NCBI GenBank assembly: GCA_003971905.1
Contig: RSEE01000075.1
Coordinates: 186,001 to 250,000 of the forward strand
Source of the DNA: Moniliella sp. 'wahieum'
Lineage: Eukaryota
Direction of reading: 5' to 3'
Length of the DNA stretch: 64,000 bases
Below, piece after piece: positions 1-64,000 of this stretch (its first letter is position 1; the number at the start of each line of letters is the position of its first letter). The notes beneath the pieces are model-generated. The model ran no database searches and was not told where the DNA came from. It was given only the letters and a program-made list of their open reading frames with translations. A program made the position numbers and the translations under genes.

Positions 1-2159
1 TTTTTGTAATCCTTGATGAGCCAAGAGCGTGGAAGCCCTTCATCGGGAACGGGAGCCCTAGCCCGGCTTGGAACACACTGATCAGAAGCGTTTCCGTCGT
101 CGGGTCGAAAAAGACTTCTTGCACGGCCATCTTTCCCGTATTAATGCCAAAAGAGCTTGCTTGCGGTCGCTATATCTCCCGAGTCAGTTCAGCTCTTGTT
201 GAAAGAAGAAACAAGAAGGGGGACGTACATAATCTCCTCCCAATACGCGGTCCATGGATCGACCATTGGCATCCATACGCGCAGGGTCGAGGATAAAATG
301 CGCGGCATCGTCCACATGGCTAGCGTTCTCATCCTTCCACACATCTTTAAACGACCACACGGTCCGTCCCGTTTCGGGTGACAGGGCGATAAGATTGCCC
401 TGGGAAATGAGGTAGATGTACTGGTCATCCGCAAACAGTTTCCAGTGGAACAATTCAGACCTGCGACAGAGTTAGCGGCCACACCCCAGAAAATGCATCG
501 TACATACTCCAGTTCTTTCTCCAGGTCCGGACGGACGTGGGGTGGGGCAACGTTCGAGGACCAGGGATGATCCGTCACCACGCCTTTTTTCTCTTCTCCA
601 GTCTCAACGTTGAAGGTGGACAGGTGGGTGCGGTCCTTTCCAGAGCTAAAGGGAGGGTCAATAGATCAATACGGTTGTTTCGCACGACGCAGATACGAAA
701 CAGTCGGACATACAGGTGATACACCATCGGGTAACAGACCGCGGTAAATAGCATGATGTTGTCCAACATGCGTTGGTATTGTGGGTGGGTAAGGTCTCTA
801 GTACACATACACATCGTGCGTACCACCTCCGGCGCGGTCTCTGACTCAAAAGAAACAGTCGACATGTTGAAGGGAATGCGGCGTTTCTCCCCATAGTCCA
901 CCCAGTCTTGGCAGCACAAGAGGTAAAGTTAGAGCACTGTAGCAGAGCCAAAGGAAAGGCGACCTAACAAGGGGGGGGGGGAACGTACCTTCATCGACCT
1001 CCCACCTCCAAGTCCAAAAAAAGAGCACCATCTTCCCCTCTCGATGGACCCGCAATATGTGCTGGGTGGATGTCCAGGGGCTGGGCTGCGGCAGCGGCGG
1101 CAAAGTAACCGTGGTCAATTCTTGAAACGAGGGGAGCTCCGCCACCTCGATCAAACCATCCTCAAGCGGATTAAACATGCTGGTCGGGGTGTTGAGAAAG
1201 ACGCGGGAAACGTAGTCTTCAGGCAAGCGTGGATCCGAGTTCCAGGGATAGGGACTGATTAAATCAGCCAGATCTGGTTCGAGAGAGACGTTGGGCGCAG
1301 CCGTGCTAAAGGGGGGATCCACCCCTTTGGTCATCCGTTCGCCTGCCAACGTCCATCCGAACTGCCGCTCCAGCAGCTCGGCAGCGACCACGAGGCCCTG
1401 CCATGTCTGGGGCACAGTGGCGAACCCGGCGATGCGCGCGGCATGGGCCAACGTGGTACACGACCTGGGAAAACCAAGAAAACGGATGGCCAGCCGGTGC
1501 CAAACCGACTCGTCCTGCAGCTGGGAATGCAAGGCTGGAGCAACATGTCAATGCCAATGTCAATCGTGGTCCGGGGCCAAGGCCGCGGAAGGAGGAGGGG
1601 ACGTACCCTTGCAGGTCCAGGAAAGCTTGATTAGCTGGCGAGAAGACAGCACGCCGCACGCGCAAATGTCGTGCATCACCTCGGGAGGCAGGGAGAGGAG
1701 GTGCGGGGGCAGGCGGGGGCGGGGTTTGGTGGCCACAGGGGCGGGGGAGGCAGCGGGCGCGCGCGGCGGGCTAGCAGGAGCGGTGATGGAGGGGGCGGGG
1801 GCGCGCTTCGGGATGGCCTGAGAGGCAACGGAGGGGGCGGGGGCGCGCGGCAGACTGGCCGGGGCGGCGACAGAAGCCGCGGGCGCGCGCGGCGGGCTAG
1901 CTGCAGCGGGCACGGAGGGGGAGCGCGCGCGCTTCGGGAAGGCCGGGTGGTCTGGGTGGGCCTCGCGCAGAATGCGGTGGGCGGCAAGAAGAACGCCCGG
2001 CGCATCGCTCGGCAGGTCGTACTCCAGCAGCGACTTTTGTGACAGCGCGGCGACGAGAGCGTCCTTGCTGAGGCCCGCCGCGGACGGGATGCCGGCGGCA
2101 GAGGCAATGGAGCGCAGTGGGCCCACGTCGCACGCGGCCCAGAAGAACTGCTCGGACAT
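1..2159 (-). CDS. F-box protein with N-terminal HeH/Rho_N-like motif and C-terminal PQQ/WD-like beta-propeller, copy A (3' end outside window; spliced, frameshifted)
   Basis: ATG at 2159 (MSEQFFWAACDVGPLRSIASAAGIPSAAGLSKDALVAALSQK). F-box-like LLSLPPEVMHDICACGVLSSRQLIKLSWTCK joins across a GTACGT..CTCCAG intron (1535-1606) to LHSQLQDESVWHRL. Propeller-type motif YLISQGNLIALSPETGRTVWSF. Colinear with copy B. Confidence 0.7.
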
Positions 2160-2618
2160 GGCGCGGCGCCGCGGGAGGGCACGGGGCAGCAAGAAGAGGC
2201 GGTGGCAGAGCGCAGTGCCCAACGCGAAGCGCATCGGGTTGGTATGGGGGCCGTGCACATCCAACGCGTAACCCTGCACGTGGTGTCCTGAGGCCCGAGG
2301 CATGAGGCCTGCCTGAGGATCGCCTGTCTCACGCAGCTGCGCCCTGACATGTGACAGGGGCCTAGTGCTGCTGCGGGGCGAGCGCTGTGTAATTAGAGTT
2401 GGCGGCTGGACAGCAGAACGTTTTGCACAACCGAGACGCACCCTCACGTCCTCGGCTCTTCTTCATCCTTCCCCTTTTCATCCGATTGCCCTCGACTCCT
2501 CCGTCGTCCCTTCGCCCTTTGTAAGTGGCTAACGCTTGTGGCGTCCCTTCTAATAGAATTGCCCGTCTTCCCTCATTTCCTCCTTGGTTACCTCGTCCGG
2601 TTCGGGCATTATATACTC

Positions 2619-3086
2619 TGTCACGGGCGGGCTGCCAGGAGGACCTTTTGGGGTACAATCCCTTAGGCGACGGTAGGTCGACTCACGGTAGTTTCGGGCT
2701 TGGGCTGATTGGTGAATCCGAGCGGAGCTAGGGACGAGGAGAGGCCTTTGGTGGGGCGGCTGCACGTGTGGCGAGGCTGCGTCTGCACCGGCTTGGGCCG
2801 TAGTAACGTGTCTGAAGCCTCCGGGACTTGTGGACGGGAGGAAGACAGCGGTGGACAAACACTGCCTCAAATGAGACTGGAAATCGACGCGGCCAGAGGA
2901 GGGCTCGCGCGACTGGACTGACGAATGGCTGGAGGACGAGGTCGGAGGAGATGTCGGACGCTAACAAGTAGGCTGCCTGTACTGGATCAATTGGCTGGAA
3001 AAAGGGGCAGGAGTCGGACAGGATAGGCGTAACAGGCGGGCCTTAGCTTGGGTCGGACCATCTTGGGTCCGCCGCAGCCCGTGACA
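2619..3086. mobile_element. Solo LTR (468 bp) of an LTR retrotransposon, different family from the element at 7833
   Basis: Begins TGTCACGGGC and ends GCCCGTGACA (10-bp terminal inverted repeat, TG..CA). Flanked by a perfect 5-bp TSD TACTC (2614-2618 and 3087-3091). Confidence 0.9.
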
Positions 3087-3884
3087 TACTCCCTCCCACC
3101 CTGAAGCTGGAGGCAAAACCCACATTTATGCCTGCTCATATACACTCTGCAGCCGAACCCGTCGGCCACCTGGGTTACTGGCCTAGTCAAACCAAAGCCT
3201 AGCGGGACTGCCCTCTGGTGCCACCCACTGAGAGGTGGTAGCCAATGTACTGCCGAGCTGGTCTGCTCTCTGGTGTGCTACGCACTGAGTGAGCCAAATA
3301 TATACTGCAGAGCAGTTAGTCACTGTACTGCCCAGCTGGCCTGCTCGTAGTACTTTTGATCCGTCGAAAGCGCTCCCACGGATGCCCTGATGAGGCGGTC
3401 CAACGTCCATGACAGTGGTTGTTGTTTCTCTACTGATGACGTGCCAAAGTTTTGGTGACAGCACCGTCGCGCACATCTCTCCATGTCGGTCATACTCATC
3501 CTGCAAACATTTTCACGATTCGGTGTTACACCGTTGGAGAAAAGCTGTCCAACCCCATATGATTGCCAGCTCAAACATATCCAACGAGGAAGTGCAATCG
3601 GATGATATTCTTACTGCCTTTGCAGCCTCCGCTTGCTGCTGTTGGGGGGGTAGTGCTAGGCTTCCCCTGTTCGCCCTCAGTGGATCGGTGACGCTTTCGC
3701 TTAGCCGGTTGAAAGAGTTCCACTCTCAGGGCGCGCACACCCTGCTCGCTCCATCTCCCTTCTCTCTCTCCTGTCTCCTTGCCTTCAGATGTTGCTTGAA
3801 GACTTGTGGCTCACCACTTTTCCGTCACGCCTTGTCTGAAGGTTTGCTTTGCAGCTGATCCATAGGATCGCCCACAGTCACTGC

Positions 3885-3964
3885 CCTGCCTCAGCTCTGG
3901 CAGTGTTTATCCTCCACTGCAGCTACCCGTCTCTAAGCTCCGGAGGCTTCAGACACGTTATTAC
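3885..3964. mobile_element. Diverged LTR-related relic, inverted relative to the solo LTR
   Basis: 3940-3960 is the exact reverse complement of 2804-2824 (21 nt) and 3899-3908 of 2857-2866, with colinear partial similarity between. Ends not defined. Confidence 0.6.
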
Positions 3965-4082
3965 CCCCATCGCACATACCCCAATTTCTCTCCACATCTC
4001 CTTGCTCCACCACTCTTCCGCCTTGTGCCACGGTTACTCTTTGCACCACCGCTCCCCTTTTAAGGTAGTGCGTCGATGCGAC

Positions 4083-4301
4083 TCTGACCAGTGGCAACAG
4101 ATCACCTGGGCTGTATCTACGCGAGGGAGGGAACACTCCGACGGTTGGGTGGATGTTGACCTTGTACAGTCACGTGCTGGTTCCCCCCATGTTCCCTCGA
4201 GTGGTAATCCGTACTAGTACTGATTAACTTCGGATCTGACCAGTGTCAGCACATCACTTGGGCTGAATCTACGCGAGGGGAACACTCCGACGATTGGGTG
4301 G
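4083..4301. repeat. Imperfect ~70-bp direct repeat (4083-4152 and 4235-4301)
   Basis: TCTGACCAGTG..ATCAC(C/T)TGGGCTG(T/A)ATCTACGCGAGGG..AACACTCCGACG(G/A)TTGGGTGG occurs twice. Confidence 0.8.
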
Positions 4302-4326
4302 GAGGCAAAGGGAGGCAACCGAGGGG

Positions 4327-7300
4327 CTACCTACCGTGCAGGGCAGTGGAAGGCGGGAACAGGTTGAAAAAACAGTAGAGGTAGTCGCGCCTGAGGCAGA
4401 GTTGCGTCGTATCGGGGTTGGTCACCACTGCTTCGCTCCATAGCAGCTCGCCCGAGGTACAGTCCAAGCTGGCCACATGCGCGCCCTCATCTGCATTGCA
4501 CGCCAGCACGACCAAGCTCTGGTCCACCCGGTCCAGTGAGCTCAAATGTAAATGCGGTATATCTCTTGTGGCGGCCGGTGCGTGCGCTGGGCGCGTCGTG
4601 GACCAAGTCCGGATGATCGTAGTCCATGGGAAGCAGAAGGTCCTCCTCCACCAGCCGGAGCGCATCGCGGTCCACTTCGCCTTTGTCTCCGCCTTCTGCT
4701 CCTTCTCTTTCAAACGTTAAACAACACTGACTTTGTGGCGCCCCGATCGGCACGGATCTAGAGAGTGGTTCTGCCCGCCTCGCGGCGCGCCAGGCTAGTG
4801 CTCCTCCAACCAGCGCTCGGCCTGCTGGCCCCAGTCCCACACGAGGAACGCACCGACTTGCAGCCCGCCGTCGTCTAGGACCCGATCGCGGTGCGCCTGG
4901 CTCTCCTCGTCCAGCAGGATCAACGTCGCGCCGGTGGCGGTCAACGTATTGAACTTGAGACGCAGCTGCTCAGCGAGCACGCTGGCCCAGAGCAAGGCTT
5001 CGTGCCCGCCCCGCTGGCGCTTGTTGGAAACCCGGGTGACAATGTTGTGGTAGCCGGCGGGCGAGAGGGAGCGCCAGACGGGCCCGGCGACCAGCCGGCA
5101 CAGCCGGATCTCCTCGGGCTTCCGCGCGTGTTTCCAGTCAATGACAAATGGCACAAGCAAGCCATCGGGCTTGGACCCGCGTGGGATTCCTCCCGGGGTA
5201 GACTTGCCCTTCCTGTTCCATCGCCAGCCGTAGTTGATCTGTGGCAAGAGCATTCGCCCGTTGCCCACGGAATGGCCACAGTGGTGAGGGAACGTGGACT
5301 CCTGCAGCTGCAGAAAGGCCATCCAGCTCACACGTTCCGACACGATCATTTTTTTGTAATCCTTGATGAGCCAAAGAGCGTGGAAGCCGTCCATCGGAAA
5401 TGGGTGCTGGATCCCGGCATGGAACACACTGATCAGAAGCGTTTCCGTAGTCGCGTCGAAAAACACTTCTTGCACAGCCATGCTTCCCGTCCCAATGCCA
5501 ATGCTGTATCGATGGGGTCGCTACCTCCATCCCGAGTCAGCTCAGCTATTGTTAAAAGAAGAAACAAGAAAACGAGGTGGGCGGGGGGGTACGTACACCA
5601 TCTCCCACTACGCGTTCCATCGAATGACCATCGACATCCATACGCTCAGGATCGAGGATAAAATGAGCGGCATTGTCCAAATGGCTAGCGTTCCCATCCT
5701 TCCACATGTCTTTAAAGGACCACACGGTTTGTCCCGTTTCGGGTGACATGGCGATAAGGTCGCCCTGCGAAATGAGGTACACGTACTTGTCATCCGCAAA
5801 CAGTTTCCAGTTGAACACTTCGGAGCTGCGATAGAGTTAGCGGCCAAAACCCCAGAGGATGCATTCGACATACTTTAGTTCTCTCTTCAGGTCTGGACGG
5901 GCGTCGTACGGCACCTTGTTCTCGAACCAGGGATGATCTGTCACCACACCTTTGTCCTCGACCCCAGTCTCAACGTTAAATGTGGATAGGTTGGTGCGGT
6001 CCTTTCCAGAGCTGAAGGGAGGGTTAATACATTTGTTTGGTATGACGCAGATACTAAACAGTCGGACATACAGGTGGTACACCTTCGGGTAACAGACCGC
6101 GGAAAACATCACGATTTGGTCCAGCATGCGTCGGTATTGTGGGTAGGTAAGTTCTGCACAACACAAACACATGGTGCGTACCACCTCCGGTGCGTTCTCT
6201 GACTCAAAGAAACAGTCGACATGTTGAAGGGAATACGGCGTTTCTCTCCAGTATCCACCCAGTCTTGTCGGTGTCGGTACCACAAGGAAGTTAGCGTTAG
6301 AACACTGTAGCAGAGCCAAAGGGAAGGCCACCCAACAAGGGGGCAACGTACCATCATCGACCTCCCAACTCCAAGTCCAAAAAAAGAGCACCGTGTTCCC
6401 CTCTCGATGGACCCGCAATACATACTGGTAAGATGTCCAGGGGCTGGGCAGCGGCAGCGGCGGCAAGGCAACGGAGCTTGGGCAATAAAACGAGGGGAGC
6501 ACGCCCACATCGATCAAACCATCCTCTCTCGGGTGAAAGACGCTGGTCGGGGTGTTGAGAAAAACGCTGGAAACGTGGTCTTCGGGCAAGCGTGGATCCG
6601 GATTCCAGGGATAGGGACTGATGAAATCAGCCAGCTGTGATTCGAGAGAGACGTTGGGCGCAGCCGTGCTAAAGGGAGGTGGATCCACCCCTTTGCTTAT
6701 CCGTTCGCCCGCCATGGTCCATCCGAACTGGTGCTCCAGCTCGGCCGCAACGACGAGTCCCTGCCATGTCTTGGCGACTTTGATGAACCCGGCGAGGCGC
6801 GCGGCCTGGGCCAACGTGGTACACGAGCGGGGCAGCCCAAGAAAGTGGATGGCCAGCCGGTGCCACACCGACTCGTCCTGCAGCTGGGAGTACAAGGCTG
6901 GGGCAACATGTCAATGTCAGCCATGTCACCCGCGCGCCGGGGCCGAGGCCGTGGAAGGAGGACGGGACGCACCCTTGCAGGTCCAGGAGAGCTTGATGAG
7001 CTGGCGAGGAGACAGCACGCCGCACGCGAGAATGTCGTGCATCACCTCGGTAGGCAGGGAGAGGAGGTGCGAGCGCGGGCGCGGTCGGGGTGGGTGGCCG
7101 GGGAGGCGACGGAGGGGGCGGGCGGGCGCGGCTGGCTGGCCGAATGGAGCTCGCGCAGAAGGCGGCGGGCGGCAAGAAGAACGCCCGGCGCATCGTTGGG
7201 CAGGTCGTACTCCCGCAGCGACTTGTGCGACAGCGCGGCGATGAGATCATCCTTGCTGAGACCAGCCGCGGACGGAATGCCGGCGGCGGAGGCAATGGAG

Positions 7301-7347
7301 CGCAGCGGGCCCACGTCGCACGCGTGCCAGAAGAACTGCTCGGGCAT
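4327..7347 (-). CDS. F-box protein with HeH/Rho_N-like motif and PQQ/WD-like beta-propeller, copy B (complete; spliced, frameshifted)
   Basis: ATG at 7347 (MPEQFFWHACDVGPLRSIASAAGIPSAAGLSKDDLIAALSHK). F-box with the same intron position as copy A. ORF pieces 5837-6895, 5552-5818, 4795-5481 and 4327-4713. Motifs GDLIAMSPETGQTVWSF and HVASLDCTSGELLWS. Confidence 0.7.
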
Positions 7348-7832
7348 GGCGGCGCGCCGCGGGAGGGCGCGGGGCAGCAAGCGGGGGAGGCGGTGGCAGA
7401 GCGCAACGCACAAGGCGACGCGCAAAAGCATGGCCGATGCCCACGCGTAACGCGTAACCCTACACGTGGTGTCCTGAACCCTGAGGCTCAGGCCTGACCC
7501 CTGACCGGTGACCTGAAGCTCATTCTGCTGTCTCAGGCAGCAGCACCCGGACAGTGGCCTGGTGCCATCGCGGGTTTAGCACTGTGTGCCTAGTTATGTG
7601 GTGCTTCCGGCGGGACAGCAGAACGTTTTGGACGACAAACGACACGCACGCTCGCGTTCTTGGCTCGCATCTGTCACCATTTCATCCCATTGCCCTCGAT
7701 TCCTCCGGTCTTCCGTTCGCCCTTGGTCGGTGGCTAACGCTTGTGGCTTCCCTCCTCAAAGGATTGCCCCTGTTCCCTCATTTCATCCTTAGTTGCCTCG
7801 TCGGGTTAGGGGATCCCCTCTTCCATCACTGC

Positions 7833-8607
7833 TGTGACGGGGTGGCTGGTTTCCCAGGCGGAGACCTTCCCTGCCCATCGGAGACAGTACTCACGGAGGA
7901 CTGAACGCGTTTCAGATCCAAAGTCCAAGGCTCACTGGCGTGAACGTAGGAGGGTCGTGAGTGATGCTTTACGGTGCGTCGAGCAGAGCCTGTGCAGCGG
8001 TCGGCAAGTAGAGGTTGCGAAAGGTGCAGCGGTCTGCGAGCTGAGGTTGCGTGTATAGGGGCTGGACGCGAAAGCAGTGTGCTCCGATGGGCGAGGGAGG
8101 GCGAGCGAGCGGTGCGAGAGGTGTTCCTTCTAGAAGTGGAGAGCCTAGAAGAAGGGTGAAGGGGAAAGAATGGTCGGCGGCTTGGGCCATCATCATTGGA
8201 TCTAAGAACAGGCAGGTTTTATAGAAGAGAAAGGGGACAAAGCAAGACCAAGAGGTCTACAGAGCAAAAGGGGAAACGAGCCAAGGGAAGGAAAGAGGAC
8301 CAAGCGCGAGAGGGACGAGGCGAGAGACGAGACGAGGGTCAAGGGCAAAATGGACCCGAGACGAGAAACGAGGCGAGAAACTAAGTCGAGAAACCATGTG
8401 TTGTGTTTTGGATTTTAGACGAGCGCGAGCGGAGAAACCAAGATAGTTGTGGGTTTTGTTGATAGGAAGACGATCCGAGTCAAGATAGCGAAAGAGAAGA
8501 GAAAACGAGTCGAGATAGGCGAGATGGTGGAAGAAGCCGAGAAGCGATAGAAACGATAAGGAAGTGGAGGCGGCTGTGCAAGGTAGTTCAGACATCGCCC
8601 CGTGACA
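7833..8607 (-). repeat. 3' LTR
   Basis: Plus strand TGTGACGGGG...CCCCGTGACA. Matches 13627-14397 apart from a few small indels. Confidence 0.97.
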
Positions 8608-8620
8608 TTACCACCCCCTA
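8608..8620 (-). promoter_or_regulatory. Polypurine tract
   Basis: Minus strand TAGGGGGTGGTAA immediately precedes the 3' LTR TGTCAC. Confidence 0.8.
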
Positions 8621-11600
8621 CTAAGCTTCTTGGCTGTTCGTAGGTACTTGTCCACCTGCCGACGGCGTGCCGTAGGGCAAGGGGCATCTGGGTGGTCGCG
8701 ATGGAAAGCAACCACGGCTGGGGCTCCATGGCTGAGCTCCGAAGTTGGGATCCATTCGTTGTGGCTGGCAGGGAAACCAGTCCAACGCACGAAGTAGAAG
8801 TAGGACCGTCCATCGCGTCGACAGTCGAGAATCTCTTCGACACGGTAGGCCTCCTGACCGTCGACAATCTCTGGCTCCGGCACGGCAGGGGGATGGGAGC
8901 GGGCGTCGACGCGGTCAGGTCGAAGAGGTTCCAGATAGGCCACATTCACCACGGGGTTGATGGTGTGGAGGTCGCGAGGCAAGTCCAACCGGTAGGCATT
9001 GTCATTGACCTTCTCCAAAACTTTGAAGGGCCCAAGGTAGAGGGGATCCAACGTAGAAGTAGAGCGTCCGGCTGCCATGCGGGTGTGTTCGACCAAAACC
9101 ATGTCTCCTGGGTGCAAGTCAGGCGAAGCCGTGCGGCGCTGATTGGCGTAGTGTTGATGGCGCTTAGCAGCTTCGGCAAGACAGGCAGCAGCTTTACCAA
9201 TCGCCTCGGAGCGGGCAGCAACGAAGTCGGGAGGCGAAAGGGGGAGCGGAGAGAGAGGAGCGAGGTTCGTAGCCCAGGATCAACTTGAAGGGAGTTTGTC
9301 CTGTGCTGGCGCTCACGGCATTGTTTGCAGCGAACTCGGCGGCGGGCAATAGAGTAGCCCAGTTGGTTTTAGAACCGTCGATGTAGAACCGCAAGTACGT
9401 TTCGAGTTGCTGGTTGGCTCGTTCTGCTTGACCAGATGTCTGAGGCCAAAGTCCTGAGCCTAGACACGAGCGAATGCCATGGAGAGCGAGGAAGTCGCGG
9501 AAGAGGGAACTGGTGAAGGTAGGGCCACGGTCCGACACCAATTCTTCCGGGTAGCCACGGAGAGAGAACACGTGCTTTTCAAGCTGGTCGCACAAGGTTT
9601 GGGCATTATCCTGCGTACTGGCTGGGATGAAGGTGCAGTACTTGGAAAGCGATCGACCACCACCAAAATGGCATCGTACCCATCCGACCGAGGTAGGCCA
9701 ACGATATGGTCCATTGCCAAGGATTGGAAAGGCCGGGTCGGGGTAGGCAGGGGCATAAGGTATCCTTGTTGAGCGTGACGCCGATGCTTGTTGCGCTGGC
9801 ACTCAAGACAACCCGACACATAGTTGCGTACATACTCGTACATGCCAATCCAGAACCAGTGCCGATGGACGAGATCAAAGGTTTTGTCCCGCCCTGGGTG
9901 GCCAGCAGTCTCCTTGTCGTGTGCGTGTGCCAAGATCCGGCGTCGAAGGCCATCACTGTCGGGCACGTAGACTTGTTCTCCGTGGTACAGCAACCCATTG
10001 GACAAGCGCCATCCTTCCGCTGTAGAGGCATCTTCCTCCAGCGCGGCACAGATCTCGCGATATTTGGCATCATCTGGCAGCAGCTCTCGTAGACTTGCGA
10101 GCAGCGGAGTGTCTTCGGGTGGTGTAGGCGTTTCACCCCCCTCCTCAGGGCTAGGTGAAGTGTCCAAAGCAATTGCAGCCAACTTCAGTGGGGTACCGGT
10201 GGTTGATTGGCCCTCAGGTCCGATAGACAGTGGAACCATAAGGGGTCGCTCTTGGCCAAGCAAGTCATCCGCCACGGGTCCGACGTAGTCCGGGCGGCGA
10301 CTCAGAGCGTCTGCGATAACGTTGCTTCCACCGGGCCGGTACTGAAGATGAATGTTGAAGGCCGAAATTTCCTCATGCCACCGCGCTTGGCGACGAGCCA
10401 GACGTTTGGGCGCGGTAAAGGCAGTGAGGTTGGCATGGTCCGTTAAAACAATGACTGAGGGGACCGATACGACATGGTGCCTCCAAGTACGCAGCGCCTC
10501 CAGGACAGCGAGCAGTTCTTTTTCTCCAACGGTGTAATTGCGTTCTGCACCGGTGAGGGTCCTGGAGTAATAGGCAGCGGGATGCCAACGCTGGTCGTCA
10601 TGTTTTTGTGCCAACACGGCCCCAAGGGCATAGTCCGAAGCGTCCGTTTCGACCCGAGTCTCCAGTTCGGAGTCGAAGTGGCGCAGGACCGGGGTAGTAG
10701 TCAATGCAACCTTCAACGCTGAGAAGCTTTCCTCATGCTTCTCAAGCCATTCAAAGGGTTGACTCTTCTTCAATAGGTCGTTGAGGGGGCGAGCCAACTG
10801 GCTGAACCCGCGCACAAATCGACGCAAGAAGTTTGCCGCTCCCATAAAGACACGAATGTCTCTAACCGATTTGGGAGTGGGCCATTCTGCAAACGCCTTG
10901 GCCTTGGTAAGGTCGACATGGACTCCCTCTGCATCGACCACATAACCGAGATAGGCGCAAGAGGGTTGGTGGAACCGACATTTCTCCAGAGAGGCGTAAA
11001 GTTTGTTCTCTCGGAGTCGAGTCAGAACCTCCCGTACAAGAGCCGTGTGTTCCTCTCCGTTGCCGCATAGCAGAGGATGTCATCGATAAAACAAACCACT
11101 CCCGAACCAGGCCTTGCGACCAAGTCGCGGAAGATCGAGTTCATCAAAGACGTGAACGTTGCTGGCGCATTCGTCATGCCAAAGTTCATCACAAGGCTCT
11201 CGTACGTCCCCATCGTTGTCACGAAAGCAGTTTTGGGGACGTCTTCCTCCGTCACACGGACCAGATTGAACGCGCCACGCAGGTCAAGCGAAGTAAAGAT
11301 TTTCGACCCTTGTAGGCTGTCCAACGCATCCGCCATGAGTGGCAGAGCGACCTGGTGCTTGACCGAGACCGAGTTAAGACCTTTGTAGTTAACCACGAGA
11401 CGTAGGTCGCCATTCTTCTTCTTGATGTAGAATACAGGCGCGCCCCACGGTGAACGAGACCGGCGGATAAATCCTCTTTCGAGGTTCTCCTTAATCCAGG
11501 CCCTGAGGGCTTCGGTCTCATCCCGGGACAAGGGGTATGCGCGTGAGAAACTTGGTTTGGCGCCGTCTTGGGTCTCGATGGTATGGTCAAAACCTGGTCG

Positions 11601-12396
11601 GTGGGGAGGTAAACGGTTCGCTCGGTGGACGGAAAAGACATCTGGGAAGTCCTTGTACTCCTGAGGCAATTCCCGTGCAATTGTTTCTTCTCGTCCAGAG
11701 CTGGGGCATCTTCGGGGAAGAGGGGGAAAGGTTCCTCCTCCTCGGTGCCAGTCGAATCCCCTCCGCCCGCCGCGAATTGGGCAGAGTTGATGCGTAAGTG
11801 TGGTTCGGTTACCACTTCGAGGCTTAGGGAGGTGATGCGGCCAATCTCTGCATCGGGGTCCTCCCTCAAAGCTCTCATCGCGTTCGCCATTGAACAGAGC
11901 GAGATCGTTGGCGAGCGACGAGGTTGATCCGGTGCTTTCGTCGTGGCCTGCTTGCCGGGGTCTGGACCGACAAGCTTAGCAGCCTTGTGGCACACGAAAG
12001 AAGCGAGCGTGTAACCCAGTTAACGAGTGGGTTGTGAGTCCTGAGGAAATCATAGCCAAGAATCAGGGGCTGTGAAGGTAGAGGACAAGCGAAAAAGGTG
12101 TGCAAACGTGGTCGCCAACGGTCAACTCTACAGTTGTGAACTGGGTGATGTCCCCACCCGCAAGTGAAGTGCCATCGGCTAGACGTACCCTCTGAGGTTC
12201 TTTGAGGTTTTGGAAACGGAGTCCAAACCGGGCAGCAAACGTCGGTGAGATGAACGACGCAGAGGCCCCTGAGTCGACCAAGGCGGTACCGGTTGCCTTG
12301 GTGTTGTCCTGCCGAAGCTGAACTCTAGTCCGGATGAGAGGTTCTCCTCCGGAGCCGAGTGCTCCGACCTGGACAGCCGAGGGTGTGGAAGCCCCC
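8608..12396 (-). CDS. pol: pol polyprotein (protease, RT, RNase H, integrase, chromodomain); frameshifted in this consensus
   Basis: PR ALVDSGASASFIS; RT SPWGAPVFYIKKKNGDLRLVVNYKGLN...FIDDIL; RH ETDASDYALGAVL; IN HDKETAGHPGRDKT..CLECQRNK, VSDRGPTFTS, GQAERANQ; chromodomain YRVEEILDCRRDGRSYFYFVRWTGFPASHNEWIP. Confidence 0.95.
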
Positions 12397-13459
12397 TTAG
12401 TTTTGGTGCGCAGAGAGGTACTCCTCTTCTGAGACGAGGGAGTTAGGGCATTCCGGTGCACGGTGCCCTTTCGTCTTGCAGCGAAAGCAGCGCCCTTCCT
12501 GGTGCAGCTGTCGTTGGAAAGGGGAAAGGCGAGAGAGGTAACCGCTTTTCGCGTTGTTGCGGTTGCTGCTGCTGCTGTTGTTCTTGCTGTTGCGACCCAC
12601 TTGGATTGCGTCGAGCTCCATCGGTTCGTATCCGTCCGACCCTGAGGCGGCGGTACTCGACGTGTTGGTGGACGCAGTGTAGCGTTCGTTGTCGTTGTTG
12701 GACGCCCCCGGGGTCCGCCGAGGGCCCGATCGAAAGGGCTGATTGGATTTGCTGGTTTGACCCTGGCCGCGTGCCGTGCGGGCCAACTTCAGCTCATTTT
12801 CCATATCCAACGCTTTGTCCATCCAGTTAGAGAGGCGGTTCGGCTGAGCATGCATCACCGGAATCAATAGTTCTTCCAAATCGGCAGGTAGACCCGATCG
12901 GTAGAAACGAATGAGTGTGAAGTTTGTCTCGCCGCGTTCTCCACTGAATTCTTCTGAACCCAAGGCTGATTTGAGCGAACGGAATGTGGCGTTGTAGTGT
13001 ACCACACCTTGTGTTCCAACCTTTAGGCGTTCAAGCTTTTCGTAAGCGCGATAAGCTTCTTGCGGATTGCCAAACTGGCGAAGCATTGCTGCGCGGAAGT
13101 TCCCCCATGTTGCGAACTCTTGTTTGAGATTAGCGCTGGGCGTGGAGGCAAAGATGTCGTGTATATCCCCTGAGACCCACTTCTCATCATCACCGGTGAA
13201 ATGGAACACAGCCTCGTGGATCACTTCCCGATCGTTGGTAATACCGTTCCGATCACACAGCACTTTGCACCTGTAAAGCCACAATTCGATTTGCGGTTAG
13301 GGTTAGGGTTAGGGTTAGGGTTGGTAGATCGGTGTAGCGAATTTGACGACCCGGACGACGACCCTGGAGATCAGCTTCGACGTCCATTGACTGAGCCGCG
13401 TGAAAGGTTTCCCACGAGGGTGCCTGGGGGTTTCCACCGGGGTTCTGTTGAGGGTTCAT
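12397..13459 (-). CDS. gag: gag (capsid plus CCHC zinc knuckle)
   Basis: ORFs 13253-13459 and 12397-13284. EPMELD motif and knuckle RCFRCKTKGHRAPECPN. Confidence 0.9.
13297..13320 (+). repeat. (TTAGGG)4 telomere-like hexamer array inside the gag 5' region
   Basis: Direct reading: ttagggttagggttagggttaggg, followed by ttggtag. Confidence 0.95.
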
Positions 13460-13610
13460 GGGAGAGGGAGAGCGGGAGAGTGCACAATCGGCTTGAGGTG
13501 GTCACACCGTCCTGAGAACGTGCAGTGAAGAGATCTGGGAGAATTCTGGTTCGTCTTGGTTAGCTCGACCATTTTCGAAAGTTGGGGTCGAGGTCCGGTC
13601 TGGCCTGGGG

Positions 13611-13624
13611 AAGCCGCCGACCAT
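13611..13624 (-). promoter_or_regulatory. Primer-binding site, complementary to a sequence within the element's own LTR
   Basis: Minus strand ATGGTCGGCGGCTT starts 2 nt after the 5' LTR. Its complement lies in the LTR at 13964-13977. Confidence 0.85.
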
Positions 13625-13626
13625 AA

Positions 13627-14397
13627 TGTGACGGGGTGGCTGGTTTCCCAGGCGGAGACCTTCCCTGCCCATCGGAGACAGTACTCACGGAGGACTGAAC
13701 GCGTTTCAGATCCAAAGTCCAAGGCTCACTGGCGTGAACGTAGGAGGGTCGTGAGTGATGCTTTACGGTGCGTCGAGCAGAGCCTGTGCAGCGGTCGGCA
13801 AGTAGAGGTTGCGAAAGGTGCAGCGGTCTGCGAGCTGAGGTTGCGTGTATAGGGGCTGGACGCGAAAGCAGTGTGCTCCGATGGGCGAGGGAGGGCGAGC
13901 GAGCGGTGCGAGAGGTGTTCCTTCTAGAAGTGGAGAGCCTAGAAGAAGGGTGAAGGGGAAAGAATGGTCGGCGGCTTGGGCCATCATCATTGGATCTAAG
14001 AACAGGCAGGTTTTATAGAAGAGAAAGGGGACAAAGCAAGACCAAGAGGTCTACAGAGCAAAAGGGGAAACGAGCCAAGGGAAGGAAAGAGGACCAAGCG
14101 CGAGAGGGACGAGGCGAGAGACGAGACGAGGGTCAAGGGCAAAATGGACCCGAGACGAGAAACGAGCGAGAAACTAAGTCGAGAAACCATGTGTTTGTTT
14201 TGGATTTTAGACGAGCGCGAGCGGAGAAACCAAGATAGTTGTGGGTTTTGTTGATAGGAAGACGATCCGAGTCAAGATAGCGAAAGAGAAGAGAAACGAG
14301 TCGAGATAGGCGAGATGGTGGAAGAAGCCGAGAAGCGATAGAAACGATAAGGAAGTGGAGGCGGCTGTGCAGGTAGTTCAGACATCGCCCCGTGACA
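13627..14397 (-). repeat. 5' LTR, with TATAAAA box at 14011-14017 (minus strand)
   Basis: Same termini and sequence as 7833-8607. Confidence 0.97.
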
Positions 14398-15146
14398 AAA
14401 CGATCGTGCGGAAGCCCTACTGAGATGCACTGTTGCCAGCCCCCTATAGCAGCTCTTCATCTTCTTCTACGCCTCGTTATTCTTCTCCTTCTCCTTCTAC
14501 TGACCCAGTGAGGCCAAGTGGCCCCTGCTTGTCCCGCCCCGCCTCCCACCACCCATCCTACCACCGTGCTGCAATGGATGGGCAGACTGTGGCGGTGGCG
14601 CGTCCGGTTCGCGACGCGCGCGACGCATTGCGGGCCGCGGTGGCCTGGAAGAGCGACTTTTTGTGCAGGACAGCCTTTAATCAGCATGGGGGTGAGGGAG
14701 TCCATGGGCATAGCCTGAGGCAGCAAGTGGATGAAGCTCAGCGGCATGGCTCATCTGGTGCTGCTGTCAGCACGACAAGCCAAGTGTGGAGGAACATGGA
14801 GATCACACGCGCGGCATGACATCACCGCACCCGGCGTGGCTTGGAGCGCTCCAGCGTGGCGCTTACTTGTGTTGCCTGCCACAGACGCTTGCTAGCTGGG
14901 GCTATCCACTGCGCCCGCCCCCCATCCACTTGTTACCCTGTCCTCCCCCACCCCCAATGCCTTGCCCCCAGTTATGGCGACAGCCTCGCGCTCAAGAGAG
15001 TTGTACGCCAGTTGTGATATGAACTGTTGATTCCTTCCCCCCACTTTCTCAAGTCTCTCTCTATATCGACAGGAAACATACATGGCTAGTCCAACATATT
15101 TGCTTGGTGCTGAGCCTCGCTCGACCACCAACATGAACAGGACCGA

Positions 15147-17195
15147 TTAACTCAAAACGACTAGAGCCGAACCAAACAGGACAGGGCAGCTTAACAGCTC
15201 CTTGACCTTCTTTTGGATCGAGTCCGAGTCGAGACCCTGGTGAGGGATCTGCTCCCAAAGACCACCCGACCCCTCAACGGTGGTGCCCAGGTGGGCAAAC
15301 TTGCCCGGGCGAATGTTGCGCTCCAAGAGCCAAGAGCCGACGCGCGAGCCGAGGCCATTAGCCTTGTTGAACGACTCAACCACCAGGGTGAACTTGCCGG
15401 CACCCCATACCTTGATCGCCTCCTCCTCGTCCACCACGTTGAGCGTCGCCTTGTTGATCACACCCACCTTGATCCCCTCGGCCTTGAGCTTGTCAACGGC
15501 ATCGACGACACGGTACAGCATCTCACCAAACGTGACGATCCAGCCTTCGACCTCACCGGGGGCACACGGATAATGTCATCCTTACCTGGAACAAAGGTGT
15601 AGCCCTCGCCATAGAAGCGCTCCGAGTCCGAACCCTCCTTCAGCACCCAAGGCACCTTCGACCGGGTCGAAAACACGAACCGAAGGCCAGGCGCGTACAG
15701 CACCTTCTCAATCACCGCCGTCATCTGGGTCGGGTCGGCAGGGAAGTAGAGGTTGGTGGGCACACCCGCATCCGACAGACCATTGTCGGCAAAGAAGTTG
15801 TTGATACCAAAGTGGCACGTGTTGTCCGCCATCTCATCAACACCGGCGTGAGAGAAGTGAGAAAGGACGTTGGACTTGTTGAGGCGCGCCATGGTAAGCT
15901 CCGAGATGACCATCTCAAGGAAAGCCGAGAAGGTGGAGAAATACCGGTGCGGTATTCGCCTTCGGGACAAACGAGCCAAAGCCAGCGGCAGCGCTGAAGT
16001 TGCCGCGCTCGCAAATGCCCGAGGACCAGAAGACCTCGGGTGCTTCTGGTGAATGACCTTGAGACCAGTCGAGCCCTCCAGGTCCGAGTCAATGCAGAGC
16101 ACCTTCTTGGCGTTCTCCTCCTTCGACGTCTTGTCCAACACAGCAGCAACAGCGTCACCAAAGACACACGGTTCGCACCCCGCTCCTTGGTCGAGCCAAT
16201 GTACGTGTACGGGTCCTTGCGGGGCTTGATGCTCTCGAGGATGGCGACGGCATCCTTGTTGCCAGCGTCGGTGAGGAACTCAATCGCCTTGGGAAGGGGA
16301 ATCACATCGTGGCCGTGGGGGTTGCCCTCGATGCCCTTGATACCGGGCGCCATGGGACGCTTGGTGATCACAGCAACAGGGCCCTTGGTGTTGACTGCCT
16401 CGATGATGGCGCCAAAGAGACTGTCGAGGTCTTCACCCTCGGCGCGGACGATCTTGAGGCCGTGGCCCTCAAGGGTCTTCCCAACGTCGTAGCCCTTGAA
16501 GTAGTCCGAGGGGTGGCCAGCAATGGTAACGTTGTTGTCGTCAATGAAGAGTTTGACGTTGAGGTCCTTGGCAACCGCAAGGCGAGCAGCCTCAGCATCG
16601 TCACCCTCTTGCTCCGACCCGTCAGAGCCAAGCATGATGGTGATCTTGTCAGCATGGCAGCAGCCACACCGTTGACCATCGGCCACATGTGGCCCAGGCG
16701 GCCGAGGAGAACTTGACGCCCGGGGTCAAACCAAGCTCGGGATGGCCGGGGAGCTTGCTGTCAGCCTCGCGGTAGTACAGGAGGTGGTCCGCAGGAACGC
16801 GCCGTCGAGAGCGGCCAAAAGGTACTGCGTCGCGACACGGTGGCCAGCCTCGTCAAAGAAGGTCTGGTAGAACTTGTCGCCGTCAGGACCGGCAAAGAGC
16901 GAGAGGAGCAGACAACCTCGGGGACAGTGTCGTAAGGCCCACCGGTGTGGCCCGAGACTGTGTCGGGGGAGGGGTCAGAAACGAGCTGGAGGGAAAGTAG
17001 GCAGAAGGGATACGTACCGCCACGGGCAGCGCCAGAGGCAGTGAAGAAGATGGCCTCGCGGAGGAGCTTGATGTTGGCGGACAGCTGCGCCTTCTGCTCG
17101 GCAGTAAGCTGCTTGTCGGCAAGCGACAGGGGCACAGGCTTGTACTGGTCCAGCGGGACGGGGAACTTGGTAATGTCAAAGGCCTGGAGGGGCAT
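15147..17195 (-). CDS. Transketolase-like thiamine-diphosphate-dependent enzyme (spliced, frameshifted)
   Basis: MPLQAFDITKF..; SGHTGGPYD; KLPGHPELG..SSGRLGHMWP; ThDP motif GSDGSEQEG..IDDNN; DSDLEGSTG; STFSAF; C-terminal domain KVGVINKATLNVVD..LVVESFN. Confidence 0.85.
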
Positions 17196-20165
17196 TGTGA
17201 GGGGAGTGGAAGGGGGCGAGGTGGTGGGGCAGAGCAGAGCCGAGAAGGGACGAACACAGCTGAGCTGAGCGAACGGCGGCGCAACTGCGGCAGGGGCTGC
17301 TGCTATTGGCGCCGGCGGTTTAAGTTGAACATCGCCGTAGAAGCCGCCGCCATGTCCGCCACACTGCCCCTGTGCCCGCGTCGTTCCGCTGCAAGCGGGC
17401 ACTGAGCGTCACACTCCCCGCCCAGCGTCAGTTCGCCGCCAGGCACGGGGGGAGTGTGCGCACAGGCCATAGCCCAACACAAGAAGATCCGCCGACAGCG
17501 TGCTCAGCCAGCCGCTTCAAATCATTGGGCTTCACTTCAAGCTTCAAGCTTCAACCAACACACGCACAGTCTGGCCCAGCCGCTGCGAGGGCCGTCCCCG
17601 ACAGCGCGGCTGACGTGCTGACGATTGACGATTTGCTGGCGATCCACCTTAGGTACTCAGACTCACTCAGCGTCCAACAAGTTGAACAACGTTGTTGATT
17701 GAGGGTGGAGGCCAACAAAGCCTTGGCCAGCCCTGGCTAACCCTGGCCAACCTGAAAGCACTGAGGTACTGGGGCGTAAGGCCAGGTTGCCTCTGTGTAC
17801 TGAGTTTATTGGTGAGTTACTGAGCATCAAATGATTATTGAGTACCGAGTCTCGGCGCTCAGGAGGCGCTGAGGCCGCGTGTCTGTAACCTGCTACTTGT
17901 CGACGAAATCGACGCGTCAGCGCGTCCGCTTCAAGCTTCAAGCTTCACGCGTCACGCGTCACGCCTTGGCCCTTATTGCCGAGGAAGGCCCAAATCAACA
18001 AACCCGCAGCATCATATCCTGTTGCGCCGTCGCGCGTCGCGCGTCACGTACGCCTCTGTGCCAAACTCGTGTGCCCCATGCTCGCCGTCGAACGGCTAGC
18101 GATAACCCAACCCGGTCTTGCAAGTCGATAGAGCCAACATCCAGGCCCCCGCGCATCACACCGATGCATGTATCATTTTGTGCCACTCAGATCATTAACA
18201 TTGGTCATTTGGGACGATGACGGATCCTGCTCGGACGGTGTTTCCGGTCCGGCCAATGCATTATCCCCGAGCTATAGGACCGGTCGGTGGTGTGCGGGCT
18301 TACAAATCCCCAGGATCAATGCTACATGTCACATGTCATTTAGCCTCGGCCCACGCTTGCACCACGAGGTGAGGCACTGAGTACTCAGACTGAATACTGA
18401 CGAGGCACTGGTGAGGCCGGCGAGGCCGGTGACGACCTGATCGGGGTGGCCGGTGAAGCTTGAAGCTTGAAGCTTGAAGTTTAAAGCCTGAGGTCAGGGG
18501 GAGGAGGGCCAGGGAGGGCCTTGTTTCTTCACCCTCCGGGCCGGAGTTTTCAGGGCTTAAGCCTGGGAGATGCTGAAAGAAGCGGGCGGTGTTCAATTAG
18601 TTAATTAGCCCTGTTGACCGGCCTGAGGCCCTGAGGCCTGACCTGACCGGGCTGGGCGCTGAAGCGCTGACCGGTCACGGTGACCTCCAACCGGCCATGA
18701 TGGCATGATAGGGCAAGACAGAGAGGATATGATTGATGGTGCCTGGTACATGATGCACATGATGGCGCTCCTACTGTTGCGCTATGACCAACTAGCCGCA
18801 ATCAGATGGCCCCTCTACTGACTGAAAGAGCTAGGGAGAGCATGGAGAGCGAAGCGGTGTTGGCCGTGAAGAGAAGACATGAGTGCATGAGGGGACGCGA
18901 ACACAGGAGCGCAAAGGAAGGCGCATGCGGCGCACCATTTTGGCAGCGTCTAAAGGAGGCTGGATATCCCAGCACAGTGAGATGCCACACCTTTTGTCTT
19001 GGAGCTCGTTCTTTTTGGTCCTACCGTTGCATTCATCTCATTCACGGAGCTTAAAACGCGTTTAACGTTGTGGGGCAAAGAAACGCTCTGTTGCGTCTAA
19101 ACCAGCCTGTGTCCGCCTGCCGTCCATCAGGTGTGTGCTGCTTTTGTTAGAGGCACGCCTTCGATTAGGAAGCCAGGAGAGTCGCCAGCACGTCAGGACC
19201 CTCTCTGGCACCCGCCATTCGCTTCTAAACTAGATGCAGCGCGCGTGCATATGATTGAGCGCACGGTAGACATCCGAGCAGTGAGCGGTGAATGACGGTG
19301 AGCGCGCTGAGCTATCTCCAACAAGGCCCATCTGATCCGTTAATTCTTTCGACATAGTATCCTCGCTTCGGCTTAACCAAGGGGAAGCAAGGCTCTGGAT
19401 AAGCCCCTGTGGTACTTGGCGTTCTTGCCGTATTCCGTTCTCTCCCTCCGGCGTACCAAACGTGTATATTTGCCGTTTTCTCTCACGTTCCACTTTCCGG
19501 TACGCAGCCATAGCCTCCTTCGTGTTCGAGTCCCACATAGAGTGTGGTCCGCCCCCATTCCTGATCATCGCAATGCGCCAGACCCCATCACTCGGTATTG
19601 GTGTGCATTCTCCTCGCCGTCCTCGCACACCTCTCGCCTCCTCATCCTCATCCTCTCACCTTTTGAAACAGGCGGGCAGGCGCAGCAGAGGCTTGACATT
19701 GTGGAGTTGGTGGGGCCAACTGGGACGGCCTGGGACGGTCCTTCTCAAGTTGGCCACGTTGCGGTGTGGATAAACGTAGCTACCTCAGCCAGGCGGTGGG
19801 AATGGGAGACAAGAGTGGGCTTGGGTGGCTGCGTAGGCACTATGTGCATCTCCTTGAAGCGTGAACATCGATCAGGGCGGGCGTGCTAGGGTTGGGTCGG
19901 CTGTTCTGTGTACGCAGGGTGTGGGCACGGGGGCGCAAGGTGGGGCATGCGCGCGGAGTTCCGCAGCCGAGGGGGCTGCGGGCACACCAGCAGTGTGCGC
20001 GTGGGCTGGCGTGGCGCTCTGTTAGGTAAGGGATGGCGTCTCCCCGAGCGCGAGCGACCATATCAGGACTGCGGGGCTTGCCGGTTGCCTCGCTCTGCTC
20101 CTGCCCTCCTATTTCTCCTCCAACCACCCCCCCACCACCACCACCTGCCCTCCACCCCCTCCACC

Positions 20166-22176
20166 ATGGCCTCGCCCCCCACCTCCCAGTTCGCCAACCT
20201 CTCTTTCGGCCCGGGCGCGCCCTCGACACCGCCTGCGCCCAGCTCCGCCTACTTTTCCGGCCCGCCTCCCCCGCCTGTGCCCGGCGGCTCGCCCTCGCTT
20301 TCTTTGTCGTCCCCCCCCCGGCCTCCCTGGGGTCTGCCTCCGCCCCCGCCCCCGCTGTCGCACCCCTGGCCAACGAGATGCTGGCCAACCCCTTTCCCGA
20401 GGAGGAAGATCAAGAGGCCATGGCGCCAGTGCCCACGGTTGAAAAAGAAGCAACTCACGACCAACTGACTGCACCCCTCCCTGATCTTCCCGCTAGACCA
20501 AGAGCGCGAGAAGGCGCTAGCACTGGGCGAGCCAGCTCGGATTCTTAACTGGATCCGCGATGTGATTCGTTACCTCGAGCGCGACCCGGATGGCAGCCGT
20601 CGCGCAAATCCGCAGATGGATGTGCTGATTCAGGAGGCTGTATGGGTACGTGATACCTTGTCTTTTCTGATTTCCCATGCCCTTCTGAGATGAAAGGTAG
20701 AAAAGTGCTACGAGTACTCATCCTTTTTGCTTGCTGTCGACAGGTAACTCGCCTGGCAGAAAACCAAAACATTCCGCCTACCGTGCAAGCAGAGGCCCTG
20801 CTGGTGCGGGGCGACCTGCGTGGCTCGGGTGGCATGTTCCCCCACCAGTTCCGCAAGAGTCTGCGGGGGGCATTTGCGGACTATGACCGTGCCCGGCGCG
20901 GATGCCCAACGGCCTGGATGCGGATCGGGAGGGAGTACGAGTCGATTAAGGATATTGCTCAGGCGCGCAGGGCGTACCAACATGGCGTGACCTTAGGCGA
21001 TTTGGGTGCCAGTATCGCATTGCCATGGCCTGTCTAATGGGCCAGCTGGAGTTGGCTCCGGATCACGCTGAGGCACTCTCCCTCCTCCGTCAGGCGGCCG
21101 ACCAGGTAACCCTGGATACCCCCCAACCGGCTTTCATCTACGGCATGGTCCTGATGCAAGAGTTTGAGGCATTGACCATCGATCCTCAGCTGCTTCACGC
21201 TTCGGTATCCCGAGGTGGGAGCGGTCGTCGATCGAGGCGGAGGCTGAATATTACATTGCAAAGGCAGCCTATTTGCACTTTTATCAAGCTCAACTCAAAA
21301 TGGGCTGGGCGTACGAGAATGCTCAACTCGACCTTCCGTTTGACCCACTTTTGTCGGTGCAGTGGTACAGCCTGGCATCCCAAGGTGGGCAGGTGGAGGC
21401 GGACATGGCACTGAGCAAGTGGTTCCTCTGCGGCGCAGAAAATTGTTTCGAGGTGAACGAATCGTTGGCCTTCCAGTTTGCCGAAAGGGCGGCCAGCAGC
21501 AACCTGCCCACTGCGCTCTTTGCCATGGGGTACTACCGCGAGGCTGTCGGGTGCGACAAGACCTCGAAGCAGCCAAGGTGTGGTACAACAAAGCGTCGCA
21601 GGCGGGGAACCAAGATGCCAAGGACCGTCTCGCCGCCCTAGTGGAGACCCAAGCTACTGCTGATGGCTTCTCGAGGCAGCAGCACCAGCAGAACCTAAAC
21701 AAGACCATCCAGCGCTCCCGTACGCTCGCTGCCCAGCGAACCATTGCCCGGCAAAAGCAAAACTCGGGTGCGGTCCCCACCGCCCAGGCCAATACCCATG
21801 TTCCAGCGACACCGGCACTGCCTCACTCGCCCCCTACAGTCCAGGGAAGGAACGCGGCGAACGTCCCCCCGATGCCTTCTGCTGCCCCGCGGAAAAGCTC
21901 ACAGGGTCGCATCGCGTCTAACCCGGGAAGCCAGATGCAGCAGGAACCGTTGCGGCGGAAACAGACGTTGTCGATGGCCCAAGCTGCAGCCGGAGCGGGC
22001 GCTACAGTCGCGGTGGTCGGACTGGAAGGGTGGCCGATCGTGCTTCTCCGGCAGCTTATGGGTCGGTGCAGAACGATTCCCCACGTTCAGCTGCGACGGG
22101 GCCCAAGTACAGCACATTTTCTGACATGGGCTTCCACCCCAAGAAGAACGATGACCGTGACTGCGTTGTGATGTGA
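20166..22176 (+). CDS. Sel1-repeat chitin synthase activator-like protein (Skt5/Chs4 family) with CaaX box
   Basis: Sel1 repeats AQLKMGWAYENAQLDLPFDPLLSVQWYSLASQGGQVEADMALSKWFLCGAENCF..ALFAMGYY..AAKVWYNKA. The 3' end reads GFHPKKNDDRDCVVM-stop (22176), matching the prenylated C-terminus of this family. Confidence 0.85.
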
Positions 22177-23128
22177 GGACAGTCATTCCTTTTCCCCTAG
22201 CCTACCACCCTGCGCCGCAATCGCCCAATCTTCTTTTTTCCAAAATGGACAACAGTCACCCCCCCTTCCTTCTCATTTCCCTTGGAGAGTTCGGATCCGA
22301 CAGCATACCCCACTCTACTATCACTCTATGATACTCTTCCCTTGACGGTGACTGATTTACCCCTTTTTCCGCGCTGAGCCTCAGCGCTCAGGCTGAGCGC
22401 TGTGACCGATGCAAAAGCCTCCTGATATAGTGCTGATACACCTCCTATAGCGTTGGCCGGCTTTCCCCTTTATAGAATCTCTCTCTCTCGCTGTCTCAGA
22501 TCTCAGGCCTCATCGATCTCATCGGACGGTGAATTTGATACCCTTCTGTCCGAGTGAAACGTTAAAGGGGCTTACGACAGTGCTCAGTACGACGGCAGTT
22601 ACGATAACGCCTCCTAGAAAGGGTGGACGGCAGGTGATATATTGATGTGACGTGTGACGTGTGGAGGAGAGACGATCGCTTATCCCTAGCGACGCCGTAA
22701 AGCCGCATCACCATGGAGGGGCCACTCAGCGCCACGTTCTGTCCGGCGGGTGCAGCCCTCCCTTTCCTTCTCCCTTTCTCCCTGTGCTCGAGTTGCTTGT
22801 CTCACATATGGCTGTCACCACGCTCTTCGCTCAACTCTTTTCGTAACCTCATCGTTCCCGCTCCTCATTGCGACCGCCTGATTACCTCGATTAGCCCTCT
22901 ATATAGCTTGAAGACTGTGAGCGTCGAATAAAGTCCTCTACACCCGCGACGCACCAATACTGTGGTAGTTGGGTTTTGGGCGGAGGCATAATTATGCAGG
23001 AGCTCTGACAGCGTTCCTGCAGCTCGCTCTGTCCTTCTACTTGAACGGCATGTCCTGCGTTCTTTTGCCCATGGGAACGTCGATCGGTGTGCTGTTATAC
23101 GTCCATCGGCGACTTCGTCGGACGTTCA

Positions 23129-23245
<117 letters not shown>

Positions 23246-24998
23246 GCCACAAGGCCACTCACCGAAATGTCTTGCGTGGGCCAGTAGAACCTGCAACAAG
23301 GCACCGCTGAGCCTTCAAGTTTCACTAGCTTCGAAGCTGATCATCAGCTCCAACCGTACCTGTGGGTCGCGCCGTCTCTCAGATCTCCCGTGTCTATGAG
23401 GCCTGAGGATACAACAATATCTGTACCTAGTATTATAGTACTTGTCACGGTCCTCTTAGCTAATCAGGGGAATCTTCGCACCACTCTTCCCGCCGATCCT
23501 GTTCTCCCTTCTCCCACCAGTGCATCTTTGGCTTCTCTTGGTACTTGGTCTCACTCGTATTCGCCCGACTCTTACAGTACCCACCCCATTAATTCCGCCA
23601 CGGCTTTTGTGACCTTTGCATCTGTTTCCTTCTTCTCCCTCCCATATTCCTCAGTTGTGGGTGCAGGAGACCTGTATAAGAAAGACCCGGAAGCCCATGA
23701 TTGATAAGATGCGATCACAGTAAATCCCCCGTTCGCAAGAAAAACATATATATAGGGAAAATGGAGCGTGCCAGGCATTTATATATTACCACGTACACCG
23801 CAGTAATGTTCCTTAGCCTAATGATAACAGACACGTCACATGTGTTGCTCGTACTTCTAGTAGAATGACTTTGTTGATGGGAAGGTAGGATCATTATAAG
23901 GGTCTCGGGGGGGGGGGGGGGGGGGAATGGAGCCGCCAACAGAGCCGGCAGGCGTGGATGTCTGGGTGCCACTAGAGCCGGCACGCGCGGTGTGGACGCG
24001 CGCTCCACACTCCCCCGTACGCGAGAGAGCGCATCGGGTGTTGCAACCCGCCCTTCCGGCCGGCTGCGTTCGCAGGGGTGGGAAATTTTGACGGCCGGGA
24101 TCGGGTGGTACGGCAGGCCACTACCGCCGGCTTGCTCACTCGCACCCAACGTGTGCGGGGAAGCGCACACGGGTTCTGAGTCGGTGCCGGGATTGCTGGG
24201 TGTGTTCAGAGGTATGTTACGCCTGCAGTACGTTTGCCGTAGGCGCAGCACAGCAGCGGGCGGACCCCTGCGAACCTTTCGCTGCGCATCCGCACTCGGC
24301 CGCCCTGATGCCGGGTAGGGTCCAGTCAAGCCACCGTATTTCGAGAGCATTGCCAATTGATCTGACGCGACCTGCCGCCGGCTTGCCGCACCACTATGTG
24401 ATGTAGATGTGCCCCCAGGCACCGTCCCTGTCCCGTGGAGCAACGCGCAAGTAACGAGTGCCATCCTGTAGCGTGCGTGCAACGCCCCCCTTTCGATATC
24501 TCCGCGGGTCCTGCAGACTCCCTTCCAGGTCTGCAACTGTATGGACAAAAAGCCCCGAAGAGGGATCATCGATCATCCGTGCGTCAGTAGTGCCGGTGGG
24601 GCTTTGGTGCTGTCCTGCACTTTTCCCCGCAATAAACCTTCATCTCATCATGCATTTTTGCATTAGACCGGGTATACCATTGGCGCGACTGAGATGCCCT
24701 GGCCGTGTGGTGCATCGCTGACGATGCCGGAGCGTAGATGTGGCAATGCTACTTCCAGGTGGGATGGATGAGATCGATGAGTATATCTATATGGTCGCTC
24801 TGTAACGAGCCTTCTGCTCATCAGGCGGTGAGTAATGAAAAGTTAAGGTGAGATCACTAGTCCGGTGGGCGGTTCCACCAGCCGCCCTCTGCGGGATACA
24901 CGCATATATATATCTCTTTCTGCCCGATAAAGGCCTCGTCCACCCTTCCAATTTTGCTATCTTCGCCTCTTCCACCTCCAACACTCACTACTCTGTCC

Positions 24999-26514
24999 AT
25001 GACCTCCGCACACACAGTGGCGGATCCCAATTCCCTGGACGGAAAGTCTTCCGTTTTGCATCCGCCTGGCCAACAACTGCGAGTAAGTGGGCATTGTCTC
25101 CAGATTGGGGTAGTGTGCGAGAACCTAACACTCCATGTCCAGCAGTACGATGGTGGAGGATCTTAATGTCGGGGTTGGGCGCGGGCAGTGAGCAGCGCTA
25201 GTTCTGACAAGACATGGTCTCCCATGCATCGTCCAGCAAACAATTGGACAATGGCAACAAACAGGGCTTACGCTCACCAAAAAGTCCCATGCTAAGAAAC
25301 GAAGCCAGGACACATCAAGCGGCCTCCCAACGCATTATGCTTTTCCGTTCCTGGTTCCTCAAGTCAGATGAGCTGCCCAAGGTCACCCAAATGAGCGAAG
25401 CATCGCAGATCCTCGGTGCGGTTTGGCACAATCTACCAGCCCCCGAGCGACGCGAGTGGCATGCTCGGTCGGACGAAAAGACGAGGGAACACGCGCGAAT
25501 GTACCCAAATCGACGGAAGTCTACGCTGCCCAAAACCTCACGCGCTTCGGGCAACATGTCATCACCAGGGAAGCCGGATGGGGCGGAGAACGGCCCACCA
25601 GGTGTTCCCCCCAACGCATCCCTAGAGACGCGAACTCTGGCTTACGTCGCTTTGGTTCTTCGCGAACTAGAGCACGATGGGGCCGCCTTGGAGAAGGTCA
25701 GGCAAGCACGGGGAGAAACTCGACGAATGCGCCGTGCACGTTTGGAAGGGTCAGTCGAGGACATCGCCCGGCTCGAGGCGCGGCAGCGCAACCGTATTGC
25801 TCGACGCCAAAAGAAGCAACAGGAGAATGAAAAGGAGAAGGTTACGCCTTCATCCCTGCCTCTGGCGCAACCGATTCCGGCCTCTGTCGATCCACGTCTA
25901 ACCCCCAGGGTCATCATGGGCAGATTCTCCCGCCTTGCCTTCACCCATTGTCACTTCCATTCTCTTCGGAGCCCACTCCTATTACGGAAAATTCCCCTAT
26001 ACCTTCCTTGCCACCGCCAATGGTCTTTCCCAACACTCTGCCGCCCATCCCAGAGCCCGCGCCCACTTCCATCATGGATCCTTTTTATCCTCTCCTTCCG
26101 GATCCCACTGCACTGGCTCCGAACTCCATGCCGTCCCTGTCATCCACGCAGGTGATAGGCAACGAAACAGGACCTGGATTCAGCCCAGGCCACTCCATAC
26201 CCATCACTCTATCATTCCCTCCTGATATCACTGTTGGAGATACTGCATTTGCAGATATGCTACGTGACTGTGGGGCGAGTCTTGTCTTTACGCCGGATTT
26301 GCAGACCGTACAAAACCCCAACCCACTCCCCGGCTTCACGTCTTCAACCATGTTGAATACCAACACCATTGACCCGCCAACACAGGAGGTCAATGTCATC
26401 AACAACCCCCTCTTCTGGGTTGGCTGGTCCTTTTATGGTGAGGATCCCACCGTCGCGCCGGAGCTGGAAGACAATGACCCGCTCCGAGAAATCATGTCTC
26501 TGGCACCGTATTAG
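24999..26514 (+). CDS. HMG-box transcription factor (MATA/SOX-TCF type), spliced/frameshifted
   Basis: Correcting one indel near 25336 gives GHIKRPPNA(F)MLFRSWFLKS..QMSEASQILGAVWHNLPAPERREWHARSDEKTREHARMYPN. Donor GTAAGT at ~25083. Pro/Ser-rich tail ORF 25948-26514. Confidence 0.75.
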
Positions 26515-29500
26515 GTTCCTGTCCCTCTTTCCTCCTGCTCCCTCCCCCTTTTATCATCCAAGCGGGGGTTGGGCTTAAAACCTAGGCGGACTCATCCTAT
26601 TCTTCCTTGGCCAATTCTCCATCATATCGCCTAGTCATCCCTGGCAGCGTATCTACCGTTCTTTCCTCTAACTTCTTGCGTGGTTTATATACTTGCCTGT
26701 GTGGTGCTTTTTGCATTGATTCTTGTTTGAATATAAGTTTCCTCTTTCTTACGCGCTTTCTTTATGCTCTCTGCATCTTCAACGATTGTACGAGCTCCAG
26801 TTCTCACTCCTTGAAGGTCGTATCATAATACCAACACTCACCCTCTATACGATGGATTCAACGTCCCCATCCCCCATATGGCCACGCATTCTCTTTCCCA
26901 ACAGAAGCCTTTGTTGATACTGATATCTCTCTCATATTTGTTGCTTTTTTCATATAAAAGCAGAAGGGGCGATTCTTGCTGTATATTAGCAACAGAGATC
27001 CCTATACTGTGAGCGTTCCAAACGAAACGAAGGACAAGGCGGCGGCGGGGGATGTGTAGAATGTCAGGCCTGTCAGGCTTGAATTGTGAGGAACTTCGAG
27101 CTCTCGCAACGTGCTGAACGCGTTCAGATCTACATATATATCCGTGCGGGGCCTGTGGCGCCCTTCCTCGACGGCGTAACAACCGCCTCTCAGCTTTTCC
27201 CAAGACCGGTTGGTGAGAACTGCGCACAGAAAAAGCGCCATCCTCAAATCGTCCCTGATGCTCTCTTCGGTGTGGGGCGGCACAGGGCGGTATACGCTGC
27301 GGCACCCGTCGTCTCTCCAAAACCAAAATGTCTCGCTGGTCCCATGGTCACATGGCACATGTAAGATCTAGGACCGACGATGGCCCGAGCGCTCAACGCG
27401 CTCAGCGCTCATGCGCTGTGTGCAACACAGTAACGTGTTACTAAAAACACTTGTATAGTACTTTTATACGCAACACATGTCATGCATGTCTTCACATGTC
27501 ACAGATCTTAATGAGAGCTTACGTGCTTGATGCTTGCGTGTGTTGGTATCATACACTAACATAAATCATTCTCTTCGTTTGATCTCGATTCCCGTTTCGA
27601 TCACCACGGCTCTTACAGATCCCCGGCGTTGCTGTGCCTCTCTGACCAGATGTCAGCGCCATCATGCATGCAGCTGATCACGCATCACGCATCGCGCTGT
27701 TCTATCCGACTCTCCCCTATGTTCTGCCCCTAATGGGCTCCTCTCTTGGAATAGATCCATCACCTCCTCTCTCTCTTCTTCTCTCCGTAGGCCTTTGTCC
27801 TCGTATTAACACCAGATAACACCATCCAGCCAGCCCTGTTAAGCGCCGGAGCGCGCGGCGTGGGTCCTAGCGATCTGGATTAGAGTTCCTACTTCGGATT
27901 TTCGGCACACAGCTATAATATAAGGATCACTCATCGACATCAGTCTCTCTTTCGATATACAGTTCCTAAATCAAAGTACTAATTGCACTGCATATCCATA
28001 CAGGGACGGACCGGAAGTAACCCTTGGCGGTTCAGTTCAGCTCAGCCGCTCAGCGCGCTCACCCCTCGCCCCGCTCGTCTCAATTTCATATTCACAGAAG
28101 CGCGAGCGGGGAGTAGGATGAAAACGTATGTTGATGAACGTGTGTGGTGAACTGTTGTTTATACAAGCGATGATGGACGATGATGGACGATCGAGATGAG
28201 AGTGCCATCCAGCCTTTCAGGCCTCGGCCGCTGACCGCTGACCGCTGAAAGCAATTTCCAACAAGACCCTTCAACCTGAAATATATATCTGACGGATGGG
28301 TACTATCCGCTGGCCACTGTTACCATCAGTTTCTTGGGGATATTATTGGGCACAAGTAGTAGTAGTATGCGCGTGTTACTGTACTGTGGGTATGCATGGG
28401 AGTCTCGTCCAAATACCCCGAAGTGCGATTAGTTATCGTTGTTTGCAGTCCGCAATATTCGTTTGGTGTTCCGGACGAGAGTAAAGTGAGCAACCGCGCA
28501 TCATATCCTGGAGAAAGCGTAGATATATAGTACTTCTTAGTAGGCTTATCCATGTGACAAGAAGGTCTCTCCCTTCTCACTGAAGCCGTCGCTTCGACGA
28601 ACCTGGTGACTTTGTATGCAGAGAGGAAGGGGTCATCATCAATCCCCCTTTTAGTACCAACTACCACCCCCCCGCTTCCACACAATACATATGGTACCGA
28701 GAACGAAGCATGTGTGGGCGCAAAAGTATGTGCTACGACTTTCCATTTCTTTCTCGCCCTTCCACCTTCTACCACACCCTTACGAATTTACATCTCACGT
28801 CGATTACACTGCAAGCCTCAGTTACTCTCAGGAGCGCTTGCTCTTCTTTAGAACTCCATCTGACTCCGCCTACTACAACACGTCGAGTGTGGTAACGCCA
28901 CCGGGAAAAACATTACCCGGGAGCTCCGGGACTCCTTCAAAGTAGTGTCTGACGACCTATGTATACGCGGCTCCTGCCTTAGAGGGTCTGAGCTACAGCC
29001 CTTGCACGCAGATAGCCACCCAAACTAGAGGGCCTCTCCCTTGCCTTATACCCACTCGGTTCAACCAGGATCTGAAGCAGGACCTAATAAGGTACATGGC
29101 TCCGATTGGCCGTCCAAGGGTTTGTGCCCCTAAACTATAGGGCTGGGTCGCACCCGGGCCCCCATGGCACACTCCGGGGACCTTGTTTTAAATATCGGCA
29201 TTCTGTGAGATAGTCCTTTTGCTTTTGCCAACACGTCATCCACCAGATGATTCTCACATGAATCCAGTCACGGTACCTATATAGATGCCTAACCGTCGGT
29301 AATCTACGCGGAGAGATCTCGTCCGTATCCAGTTTCTCTGTTACGCAAATAGTCATGCCAATCTTGGTGCAAGAATGCGCATGCCGTCCGGGACCGTCAG
29401 AACCGTTACAATAAACAACCATGGTCTCGCGGTTCATTCTCAGCGCTGGATAAGGTGAACCATGCAGCGATGAACTATGGAACTGCGAAGTGTGGAACAA

Positions 29501-29693
29501 GCTCAAGGATCGACATGACGGCATTTGAACCAGACTCAGGCCAGGCCATAGACCTGATAGTCTCATTTAGGACATCCATGGTAGGTGAGAATGTCCATTA
29601 GTCCATCCCGGTATACAGACAGGACGTGGAGGGAGAACTTTTCCTTGACGCGAACGGGTGATGCCATCCATGGCAGTCAAACGCTGCCTTCCC

Positions 29694-30634
29694 TCAGATT
29701 TCCCCGTACAGTTCCGTGCGCCGCTGCGACCACAATGGCATCTCCGCCCGTGTGGAAGCCAAATGGCTCAGATCAATGTTGGCCAGGCAAAAGGCTGGGG
29801 CGGCAGGGGGCATGTCGGAACATTGGGCCATCACCGTGCCAAAGGGATCGATGGCCATCGCATGACCCCACGAGGTCCGAGCCGTGCCTTCATGTTGCCC
29901 TACACAACGCCACACCCCACATGTTCAGTGTTTATCCAAGTGGGTGGGAAATCAAGAGGGAAAGGGGGGACGCACCTACTTGCGCAGCAGCCAGGACGTA
30001 GCACTGCGTCTCAACCGCCCGTGCACGCAGTAACAGCTCCCAATGGGCTGCACCCGTGCGAACAGTAAATGCCGAAGGGTAGGTCAGTATCTCGGCCCCC
30101 TTGCGTCGGAGGTAGATGGAGGACTCGGGGAAACGCAGGTCGTAGCAGGTCAAAGGTCCAACTGCCCCACCGGGGATTGTACACCTCGGGCATTTCGCTT
30201 CCTGGGATGGTGGTATTGGACTCCAATATGGTCAGTCCGCCTGCAATGTCCACGTCGAACAAGTGCAATTTGCGGTACCGCTGCAACTCTTTCCCATCGG
30301 GCCCAAGCAGCAGCTGGGTATTGTAGCACCGCGCTTGCGCCGCCTCAGTCCTGGCCACGCTGTCTGGGTCGACTGGTGGCTCATGGATACCGACGGATAC
30401 AAACACCTTATGAGCCAGCGCTGCATCACGCATTGCTTGGACAAAAGAAACGTTGGCGTGGGACCGAGCCAGGGCTGGAACTGCCGTGGCGGGCGCGATG
30501 AAATCGGTAGCCTCGGGGAGAAAGACGGCCTTGGCGCCGGCTTGCGACGCACGCTGGATCAGCCCCACAGCCGCGGACGCATTGAGGGCCACATTGCCCC
30601 CGCTGTTCATCTGACACACAGCAGCCAACACCAT
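29694..30634 (-). CDS. NIT2: Nitrilase-family carbon-nitrogen hydrolase (yeast Nit2/mammalian Nit1-like, probable deaminated glutathione amidase)
   Basis: [84 protein letters not shown] triad present. Confidence 0.9.
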
Positions 30635-30979
30635 ACTGGGATCGATGGTGCCCGTGGAGAGACGCTCAACGAGTGGTGGGGCAATGTAGGAGCTGGCTAT
30701 CTGTCCGCGGGGAACCCACCACACGGACCCCTCCAGACCCATCAAGCAGATAAGCGCTGAGCGATGGCCGGTGGCCGATCGATGATTGTATCAGCAACAT
30801 TTCAAACCAGCTGCTGCCGAGCCCCCGCACATGCTGGAAACGTTCACATTTGGTCGTGGGCGACGTTCAAATTGCTGCGGCCAACCCTAGGATATACGCA
30901 ACCCTACTTTCTTTCGTCGCGCAGGTGGTGGTTTGCGCTCACGGTAGCCTCCTAGGCCAGGCAGACAACACGATCCAAG

Positions 30980-31599
30980 ATGGCTACGGTGCAGACGATC
31001 CCCAAGGAGGGCGCTGCTGTTGCCGCCCCCAAGGGCGCGGTCCTGCTGTTTGGCAAGTACGACGTGCAGGATGTGGAGGTGAAGGACTGTCGCTCCAAGA
31101 CTACATCTCGCTCCGCAACGCGGTCTACGTGCCGCACACTGCTGGCCGGTACGCCAGCAAGGCCTTTAAGAAGGCGTCGATGCCGATTGTTGAGCGTCTG
31201 GTCGATGCGCTGATGATGAACGGTCGCAACAACGGCAAGAAGCTCATGGCTGTGCGCATTGTCGCCCACGCGTTCGAGATCATCTCGCTCTTGACGGACC
31301 AGAACCCGATCCAGGTGTTGGTGGACGCGATCATTAACACGGGCCCTCGTGAGGACTCGACCCGGATCGGCTCTGGCGGCACGGTCCGCCGCCAGGCTGT
31401 CGACGTGTCGCCGCTCCGCCGCGTCAACCAGGCCATCTCTCTCTTGACGATTGGCACGCGCGAGTCTGCATTCCGCAACGTCAAGTCTATCTCGGAGTGC
31501 CTTGCGGACGAGCTGATCAACGCCGCCAAGGGATCCTCCAACTCGTACGCCATTAAGAAGAAGGACGAGCTGGAGCGTGTGGCCAAGAGCAACCGTTAA
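30980..31599 (+). CDS. RPS5: 40S ribosomal protein S5 (uS7); one consensus frameshift near 31088
   Basis: [71 protein letters not shown]. Confidence 0.98.
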
Positions 31600-33157
31600 T
31601 GCCCTCAAGTAATATACCACACGAGGTGGCGGGAGCGCCAATGCCTCCCCGTAATCGCTTGTTGATCCTGGCTACGCTTCCACCCCACCGGGGTGCCTGC
31701 TGCTTGCATTCGCTGCGCCTGCCCTGCTTGTTCCCATAGTGCATCCGGGAGCACGGCGGGCTCCATGTCCCCTGACCTTAGGCACCCACTGGCGCCACCG
31801 GCAGTTTGTTTGTGTACTGTACCCCCACCCTGTGTACCTGCTCCTGGTACGCCTGATGCAAAAAAACCCCTTTGGAACGCATACTCTCGGACTACGTAGC
31901 CTCCCCTTGGAGAAAATAGGGAAAAGGCATTATATTGGTCGCTTGGCATATTACCTGCCCTGTGTGCGTGCATGAAGCAGATGTGCTAGTGTTAAGACGG
32001 GGGGTTCCACTTGATGAGCATTTCAAAGCGAGGGATGTAAGTCTTCAAAGTTCCTCCCAGTCTCCCCAATCTTGCGCCAGCATTCTCAGCCTCCTCAGCG
32101 CTGCACTCACTGAGGAACCCAGCAGGGGCAGGCAGTGTTCATTTGCAATGTGGACGATACTCTACTTGGATGCCTGATGCCTGGCGATAGCGACTGCAGG
32201 AGGACTAGGTACCTCGAGCACCTCGGAGACAGGAAACACCGAGGGCAACGGAATATGAATTGCGAGCCAGCTCCTGGTTGCTCTGGGTTAGGGGGACCAG
32301 GGACAGGGGTGGGCGGTGGGTAAGCGGGGAGATCGCCGGTGATCTTTTCCAGGACTAGTGGGCGCTGGTGAGAGTGTCGCGAGTGCCTGTGACATGTGCA
32401 TGTGAGCGATGCAGTGTGCGACACGCTACAGTTGGGCCGAGCAGAGGCAGGCAGAGGCCGCCACTGCCGCTGGAACATATATATGTACGGCAATGAGAAG
32501 CAGCTCAGGAAGCCTGAAGTAGCGCGGTGTGAGTGGCCTGGTGCGACCTGGGTACGTCGTGCATTTTGCCTTCTAGCTTTGGATCGAGAAGGATTAGGCA
32601 CACTGCCCCTGTGCGAACGCCTCTTTCAGCCACGTTTGCCACCCGGCTGCGTTGGTAGCCGGTTGCCCTGGGTGGCCCTGGATGGCCAGGCAGCAGCAGG
32701 CCAGTGTCTGCGACATTGAATATTGAGCATTACTCGGTAGCGCTCCATAGTCCATGTTCTGAGGGCCGGCACAGTGCCAGTGCCCGGAAGCTTCTTCCCG
32801 CGCAAGCCACTGCAGCAGTGTCCGCCGTATTTGCCCGTGCAGGGGAAACGTAAAATTACGCATGCAGCGTGGGGCCTGAGGCAGCCCAAGGAACCGTCCC
32901 GGTCACCCGGCCGTTCTGCAGCGCTAACGCTGAGACGCTGCGGCTCAGCACTACCAGGCACCCCCTTCTTCCTCGCATGGGGCCAGTCGCGGCAGCGCGC
33001 TTGCCCAGTCCAGCCGTACCTGCCCATATACTCAGAGTCTCAATCCAAGTCCAACCCAGTCCTCACACAACCTGGTACCGCACCCCCTGTCCTTGTGCGC
33101 CCTGCTGTGCGCTCCACACACCCCGCTTGCTCCCTCTCGCCTCCCCACCACCATCCC

Positions 33158-34960
33158 ATGGCGTACCGGGAAAGCGGCCCGTCGGTCCTGTGGGGACTCA
33201 ACCAGTTCCTGCCTGACCAGGACGGCTCGCGCTCCCAGCCGCCGACGAGCCAGGCGCTTGCTCCCAACCCGTCTGCTGCCCACACTGCCGCCGCCAGGGG
33301 CGCCACGCTTCACGCGTCGGCTCCCAGCCCCACTTCATTCCACTCGACGCCTTGTCGCCTGACACGGCCCACTTCACTGACCAGCTCGCTCTCTGGACCA
33401 ATGCTTCGTTCTCCTTCGATGGCCCCACCGGCCATGCCCTGATGGCCGACGAGGACAAGGAAAAGGAAAAAGACCAAGGAGGAAAAAGGGGGGACAATGC
33501 TACCGTCTCCCCCCTCTCTCTCCCCCTTCCATTGGCCCCGACCAGGAGGGCTGTGGTGAACGGGAGCTTCGCTTGGACCGTGCGCGCGCGCGATACAGCC
33601 ACGCCCCCCGCCGCGTCCTGAGCAGCCTGCGTCTGACCCCTTACTCCTCCGTCGGCACCAGCGACGGAGCGCGCACCAGCCGGAAACCGGACAATGGCAC
33701 CAGGTGCTTAGCAACTTTTCCGGGTCATCGGTGGGCTCAAACGGTGCCTCTCCGCAGCCTGCTCCTTCCCAGTCGTCTCAGACAACCGCACCTCACGTCC
33801 TGCAACAGCAACTCCTCTCGGCCCTGGGAGTCAACCCGCTTGCGCTCCTTCCGTTGAGCCAGCTTCTCTCCTCCCTGGGTGCGTTGGGGGGATTGACCAA
33901 TCTGTCTGGTTTGGGCGGGCTGAACCAACTGGGTGGGTTGGGCGCATTGGGCGGACTTGAGAACCTGCCCGCCTTGCAGAATCTTCAAGTCTTGCTGGGC
34001 TTGTTGGTCAAGAACATCAAGGCCAGCCCATTGGCCATCCAGCTGCCCAAGGGCAGGCGCCGCCACCCCAAACTCAGGCTCAGACCCAGGCCCAGCCTCT
34101 GCTGTCCCTTGTCCAAACACTGCAAGGGATGCAACAGCCCCCGCCCGTGCCTCCGGCGCAGCTGGTAAGCCATTGCAGCCACCGGTTCAGCCGACAAGCC
34201 CAGGTCTGGGCCTGCAGGCACCCGGTCCGCACCCCTCTCCCCTTGTGCACCAACCGACGCCCAAACCAAGATTGGCTGCAACAAATGTGCGTACATCCTG
34301 CAGCCAACGTCGGCGGCTGCGCCGGTGGCTGCCGCCCCCACGGGTCCGGCTTGCACTCTCACCTCACCCCCTGCCTCGGTCCTGGCTACCTCAGGCCCAC
34401 CAGCGCACGGACCAGCTTCGGTCCTGGACCCACCCCCAGCTGCTCCAGCCAGCTCGGCCCACGGACCTAGCCCAGCCCAGTCCGCGCCCCCGCCCCCTGG
34501 ACCGGCCCCCAAGAAAAAGCGGGGCACGTCCCGAGCCAGTGTGGCGAGTAAGCCTACCTCTCCAAAGAGCGGGGACCTGCCTCCGGTGCTAGGCAAACGA
34601 GGGAGCCAAGGAAGCGCAAGCGGCAGTACGGCGCCCACCGTGCCGACATTGATTCCTCTACCATCCCGCCGCTTGTGCTGGTTGACACGGGCAATCCCGA
34701 GGCCGATGCGGAAGCCAACCGACTTGCGATCGAGGAGGACAAACGGCGGCGCAACACGGCGGCCAGCGCGCGATTCCGGTTCAAGAAGAAGCAGCGCGAG
34801 GCGGCGCTCGAGGCGGACCACAAAGAGCTGCGCGACCGGGTGGAGGAGTGAGGTGGAGAATGCCAAGTTGCACACGGAGAATGGCTGGGCTGCGCGCCTT
34901 CTTCACGGAATCCAACCTGCCCAGGCCAGGGCCCACTCTCTACCCCGCCCAGCTTGGTGA
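33158..34960 (+). CDS. bZIP transcription factor, MetR/CYS-3-like sulfur regulator (3' end approximate)
   Basis: 34723-34812 translates LAIEEDKRRRNTAASARFRFKKKQREAALE. N-terminal FTDQLALWTNASFSFD motif. Confidence 0.8.
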
Positions 34961-35054
34961 TGGAGAACCCGTCGGCTGCGCCCGCTCCCGATTGGTACGG
35001 CACGCCCTTACACAGCGTGCCTCGCCCTCCGTTTGCTCCCCCTGAGCCCAGCGC

Positions 35055-35436
35055 ATTCACCCGCCCCACCCCAAGCGCACCCGGGAGGACTGATTTGACT
35101 GCCCGTCCTTTCCTTCCGTTCTCTCCCCCCCCCCCGCTCCCCTCTTTTCCCCCTCTTGCATCATGAGCTCATGCCCACTCCAGTCGGTACTCCAACGGAC
35201 CGACTGAAGCGATACCCCACCCTCAACAGGCGGGTTCTGAGCGAATTCACCCGCGCCAGCCACATGCGCACCCGGAGGACTGATTTGACTACCCGTCCTT
35301 CCATTCTCTCTCTTTCTCCCCCCCCGACCCCTTCCTCTCTTTCCCCCCTCTGCATCATGAGCTCATGCCCCACTCCAGTTCGGTACTCCAACGGACCGAC
35401 TGAAGCGATACCCCACCCTCCAACAGGCGGGTTCTG
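35055..35436. repeat. ~190-bp imperfect tandem duplication
   Basis: ATTCACCCGC..GGAGGACTGATTTGACT..TGCATCATGAGCTCATGCCC..ACGGACCGACTGAAGCGATACCCCACCCTC..AACAGGCGGGTTCTG occurs twice. Confidence 0.9.
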
Positions 35437-36589
35437 CTTTGTGACTGCGATCACGGTCTTGTTTTGCTTCCCGCTCCCATGCCGCTGCCAGTGGTCCTTT
35501 CCCTGTGCTGGCTTGAGAGTGCAATGGAATAATTAGAATCAAAGTACCACTATGAGCACGGCCGTGTGCTGGGGAGGACGGCAAGCGGCTAAAGGGTTGT
35601 TGATTGGTAGCTACTATGGAGGGAAAGGACGAGGAAAACTACGACGGGGGTGCTATGAGACCAGTACTTGGGTGAGGAAAGGAATAACCAGATTGATTCA
35701 ACCGATCCGGGGGAAGAATTGTTCCTCGCAGAACTACGATCCATACCTAGAAGAGGGCATGGGATAACTCATACCGCAAGTCAACGTGGGGGAAGGAGCT
35801 TCCAACCCTGCGCCCTGACCGGCGGGATAGGGTCATCAGGGTGGGCTGCCCCCTCCCTCCAAAGAGAGAAGAGGGCAAAAGAAGCCTCCGTCCCACGCCG
35901 TTCTTCTTCCACGATCGTAACAGCCAGAGGACCATTGAGGGAACAAAAAATGCCCCGATCCAAAGCTTGACATGATGGGTGGGGATAGGGAACTGACAAG
36001 AAAAGAAGAGAGATAGAAGGAGCCGAGTGCCTACGCACGAGGCAAGAGCAGAGGAGGCAAAGGGGACAGAGATGGATGAGAGTCCATTGTTAGTATGTTG
36101 TCTTGGCATGCGCACTGAGGGCTGAGGTCGGAGGGCAAGAAAGGTGAGGTGGATAAGGAAGAGCGGCGGGATGGAGGAAAGAGAAAGAAAATTCCTGTTG
36201 CGGGAAAAGATAAATAGGCTACCCTGGCCATTCCGCTGGCGGAATGCGAAAAAGTGGAGTTTGCGACTCAGCATCCCAGCGGCGGAGCCTTTCTTAAAAC
36301 ATTTCATCACTGGAACCATCTTCTCTTTGGGGTCAGCTTGACCGCTGAGACGCTGAGGCCTGCTCTGGCGCTCAGGGCTGGCTAAGACGCAGCCGGTCTC
36401 TCGGACTGCCTCGCCTCCACTTTCCAACCAGACGGAATCGAAGCGCGCCCCTGAGGTTCAGGACGTTCAGGACGCGGGCCCCCCTCAGGCGAGGCGACGG
36501 GCTCAAGAAGTAGGCTGTGGCCGGCGGCTATCTTGGCGGGCAAGGGAGAGACGGGGCCTAGACATACATTGCACGGGCAGCCAGTCGTC

Positions 36590-38451
36590 CGAGTCACTGG
36601 AGTCCAAACACTAGTCACCCAGCGCAAACACAACGGAGCCACGCAAGGAAAGGTGGATGTACTATTTCGAGCGAGCGACGGGAATAGGCCTGGAGGGGAA
36701 GCGACCTGGCGTTTGGTCCACCGATCCCAACGAGAACAACGCCCAAGAGGTATCAAGAGGGTGTGAGGCCGAAGAGGAAGAACGGGAAAGGACAGGGGAG
36801 AGTGCAGCCAGCGGCGCTGGTTGCGGTTGAGTGGGGCAGGCAGCACGAGAGAGAGGCTTGACAAACGGCACCGGGTCGGCCGGGACAAGAAGCATCGTGC
36901 CAAGAACCAGGGGGGCGCAGACCCAGCATTCAAGGCACCCACAGCTTGACGACAAACCCGATCCTGTCGCACCCATTCACCGTCTCCTCGTGTCAGACGA
37001 GCCATTGGCCGCCGCTCCGTTCGCCCATCGCGGCACATCGGGTGCCGCCCCCTCCACTTTGGCCCGACCCCAGGCGACCGTAGTAATAAAATGGGAGGGG
37101 CTTCCAGTGTGCGGGTAACTCGGCCTGACGCCAAATCCATACCTTCATCGTCTTATCATCCGACACCGAGATGAGGAACTTGCCATTGGGGGCAAATACC
37201 AACCCCCGGACCAATTGTCATGTCCTTGAGCGTCTTGAGACAAACACCATTCGGGTGTCCCAGATCTTGATCGACTTGTCCGGCTGCCTGGGGCAGCGAA
37301 GAGGCCGGGTTGTCGTTCCTTCGTCTGCAGGTCGGAGTCAGTCACTGGTTACTGCTGGGGCAGAAGGGAGAAGGAAAAGACGTACCACTGGCATACCGCC
37401 AGCTAAATAGGGCTGGATACGCAGTCACGGGGGCAAATACTGCCACTCGACTACGTGCTCGTGTCCGCGGAGCTCATTTTGGTATTCCTGTAGTTGGATC
37501 CCACGTACGGGGTCTGGTCGTTGGAAGCGCTGATGAGCATCTTCCATCTTCCGAGGGACTCAACCAGCGCACCATTCCGAGTGACCAGTTAAGGTGCGCG
37601 TGCAGAATCCACTGGCCACCTCCCACACTCGGATCGTCGATCCCGACTGGCGCTGGCCAAGTAGGTGTCAGGGAGAAACTTGACGCTGGAGATGCTATGG
37701 TCATGACCATAAAGCGTCTTGACTGTCTTCCACTCGTTGTTGGTATCCCAAAGGCGAATGGTAAGGTCAGAGGAGCAGGATGCTGGAAGGTCAAATCAAC
37801 TGTCAGTCCTTCCCGTTCATAGAATAGAGCAGCCAGTAGGAGAGAGAGGCTACTGACCCAAAAAGTTGCCCTTGGAGTCAAAGTCCACATCTTGGACGGG
37901 TTTGGTGTGGCCCTTGAGCGTACGCTCAAACTCGCCCGTCTCCCAGTCCCACACTTTGATCGTCGCATCTTCCGAAGCCGAGACGAGGAGGGAAAATACG
38001 GGGTGAAACGTGACGCGGGTCACGGGGCTGCGGTGCGAGGAGAGCGAATAGCGGGCGGGCATACGGGGCGTCCAGTCGGCCTGAGACGCCGAGCGGCGGG
38101 TACCAGCCGGGGTCGAAGCAATCTCTTGCATCAACGCTGCGTTTTTGGCCTCCAACTCCATAATCTTCTTTTGCAGCCTAATCACGCTCGTCCACTTCTT
38201 CTCCAGTAGACCAGCATACTTGGCTTTAGAGTCCACAACAAAGTCGTCTTGCTCCGTCTCCATGGCCAATGCCTGGAATGAAGCAGTAAGACCGTTGGTC
38301 TGAAAGTAATCCAGAATGGAGTGGTTCCTGTTCAAGAGAGAGTAACGCGGGAAGCAAGTCAATACGCTGACACGATTTGAATTTTGCGAGTGAAGCTGCG
38401 GCAGACGTACAGCTCTTCCTTCTGACGTTGGGATAGTAGTGAGCGTGACAT
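36590..38451 (-). CDS. LIS1: Dynein regulator LIS1/Pac1/NudF (LisH, coiled coil, WD40); spliced, 3' end approximate
   Basis: [14 protein letters not shown]|intron|[90 protein letters not shown]. Confidence 0.95.
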
Positions 38452-41400
38452 GGTGGGTGGGCACGAAAACGATCGTTGCGAGGCGGGAAGGGGGGCGAGT
38501 CAAGGAGAGAAAACAAGCGCCAGAAAGCAGCCAAAGGAAGTGGGGACGCTGGGCTGGCAACAAACACAGGAGGAGCAAGGGCGGCCAAGGCAAACGCAAG
38601 CAGCACACACACAGTCCACGACAGATCCAATCCAGCGCGCGCGGATGGGGCAAGGGGGAGGGCAAGAGGAGGGACAAGCGCAAGCGCAAGCACAAACGCA
38701 CGCACACGGGTAAGCACAAGCACACGGGCCAAGAGCGGAGGCGGGCTCAGACAGCCTTTGGCCAGCAGCAGCAGATGGTGGGAGAATGCCCAGCCGTCGT
38801 CTCGCACTCACAACGGGGCCCGCGCACCGTTGGCAGGGGCTGGGCCCAACCCTAGCAGCCCACAGCGGTGCTGTGGCTAATGGTCACGTGCCTCCCTCCG
38901 ACATGCCACGTAGGTAGTCGTGGCTCCGAGCAACCCTAGCGCGTGCGCAGGGGCATGGTGCGTGATATGTGAGCGGTGATCAAGGTGATCCCTGGGGCCT
39001 GAGCGTACGTTGGAGGATAGCACCAAAATGCTCTCATGCTCCCGACGTGGTTCGCTGCTCTTGTTGCTTCCTCTTGCATGTCCATCGCCACCACCACCAC
39101 CAGTCGCAAGCGCCAATATATGCCAGCACACCGAAACATGTGCCAGCTCCCCTCACGGCGCATGTTTGCGCACTTCGAGCGATGGGGCTCTGTGGCATCT
39201 CTTAAGTTGATGGTTCATCATCAGCTGAGTACACTGCAATCGCATATATAGTTTTCCAAGGCAAGCCATCGAACCCGGGCCTCTCCACTTTTCACATGGC
39301 TGCGTTAAACAGATGTCAGGTATCCATTCAAGCTTGGAAGGCTTGCTCCGAGCACCCAGTCTAATACATGCACCTGTCTTCAGCAAGAAACGACGAGATG
39401 GCGTCTCATGTCTTGGGCTTGACCACACTGAATGTATGTTCGAAAGCCCCACTAGATCTTCATCAATCGTCCTGGCCGGAGATTTTCATCCGTATCTTTC
39501 CCACTCTCTCTGAACTCGTTGGTAGACGATAGTCCCCCCCATGCCACTGCCATACCGAGGTTCGACTTGAGGGCCACACACAACGGCCACAATCAATCCA
39601 TGCAGAGGAGGAGTGGCCAATTCTGTTGCTGGGACAAATGCCAGGCCTCACAGGACCCAGTTCTCCCGTCAATGCAATACACAGAACTCAAAACAGTACC
39701 GCTAGTAATGTGCAAAGCCATCAGCTTGCTTCAGCACGACAAAAACAAAAAGTTCGTCGTATTTATTAACCATCACCTCCGTACATCTCCGTGTGGTTGG
39801 GCCCGAAGACCCAGAGGATTCACATTCAGTACACAATAATGAGCTTCCCTCAGTCTGATGCGGTGGTACTCCTGGGGCATATTAGCTTGCACCCGAAGTG
39901 TACTTCCCCGTCCCACATGGTCACAGGTGCACACCTTGGTTGCGTCCGTGTGGTTTTGGTATACGCTCTCACTATTAGTAATGGTATACGACGACCCCTG
40001 GTACAGGCCGGCGTGACTGGAAAGGGAATGGCAAGAAAGGGAAAGATGTCACCAGGTGCGTGGACGACGTGTAGAGCCGCCCTTCCATGCCAGCACCTGA
40101 GGTGTATGCAGAAAGAGGTGTACCGTCGGGCTTGTTGGGCGCCCACAAGTTATACTATATGCAAGTTATGGGGGCATTTGCTTGTGAGCACCTCTCAGTA
40201 ACCCGCTCCGAATTGGACACCTTTTCCCAGCCACAATCATCACTCCTCCCTCTCCTGAGGATACCGGCAAAGGTCCTGTAGAGGAAGCCAAACCACATCC
40301 ACCCTCTTTGCCCTCGGCTGAACATAGTCTCTTGTCTGACTGTGATGAGTTTGTGAGCATTACAACCCCCTCGCACATGAAAAGAAAACGTAAAGTATAG
40401 CACATGGGGGAGATCACAATTTGGGCAAGGTTCCCAGATGGAAAAGCAGAGCCCAGAGGCCTTCCATTTATCGATAACCCGGCGCTCTCCATCTTATGGC
40501 ATGTCACGCACGGAATGTGCTCTAAGAGACTGTACCCCGCCTTGGGCACACCTGAACCTCGGGGTGACACACCAGTAAGCCACACTTTCCTGTCACTGAC
40601 GATGCAACAGCGTCCTACGCCCCATTAGTATGATGGAATGTTAGCGGCTATACTGTTGCATGCTTCTGGACAGAGGATAGACTGGACGATGGAACGGTGA
40701 AACAGCAGACGAGCGGGGAAAGGGGTCTATGGAACGGTGAACATGGGGGGAAATATACCACAGTGAACCGTCGCCATCCTCACGAGGAGGGCTGGGGCAA
40801 AGCCCCAACAGACCAAGTCCAGTAGACCCGGTGGTACCCTCTTACCCAATGATATATGAGCCTCTGACGGTCATCAGATGCGCGCCGTCTCATTTGTGAG
40901 GGTACGCGCCGAAAGAATCCCTATGTATATAATAGGCAAAACCCGCACGTACGGAAAGAACCAACTGATGAGAAGCAAAAACTCACGAAGATCCCATAGT
41001 AGCTACTGTCAAAGTACGCACAAATTGCACGTTCTTTTCTCCTTTCACCAGTATTCGCGCGTCTTGCCCTATGTCCTTTTCATAATATTTTTTGCGTCTG
41101 TCAGTGTTTGTTGACTTTGTGGTCGATATGCTACGGTGTAGCGCTCTTGTATCTTTGTTTGGGGGGGATTCATCAGGCAACACTGTCAATTAATGTACTT
41201 AAAACCCTTCACATTCACGTGTGTCGCAGGCGAAGTTCCACCAGAGAAGACTGTGAACTCTAAATCATGAGACGGCTCCTACACCAGAGCTTGATTAATG
41301 ACATTTGAGTCATTTTTGTTTGTCCTGGTCATTTCCCCTGGGATGTGCATTAACGCTTTTAACTGAGTACAACACAACTCTAGTAGACTATACTTTTTAT

Positions 41401-42733
41401 GCTTCGCCAGGCTCTATGTTCTGGTCTTTTATTTCTTCTCCACACGAGCGACTTCTCGACTGTGGAGCTTTTCTCGTCGTCCTCTTGCCTTGTTTGTCCT
41501 CGACTGTGACATGCGACAGCGCATCAGCGCCTCCCAGAGAGGCTCTATGGGAATATCTCAAAAATGTATGCATCAATACCCCTGGTGATCAGGTGGCCTG
41601 ACGTTTTACTTTTTCAAGTGTCTCTGTACTTGGCCACTGCACCACAAGCTGTCAATATAATGCGCGGGCAGCAGAAGACGATGAGATATCGATTATGTCG
41701 ATGATATGTCGATGATGTAGATTATTATGTCGATTACGAGTATATTATGTCGATGATACAGATGATGTGTGTTGATGATTGAGGTCATGCTCACCGTGAG
41801 TTGCATGTGAGCTGCATGGACAATCTCTAGAGAGACTTTCCAAAAGCTTCAAGACGGGATTAAAGCCACAGAGAGAGGGGTCTCAATTCAGATCATTCAG
41901 ACAGGATACTGCGGTCCCGAGGGCGGCTGAGTGCTCAGGCTGAGCATTATGCAGTAGGCTGAGTGCTGTGAGTCTCATCCTTAGGAGTCCTTATTAGCCC
42001 TCGGGCCTCAGACTGGTTCGCTGAGCGCGAGGCGCACCGAGTTTTTCCAGTTGTAGTAAGCCTTTTGAAGGCGGAGAGATGTGGAGCGAGTGGACTGTGC
42101 GGGGTGTTGCACGGAACGGGGTGGGCCTCCAACGGCACGAGGGGTATGTACTTTAGGGGCTGACAATGCCAGGCTGACGACAGTGGCGCTGGGCCTCTGT
42201 GCTGAGGCGCTGAGGGCCTACTGTGCTGATGCGCGGCACTGCGGCACTGAGGCATGCCTGCGACGGATGGCTTAGGCCGCGCACAAAGAGCGGAACACAG
42301 AATGTGTTTTGGCCGTCCTCTTGTTTGAGTTGTCAGCATCAGCATCCGACGCGCAATAGCCTCCGCAGCCCATCCTGCTTCCCGTCCCGCGCTCAGCGTG
42401 GGCATTGCCGTGCGTGCGGTGCACTCCGACGCGCAGAGATGCAGTGGGTACTGAGCACGGAGCATTGCGCGACTCTCTTCCTCTCTCGCTGACTCCGCCT
42501 CGGTATCTTCTTCATCTGTTTCTGTTAATTACCTTTTTGGCCCACATCTAGCCCCTCCCCCGTCTCCGTCTCTCCTCCTTCGCTCCTCCCTCCTACACTC
42601 TCCGCCTCCTCCCACCCACAGGAGTCGGCACTAAAGAGGACGGGCAACCACATACCTGCTTCTCTGACCTCCCCCACATCATGCACGACCCTCACCAACC
42701 CCAGTTCTATTATCCAGCGCTCTTCCCCGTCCG

Positions 42734-44054
42734 ATGGACAGGATGGCCGCTTCTTCGATGCCCAAGCATCGCTTTCCAACCCCAAGTCTCCGAACAGGGA
42801 GAGCGGGTTCGCCGCTGGATACCGACACATACGCCGACGCTGACGATGGCACTTTGATTGGTTCGGCCAAGACGAGTCAGGTGGGCAAGGGACCCCGTCC
42901 CTCGGGCGTGAGCACCGCCTCCACAGCTCGAAAGCCTGTGCCGGACTACTCGTTGGGGCACCAACTCTCTCCCCAATCTGAAGAAGAGGGATGTTCAGAA
43001 CAAGAATCCTCTCAGCGAGGCACCCAGCCTGGACCTCACGATGTGGAGAAGGGGACAACCCCGCTTGAGTTCCAACAGGACCAGCCTCGCCGTGGAGTGC
43101 CTCGGCGCCCGATCGAATATGGCCTAAGCCAGCGCCACCTTGCTGGGGTGCCCCTTTCCCCGACAGTGGCTGCGTTGCTCCCACCAAGCCTTTTGGTGGG
43201 ACATGTGGCGCATCCCGGGGCCTTTGAGCTTTAGCACGCGCCAGGGATGGTATCTGTTGGTCTTTCACGTCTTCGCCGCCATCATCATTTCCGCCGCGGC
43301 CAACTTTGGCATCGCTTGCGCCATGTACCGTAAGAACTCGGACAATAACGTGACCATGTGGGAGCTCAAGCACAACACTGTTGCCGGCGACACGGCGGTC
43401 ACCATCCTGATCCAGGGTACGGTGACCTTTGCCATTACGTCGACCATGGTGCAACACGATCTCACCACTGGTCTCATTGCTCCGTTGCGCCGTCCTTGGC
43501 CGTATTTGTTGCATCTTCCCTCGACACCCCAGCGACATGGCACAAGTGTGCTGGGAACACGTTTGCCCTCTCAAGTACCCGAAGGAGCCGAATTGCCCAT
43601 GGGCCCCCTAGTCACGCCCGAATCGTCTTCGATCAAGACTTTTTCCTATGGTTTGTCCGCTTCTGTTTGTGGAACGGAGCGTAACGACCTTCTTGCGCCT
43701 TCTATTGGGTGGGGCCAACGGTGTGAGCGGCTGATCTGGACGCTGCTGCAAGGCCTTGGACTTTCGGCTTTGGTTTTCTGGGCCCCGTTTTGGGGCATCT
43801 CCCTGTGCATTATTGCGCCGATTTGGACCATCACCAGATGGCCCATACTTGGATTGCACCGGCCATCAAGTGCACCTATGGTGGCATCCTGGCCCTCGTC
43901 ATCAAACCCTTTCTTTTGCCTCGTTGCCATGGGCGCCGAGTCGAACGTTAAGCGGGCATACCCGAGTGCAGCTCTGGAAGGAAGATGGGCTGAACCCGAT
44001 CAATGCGTGACCATCCGCAAGGAGTCCGAGGCCAGTGCTGATGCTGAAGAGTAG
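42734..44054 (+). CDS. Conserved-looking fungal integral membrane protein (about 4 TM), function unknown
   Basis: Disordered N-terminus, then hydrophobic segments WYLLVFHVFAAIIISAAANFGIACAMY, TVAGDTAVTILIQGTVTFAI, LIWTLLQGLGLSALVFWAPFWGISLCII. Confidence 0.65.
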
Positions 44055-44248
44055 GCATCTTGATATCCCCCCCTTCCCCTTCTTTCCCTCTCTCTTTGAG
44101 ATCATCACATCACCTTGACCTCTTCCTCCACATGTCCTATACACGTGCTAAAGAGTAGGTCTTGATATCCCCCCTTTCCCCTCCTCTTCTTCCTTCTGAG
44201 ATCACCACCATCGCCTTTTGGCCTCTTCCTCCACATGTCCTATACACA
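44047..44248. repeat. ~100-bp imperfect tandem duplication downstream of the stop codon
   Basis: AAGAGTAGG..CTTGATATCCCCCC..GAGATCA..CCTCTTCCTCCACATGTCCTATACAC occurs twice. Confidence 0.85.
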
Positions 44249-44385
44249 TATTCACACATGATGCCCTTGATCGACTACCCATACCCTTGAGTCCTAGTTT
44301 GCAGGGGGTTATTATGCCATCATCTAGCGACCCCCGACTCTTGTCCACCACGCGAGGGTTTCTGCAGTACATACAATACAGTGCT

Positions 44386-45879
44386 TTAGGCCATGCGCAA
44401 CACAAGAATGAAGATGGCAACTTGGGTTGCCAGTGTTCCCAACGCAACCACGCCACCACATTGCCGCGGTCTTGAAGTGGGACACCCCGTGCAGCGCAGG
44501 CTGGACCGAATCCCAGGCCAATGCCCGAGCCCGAATTCTGGCCCGGTCCCAACGCAATTGGCGTTGGTAGCGGCGGAATTGCTGCCGCTCCAGCTCGGCC
44601 TGAGAGGGTGGTGCACCAACCTCGGTTGACGGCCCTGCCTCCATCGACGGGGGGAAGAAGGAGAAGGCGGAGGCTGAGCCGTGTTCCGCGAACGGACGGA
44701 GCTGCTCCGATGTCCGGAGTACCAAGGTGCTGTTCACCAATTGGACCGGCAAGTGCAAAACATCTTGAAGGCTGAACCTGCGTCGGGGGTCGGGTGGATG
44801 CAGGAGGGGTCCGAGAGTTGATTGGCTTCGCTTGCGCGGCGGGGCACGATAGGTCTTGCTCTCTCTTCCTGTCCTGGTAAAAGCTCAGTTGGACCGCCAT
44901 CTCGCCCCTCATTATTGGTCCCTTTTCTTCTTCCTGTTCCTGTTCCTGTTCCTCGGCCAGCTGCTCGCGCTCGCTGTGATTCCAGGACCGAGGCAAGGCA
45001 TGGTCCAGCACCGCATGCAACTGGTCAGCCATTGGCTCCCACCACGGCGTCGGCGCATCGGAACGCGCCATGCGATACACATTTTCCCGGCCCAGATTCG
45101 ACCGATACCATGCTGCGATCGCCAGAAAGACAGCGAGCGCAACGGATGCCACGCCAATATAGTAGAACGAGTGTTGGAACAGTTTGAGCACCAGCAACGC
45201 GTACGAAAGTTCCGCCAGGGCCGAACGCTTGTACGCGCCATCAAACGTACGCTGGTACGCCATCAGTCCAGCAACACTGCTGCCGAGCGGTCGGACGCAG
45301 CAGCAGTCTCTTGCTTCGACGGAAGCGCCAGTGATTCTCGTCCATGCGGGGCAGCGCTCGAGCTGGGATCGCCGCGCCGCTGGTGTACCGCAGGCGGGTG
45401 CCGAGCGCCCCAGTCGGATGGAGGAAGCGGAGGCCCGCCTAGCAAGTGTGGAACGGGAACCCACTGGGGCGGACCAGCAGCCTCGGCATGGATGTCAGCG
45501 GTGGAGCGACGAGAAGGCGGGATGGGGCGTGACGCGGTGGGATCAGTCTCGGGCGGATCAGGCACACTTGGGACACAAGGTGCCTTGGAGGCGGTCGCTT
45601 TGGCGGAGGGCAAGGTGCGGACATGGCCCTGACCACGGGTCGAATGGTGGTGGGTGCGCTTCAGACAGAAATGGAACGGGGAGAAGGCACGTGAGGTCGT
45701 CGGCCACGTCGGTGCGCAACGTTGCCGTCTGAGCCGCAGCACCGCCAACTTGTGTTGGCCTCGATGAACTCGATGAACGCCGTACGCAGGGCCGGCACGC
45801 TGCCCAAGAAGCCATGGCGTGCTGCCAAGTGAGGAGCACCTACTACGTACACCTCTGCAGCAAGGACACCTGCCGACAT
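44386..45879 (-). CDS. DUF202-like small membrane protein (start uncertain)
   Basis: SVEARDCC..RTFDGAYKRSALAELSYALLVLKLFQHSFYYIGVASVALAVFLAIAAWYR, and C-terminal FKTA..VALGTLATQVAIFILVLRMA. Confidence 0.6.
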
Positions 45880-47923
45880 TTGAAACGGAATATTCGCTAG
45901 CAGGTAATCAACGTATCAACGTAATCAACGTAATCAACTTTCCATGACGTGTATGACGTCACGCCCGCGTCAAGATGGCCGTGATCGACGCGATCGACTA
46001 CCGATGGCTGAAAATAGTGAGAACTTGATCTGATCAATCTAATCTCAGGTCCACGAGCCCACCCCCCACCATCGACTTGCCACCAGTGTATCGACGAGCC
46101 TTTGTCTTATGTCTGAAGAGACGAATGTAGCATGTGGGTCTGAGGTTCTCAGAAGGGTGGGGGACTGATGCCGAGGTTACCACAAAGCAGAGGGAGCGTC
46201 CAGGCGGATGTACGAGAGGGCGAAGCCCCGTCAGATCTCATCGAGATCATCAGAGAAGACCATAGACATAGTACTAGTGACATCAGTCACTAGTCACTAG
46301 TCATGGTGCAGGCGTCGCGTGAATGAGGCATTGCGTCTACGCCTTGTCCAGGAGGGGGGCTTTTGACCTTCTTGTCGACCGTCGTTCAGCTCCCAGATGG
46401 AGAGGTGAAGGAGAGGACAAAAGAAAGCAAGAACTGCCTCATCACCGTATCCGTTTTTTCAGGATGCCACATAGAATCTTTCCGCGGTGTGCGCAGCGTC
46501 TGCCCAGGTCGATAGCACCCACATCACCATCACGGGACGCGATTGCGCGGCTCTCATGCGCCATTGCACCCATTCGTACAAAAACAAGGCGTGGGCGTGG
46601 GGCAGTGCCTTGTGTGGATTGACTTATTTTGCATCAATTATGAGAACGGTGCATCGTCGCCAGCGTCTTCCTGAGGTTCGGCTCCTCACACCTGCTGGCC
46701 CAGGGCGACCGTGGGACCGTTGCGGCGCAATTGCTCCCAAGGCACGTGACGCGCGTGACGTGAGGCATCTACTCAGTGGAATGGTGCCAACCACAGCCAC
46801 GGAAAGGAAAGGAGCACATGACCACACCTGCGAAACTATGCACTGGTGGGGCGCTGCCCCCATTCCGCAACACGCATCGCCAATTTCTCCTTGCCGACGT
46901 CGTGATCGTGCTGGTCCCTAACAGAAGCGTCATCTTGCCTTATGGATCAAAGAGACTGACCACAATTTTCTCAACGATGTTGTGAAGCCTTCCTATCGCC
47001 ACCATCACCTGATGGTACCCCCGTTGAGCGGCCCTCCCCGCCGACCTTTCAATCGCGCCGCTAATCCAAGCCCCCGCATCCACTTGCCAGGGACCGACCC
47101 AGTTCCTCGGAATGTCCCCGTCGGGAGGGAAGAAGGGGGGTGGGGGGGGGCTAAGTTGGAGCATGCATAACATTCTCCCGCTCACGACTGGTGCAGATTG
47201 TGTCTCAGACTCACTGACGTTGACTTTGGGCAATTCAGTTTTGCCGTTGCCCGAGCAAACGATTGGTAGGGCCATGCGCCGCTGTTCCTCATCATCGTTG
47301 CCCTGCATTGGTAGCCACGCTAGACCGGAACAGGACCGAGGGGGCGAGGTGGGCTACGTTTGTCACTATTGAGGCCTGAGGGGAGGTATGCGAGCCGGGT
47401 GAAGTGGGCCTGCACAGGGTGCGGGCGAATGCTCATCCTCCCTGGTCCGTATCTCGATCCCCACCGTTTCTTCCCCTTCATCACCCCCATCTGTCGCCGG
47501 GTGAACCAAGGCAAATGTACATCGAATCAAGTTTCACACGCCAGAACCGAAAGAACAGTTGTGGCCAGTGTTGGTCGCGTGGTATTGGCTAAAGAAAAGA
47601 GGGAGAAGTGCGGACATGATGACAGAGCGGAGAGGAAGTCGAGCGGGGGGAGGGGTTCGAAGCAGATGCGATCAACGAGAAAAAAGAAATGGGGAAAAGG
47701 CAGGCAAAAAAAGGAGAGGGGGGAAACAAGTTCGCTGGCCAGGCGACTTGTCCGAGGCGGAGTGGGGGGCCTAGTTCCGATGGTGGGCGTGTCTGGGGTC
47801 GTAGGTTGAGTGCGCAAGGCACGTGAGGGTGAACGGCACCGAGATGGGGGCCTGGGGAGGGGGAGGGGGAATGCAGTGGATCAATGAGAGAGGGATAGCA
47901 TATGGCTAGATCACCCTTCGACC

Positions 47924-48568
47924 TCATAGGACAATGCAACAGCCCGAACTTGGCGAGGATTGCATCTGCCCTCGTTTTTCGTTCGCCCGGGTGGCAGCGG
48001 TGACAGGACCTTGTTGGATGTCCTGGTCCCGCACCATGATCGCCGCCCGAGTCGCCGCTTCAAAGACGGCATCAACGCCCTCGTTGTTGAGTGCTGATGT
48101 TTCTAGGTAAACTTTGGATCCAATCGTCTTGGCCATCTCCTGCCCCTGCTTTTTCGTGACACAGCTTTCGGGCGAGGGGGACTGGTCGCGCAAGTCGCGC
48201 TTGCATCCGACGAGGATGACGGGGATGCGTTGGCCGCAAATTTGACGCACCTCGTCATTCCACTTGTACCGCACATTCTCCAGACTGTCGGGCGTATCGA
48301 GCGCAAATGCAATCAGAATGACGTGCGCATGCGAGTAGCTCAACGGACGCAACCGTTCATACTCTTCTTGCCCCGCCGTGTCCCAGAGGGCGAGGAGGAT
48401 GGGTTTGCCATCCAGACGGATCTCTGCCACATAGTTCTCGAAGATCGTGGGCTGATACTGGTGCGGAAACTCGCCCAGGGCAAAGACGCACAGCAACGAC
48501 GTCTTGCCGCACGCGCCATCGCCAACGATGACCAGCTTGCGGCGGATCGCAGCGGGCGAGGGTGGCAT
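47924..48568 (-). CDS. RHO2: Rho-family GTPase Rho2
   Basis: RRKLVIVGDGACGKTSLLCVFALGEFP..PTIFENYVAEIRLDGK..LALWDTAGQEEYERLRPLSYS..SGCCIVL. Intact ORF. Confidence 0.93.
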   Translation of the reverse strand: MPPSPAAIRRKLVIVGDGACGKTSLLCVFALGEFPHQYQPTIFENYVAEIRLDGKPILLALWDTAGQEEYERLRPLSYSHAHVILIAFALDTPDSLENVRYKWNDEVRQICGQRIPVILVGCKRDLRDQSPSPESCVTKKQGQEMAKTIGSKVYLETSALNNEGVDAVFEAATRAAIMVRDQDIQQGPVTAATRANEKRGQMQSSPSSGCCIVL

Positions 48569-50654
48569 GGCGGAGACGAGCGGCGTAGCGTGGGGAGGGG
48601 GGGAGCGGGCACTGGTGTGCGCGAGACCAGCACGATACGAGGCGGGAGTGAGAGCGGGAGGAGGGGCAGTCGGGAGCGGTGGTGGCCGCGGGGGAAGAGG
48701 AGGCAGAGGTGGTGGTGGTGTGGGTGGAGCTGGAGTAAGGAATGAACGCCCCTCGGCCAGGCCCGGAGCCTGAGCGGCTGAGCGGCGGCAACGACGGCCG
48801 CGGCGGCGCTGCTGCCACCCACACCCGATCGCTGAGCGATGCGTGATGGCCATGATGGCAGTGCGCAGGCGATCGGTGCAAGCGGGCACTGCGGTCCTGT
48901 GCCTGCCGCCCAGGATCCGCCGCTGATCGCCCGGATCGATCGCTGATCTGGCGCCTGGCCGCTTGCCCAACGCAGCGCCTTGGCGCGACTGTGCTGGGGC
49001 TACCATCACGCGTCACCCCCCACCCCCAGTATCAGTCGCCGCAATCGCATCTGCCAGTCACTGGTCACCGGCCACTGGTTCACCGGTCACGGCAGCGGTG
49101 CTCAACCCTAGCGGCACTAGCCTAGCCCTCGGCGCGGGCGGGCCACCCGCGGCCCACCGAGGTACTGAGTGAGTACTGAGTACGCTGCGTGCCCAGACGG
49201 ACGCCTGAGCCGGGGCGCACCGCCTTGACAGAAAGGCCAACCTGTTTCTCTCCCAGAGTGCTGCTGGTCCACAGCGTGCACGGTGCCCCAACCGGTGGGT
49301 GTGCTCTCGTCTCATCTCATTCGTCCTTGCTCTTCACCAGTCCGCCTCGGGCGTTCAGAATTCAGAATCCGTCCTGCTGTCGCCTCACACCGTCCCTCTG
49401 GGAACGCCTCTCCCTGCCCGCGGTTCTTTCACTGGCCGCGCACCATAATGGAGAGATGAGATCTGTCATGGGCCTCTAATCCGGTGGGTGTGTTTCATAG
49501 AGCTTCTTCAACTGGCCCTATGGCGCTTCCGCCGACGGCTTAGGTCGCTTAGGCCCTCACAACAATATCCCGGGGTATACTGTGCCTTGCCCCCAGACTC
49601 CGAGTTGGTCATTTGGTGTTGCGTTGATCGCAAGGCAGGAACATGGCAAGATGGAAAGCGGTGCACGTGTTGTGGTAATAATATGCGGAGTTGGAGGGAC
49701 CGGGGCAACAAGCAACCGCGGTGCATACCGGCGGCGGCCCGACACGGGGTCCGGGTTTTGCCAGAGTGGTCGGTAGCACTCCGATCGCCCCTGGTAGCCC
49801 CTGTGTTGCCATGCGGTATGAATATGCCGAGGTTATATCCCAAGCTCGCTGTTGCGATTGGGGTAAGAGCTGCGCCATTGTGGCTCTGTTATTTTTAGCT
49901 GTTCACTTTCTTTGCAAGTCTGGGAAAGACCCTTCTTGGCACGGTTATTCTGTTCAAGCTTCAAGCTGCTCCACACTCAAAAGGGGATCCCGAGCAACAG
50001 GCTTGGACAATATCGACTCACTGGCTGTTTCTTTGAGCTCCCACGCACGGTGGATCGCTCCCTACTGTTATGGAACAAGACTCGGCTCACATGCTGCCCA
50101 CGCGTCTTTGATGAACTTGGAGTTGATCGATGATATAACACCCCCAGGACCGAACGAGGGCCCCACCTAATTGTCCTGCCTTTTCTTCCCTCGTATCAGT
50201 AAGCTGAGTGACGATGCAGTCGCCAAAAGCCCGATGGGTCGTGCCATGTAGTCTCCACGATCAGGACGACGGACATACGTTCACCGCCCAGAGCATCCGG
50301 TCTACTAGCGCGAACGGGACCAACAGCACTGGCTTCTCCCTCGAGGCGTACCCGTTTCCCCCGCGTTTGCTCCCCCTCTCCATGTCTCTCAAGTCAAGCT
50401 TCAAGCTTCAAGTGACTTCAAGCTTCATTGGTCACTTAGTAATAGTCATTCGACCGGCCAGTCACTGTGCTGATCGACGGGCCGCGTCGATCGATGACCT
50501 CCAGACCAGCCTGAGCGAATGTCCTGTTTCCACATGCCAGAGTGCGACGTATGCTTTCCGTATCCTGTCTTTCCCACACGACATTGCCTACTTGGGCGTT
50601 TTATCTTCACTCTTCCGCGTCACATGTCACAGCCCCTGTGAGCCGGCGCGGCGC

Positions 50655-52211
50655 TCACCTGACCTCAGGCCTCACTACTGGCGGCCAGGGAGGAACTCCA
50701 GGCCAAGGGGAAAGGGCGACCCCAAGCAAGTATGCGTGTGCAGTCATTGTGAGTTGTAGCGAGACAGCAGAGAGAAAAAATGGGAAAAGAAATGAAGCAA
50801 GCTGGTGGAAGAGCAGCTGGAGCAGAAGGGGGAAGAGGGCATGGCAGCGGGCTGGGCTGGGCTTCTTGCATCGGGGCGCACTACCTGCATGCGAGCAGTC
50901 TGGGGGTGTGCACAGGGCCAGACCGAGGGAAAGAGACCGAACACTGGGCAGGTTGGCACACTCGGCACATTCATGCATGAGTGGAGTGCGAGGTGGAGGT
51001 AGTGGTAGTGGTAGTAGTAGTGCTGGAGTGCACATAGGGGACTTTGCGACCACTGACCCCGGGCCGTGCATAGGAGTCGGGGCGGGGATGACCTTGGCCG
51101 AGTGGGAGCAACTTGGAAGAAGGAGAGAGACTGGTTTGGCCTTGCCGTTGGGGTTCCATCATCGACGACGCGGGCGCGAGCCCAAGCAAGACGAGGGGGG
51201 CACCGCTGCGCTAGTGGTGGTCACTTGGCGAGGCAGGGAAGAACGGCCGATCCGGGCGGGAGCACCGTGAAGGTTGGTACCCCGAGAAGTGGGCATGCTC
51301 GCCCGCGGGCCTGCCCTTAGTCCGCGGGTCAAAGGCAAGGTGCGCCCTTGCTCTGTGGCCAGCGCGTCCTCCTGCGCTTGATGCATCCGCGCACGACGAT
51401 CAAGTTCCGCGGCAAACAGGCGCTTGGGCTTGAAGCGCGGATTCGCCCTCGGGTCCAACTTGGGACGTTTCATTGCGCCCGCACGCTCGCCCGGCCTGCC
51501 CAACGGATCGCCCCTTGTATCCTCCTCCTCTTCCTCCGAGGAGGTCAGATCTTCTTCGGTTGAATCTTCGGGATCCAAGTACGTCACGCGCTGCCCACGG
51601 CTGTCAGGGGAGAATGAGTTAGCAAGGAAAGGTGCCAAGCAGAGGTGGGGGGGTAAGGTAGAACCCACAATACGTAGGTCATTTTGCCCGTTCGATGATG
51701 GGCTGCTTTTTGGATAGGTGGAGCGGGTGCGAGCCGTCTGCTGTACGTTTTGTGCCCACCTGCGGGCGAGAAGGCATGTGCTGCGACGATCGAGGCAAGG
51801 TCGCCCCCAGGGGGGACGTGTTAGCAGTGCTGGTTGTGCTTGACGACGAGGCAAAGGGGTTGGACGGGCTGAATCGGCGAAAGGGAAGGCGAGTGCAGAG
51901 AGGGCGGGCCACGAGAGAGTCCGCTCCGATTCCTGCTCGGTTTCGTCATCGCTCGAAGCGAAGCCCTTGCGCTCATCGCCACTGGAATAGACCCCTTGCT
52001 CCTCGTCGGCCCACGTGTGGTCGGAAGAGGGGTTGAAGACCAGGCCGCCGTACGGGCTGCGAGGGCAGGACCAGAGGGGGGTTGGCGCGCATCGGCGGCG
52101 ATTGGGGCGGCACTTGGCTCGATGGTGCGGGCCAGCTCCTGGCTGTCGGCGGGGTGGGGACGCCATGGGGGGGGACGAGGGCGCCGGAGGAGGGCGGGGC
52201 GCGGAGTACAT
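50655..52211 (-). CDS. Hypothetical low-complexity protein (ends approximate)
   Basis: ATG at 52211 after a pyrimidine-rich leader. Acidic and basic tracts (DPEDSTEEDLTSSEEEEED, KRPKLDPRANPRFKPKRLF). Probable intron ~51605-51677. Confidence 0.5.
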
Positions 52212-53318
52212 GGCGCAGGGGGGCGGGGCGGGGAGGAGGACGAGAGGGGGTCGGCTGGGGGAGGATGGAGGAGGATGGCCTCTGTCCGCCCCAGCACCGG
52301 CCAGCGCCCACCTGCTCCCGCCTGCAGCCCGCCAGCGCCTGGGGACGCGACGCGGATCCACATCTGGGACTCGGAACCAGGCACACTGGCCCTGTGCGCG
52401 CCCGCGCACAGACGCGTCGGCTGCTGCCCAGTGAAAATTCCGAATCGCAGACGCAGTGCCGCGCGATCGGGAGCTGGCACGGGGGCAGTGCCACGCCTTT
52501 TCTCGCGCAACCCGCGTGCTTGGTTCAACGTTCAGGCGTTCAGGTCCGCCTGCCGCCCACATCCCGAGTTCCATCCGCCGCGTGCAACCGCAACCGCCTC
52601 CGGCACCACCACGGCCACCGCCACGGCCACCACCACCGCCTGCGCGTCGGCCGCACCCACCACACACCTCGTGGGGACAGGTGCCCCGCGGCGGCCCACG
52701 CAGGCAACCCTGCCCATGGACGACACGATGCGCCCCGAGGCGGCTCGGCGTGCAGCGGCCGGCAACTGTCACCGCTTGATCACACGCGCTGGCACGGCGC
52801 GACTCGCGTGCGCACGCACGCTCCAGGTAGGGTTGTCGCGTTCGAGTTATTGCGAGCCCCGGTTGGCATCCAGCCATCCGCGCGGGGGGGCAGTCTACCA
52901 CGCATCGCATCAGTCGGGGCACGGGGCAGTGCAGCTGTGTTGACCGTTTCTTCTAGCTCGGCCAGTCTTCTGCCGCCGCGGCGCATCCGTGGGGTACATA
53001 ACCCCCTTCGCTCCAGCCCCACCTCCTTGCCGTCCCGGTGAAGGAGGAGGGATTTGCTGCGTCCCATGCGCACCCTTGCTCCTGGTGTGCGCCAACGCAA
53101 GCGGGGGGGCTGTCGTCAGTGGAAACAGCATTGTCCGCGCGTCCTTTTCCTGTGCCTTTTTGCAATCGAGGTCTCTTCTACTGAACTGCATCCTGGGTTA
53201 CCATCCTGGGTTACCTTCTTCCCCATCTAGGAACTACGTCTCCGCCGGTTCTCCTCCCAGCCCGTCCTCCTGCCCAAGGCAAGGAAGGTGTGGATGGGTA
53301 AACCATTTTATTTTGCTA

Positions 53319-56300
53319 TTAGGATGCGCTCGCAAACAAGTCTTGGAGCTTGGTGGGAACGTAGTCCCCCGCCGCCTCGAGCCTCCAGACCACATTGTCC
53401 AGCACATAGAACGTGGTGCCTCGCTTGCCGTCCAGACTGCGCGCCAGGCGGTAGAGCGTCTGGCCGCTTTTCGGCTCGGTCTGGTGCAGGGGCAGCACCA
53501 GCAAGTCCGCTTCGGCTGCCTGTTGCTCGACCAAGTGACGGAACGACAGTTCCTCCTCCTCCCGGGCCGGGCGAGGCGGGGGCGCCGGCGCGCGCGGTGC
53601 GCGTGGCGCCGAGGGTTTGGCCGGTTTGGTTTCCCCGCCCACAGGCGAGGTAGGCTAGTGCGATCGCCTTGTTCCTCCAAGTCCATTGCGCGATCGATGA
53701 GCTGGAGAGCGGCGTGGGTACCGGACCGAACGGAGGCCAAGTTCGCCACGGGTTCCAGCACACTTTTCCACCAGCTGAACCGTCCCCTACTTCGTTCAGC
53801 TCGCTTGGGGCTGGACAAGCCAGGCATGCAGCACTGTGAGCCAAGGCGGGAAGACATACTCCCACAGCCGCTCGGCATCTTCCCGAGCCAACTCGGGCGT
53901 CCATGCCAACAAGGCATCTAGCAATCCCATGTCCTGCTGCGAAGGGTCGATGCGTAGCTCGGTCTTGAGCGCACGCCGCAGCGTGGCGACGACCGTGTTG
54001 TGGGTCAAGCGTGCCCATTCGTTCTTGCCAAACACATGGCGCCACGCGCTGATGCCCTCCATCGGAGGCGACGGGGGACGCCAGGCACGCGCAGCGCATG
54101 CACCACGTGCCTCGAACTTGTCAACAGTGTCCGTCCCGGCGCCAAGGGAGCCAGGGGAAGACAACAAGATGCAATGCGGGCAGAGTCGAAGGCTGGCTTG
54201 GCCCCCACCTCGCCCAGGTTTCTCCTTGTAGGATTCGACAAACCGAAGCACCTTGGGCACCACCAATTGTTCCATCACATTGTCCCGGATGAACCGAGGC
54301 CAGACGCGCGCCCATGCTTCCACCAGAGTCACTGCCGGGTGCGCATCTTTGGAGACCATTCGTTGTTGAGCACGGAGCGGATGCGGGGCATGATGATGTG
54401 CCACAACATGGCCTCGTACGGTGTCATGACCCGGTTGCCCGTGTCTTCTTCGTCCTCGTCCCTCCGTAGGAGCGCAGACCAAGACGCCTCATCGACAAAC
54501 TGATCTGGCTGTTCAGAGGGGACCATGCCTGGACCAATCGGCGCAGCAGCGGCGCCACCGCTCCCACCACAGCTTCGTCCAGTCCGCTCACGGACGTCAC
54601 CCCGATTCAGGGACATGAGCTCAGCAAGCAGCGGGTCAAACACGCTCAGGCCTGCCCCAGGCTGCTGCAGTGACACTTGCGCCACCTGCTCCAACCGATC
54701 CAGAAGGCCCTACTACCTGCTGCAAACCGCGCAACTTGGGCTTGTTCGGCATCGAGGATGCGCTGGTGGGCTTGCAAGTCGCGCTGGGTGAATTTGGTGC
54801 GGGCTTGGAGGTCGGCGCCTTGGCGCGCAAGCTCATGCACCTGACCTTCCGTCTGCACGGCCAACTGAGCCATATTGTTGACCAGCTCCGGAATGTAGAC
54901 CCCTTGGGCCTCGCTTGACGGTACGCCAGCTAGGGCGTGGCCGGCCAATGCATCCGCCACGGACGATACCACTTTTTGCTCCCGTCCCGTTGCATCGATC
55001 ACCGGCCCACTCGTGCTCGACGGCACAGCACCAGCCTGGTCGATCAGTTCCTCATAGGTGCCATATGCGACTTTGCGACGCGGTTGTTTTCGTTTCCAAG
55101 CAGGCGGCTGAGACGAAGCGGCCTTAGGCTGGGCTTGGGCACGGGTTTTTGCTTGGGCCCGCGGGCCTGCCTCCTCGTCCAGATCGACCAGCTGACCGCG
55201 CCGTTGCGCCTCGGCCCGATTCTGCGCCGTCATCTCTTTCCGTCCCCCATAGCCCATCCCTGCACGTTCGGGACGCAATTGAACATCAATCGGGGCTTGG
55301 ATCCCTTGGCCTTCCTTGCCCAACCCACCGCCCGACCAGCCCATCTTGGAAAGCATCTCCGCCGCATTGAACCCGCTCGAGGTGGCAAGCTTGATCGACG
55401 TGCCGTATTGCGTTTGGTTGCTAGCTGCCGTGCCGTTGGCGCGTCGAGACGGCGCGCCCCGCCGCGACGCAGAGGCGGGCGGAAGCAGAGGTGGAAGTGG
55501 AAGTGGAAGTGGAAGCAGAGGTGGAGCCAAGGCCGAACGTCTGCCGCCCGGCCAGCCGCGAGGAGGCAGAAGCCGGGGGCGCGGAAGTGGCAGTGGAGGA
55601 AAAGGAGGTGGGCAGGCCAACGGGGGCGTGGGTGGTGGGCCAGGGGGCGGAGGGCGGGGCGGGTTGGAAGAGGAAGGAACAGCCGTTGTCCCCCTGAGGC
55701 AGGGCGGCGGCTGCTGTCACGTCCTTGGTGACCGAAGCGACAAAGGAGGGTGTGGACGAGGTCGAGGCCGAGGCGGACCCCAAGCCCGGTCGGGCACCCA
55801 AGCCCGGTCGGGGTGCTGGGCTGTCCTGCTCGACACTGGGTCGGGAGGCAGTAACAAAGGAAGGTGTGGAAGAAGACGCTGTGTCGAGACAAAGGTCGGG
55901 GCAGAGGAGTTGAGGCTGAGCCGGGCGCGTGCGGCGCCCAAGCCCGCGCGAGCCGGCGGCTCATCCCATTCGTCTGCGTCCGCATCGGCGTCCGAGGCGG
56001 CTGTGCCCAGGCCAGCGTGCCGTTTGCGGACCCCGTGCTCGTCGCGGTGGGTAACGATGCCGAGGGAGACAAAGCCGCCCTGCTGCCGCTCGTGCTCGGC
56101 TTGGGCAAAGGCCGACGTGGGGCCGCCGTCAAGACCGGGGCGGCCAAAGGCAGGGCGCAGGACAGACTCGTCCTCGGCGTCAGGCGCAGCGATGGGCATC
56201 TCATCCGGCTCCTGGAGCTCTTCAGGCTGGTGGGGCGCGTCGGACACGGCAGGTGCGGCAGGGGCCGAGGCGGGGACAAAGGCGGCGGGCGCTGGGTGCG

Positions 56301-56484
56301 GCGGGCAGTGGTGCGGGGCGAGGGGCGGGGCTGTCGTCGTCGTCGGCAAAGATGCCGTAGAGGGCGTGGTCGCGGCGGCTGATGCGGCTGCGCTTGGCGC
56401 GCGGCGTGTCGGGGTCGGTGGCGGGGTCGAAGGCGTCGACGAGTCGGAGGAGTAGTCGGCGGCACCGCCCTTGCGTCGCGCCAT
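53319..56484 (-). CDS. TFIP11: Spliceosome disassembly factor TFIP11/Ntr1/Spp382 (G-patch plus GCFC domain)
   Basis: MARRK start; G-patch AAEMLSKMGWSGGGLGKEGQGIQAPIDVQLRPERAGMGYG; MTPYEAMLWHIIMPRIRSVLNNEWSP; FIRDNVMEQLVVPK; LSFRHLVEQQAAEADLL..GQTLYRL. Confidence 0.9.
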
Positions 56485-56891
56485 CGCAGTGGTTGCCTCT
56501 CGCTCGCCGCCGCAGCCCGATGGCGCCGCCTATTTTTGCCCCCACGAGCCCCCGCCAGTCCCGTGACCATCGGTGCAATGCCCCTGCGGTAGTCCCGTGA
56601 CCAGTGACCGTCGGTGCAACAACCGGGGTACTATGTACTGATGCATGATGCAACCGATGCTGCCGACCATGCTATGGTGCCCCGCCCTCGACCTCATCCC
56701 CAGGAGACGGCCTGGTCTACGCCCCGCGACTATGGAGGCTGGCGTCTGCTCTGGCTATACCCCTACGCGTATGTCGCCGGAACAAATGTGGGTGCCACTC
56801 GGGTTCTGAGGGGCCGCGGCCACCGGTAAAGTGGCCACAGGCTGGATTAGCAAGACATACATAGCAGTACAGCGAGAAAGATGGGTGGACT

Positions 56892-58458
56892 CTAAGCGAC
56901 TTTGACCCTCTTCGACGTTGGCGCATCTTCCGAGGGGGACACGGACGCTTCACCAGCAGCATGCTCAACTGGCTGCGCTTGCTCTGATGCCACGTTTTCT
57001 GGCGGCCAGGATTTCCCCTCGAGCAAGGCCCGCGTCTTGTCGCGGTACGCGGCTAACATCAAACCCGGGCCCGAATCGGGCGGAAGGTAGCGGAGGTAGG
57101 GCTGGGCAAGCCAATGCGCCACATACGCCGGCCTTGGTTCGGAAGTGGGGGTAATGTGTTGGTACAGTTCCAGCGGAAGGACCCCCGCCTTGACAGGCCG
57201 GTTGCAGGGCAAGGGTTCCGAACCGCTTCTCACTGGCTTCGGATGGGGCAGGCACCGCGCAACTTCCTCGTGCGACTTGACAAACGAGGTGGGATGGCTC
57301 TCATCTTCCTTGAGCTTGGCCTCCAATTCGTCCACCACTTCCACCAGCTCTTTCGTCCGCTCTTCGCCTTCCTTCTCCGGGCGGAAATTGGCGCTGCCCA
57401 GACGGGGCGCAGTTCGGGATGCTTGGACAGCGCCGCATAGAGCATTCGGAACATGTGTCCTCGCACAGCCGCACCCGACGTGGGGTCTTGAGCGTAGCCA
57501 GGATGGTAAGGTACTCCCGTGCCAGAGCAATCACGTGCGGGTGGGTAGGGGTCGGGGCGAGGATGTGAGGTTGAGGGGTAGGGGCAGGGAGTTGGGTGGC
57601 AAAATGGCGGGGTTGGCCAGGTGGCCATCGGCGCCATGATGGCGTCGGCGCCGGTCGCTTTCAAGGCGTCGTCCATGTCCTGGGGGAGGAGGATGTTCCC
57701 ATTGGCAATGACGGGTACGCTGACGCTCTGCTTGACAAGACGAATCTGGTCCCAGTCCGCCAAGCCGGCTGCTGCGCTCGCATCTCCCTCGTACGGCCAT
57801 GGACAGTGATGATCTGTGCACCGGCACGCTCGAGCATCCGCGCGTACGCCACCGTCCGCTCCGGGTCCGGAAAGACACGCATCTTGGCCGTGACGGGAAC
57901 CTTGCATCGACGATGGAGCGTGTTGACCAATTGGAAAATCAGCGGCCATTCGTCCTGCAGAAAGGAGCCATAGTGGCCCTTTTTGGCAATGCCCTGCGGA
58001 CAGCCCAAATTCAGGTCGACCGCATCGCACTTGTCGGCCAAGTCATTGGCAGCAGCCAGCAGCAGCTCTGGGTCGTCTCCGCAGAACTGGATCACCAAGG
58101 GCCGGTCTGTGTCAGGACGAGAATTGCCGAGGTCAACCAGGCTTGCGCCTTCTTCGCCGAGGCGCTGGTTGAAGGCGCTTTCGCGGAACTTGGCCTTGCC
58201 TGGGTCGGCGGCAGCATACATGCGGGAGTGGATCATGGGCGTGTAGCACAGGTCTGCGCCGTGGCGGCGGGCAAGAACACGCCAAGCAAGTTCGCTTCCA
58301 TCCACCATTGGCGCAACAATCTTCTTTGGCTCGCCCAGCGCACGCCACAGGTCCCAGGAGGCGAGTTTGGGCTCTGGCTCGCCCGTGGGCGGGAAGGCAG
58401 AGAGGGGCAGGATGGTGGAGAGGCGGCGGGTGAGGCGGGGCCTTGTGTTTGCGGCCAT
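56892..58458 (-). CDS. DUS1: tRNA-dihydrouridine(16/17) synthase
   Basis: KIVAPMVDGSELAWR..DLCYTPMIHSR..DRPLVIQFCGDDP..DAVDLNLGCPQGIAKKGHYGSFLQDEW..ITVHGRTRE..VPVIANGNI. Confidence 0.95.
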
Positions 58459-58813
58459 GGCGGGGGAAGGGGTGGGGTGGAGGGGCTAGGCGAGGACAGG
58501 CGGGAGGGGCTGGTTGGGGGCCACGCGGGTGGTATTGTTTGCTGTTTTGCGGCAGGGCGGACTTGCTCAGGCTGGCCCAGCCTTGGAAAAAAGGGCCAAA
58601 ATAGAGGGACAGGCCGCGTTTTTTTTTCTCTGTTTCTTTTTTCATTGTTTTTGTGTCTGTTTTGTTGAGTGGAACCAGACAGCCCAGGCAGCGCACGGGC
58701 GGCAGAGCAGCTGGCGTCGTCGCCGCGTCGATGAGATCATCCGTCGGTGGCTGATGGACCGCGCCCACGCTCGGAGGCGATGCGATCGATGCTGCATGGC
58801 AGCCGCGCTGGAG

Positions 58814-61800
58814 ATGATGCCCAGCACGTCCAACCGCATCAACGACGACACGACCACCACCACCACCCGCCGCCACCGCGCGCACCACAGCCGCATCGCA
58901 CACCGCCACCACACTGGAGAGAGCGTGGTGACTTGGTAGCACGCCGGCGCAGCGTCACGTCCCCCAATCGCCCCTGCCTCCCTTGCCCCCCCCCCACCAC
59001 CAGCACGCGCCATGGCTGCCTGTCCTTCGCCCGAGTCGCTGCCCCATTCACGCCTGATGCGTCCACACCGCCTCGCCGCCCGCCCCCGCTCCGCCTCCCT
59101 CCGTCCGCCGCATGCGTCCCCGCCCGCCCCCCCCGCTCCCGCCCCTCCTCCACCCCCACACGCCGCAGCCAACGACGCGCCCAGATCGCCGGCCACATCC
59201 ACCGCGCCCACCCGGCTTCGCTCCCCTCCCTCCCAAGCCCACCCATCTCTCCCCCGCCCCTCCCCCATCCGAGCCACAACACGCGTCTGAAACCATCTTT
59301 GTCCCCACGTCCGAGAGGGACGACGATGAGATCGACCCACTCATCGCCTTCTCCAGCCCCATGTCCAACCCATTCAATTGTCGGCAGAGCCGGATCTACC
59401 AGCCCCCAGCCCTCATCGCTCTTCTCTCTTCAGCACTGCCACCCCGCACACTCCAGCAGCGGCAATGCGGTGGCTCCTACCAGCCCTCTTGGCTCCAGCC
59501 CTACCTCCTCTCCCCCCGGCCACATGTACAGAACACACACCCCCTCCTATACGCAGCACTCCCACCAAACCTGGTCTGCCATCCAAAACGCTGTTGAGTC
59601 GTTCGCGAAAGCGCGCCATGCCACCCCGCTCTACTACCACCGCATCTCACCCTCGCCCCTTGCCAGGTTCTTTCCGCCGAGCTGGCCTATCCCCGCCCCT
59701 GCCGCCTCCCCTGCCATGAAACGTGCGGCGCCTCCCCGGACCCCGACGTGCCTTACCCGCCGTCGTCTCCGAGCCAGAGAATGCAGTCCGCGCGCAAGGC
59801 GCGTGCGTCGTCCAAGTTGCTCTTGCCTGATATGGTGCCAGAGACCTCGGCCGAGGCATCCCGTCCGCCGATCCGCCTCCCGCGCCCCTCATCTACCCCC
59901 AGGCGTTTCCCGCGGTGCCCATCGATGCGGGCGGGGAGGCAGACACGAGCGAGGCAGAGAGTGCGAAAGGGTGGACGCATCGGTGTACTCCCATGCGGCG
60001 CCGTCTCCTACCCCCGCCAAGAGGAAGAAAAGCATGCTCATGTCCTTGGCCAAAGGCAGAAAACTCCAAGGCGTCGCAAAACAGCGGATCCCCCTTTGGT
60101 CACGCTGGCAGCCGCGGTCAAGACCGAGGCAGAATGGAAGAACCAACATGTTGACTTCAAATCGTCGCCCAAGGCTGAAGAAACCAGCCAGAAGCTTCAT
60201 CAACCCACTCATTTTTTCAAGGCACGCCTCTCCGACACCGCTGGGCATATCAGCACAGATAATTCCTTGTTAGAGAGGTCATCGGGAAGCACCCTTACTT
60301 CCATTCCTTCCTCTTTTTGGGACAACAGTCTCCGTCTCCCTCCTCAAGCGCCAATCAAGCCTGTCGATAAGCTTCTTGACACCACCCAACCCCCCCTGGA
60401 GGGAAAGGAAGTGATTCTGCCACCGCGGAAGCCGAAATGGGAGAGCAACTACCACCAGTTTGCCCAAGGAATCCTCCCCCTTCGCGTCCCATCCTCGGCA
60501 GGCGAAGCTGAGGCGGGGCTGGGCCTCCTGAGTGAGGACACGAGTTCACTTAGTGATCCCTCCGACGAGGCTTCGCCCGCTCATCTTCAACGAACCTATG
60601 CACGCAAGAAGACTCCTGTCTAGTGACAGCGAGGACGACGGCTTTGTTCTCCCCGCTTCCTTTTTGAAGAAGGCCGTCCCCAGTGTCAACCGCCCCAGCC
60701 CCCACCGCCGCCACACCTACTACGGGTGCATCGTTTTTGGAGGCTATGCGGGCTCGTGCCGCGGCCCAAAACGCGGCCCAACCGCCCCCCGCCACACCCT
60801 CTGCGGCCGACACGACAGAAGATCTGGTAGCCAGGTTCAAGGCCAGGCTGCAGCGCGTGTGGCTGCCCGAAGGGCAGGCCAACCCATCCCCATTGCACCC
60901 TCACCGGCCGTGCTCAACTCCTCGATCGATTGGTACTCGTCGCTCTACCGTCCCCGTCTGACTCCCTCCCAGACCCCCTCCACCCTGACCCAGCCCCAAA
61001 CCCAGCTCATCCAACTTTTGATCGGCTCTTGGCCCAGCGCCAAAAGGAACGCGCTGCTGGCACGAGCACCTCTGCCTGGACGAGTTTAGTGCCCGCGTCT
61101 TGGCGGACGTGGAATCTGGCGACACTTGGAGGACGAGAGCGTGCATGAGCCTCAGCGACAATCCGATTTAATGGCACGGCACCAAGAGCAGGCGCGCGCT
61201 TGGGTCCGAGCTTCCTATGACCGTTGGACCCATGTGGGCTCCACATTCAACGGTGCGATGGGTGAGCGGAGCGGACCAAGCTCCCCCAGTCCACCTCCAC
61301 TCTGCCGAACCTGAGGTAGGCAACGAGTCGATGGAAATGCGCGCTCTGCTGGCCGAAGTCAAAACTGCCTGTTCGCCCAAGCGCAGGCGCGGATCTGACT
61401 CTTCCTCCGATGCGGACGAGAGCAGTGTGGGCGAGAAGAAGTCCCGCCACGCAGCCGGGCCAAGAGGCGGACTACCAAACAACAAACGATGTGGATGTGG
61501 TCAAGTTGGTCCAGCAGGACGTAAAGCCGGTGGACCCGAATGCAGAATCGCCGAGGCAATTTTGGAAAAGCGCATGTTCTTTACGCCCCATCCTGTCTAC
61601 TTGCCCGATCATCTGCCGCCCTTGCCCGCACTGCAGATCACGGGCGGTGCTCAACATGAGTGGAATCAACTCAAGACGCATTCTTCTGGTATGTGGCATC
61701 TCCCTCTTGTCAGAATTGGTATTCTGACCCGCCCCTTCTCTCCTTTCTCTCGTTATTTTTGTCTACAGACCCAACGTTCTTGCAGCCTACCTCGAGATGG

Positions 61801-63055
61801 GCTTCCTGGCTCCCGACCGCCTCGCCCTGATGGACATTCCTGCTGCGAGCAAGTTGGGAGGCTGGCTTTTCTCGCTTAGCTTACTGGCACCGGATCCACT
61901 GGCTGTATCGGCAGCCAACTCGCTGCATCTGCTTGCGGTATCATCATCCGTGCCCGCACGGGAGGCGCTCATTCAAGGCGCGATCGACGCTCTACCCAGT
62001 GTTCTACTAGACTTGGGAGCAACGAAAGAGGTCATCACATTTACATTCCCGCATACTGTGGGTGGGCCAAACGCATGTCCCACACCGTCTTCTGTCCAGG
62101 ACAAAGGGACCGTGCTTACTCGCCCTGAGCGTACCATCCGCTTGGCCCGGGTGTTGGACATGGTGCAATGTGCGGCGCGATTGGGCCACCCGGCCTCCTG
62201 CAGGGTTGACTTGGCTGTGCTGTGCTTACGTCTGGGTATGGACCCATTCGAGGCGCCAATAGCCCGTTGCCGCGCTCTCTGCCAAGAGTTGGTCGACGGG
62301 CTACCGGCCAATGGCGCTACCAGGACAGGGATGAGCGCCGAGCAAGTTGACCTACTGCTTCGCCGTACCTCGCACTTCCTTTCCCTCTCCCCCTCACCGA
62401 GGTCTACTTTGCTGCTGTGCACTTGCTCCCAATCAGCTCGAATCAAGGCCGATCGATGACACGACGAGTGGCTGCGCGCTGCCTTTTGTCCGATACGGAC
62501 GACGCTTCTTGCGCATCCACCTGGGGTGCCAATACCGATCCCGATACCGATGCCGACGCCGTCACCGTGACGCGCCTGGCGATCCTGTCGGAGCAAGCGG
62601 CCCAAACCCACTCGCGCCTGGCAACCCTTATGCCTCCCAAGCGTCGGCCAACGAGCAGCCCGACTGGGCGCAGATCCGCGCCGCCGCGACCTTACCTCCT
62701 TTGTCGTGGGCGATGTAGCGGCGTTGCGCCCTGGTCCCAGCCGAGCCCTGCGCGCGCTGGCCTGCCCAAGTCTTCCGGTGCGCCGAGCATCTTGACCGAC
62801 CTTGCTCCGGCCGACACAGGCACGCAGGGCACACTACCCCTACCGGTTCCTGGGCCGGTTCCTGGGCCGGTGCCGGCGCAGCAGGCCGCACTCATCCGCC
62901 TCGAGGCCGCGCTCCGCTTACAGAGCGGAGGCATTACTGACAACAATGGGGCGGTGCTGGAAAAGTCGTTGGCGCGCGATGCGCTGCTTCGTACGTCGCT
63001 CCAGTTGCGGTACCTTTTGCGAGCAGTGGGCGCGACCCAGCGCGGCATCGTCTAG
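58814..63055 (+). CDS. Large hypothetical protein: long disordered N-terminus plus helical Leu-rich C-terminal region (fragmented by frameshifts)
   Basis: Chain of overlapping plus-strand ORFs. Canonical intron GTATGT..CTGAC..TACAG at ~61689-61768. Divergent from DUS1. Confidence 0.55.
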
Positions 63056-63555
63056 CCATTTGGGCCTGTTGGTGCACTGTGCACTTCTACTTGGCCGGCT
63101 TGGTTCATGAAGACGATGAGGAGAGCGCTGCTGCTGCAGCAGTACTACCTCTCTTACATCCTGCTCCCGTTTCCTCATCCCCCTGGCAATGGGAATTGGG
63201 TGTTGCCATGCACACACGTAGCGGTCTGGAATGGTTGTGTCGGTAAAAGACAGAGGGAGATGATGGATACTCTGTGGGTTACACAAAAGAAGGAACAAGC
63301 CCCCCCCACCCATGGTCGCAGGAAGTAAGTGGACAGGCCGATAAGGTTACTCGAGAAAGAGAAACTAAGTGCCCATGGATGCAGATGATTCATCAGTCCG
63401 ACATTTAATTGCAGCAGCCAAGCGTGGCCCATGAATCACACAGTCCCTTCACGGAGGAGAGGTGGGATCCGACCTGGTCAGTGAGGAGTGAGGAAGCAAC
63501 TAGGAAGCAGTCGTCCATACACGGATTTGCCCGCGATGCTTGGCGCCCGAGTCGT

Positions 63556-64000
63556 CTATTTGCTGTAGGCATAACGTACAACATATGCAATCATGGCATT
63601 GGGGCAAAGATGATCGATGAGGGTGGATATCAACAGATGCAGTGAGATGGATGCCGGAGTGGGAAGGGAAAGAGGGAGCGTACTGCCGAGCTCAGCGTTA
63701 ACTGCTGAAAGGGACCAGGCGCCGCAGAGCTCCGACCCAGCTAGGTTGCGCTCGATCTGAGCGGCTCCCTTGACCTTGTTACCATTCTCGTCGGTCGAGC
63801 CCGACATGACCGACTTGTTCTCAATCGAGCGGCGCACGAGGTACGGCATCACCAGGTTGAGCGGGCCATAGGGGATGTACTTGAGCACCATATGGGGTCC
63901 AGCGCCTCCCGAGTAAGGGTCAAACGCAAGCTGCAGGCGACGGGTCAGGCCATCTGCCATGCCGAGAAGTTGGCCAAACACAATCCGACCGCGGATGTGC
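63556..64000 (-). CDS. PUT1: Proline dehydrogenase, C-terminal part (5' end outside window; true stop uncertain)
   Basis: FGQLLGMADGLT..VLKYIPYGPLNLVMPYLVRRSIENKSVM. Confidence 0.92.
   Translation of the reverse strand, partial: HIRGRIVFGQLLGMADGLTRRLQLAFDPYSGGAGPHMVLKYIPYGPLNLVMPYLVRRSIENKSVMSGSTDENGNKVKGAAQIERNLAGSELCGAWSLSAVNAELGSTLPLSLPTPASISLHLLISTLIDHLCPNAMIAYVVRYAYSK

Follow-up and report, generated by a model that had tools for sequence, protein, structure and literature searches.

A Ty3/gypsy element on the minus strand of a 64,000-nt stretch of Moniliella sp. 'wahieum' DNA (hereafter, the window) carries, just past its 5' long terminal repeat (LTR), a primer-binding site (PBS) that is the complement of a site inside that same LTR, which raises the question of what molecule primes its minus-strand DNA synthesis. 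A sequence-only reading of the locus had answered that a young basidiomycete chromovirus primes reverse transcription with its own RNA rather than with a tRNA, as does Tf1 of Schizosaccharomyces pombe. We addressed this question by delimiting the element, by comparing its PBS/LTR pairing with chance expectations, and by looking at the same region in related elements from metagenomes.

The element spans positions 7833-14397 (6,565 bp), and its features are collected in Table 1. Pfam domains follow one another along the minus strand in the order gag, protease, reverse transcriptase (RT), RNase H, and integrase, with Chromo placed after SH3_Tf2-1 in the last open reading frame (ORF) piece. This order, the chromodomain, the TG..CA LTRs, the polypurine tract, and the PBS identify the element as a Ty3/gypsy chromovirus (Metaviridae), as had been proposed from the letters alone. 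Its young age is likewise borne out by pairwise alignment of the LTRs, which revealed no substitution in 771 aligned bases and four single-base indels; on the other hand, the LTR extent implied by the earlier reading was too short, the actual lengths being 771 nt (5') and 775 nt (3'). An ORF survey found pol broken into at least six frame pieces. Because the two LTRs differ by indels only, these breaks could be either real frameshifts or assembly errors, and the assembly looks rich in indel errors. The element has no target-site duplication, its flanks at 14398-14402 and 7828-7832 reading CGTTT and GCAGT, respectively, which suggests an exchange between two copies or a rearranged flank and concerns the past of this one copy rather than its family. 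Since this duplication is missing and pol lies in so many pieces, the competence of this particular copy is only putative. BLAST of the element against the 64-kb window recovered nothing beyond the element and its LTRs, a tblastn search with the six ORF pieces gave no second chromovirus there, and the exact 24-nt pattern of LTR end and PBS had 0 matches in viral_contigs.

Table 1. Features of the chromovirus in the window, listed from the 5' LTR to the 3' LTR of the element.
Feature	Position in window	Strand	Remarks
5' LTR	13627..14397	-	771 nt, TGTCAC...GTCACA; aligned with 3' LTR
TATAAAA, putative core promoter	14011..14017	-	first T lies 40 nt upstream of the putative primer site
Putative self-primer AAGCCGCCGACCAT; R and the transcript are proposed to begin here	13964..13977	-	exact reverse complement of the PBS; C/A at -1/+1
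U5 arm of U5/leader stem, GGTCT-CC-GCCTGGG	13647..13660	-	constrained minimum-energy fold
Spacer TT between LTR end (..ACA) and PBS	13625..13626	-	2 nt
Primer-binding site ATGGTCGGCGGCTT	13611..13624	-	perfect 14-nt complement of the LTR site
Leader arm of U5/leader stem, CCCAGGC-C-AGACC, directly after the PBS	13597..13609	-	constrained minimum-energy fold
gag	12397..13296	-	Pfam Retrotrans_gag 2.5e-07
Protease piece, in a frame different from gag	12063..12788	-	Pfam Asp_protease_2 7.2e-09
Reverse transcriptase piece	11022..11975	-	Pfam RVT_1 4e-22
RT end, RNase H, and integrase zinc-binding domain	9460..11079	-	Pfam RT_RNaseH_2 2.3e-34, Integrase_H2C2 3e-20
Integrase core piece	9194..9802	-	Pfam rve 6.4e-10
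Integrase C-terminus: Tf2-1-like SH3 domain and chromodomain	8608..9279	-	Pfam SH3_Tf2-1 2.6e-16, Chromo 5.9e-10
Polypurine tract AGTAGGGGGTGGTAA	8608..8622	-	G-rich, abuts the 3' LTR
3' LTR	7833..8607	-	775 nt, starts TGTCAC, ends GTCACA
14-mer copy in 3' LTR	8170..8183	-	identical to the putative self-primer

The PBS and the LTR site form a duplex of exactly 14 bp, with the flanking base unpaired on both sides. Both the coordinates given for the two partners (13624-13611 and 13977-13964) and their perfect match hold on the minus strand, and so does the 40-nt distance at which the LTR site follows the TATAAAA box beginning at 14017. A pyrimidine/purine pair at -1/+1, such as the C/A found here, is usual at transcription starts. 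Counted from the LTR site, the R-U5 of the window element is 351 nt long. A search of the window for the 14-mer without mismatches recovered the PBS and one site per LTR, and nothing else; with up to two mismatches, there were 4 matches against 0.66 expected, a figure that none of 100 shuffles reached. When random 33-nt internal windows were taken as a null, none of 300 had an LTR complement of 14 nt (the null maximum was 10), and none of 300 reached the duplex energy of the element's own pair. When the RNA comprising R-U5, PBS, and leader (13977-13560) was folded, the minimum-energy and the centroid structures alike contained the 14-bp duplex; z was -6.1, and none of 100 shuffles folded as well.

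In Tf1/sushi elements, the self-priming structure is described in the parts of PMC10085805 used here as a three-duplex 'pretzel', in which the central primer/PBS duplex is accompanied by two outer duplexes that join PBS-adjacent sequence to LTR sequence downstream of the self-primer. The sequence-only reading had noted a second stem in the window element, pairing U5 GCCTGGGAAA (13653-13644) with leader TTCCCCAGGC (13612-13603) at 9 of 10 positions. The pairing stands but its length does not: the last two A-U pairs use the PBS bases 13612-13611, so that the stem as drawn is incompatible with the full 14-bp duplex. A constrained fold, in which primer and PBS were barred from other pairings, gives instead a longer, interrupted stem of 12 bp (13653-13647 with 13609-13603, and 13660-13656 with 13601-13597) around a loop of 37 nt that holds the PBS. 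Among 300 shuffled leaders, 7 paired as well. This stem crosses the primer/PBS duplex, in agreement with the 'pretzel' as published (PMC10085805). The upstream-adjacent duplex, by contrast, is represented in the window only by a 4-bp CUGG/CCAG hairpin that overlaps the U5/leader stem. Among the 11 metagenomic relatives (see below) tested for a U5/leader stem, none reached significance, the best being L018 (30/300) and L069 (41/300).

The mechanism at issue is an established one. In the literature, self-priming is presented as common among the Tf1/sushi chromoviruses (PMC10085805, PMC4600332, PMC7175516), experimentally studied in Tf1 and Tf2 of S. pombe as well as in Tj1, Tosmo1-3, and Tcry1 (PMC7175516, PMC10085805; for Tj1, whose transposition has been assayed in fission yeast, PMC4600332). 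Like Tf1 and Tf2 as portrayed there, the window element is a chromodomain-bearing Ty3/gypsy element with a PBS just past the 5' LTR that is complementary to the start of its own R, and with an extra duplex between PBS-adjacent and U5 sequence. It differs in that the duplex is 14 bp, as against 11 in Tf1, in that primer and PBS lie 351 nt apart, in that one clear outer 'pretzel' duplex is seen rather than two, in that its PBS contains TGG, and in that it is known here from its sequence alone. Among basidiomycetes, self-priming has been proposed from sequence for another chromovirus, Tcn1 of Cryptococcus neoformans, according to the text consulted in PMC7175516, which cites Goodwin and Poulter (2001). 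The Tcn1 clade is recorded in these sources from basidiomycetes, mosses, and Selaginella; in one survey, self-priming is predicted for 12% of the plant elements covered and for most of the plant elements of the Tcn1 clade (PMC6317226). Other basidiomycete chromovirus clades named in PMC2864245 are MarY1, Laccy1/2, Tcn2, and Puccy1/2, and the window element could belong to any of these; its likeness to Tf1/sushi lies in the putative priming layout and the domains, the tree presented below being one of metagenome loci. We found no description of this chromovirus family in the literature searched.

To place the pairing in a wider context, metagenome contigs were searched with a six-row alignment, and 80 loci (denoted by L numbers) were kept of 575 confirmed. 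In RNase H-integrase, these loci are 33-46% identical to the window element, whose corresponding ORF has best database matches of ~40% identity, without a close relative. A tree of 78 rows comprising metagenome loci and the window, from which L027, L044, and L067 were left out for low coverage, sets the window element on a long branch (0.8) of unsure placement, with its nearest relative 44% identical. Judged by these sequences, the comparative support for self-priming comes from distant lineages. Seven loci with a PBS of the AGAACTCGAT type form one clade with a support of 100 and are thus counted as a single lineage; another clade (SH-aLRT 100) unites L072 and L057, and L066 lies elsewhere in the tree.

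LTR pairs were sought in the 39 of 80 loci that reach at least 5 kb. Direct repeats were present in 18, namely nine LTR pairs around the pol match, five overlaps of contig ends, and four other repeats, among them that of L052, which resembled an LTR pair but was set aside as a repeat of coding sequence. The loci with overlapping contig ends (L005, L006, L014, L051, and L058), treated as circles, yielded no convincing PBS/LTR pair, and their LTR ends could not be set. Of the nine usable LTR pairs, five have a perfect PBS/LTR complement of 10-12 nt, and in a further two the pairing includes wobble or a single mismatch. Perfect complements that none of 300 null windows equalled in length were found in L018 (10 nt, starting 2 nt past the LTR end), L040 (11 nt, 1 nt past), L048 (12 nt, 2 nt past), and L072 (12 nt, 1 nt past). 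The fifth, in L019, measures 11 nt after its LTR end was corrected by 9 nt and was matched by 16 of 300 null windows, a null inflated by an inverted LTR fragment that lies in the element interior at ~1885. L069 and L073 lack a perfect complement of at least 10 nt: the former pairs over 10 bp with three G:U, and the latter over 10 bp with one mismatch in the 5' LTR copy or one G:U in the 3' LTR copy. In L066, the closest relative with LTRs, 8 perfect bp (32/300) are followed by 5 more after a one-base bulge, at a site ~70 nt from the nearest TATA, which makes it a weak case, and L062 shows no pairing (6 nt, 237/300). Outside the nine-locus set, L057 (11 nt, 0/300) and L044 (10 nt, 1/300) pair as well. 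The region upstream of gag was also screened generically for inverted pairs of 10 nt; with 11 of 18 loci positive versus 6 and 4 of 18 in control regions, this screen was too noisy and served only for picking L044 and correcting L019. The duplex-energy control was significant in L048 (6/300) and L040 (15/300) and fell short of significance in L018 (51/300), L019 (32/300), and L072 (29/300); this statistic discriminates poorly for AT-rich PBSs.

The seven relatives with perfect complements (L018, L019, L040, L048, L072, L057, and L044) share with the window element a TATA-like box followed by the LTR site, a PBS placed 1-2 nt past ..ACA, and G-rich polypurine tracts, and differ from it by other PBS letters without TGG, by duplexes of 10-12 bp, and by protein identities of only 33-46%. 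The spacer between ..ACA and the PBS is 2 nt in five of the seven and 1 nt in the other two, and a TATA-like hexamer lies 32-37 nt upstream of the LTR site in six of the seven, the 40 nt of the window being longer. The letters of the PBS vary with the lineage, AGAACTCGATA, AATTTACAGACT, ATTAACAAACT, and TTGATTCGAC being found in relatives and ATGGTCGGCGGCTT in the window, and each is complementary to its own LTR; the relatives thus contribute at least four different PBS sequences, none of which starts with TGG. Between L072 and L057, pair 4 changes from C-G to T-A and pair 8 from A-T to T-A, with both sides changed each time, and a PBS change in L033 leads to a G:U pair. The long R-U5 also recurs in the L072 clade, that of L072 measuring 328 nt and that of L057 382 nt, as compared with 351 nt in the window. 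Five-base-pair target duplications flank L018, L040, L048, L073, and L066.

Several details of these loci deserve mention in their own right. In the AGAACTCGAT clade (L019 508-528, L040 1392-1411, L048 2880-2901, and others), a local palindrome, GGGAACTC-YAT-CGAGTTCT, has the LTR site as its 3' half. The first 7 PBS bases recur immediately ahead of the putative transcript start; within the transcript of the 3' LTR, the palindrome would form a hairpin competing with, or mimicking, the primer/PBS duplex. A CCAAT-like ATCCAATG lies at 13994-13987 of the window, between the TATA box and the putative primer site; the same motif occurs in L019 and ATCCAACG in L040, ending 7-10 nt before the primer site in all three, a shared placement that may be chance. 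At 5936-6640 of L057, an LTR downstream of pol is directly followed by a PBS and a gag-like start, which indicates two tandem elements sharing one LTR.

That several lineages, each with its own letters, keep the PBS/LTR pairing makes self-priming of the Tf1 type the best reading of the window element, and one that we consider probable. The tRNA-independent mechanism put forward in the sequence-only reading thus gains support from the relatives, through pairing kept with different letters, a site ~33 nt past a TATA-like box, and two compensatory double changes. Whereas the pairing and its conservation are shown by these data, we infer where transcription starts, the cut by RNase H, and the priming itself as follows. 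Transcription would begin in the 5' LTR at 13977 or a few bases before it, ~33-40 nt past the TATA box. Folding back over the 351-nt R-U5, the first 14 bases of the transcript would pair with the PBS 2 nt past the LTR. The 12-bp interrupted U5/leader stem around the PBS would stabilise this fold, much as one of the outer duplexes of the Tf1 'pretzel'. The element's RNase H would then cut after the 14th base (13964), and the freed 3' end would be extended through the TT spacer and U5-R. After the first strand transfer, the 14-mer in the 3' LTR would restore the primer bases.

Other explanations of the pairing have to be weighed against these data. The PBS has TGG one base in, 3 nt past the LTR, which is the typical position of a tRNA-CCA site, and a host tRNA ending in ..GCCGCCGACCA, or a tRNA fragment, might anneal to TGGTCGGCGGC, leaving the LTR 14-mer without a priming role; the sequence to be sought in matching tRNA 3' ends (with CCA added) or internal segments would be ATGGTCGGCGGCTTCC. 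In the 64-kb window itself, ARAGORN predicted 0 tRNA genes. A tRNA primer would leave unexplained the perfect 14-nt LTR complement, in which one additional A-T pair lies beyond CCA and two others at the far end (0/300 null windows), as well as the promoter-proximal position of the site, which is common to the relatives, and no related lineage whose PBS is resolved has a TGG start. Moreover, this tRNA would have to begin with C opposite G72, an arrangement that is rare in eukaryotic cytoplasmic tRNAs. A text search of the literature for the PBS sequence gave, among the matches listed, only unrelated primers and aptamers. Within the element, Rfam found no tRNA-like RNA up to E 1, with only two sub-threshold, unrelated matches, and by inspection the sequence leading up to the LTR 14-mer does not resemble a T-arm. 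On this indirect evidence, we regard a tRNA primer as quite unlikely. An accidental origin is harder still to reconcile with the data: only a single copy was seen, without a target-site duplication and with possibly rearranged flanks, all of which would fit a chance match or a one-off rearrangement without function, for instance one that copied the PBS in inverted orientation into the LTR; however, the perfect 14-mer is far beyond chance, it is present in both LTRs, its ends coincide with a PBS start 2 nt past the LTR, and the same layout recurs in independent lineages. This possibility is therefore extremely improbable.

Conservation and covariation demonstrate selection for pairing and not for priming as such, and the minimum-energy fold closes a 350-nt domain. 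The pairing might accordingly be functional in some other way, the RNA 5' end masking the PBS, circularising the leader, or aiding packaging or dimerisation while another molecule acts as primer; long-range pairings of the 5' region with such roles are known from other LTR elements (Ty1). Against this, no other primer site is visible, and the duplex sits exactly where a primer must, 1-2 nt past the LTR, in the window and seven relatives. Furthermore, in Tf1, the one family in which such a layout was put to the test, the paired segment is the primer (PMC7175516, PMC10085805). A role in pairing other than priming is in our view unlikely.

Self-priming being the preferred reading, it remains to account for the TGG of the window PBS, from which the sequence-only reading had argued for a transitional state between tRNA-dependent and tRNA-independent priming. 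The comparison lends this no support: TGG stands at the PBS start in no self-pairing relative, so that self-priming would seem to be what is normal in the group. With about six lineages compared, a single PBS that has TGG near its start is nothing remarkable, and its occurrence by chance is not unlikely. A more elaborate account, in which the self-primer mimics a tRNA 3' end (ACCA plus one base, with TGG one base into the PBS) so that either a host tRNA or the element's own RNA could be used, would mark a switch between the two modes, in either direction, within an otherwise self-priming group; we deem it very unlikely. The duplex had also been described as longer than that of Tf1, and its 14 bp are indeed so, yet they exceed only slightly the 10-12 nt of the relatives.

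Self-priming is an already known mechanism, of which the window element is most likely a clean further example, set apart by its long R-U5 and by a duplex that is slightly longer. To the self-priming chromoviruses it contributes a basidiomycete case that is well documented, and it leaves the mechanism as known unchanged, while its metagenomic relatives show a primer/PBS pairing kept by compensatory change at a fixed distance from the TATA box. In fungal LTR elements without a PBS of the tRNA type, this TATA-to-site distance may be of use for annotating transcript starts and PBSs.

The DNA around the element provided information on the host. An ORF at 47924-49006 on the minus strand of the window encodes a Rho2-type small GTPase of 360 aa, in which a 156-aa N-terminal extension precedes the Ras domain. 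Its best matches are 93% and 85% identical, and the best species-named match is that of Tilletiaria anomala (Ustilaginomycotina; 71%), followed by other Basidiomycota. This neighbour supports the basidiomycete origin claimed by the sequence-only reading and a host that, judging from protein similarity, would be smut-like.

Two further observations concern the immediate surroundings of the chromovirus. A direct repeat of ~2.5 kb with 80-90% identity occupies 23-2609 and 5374-7814 of the window, the copies lying ~5.36 kb apart and the second ending just beside the chromovirus 3' LTR. This repeat includes a 42-bp tandem array at 1715-1944, and its ORFs had no Pfam match; it may have arisen by segmental duplication, or the two copies may be long LTRs left by an older element. 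On the other side, an ORF adjoining the chromovirus (15724-16725, minus strand) contains a weak fragment of a transketolase N-terminal domain (E 1.1e-05), possibly the relic of a gene.
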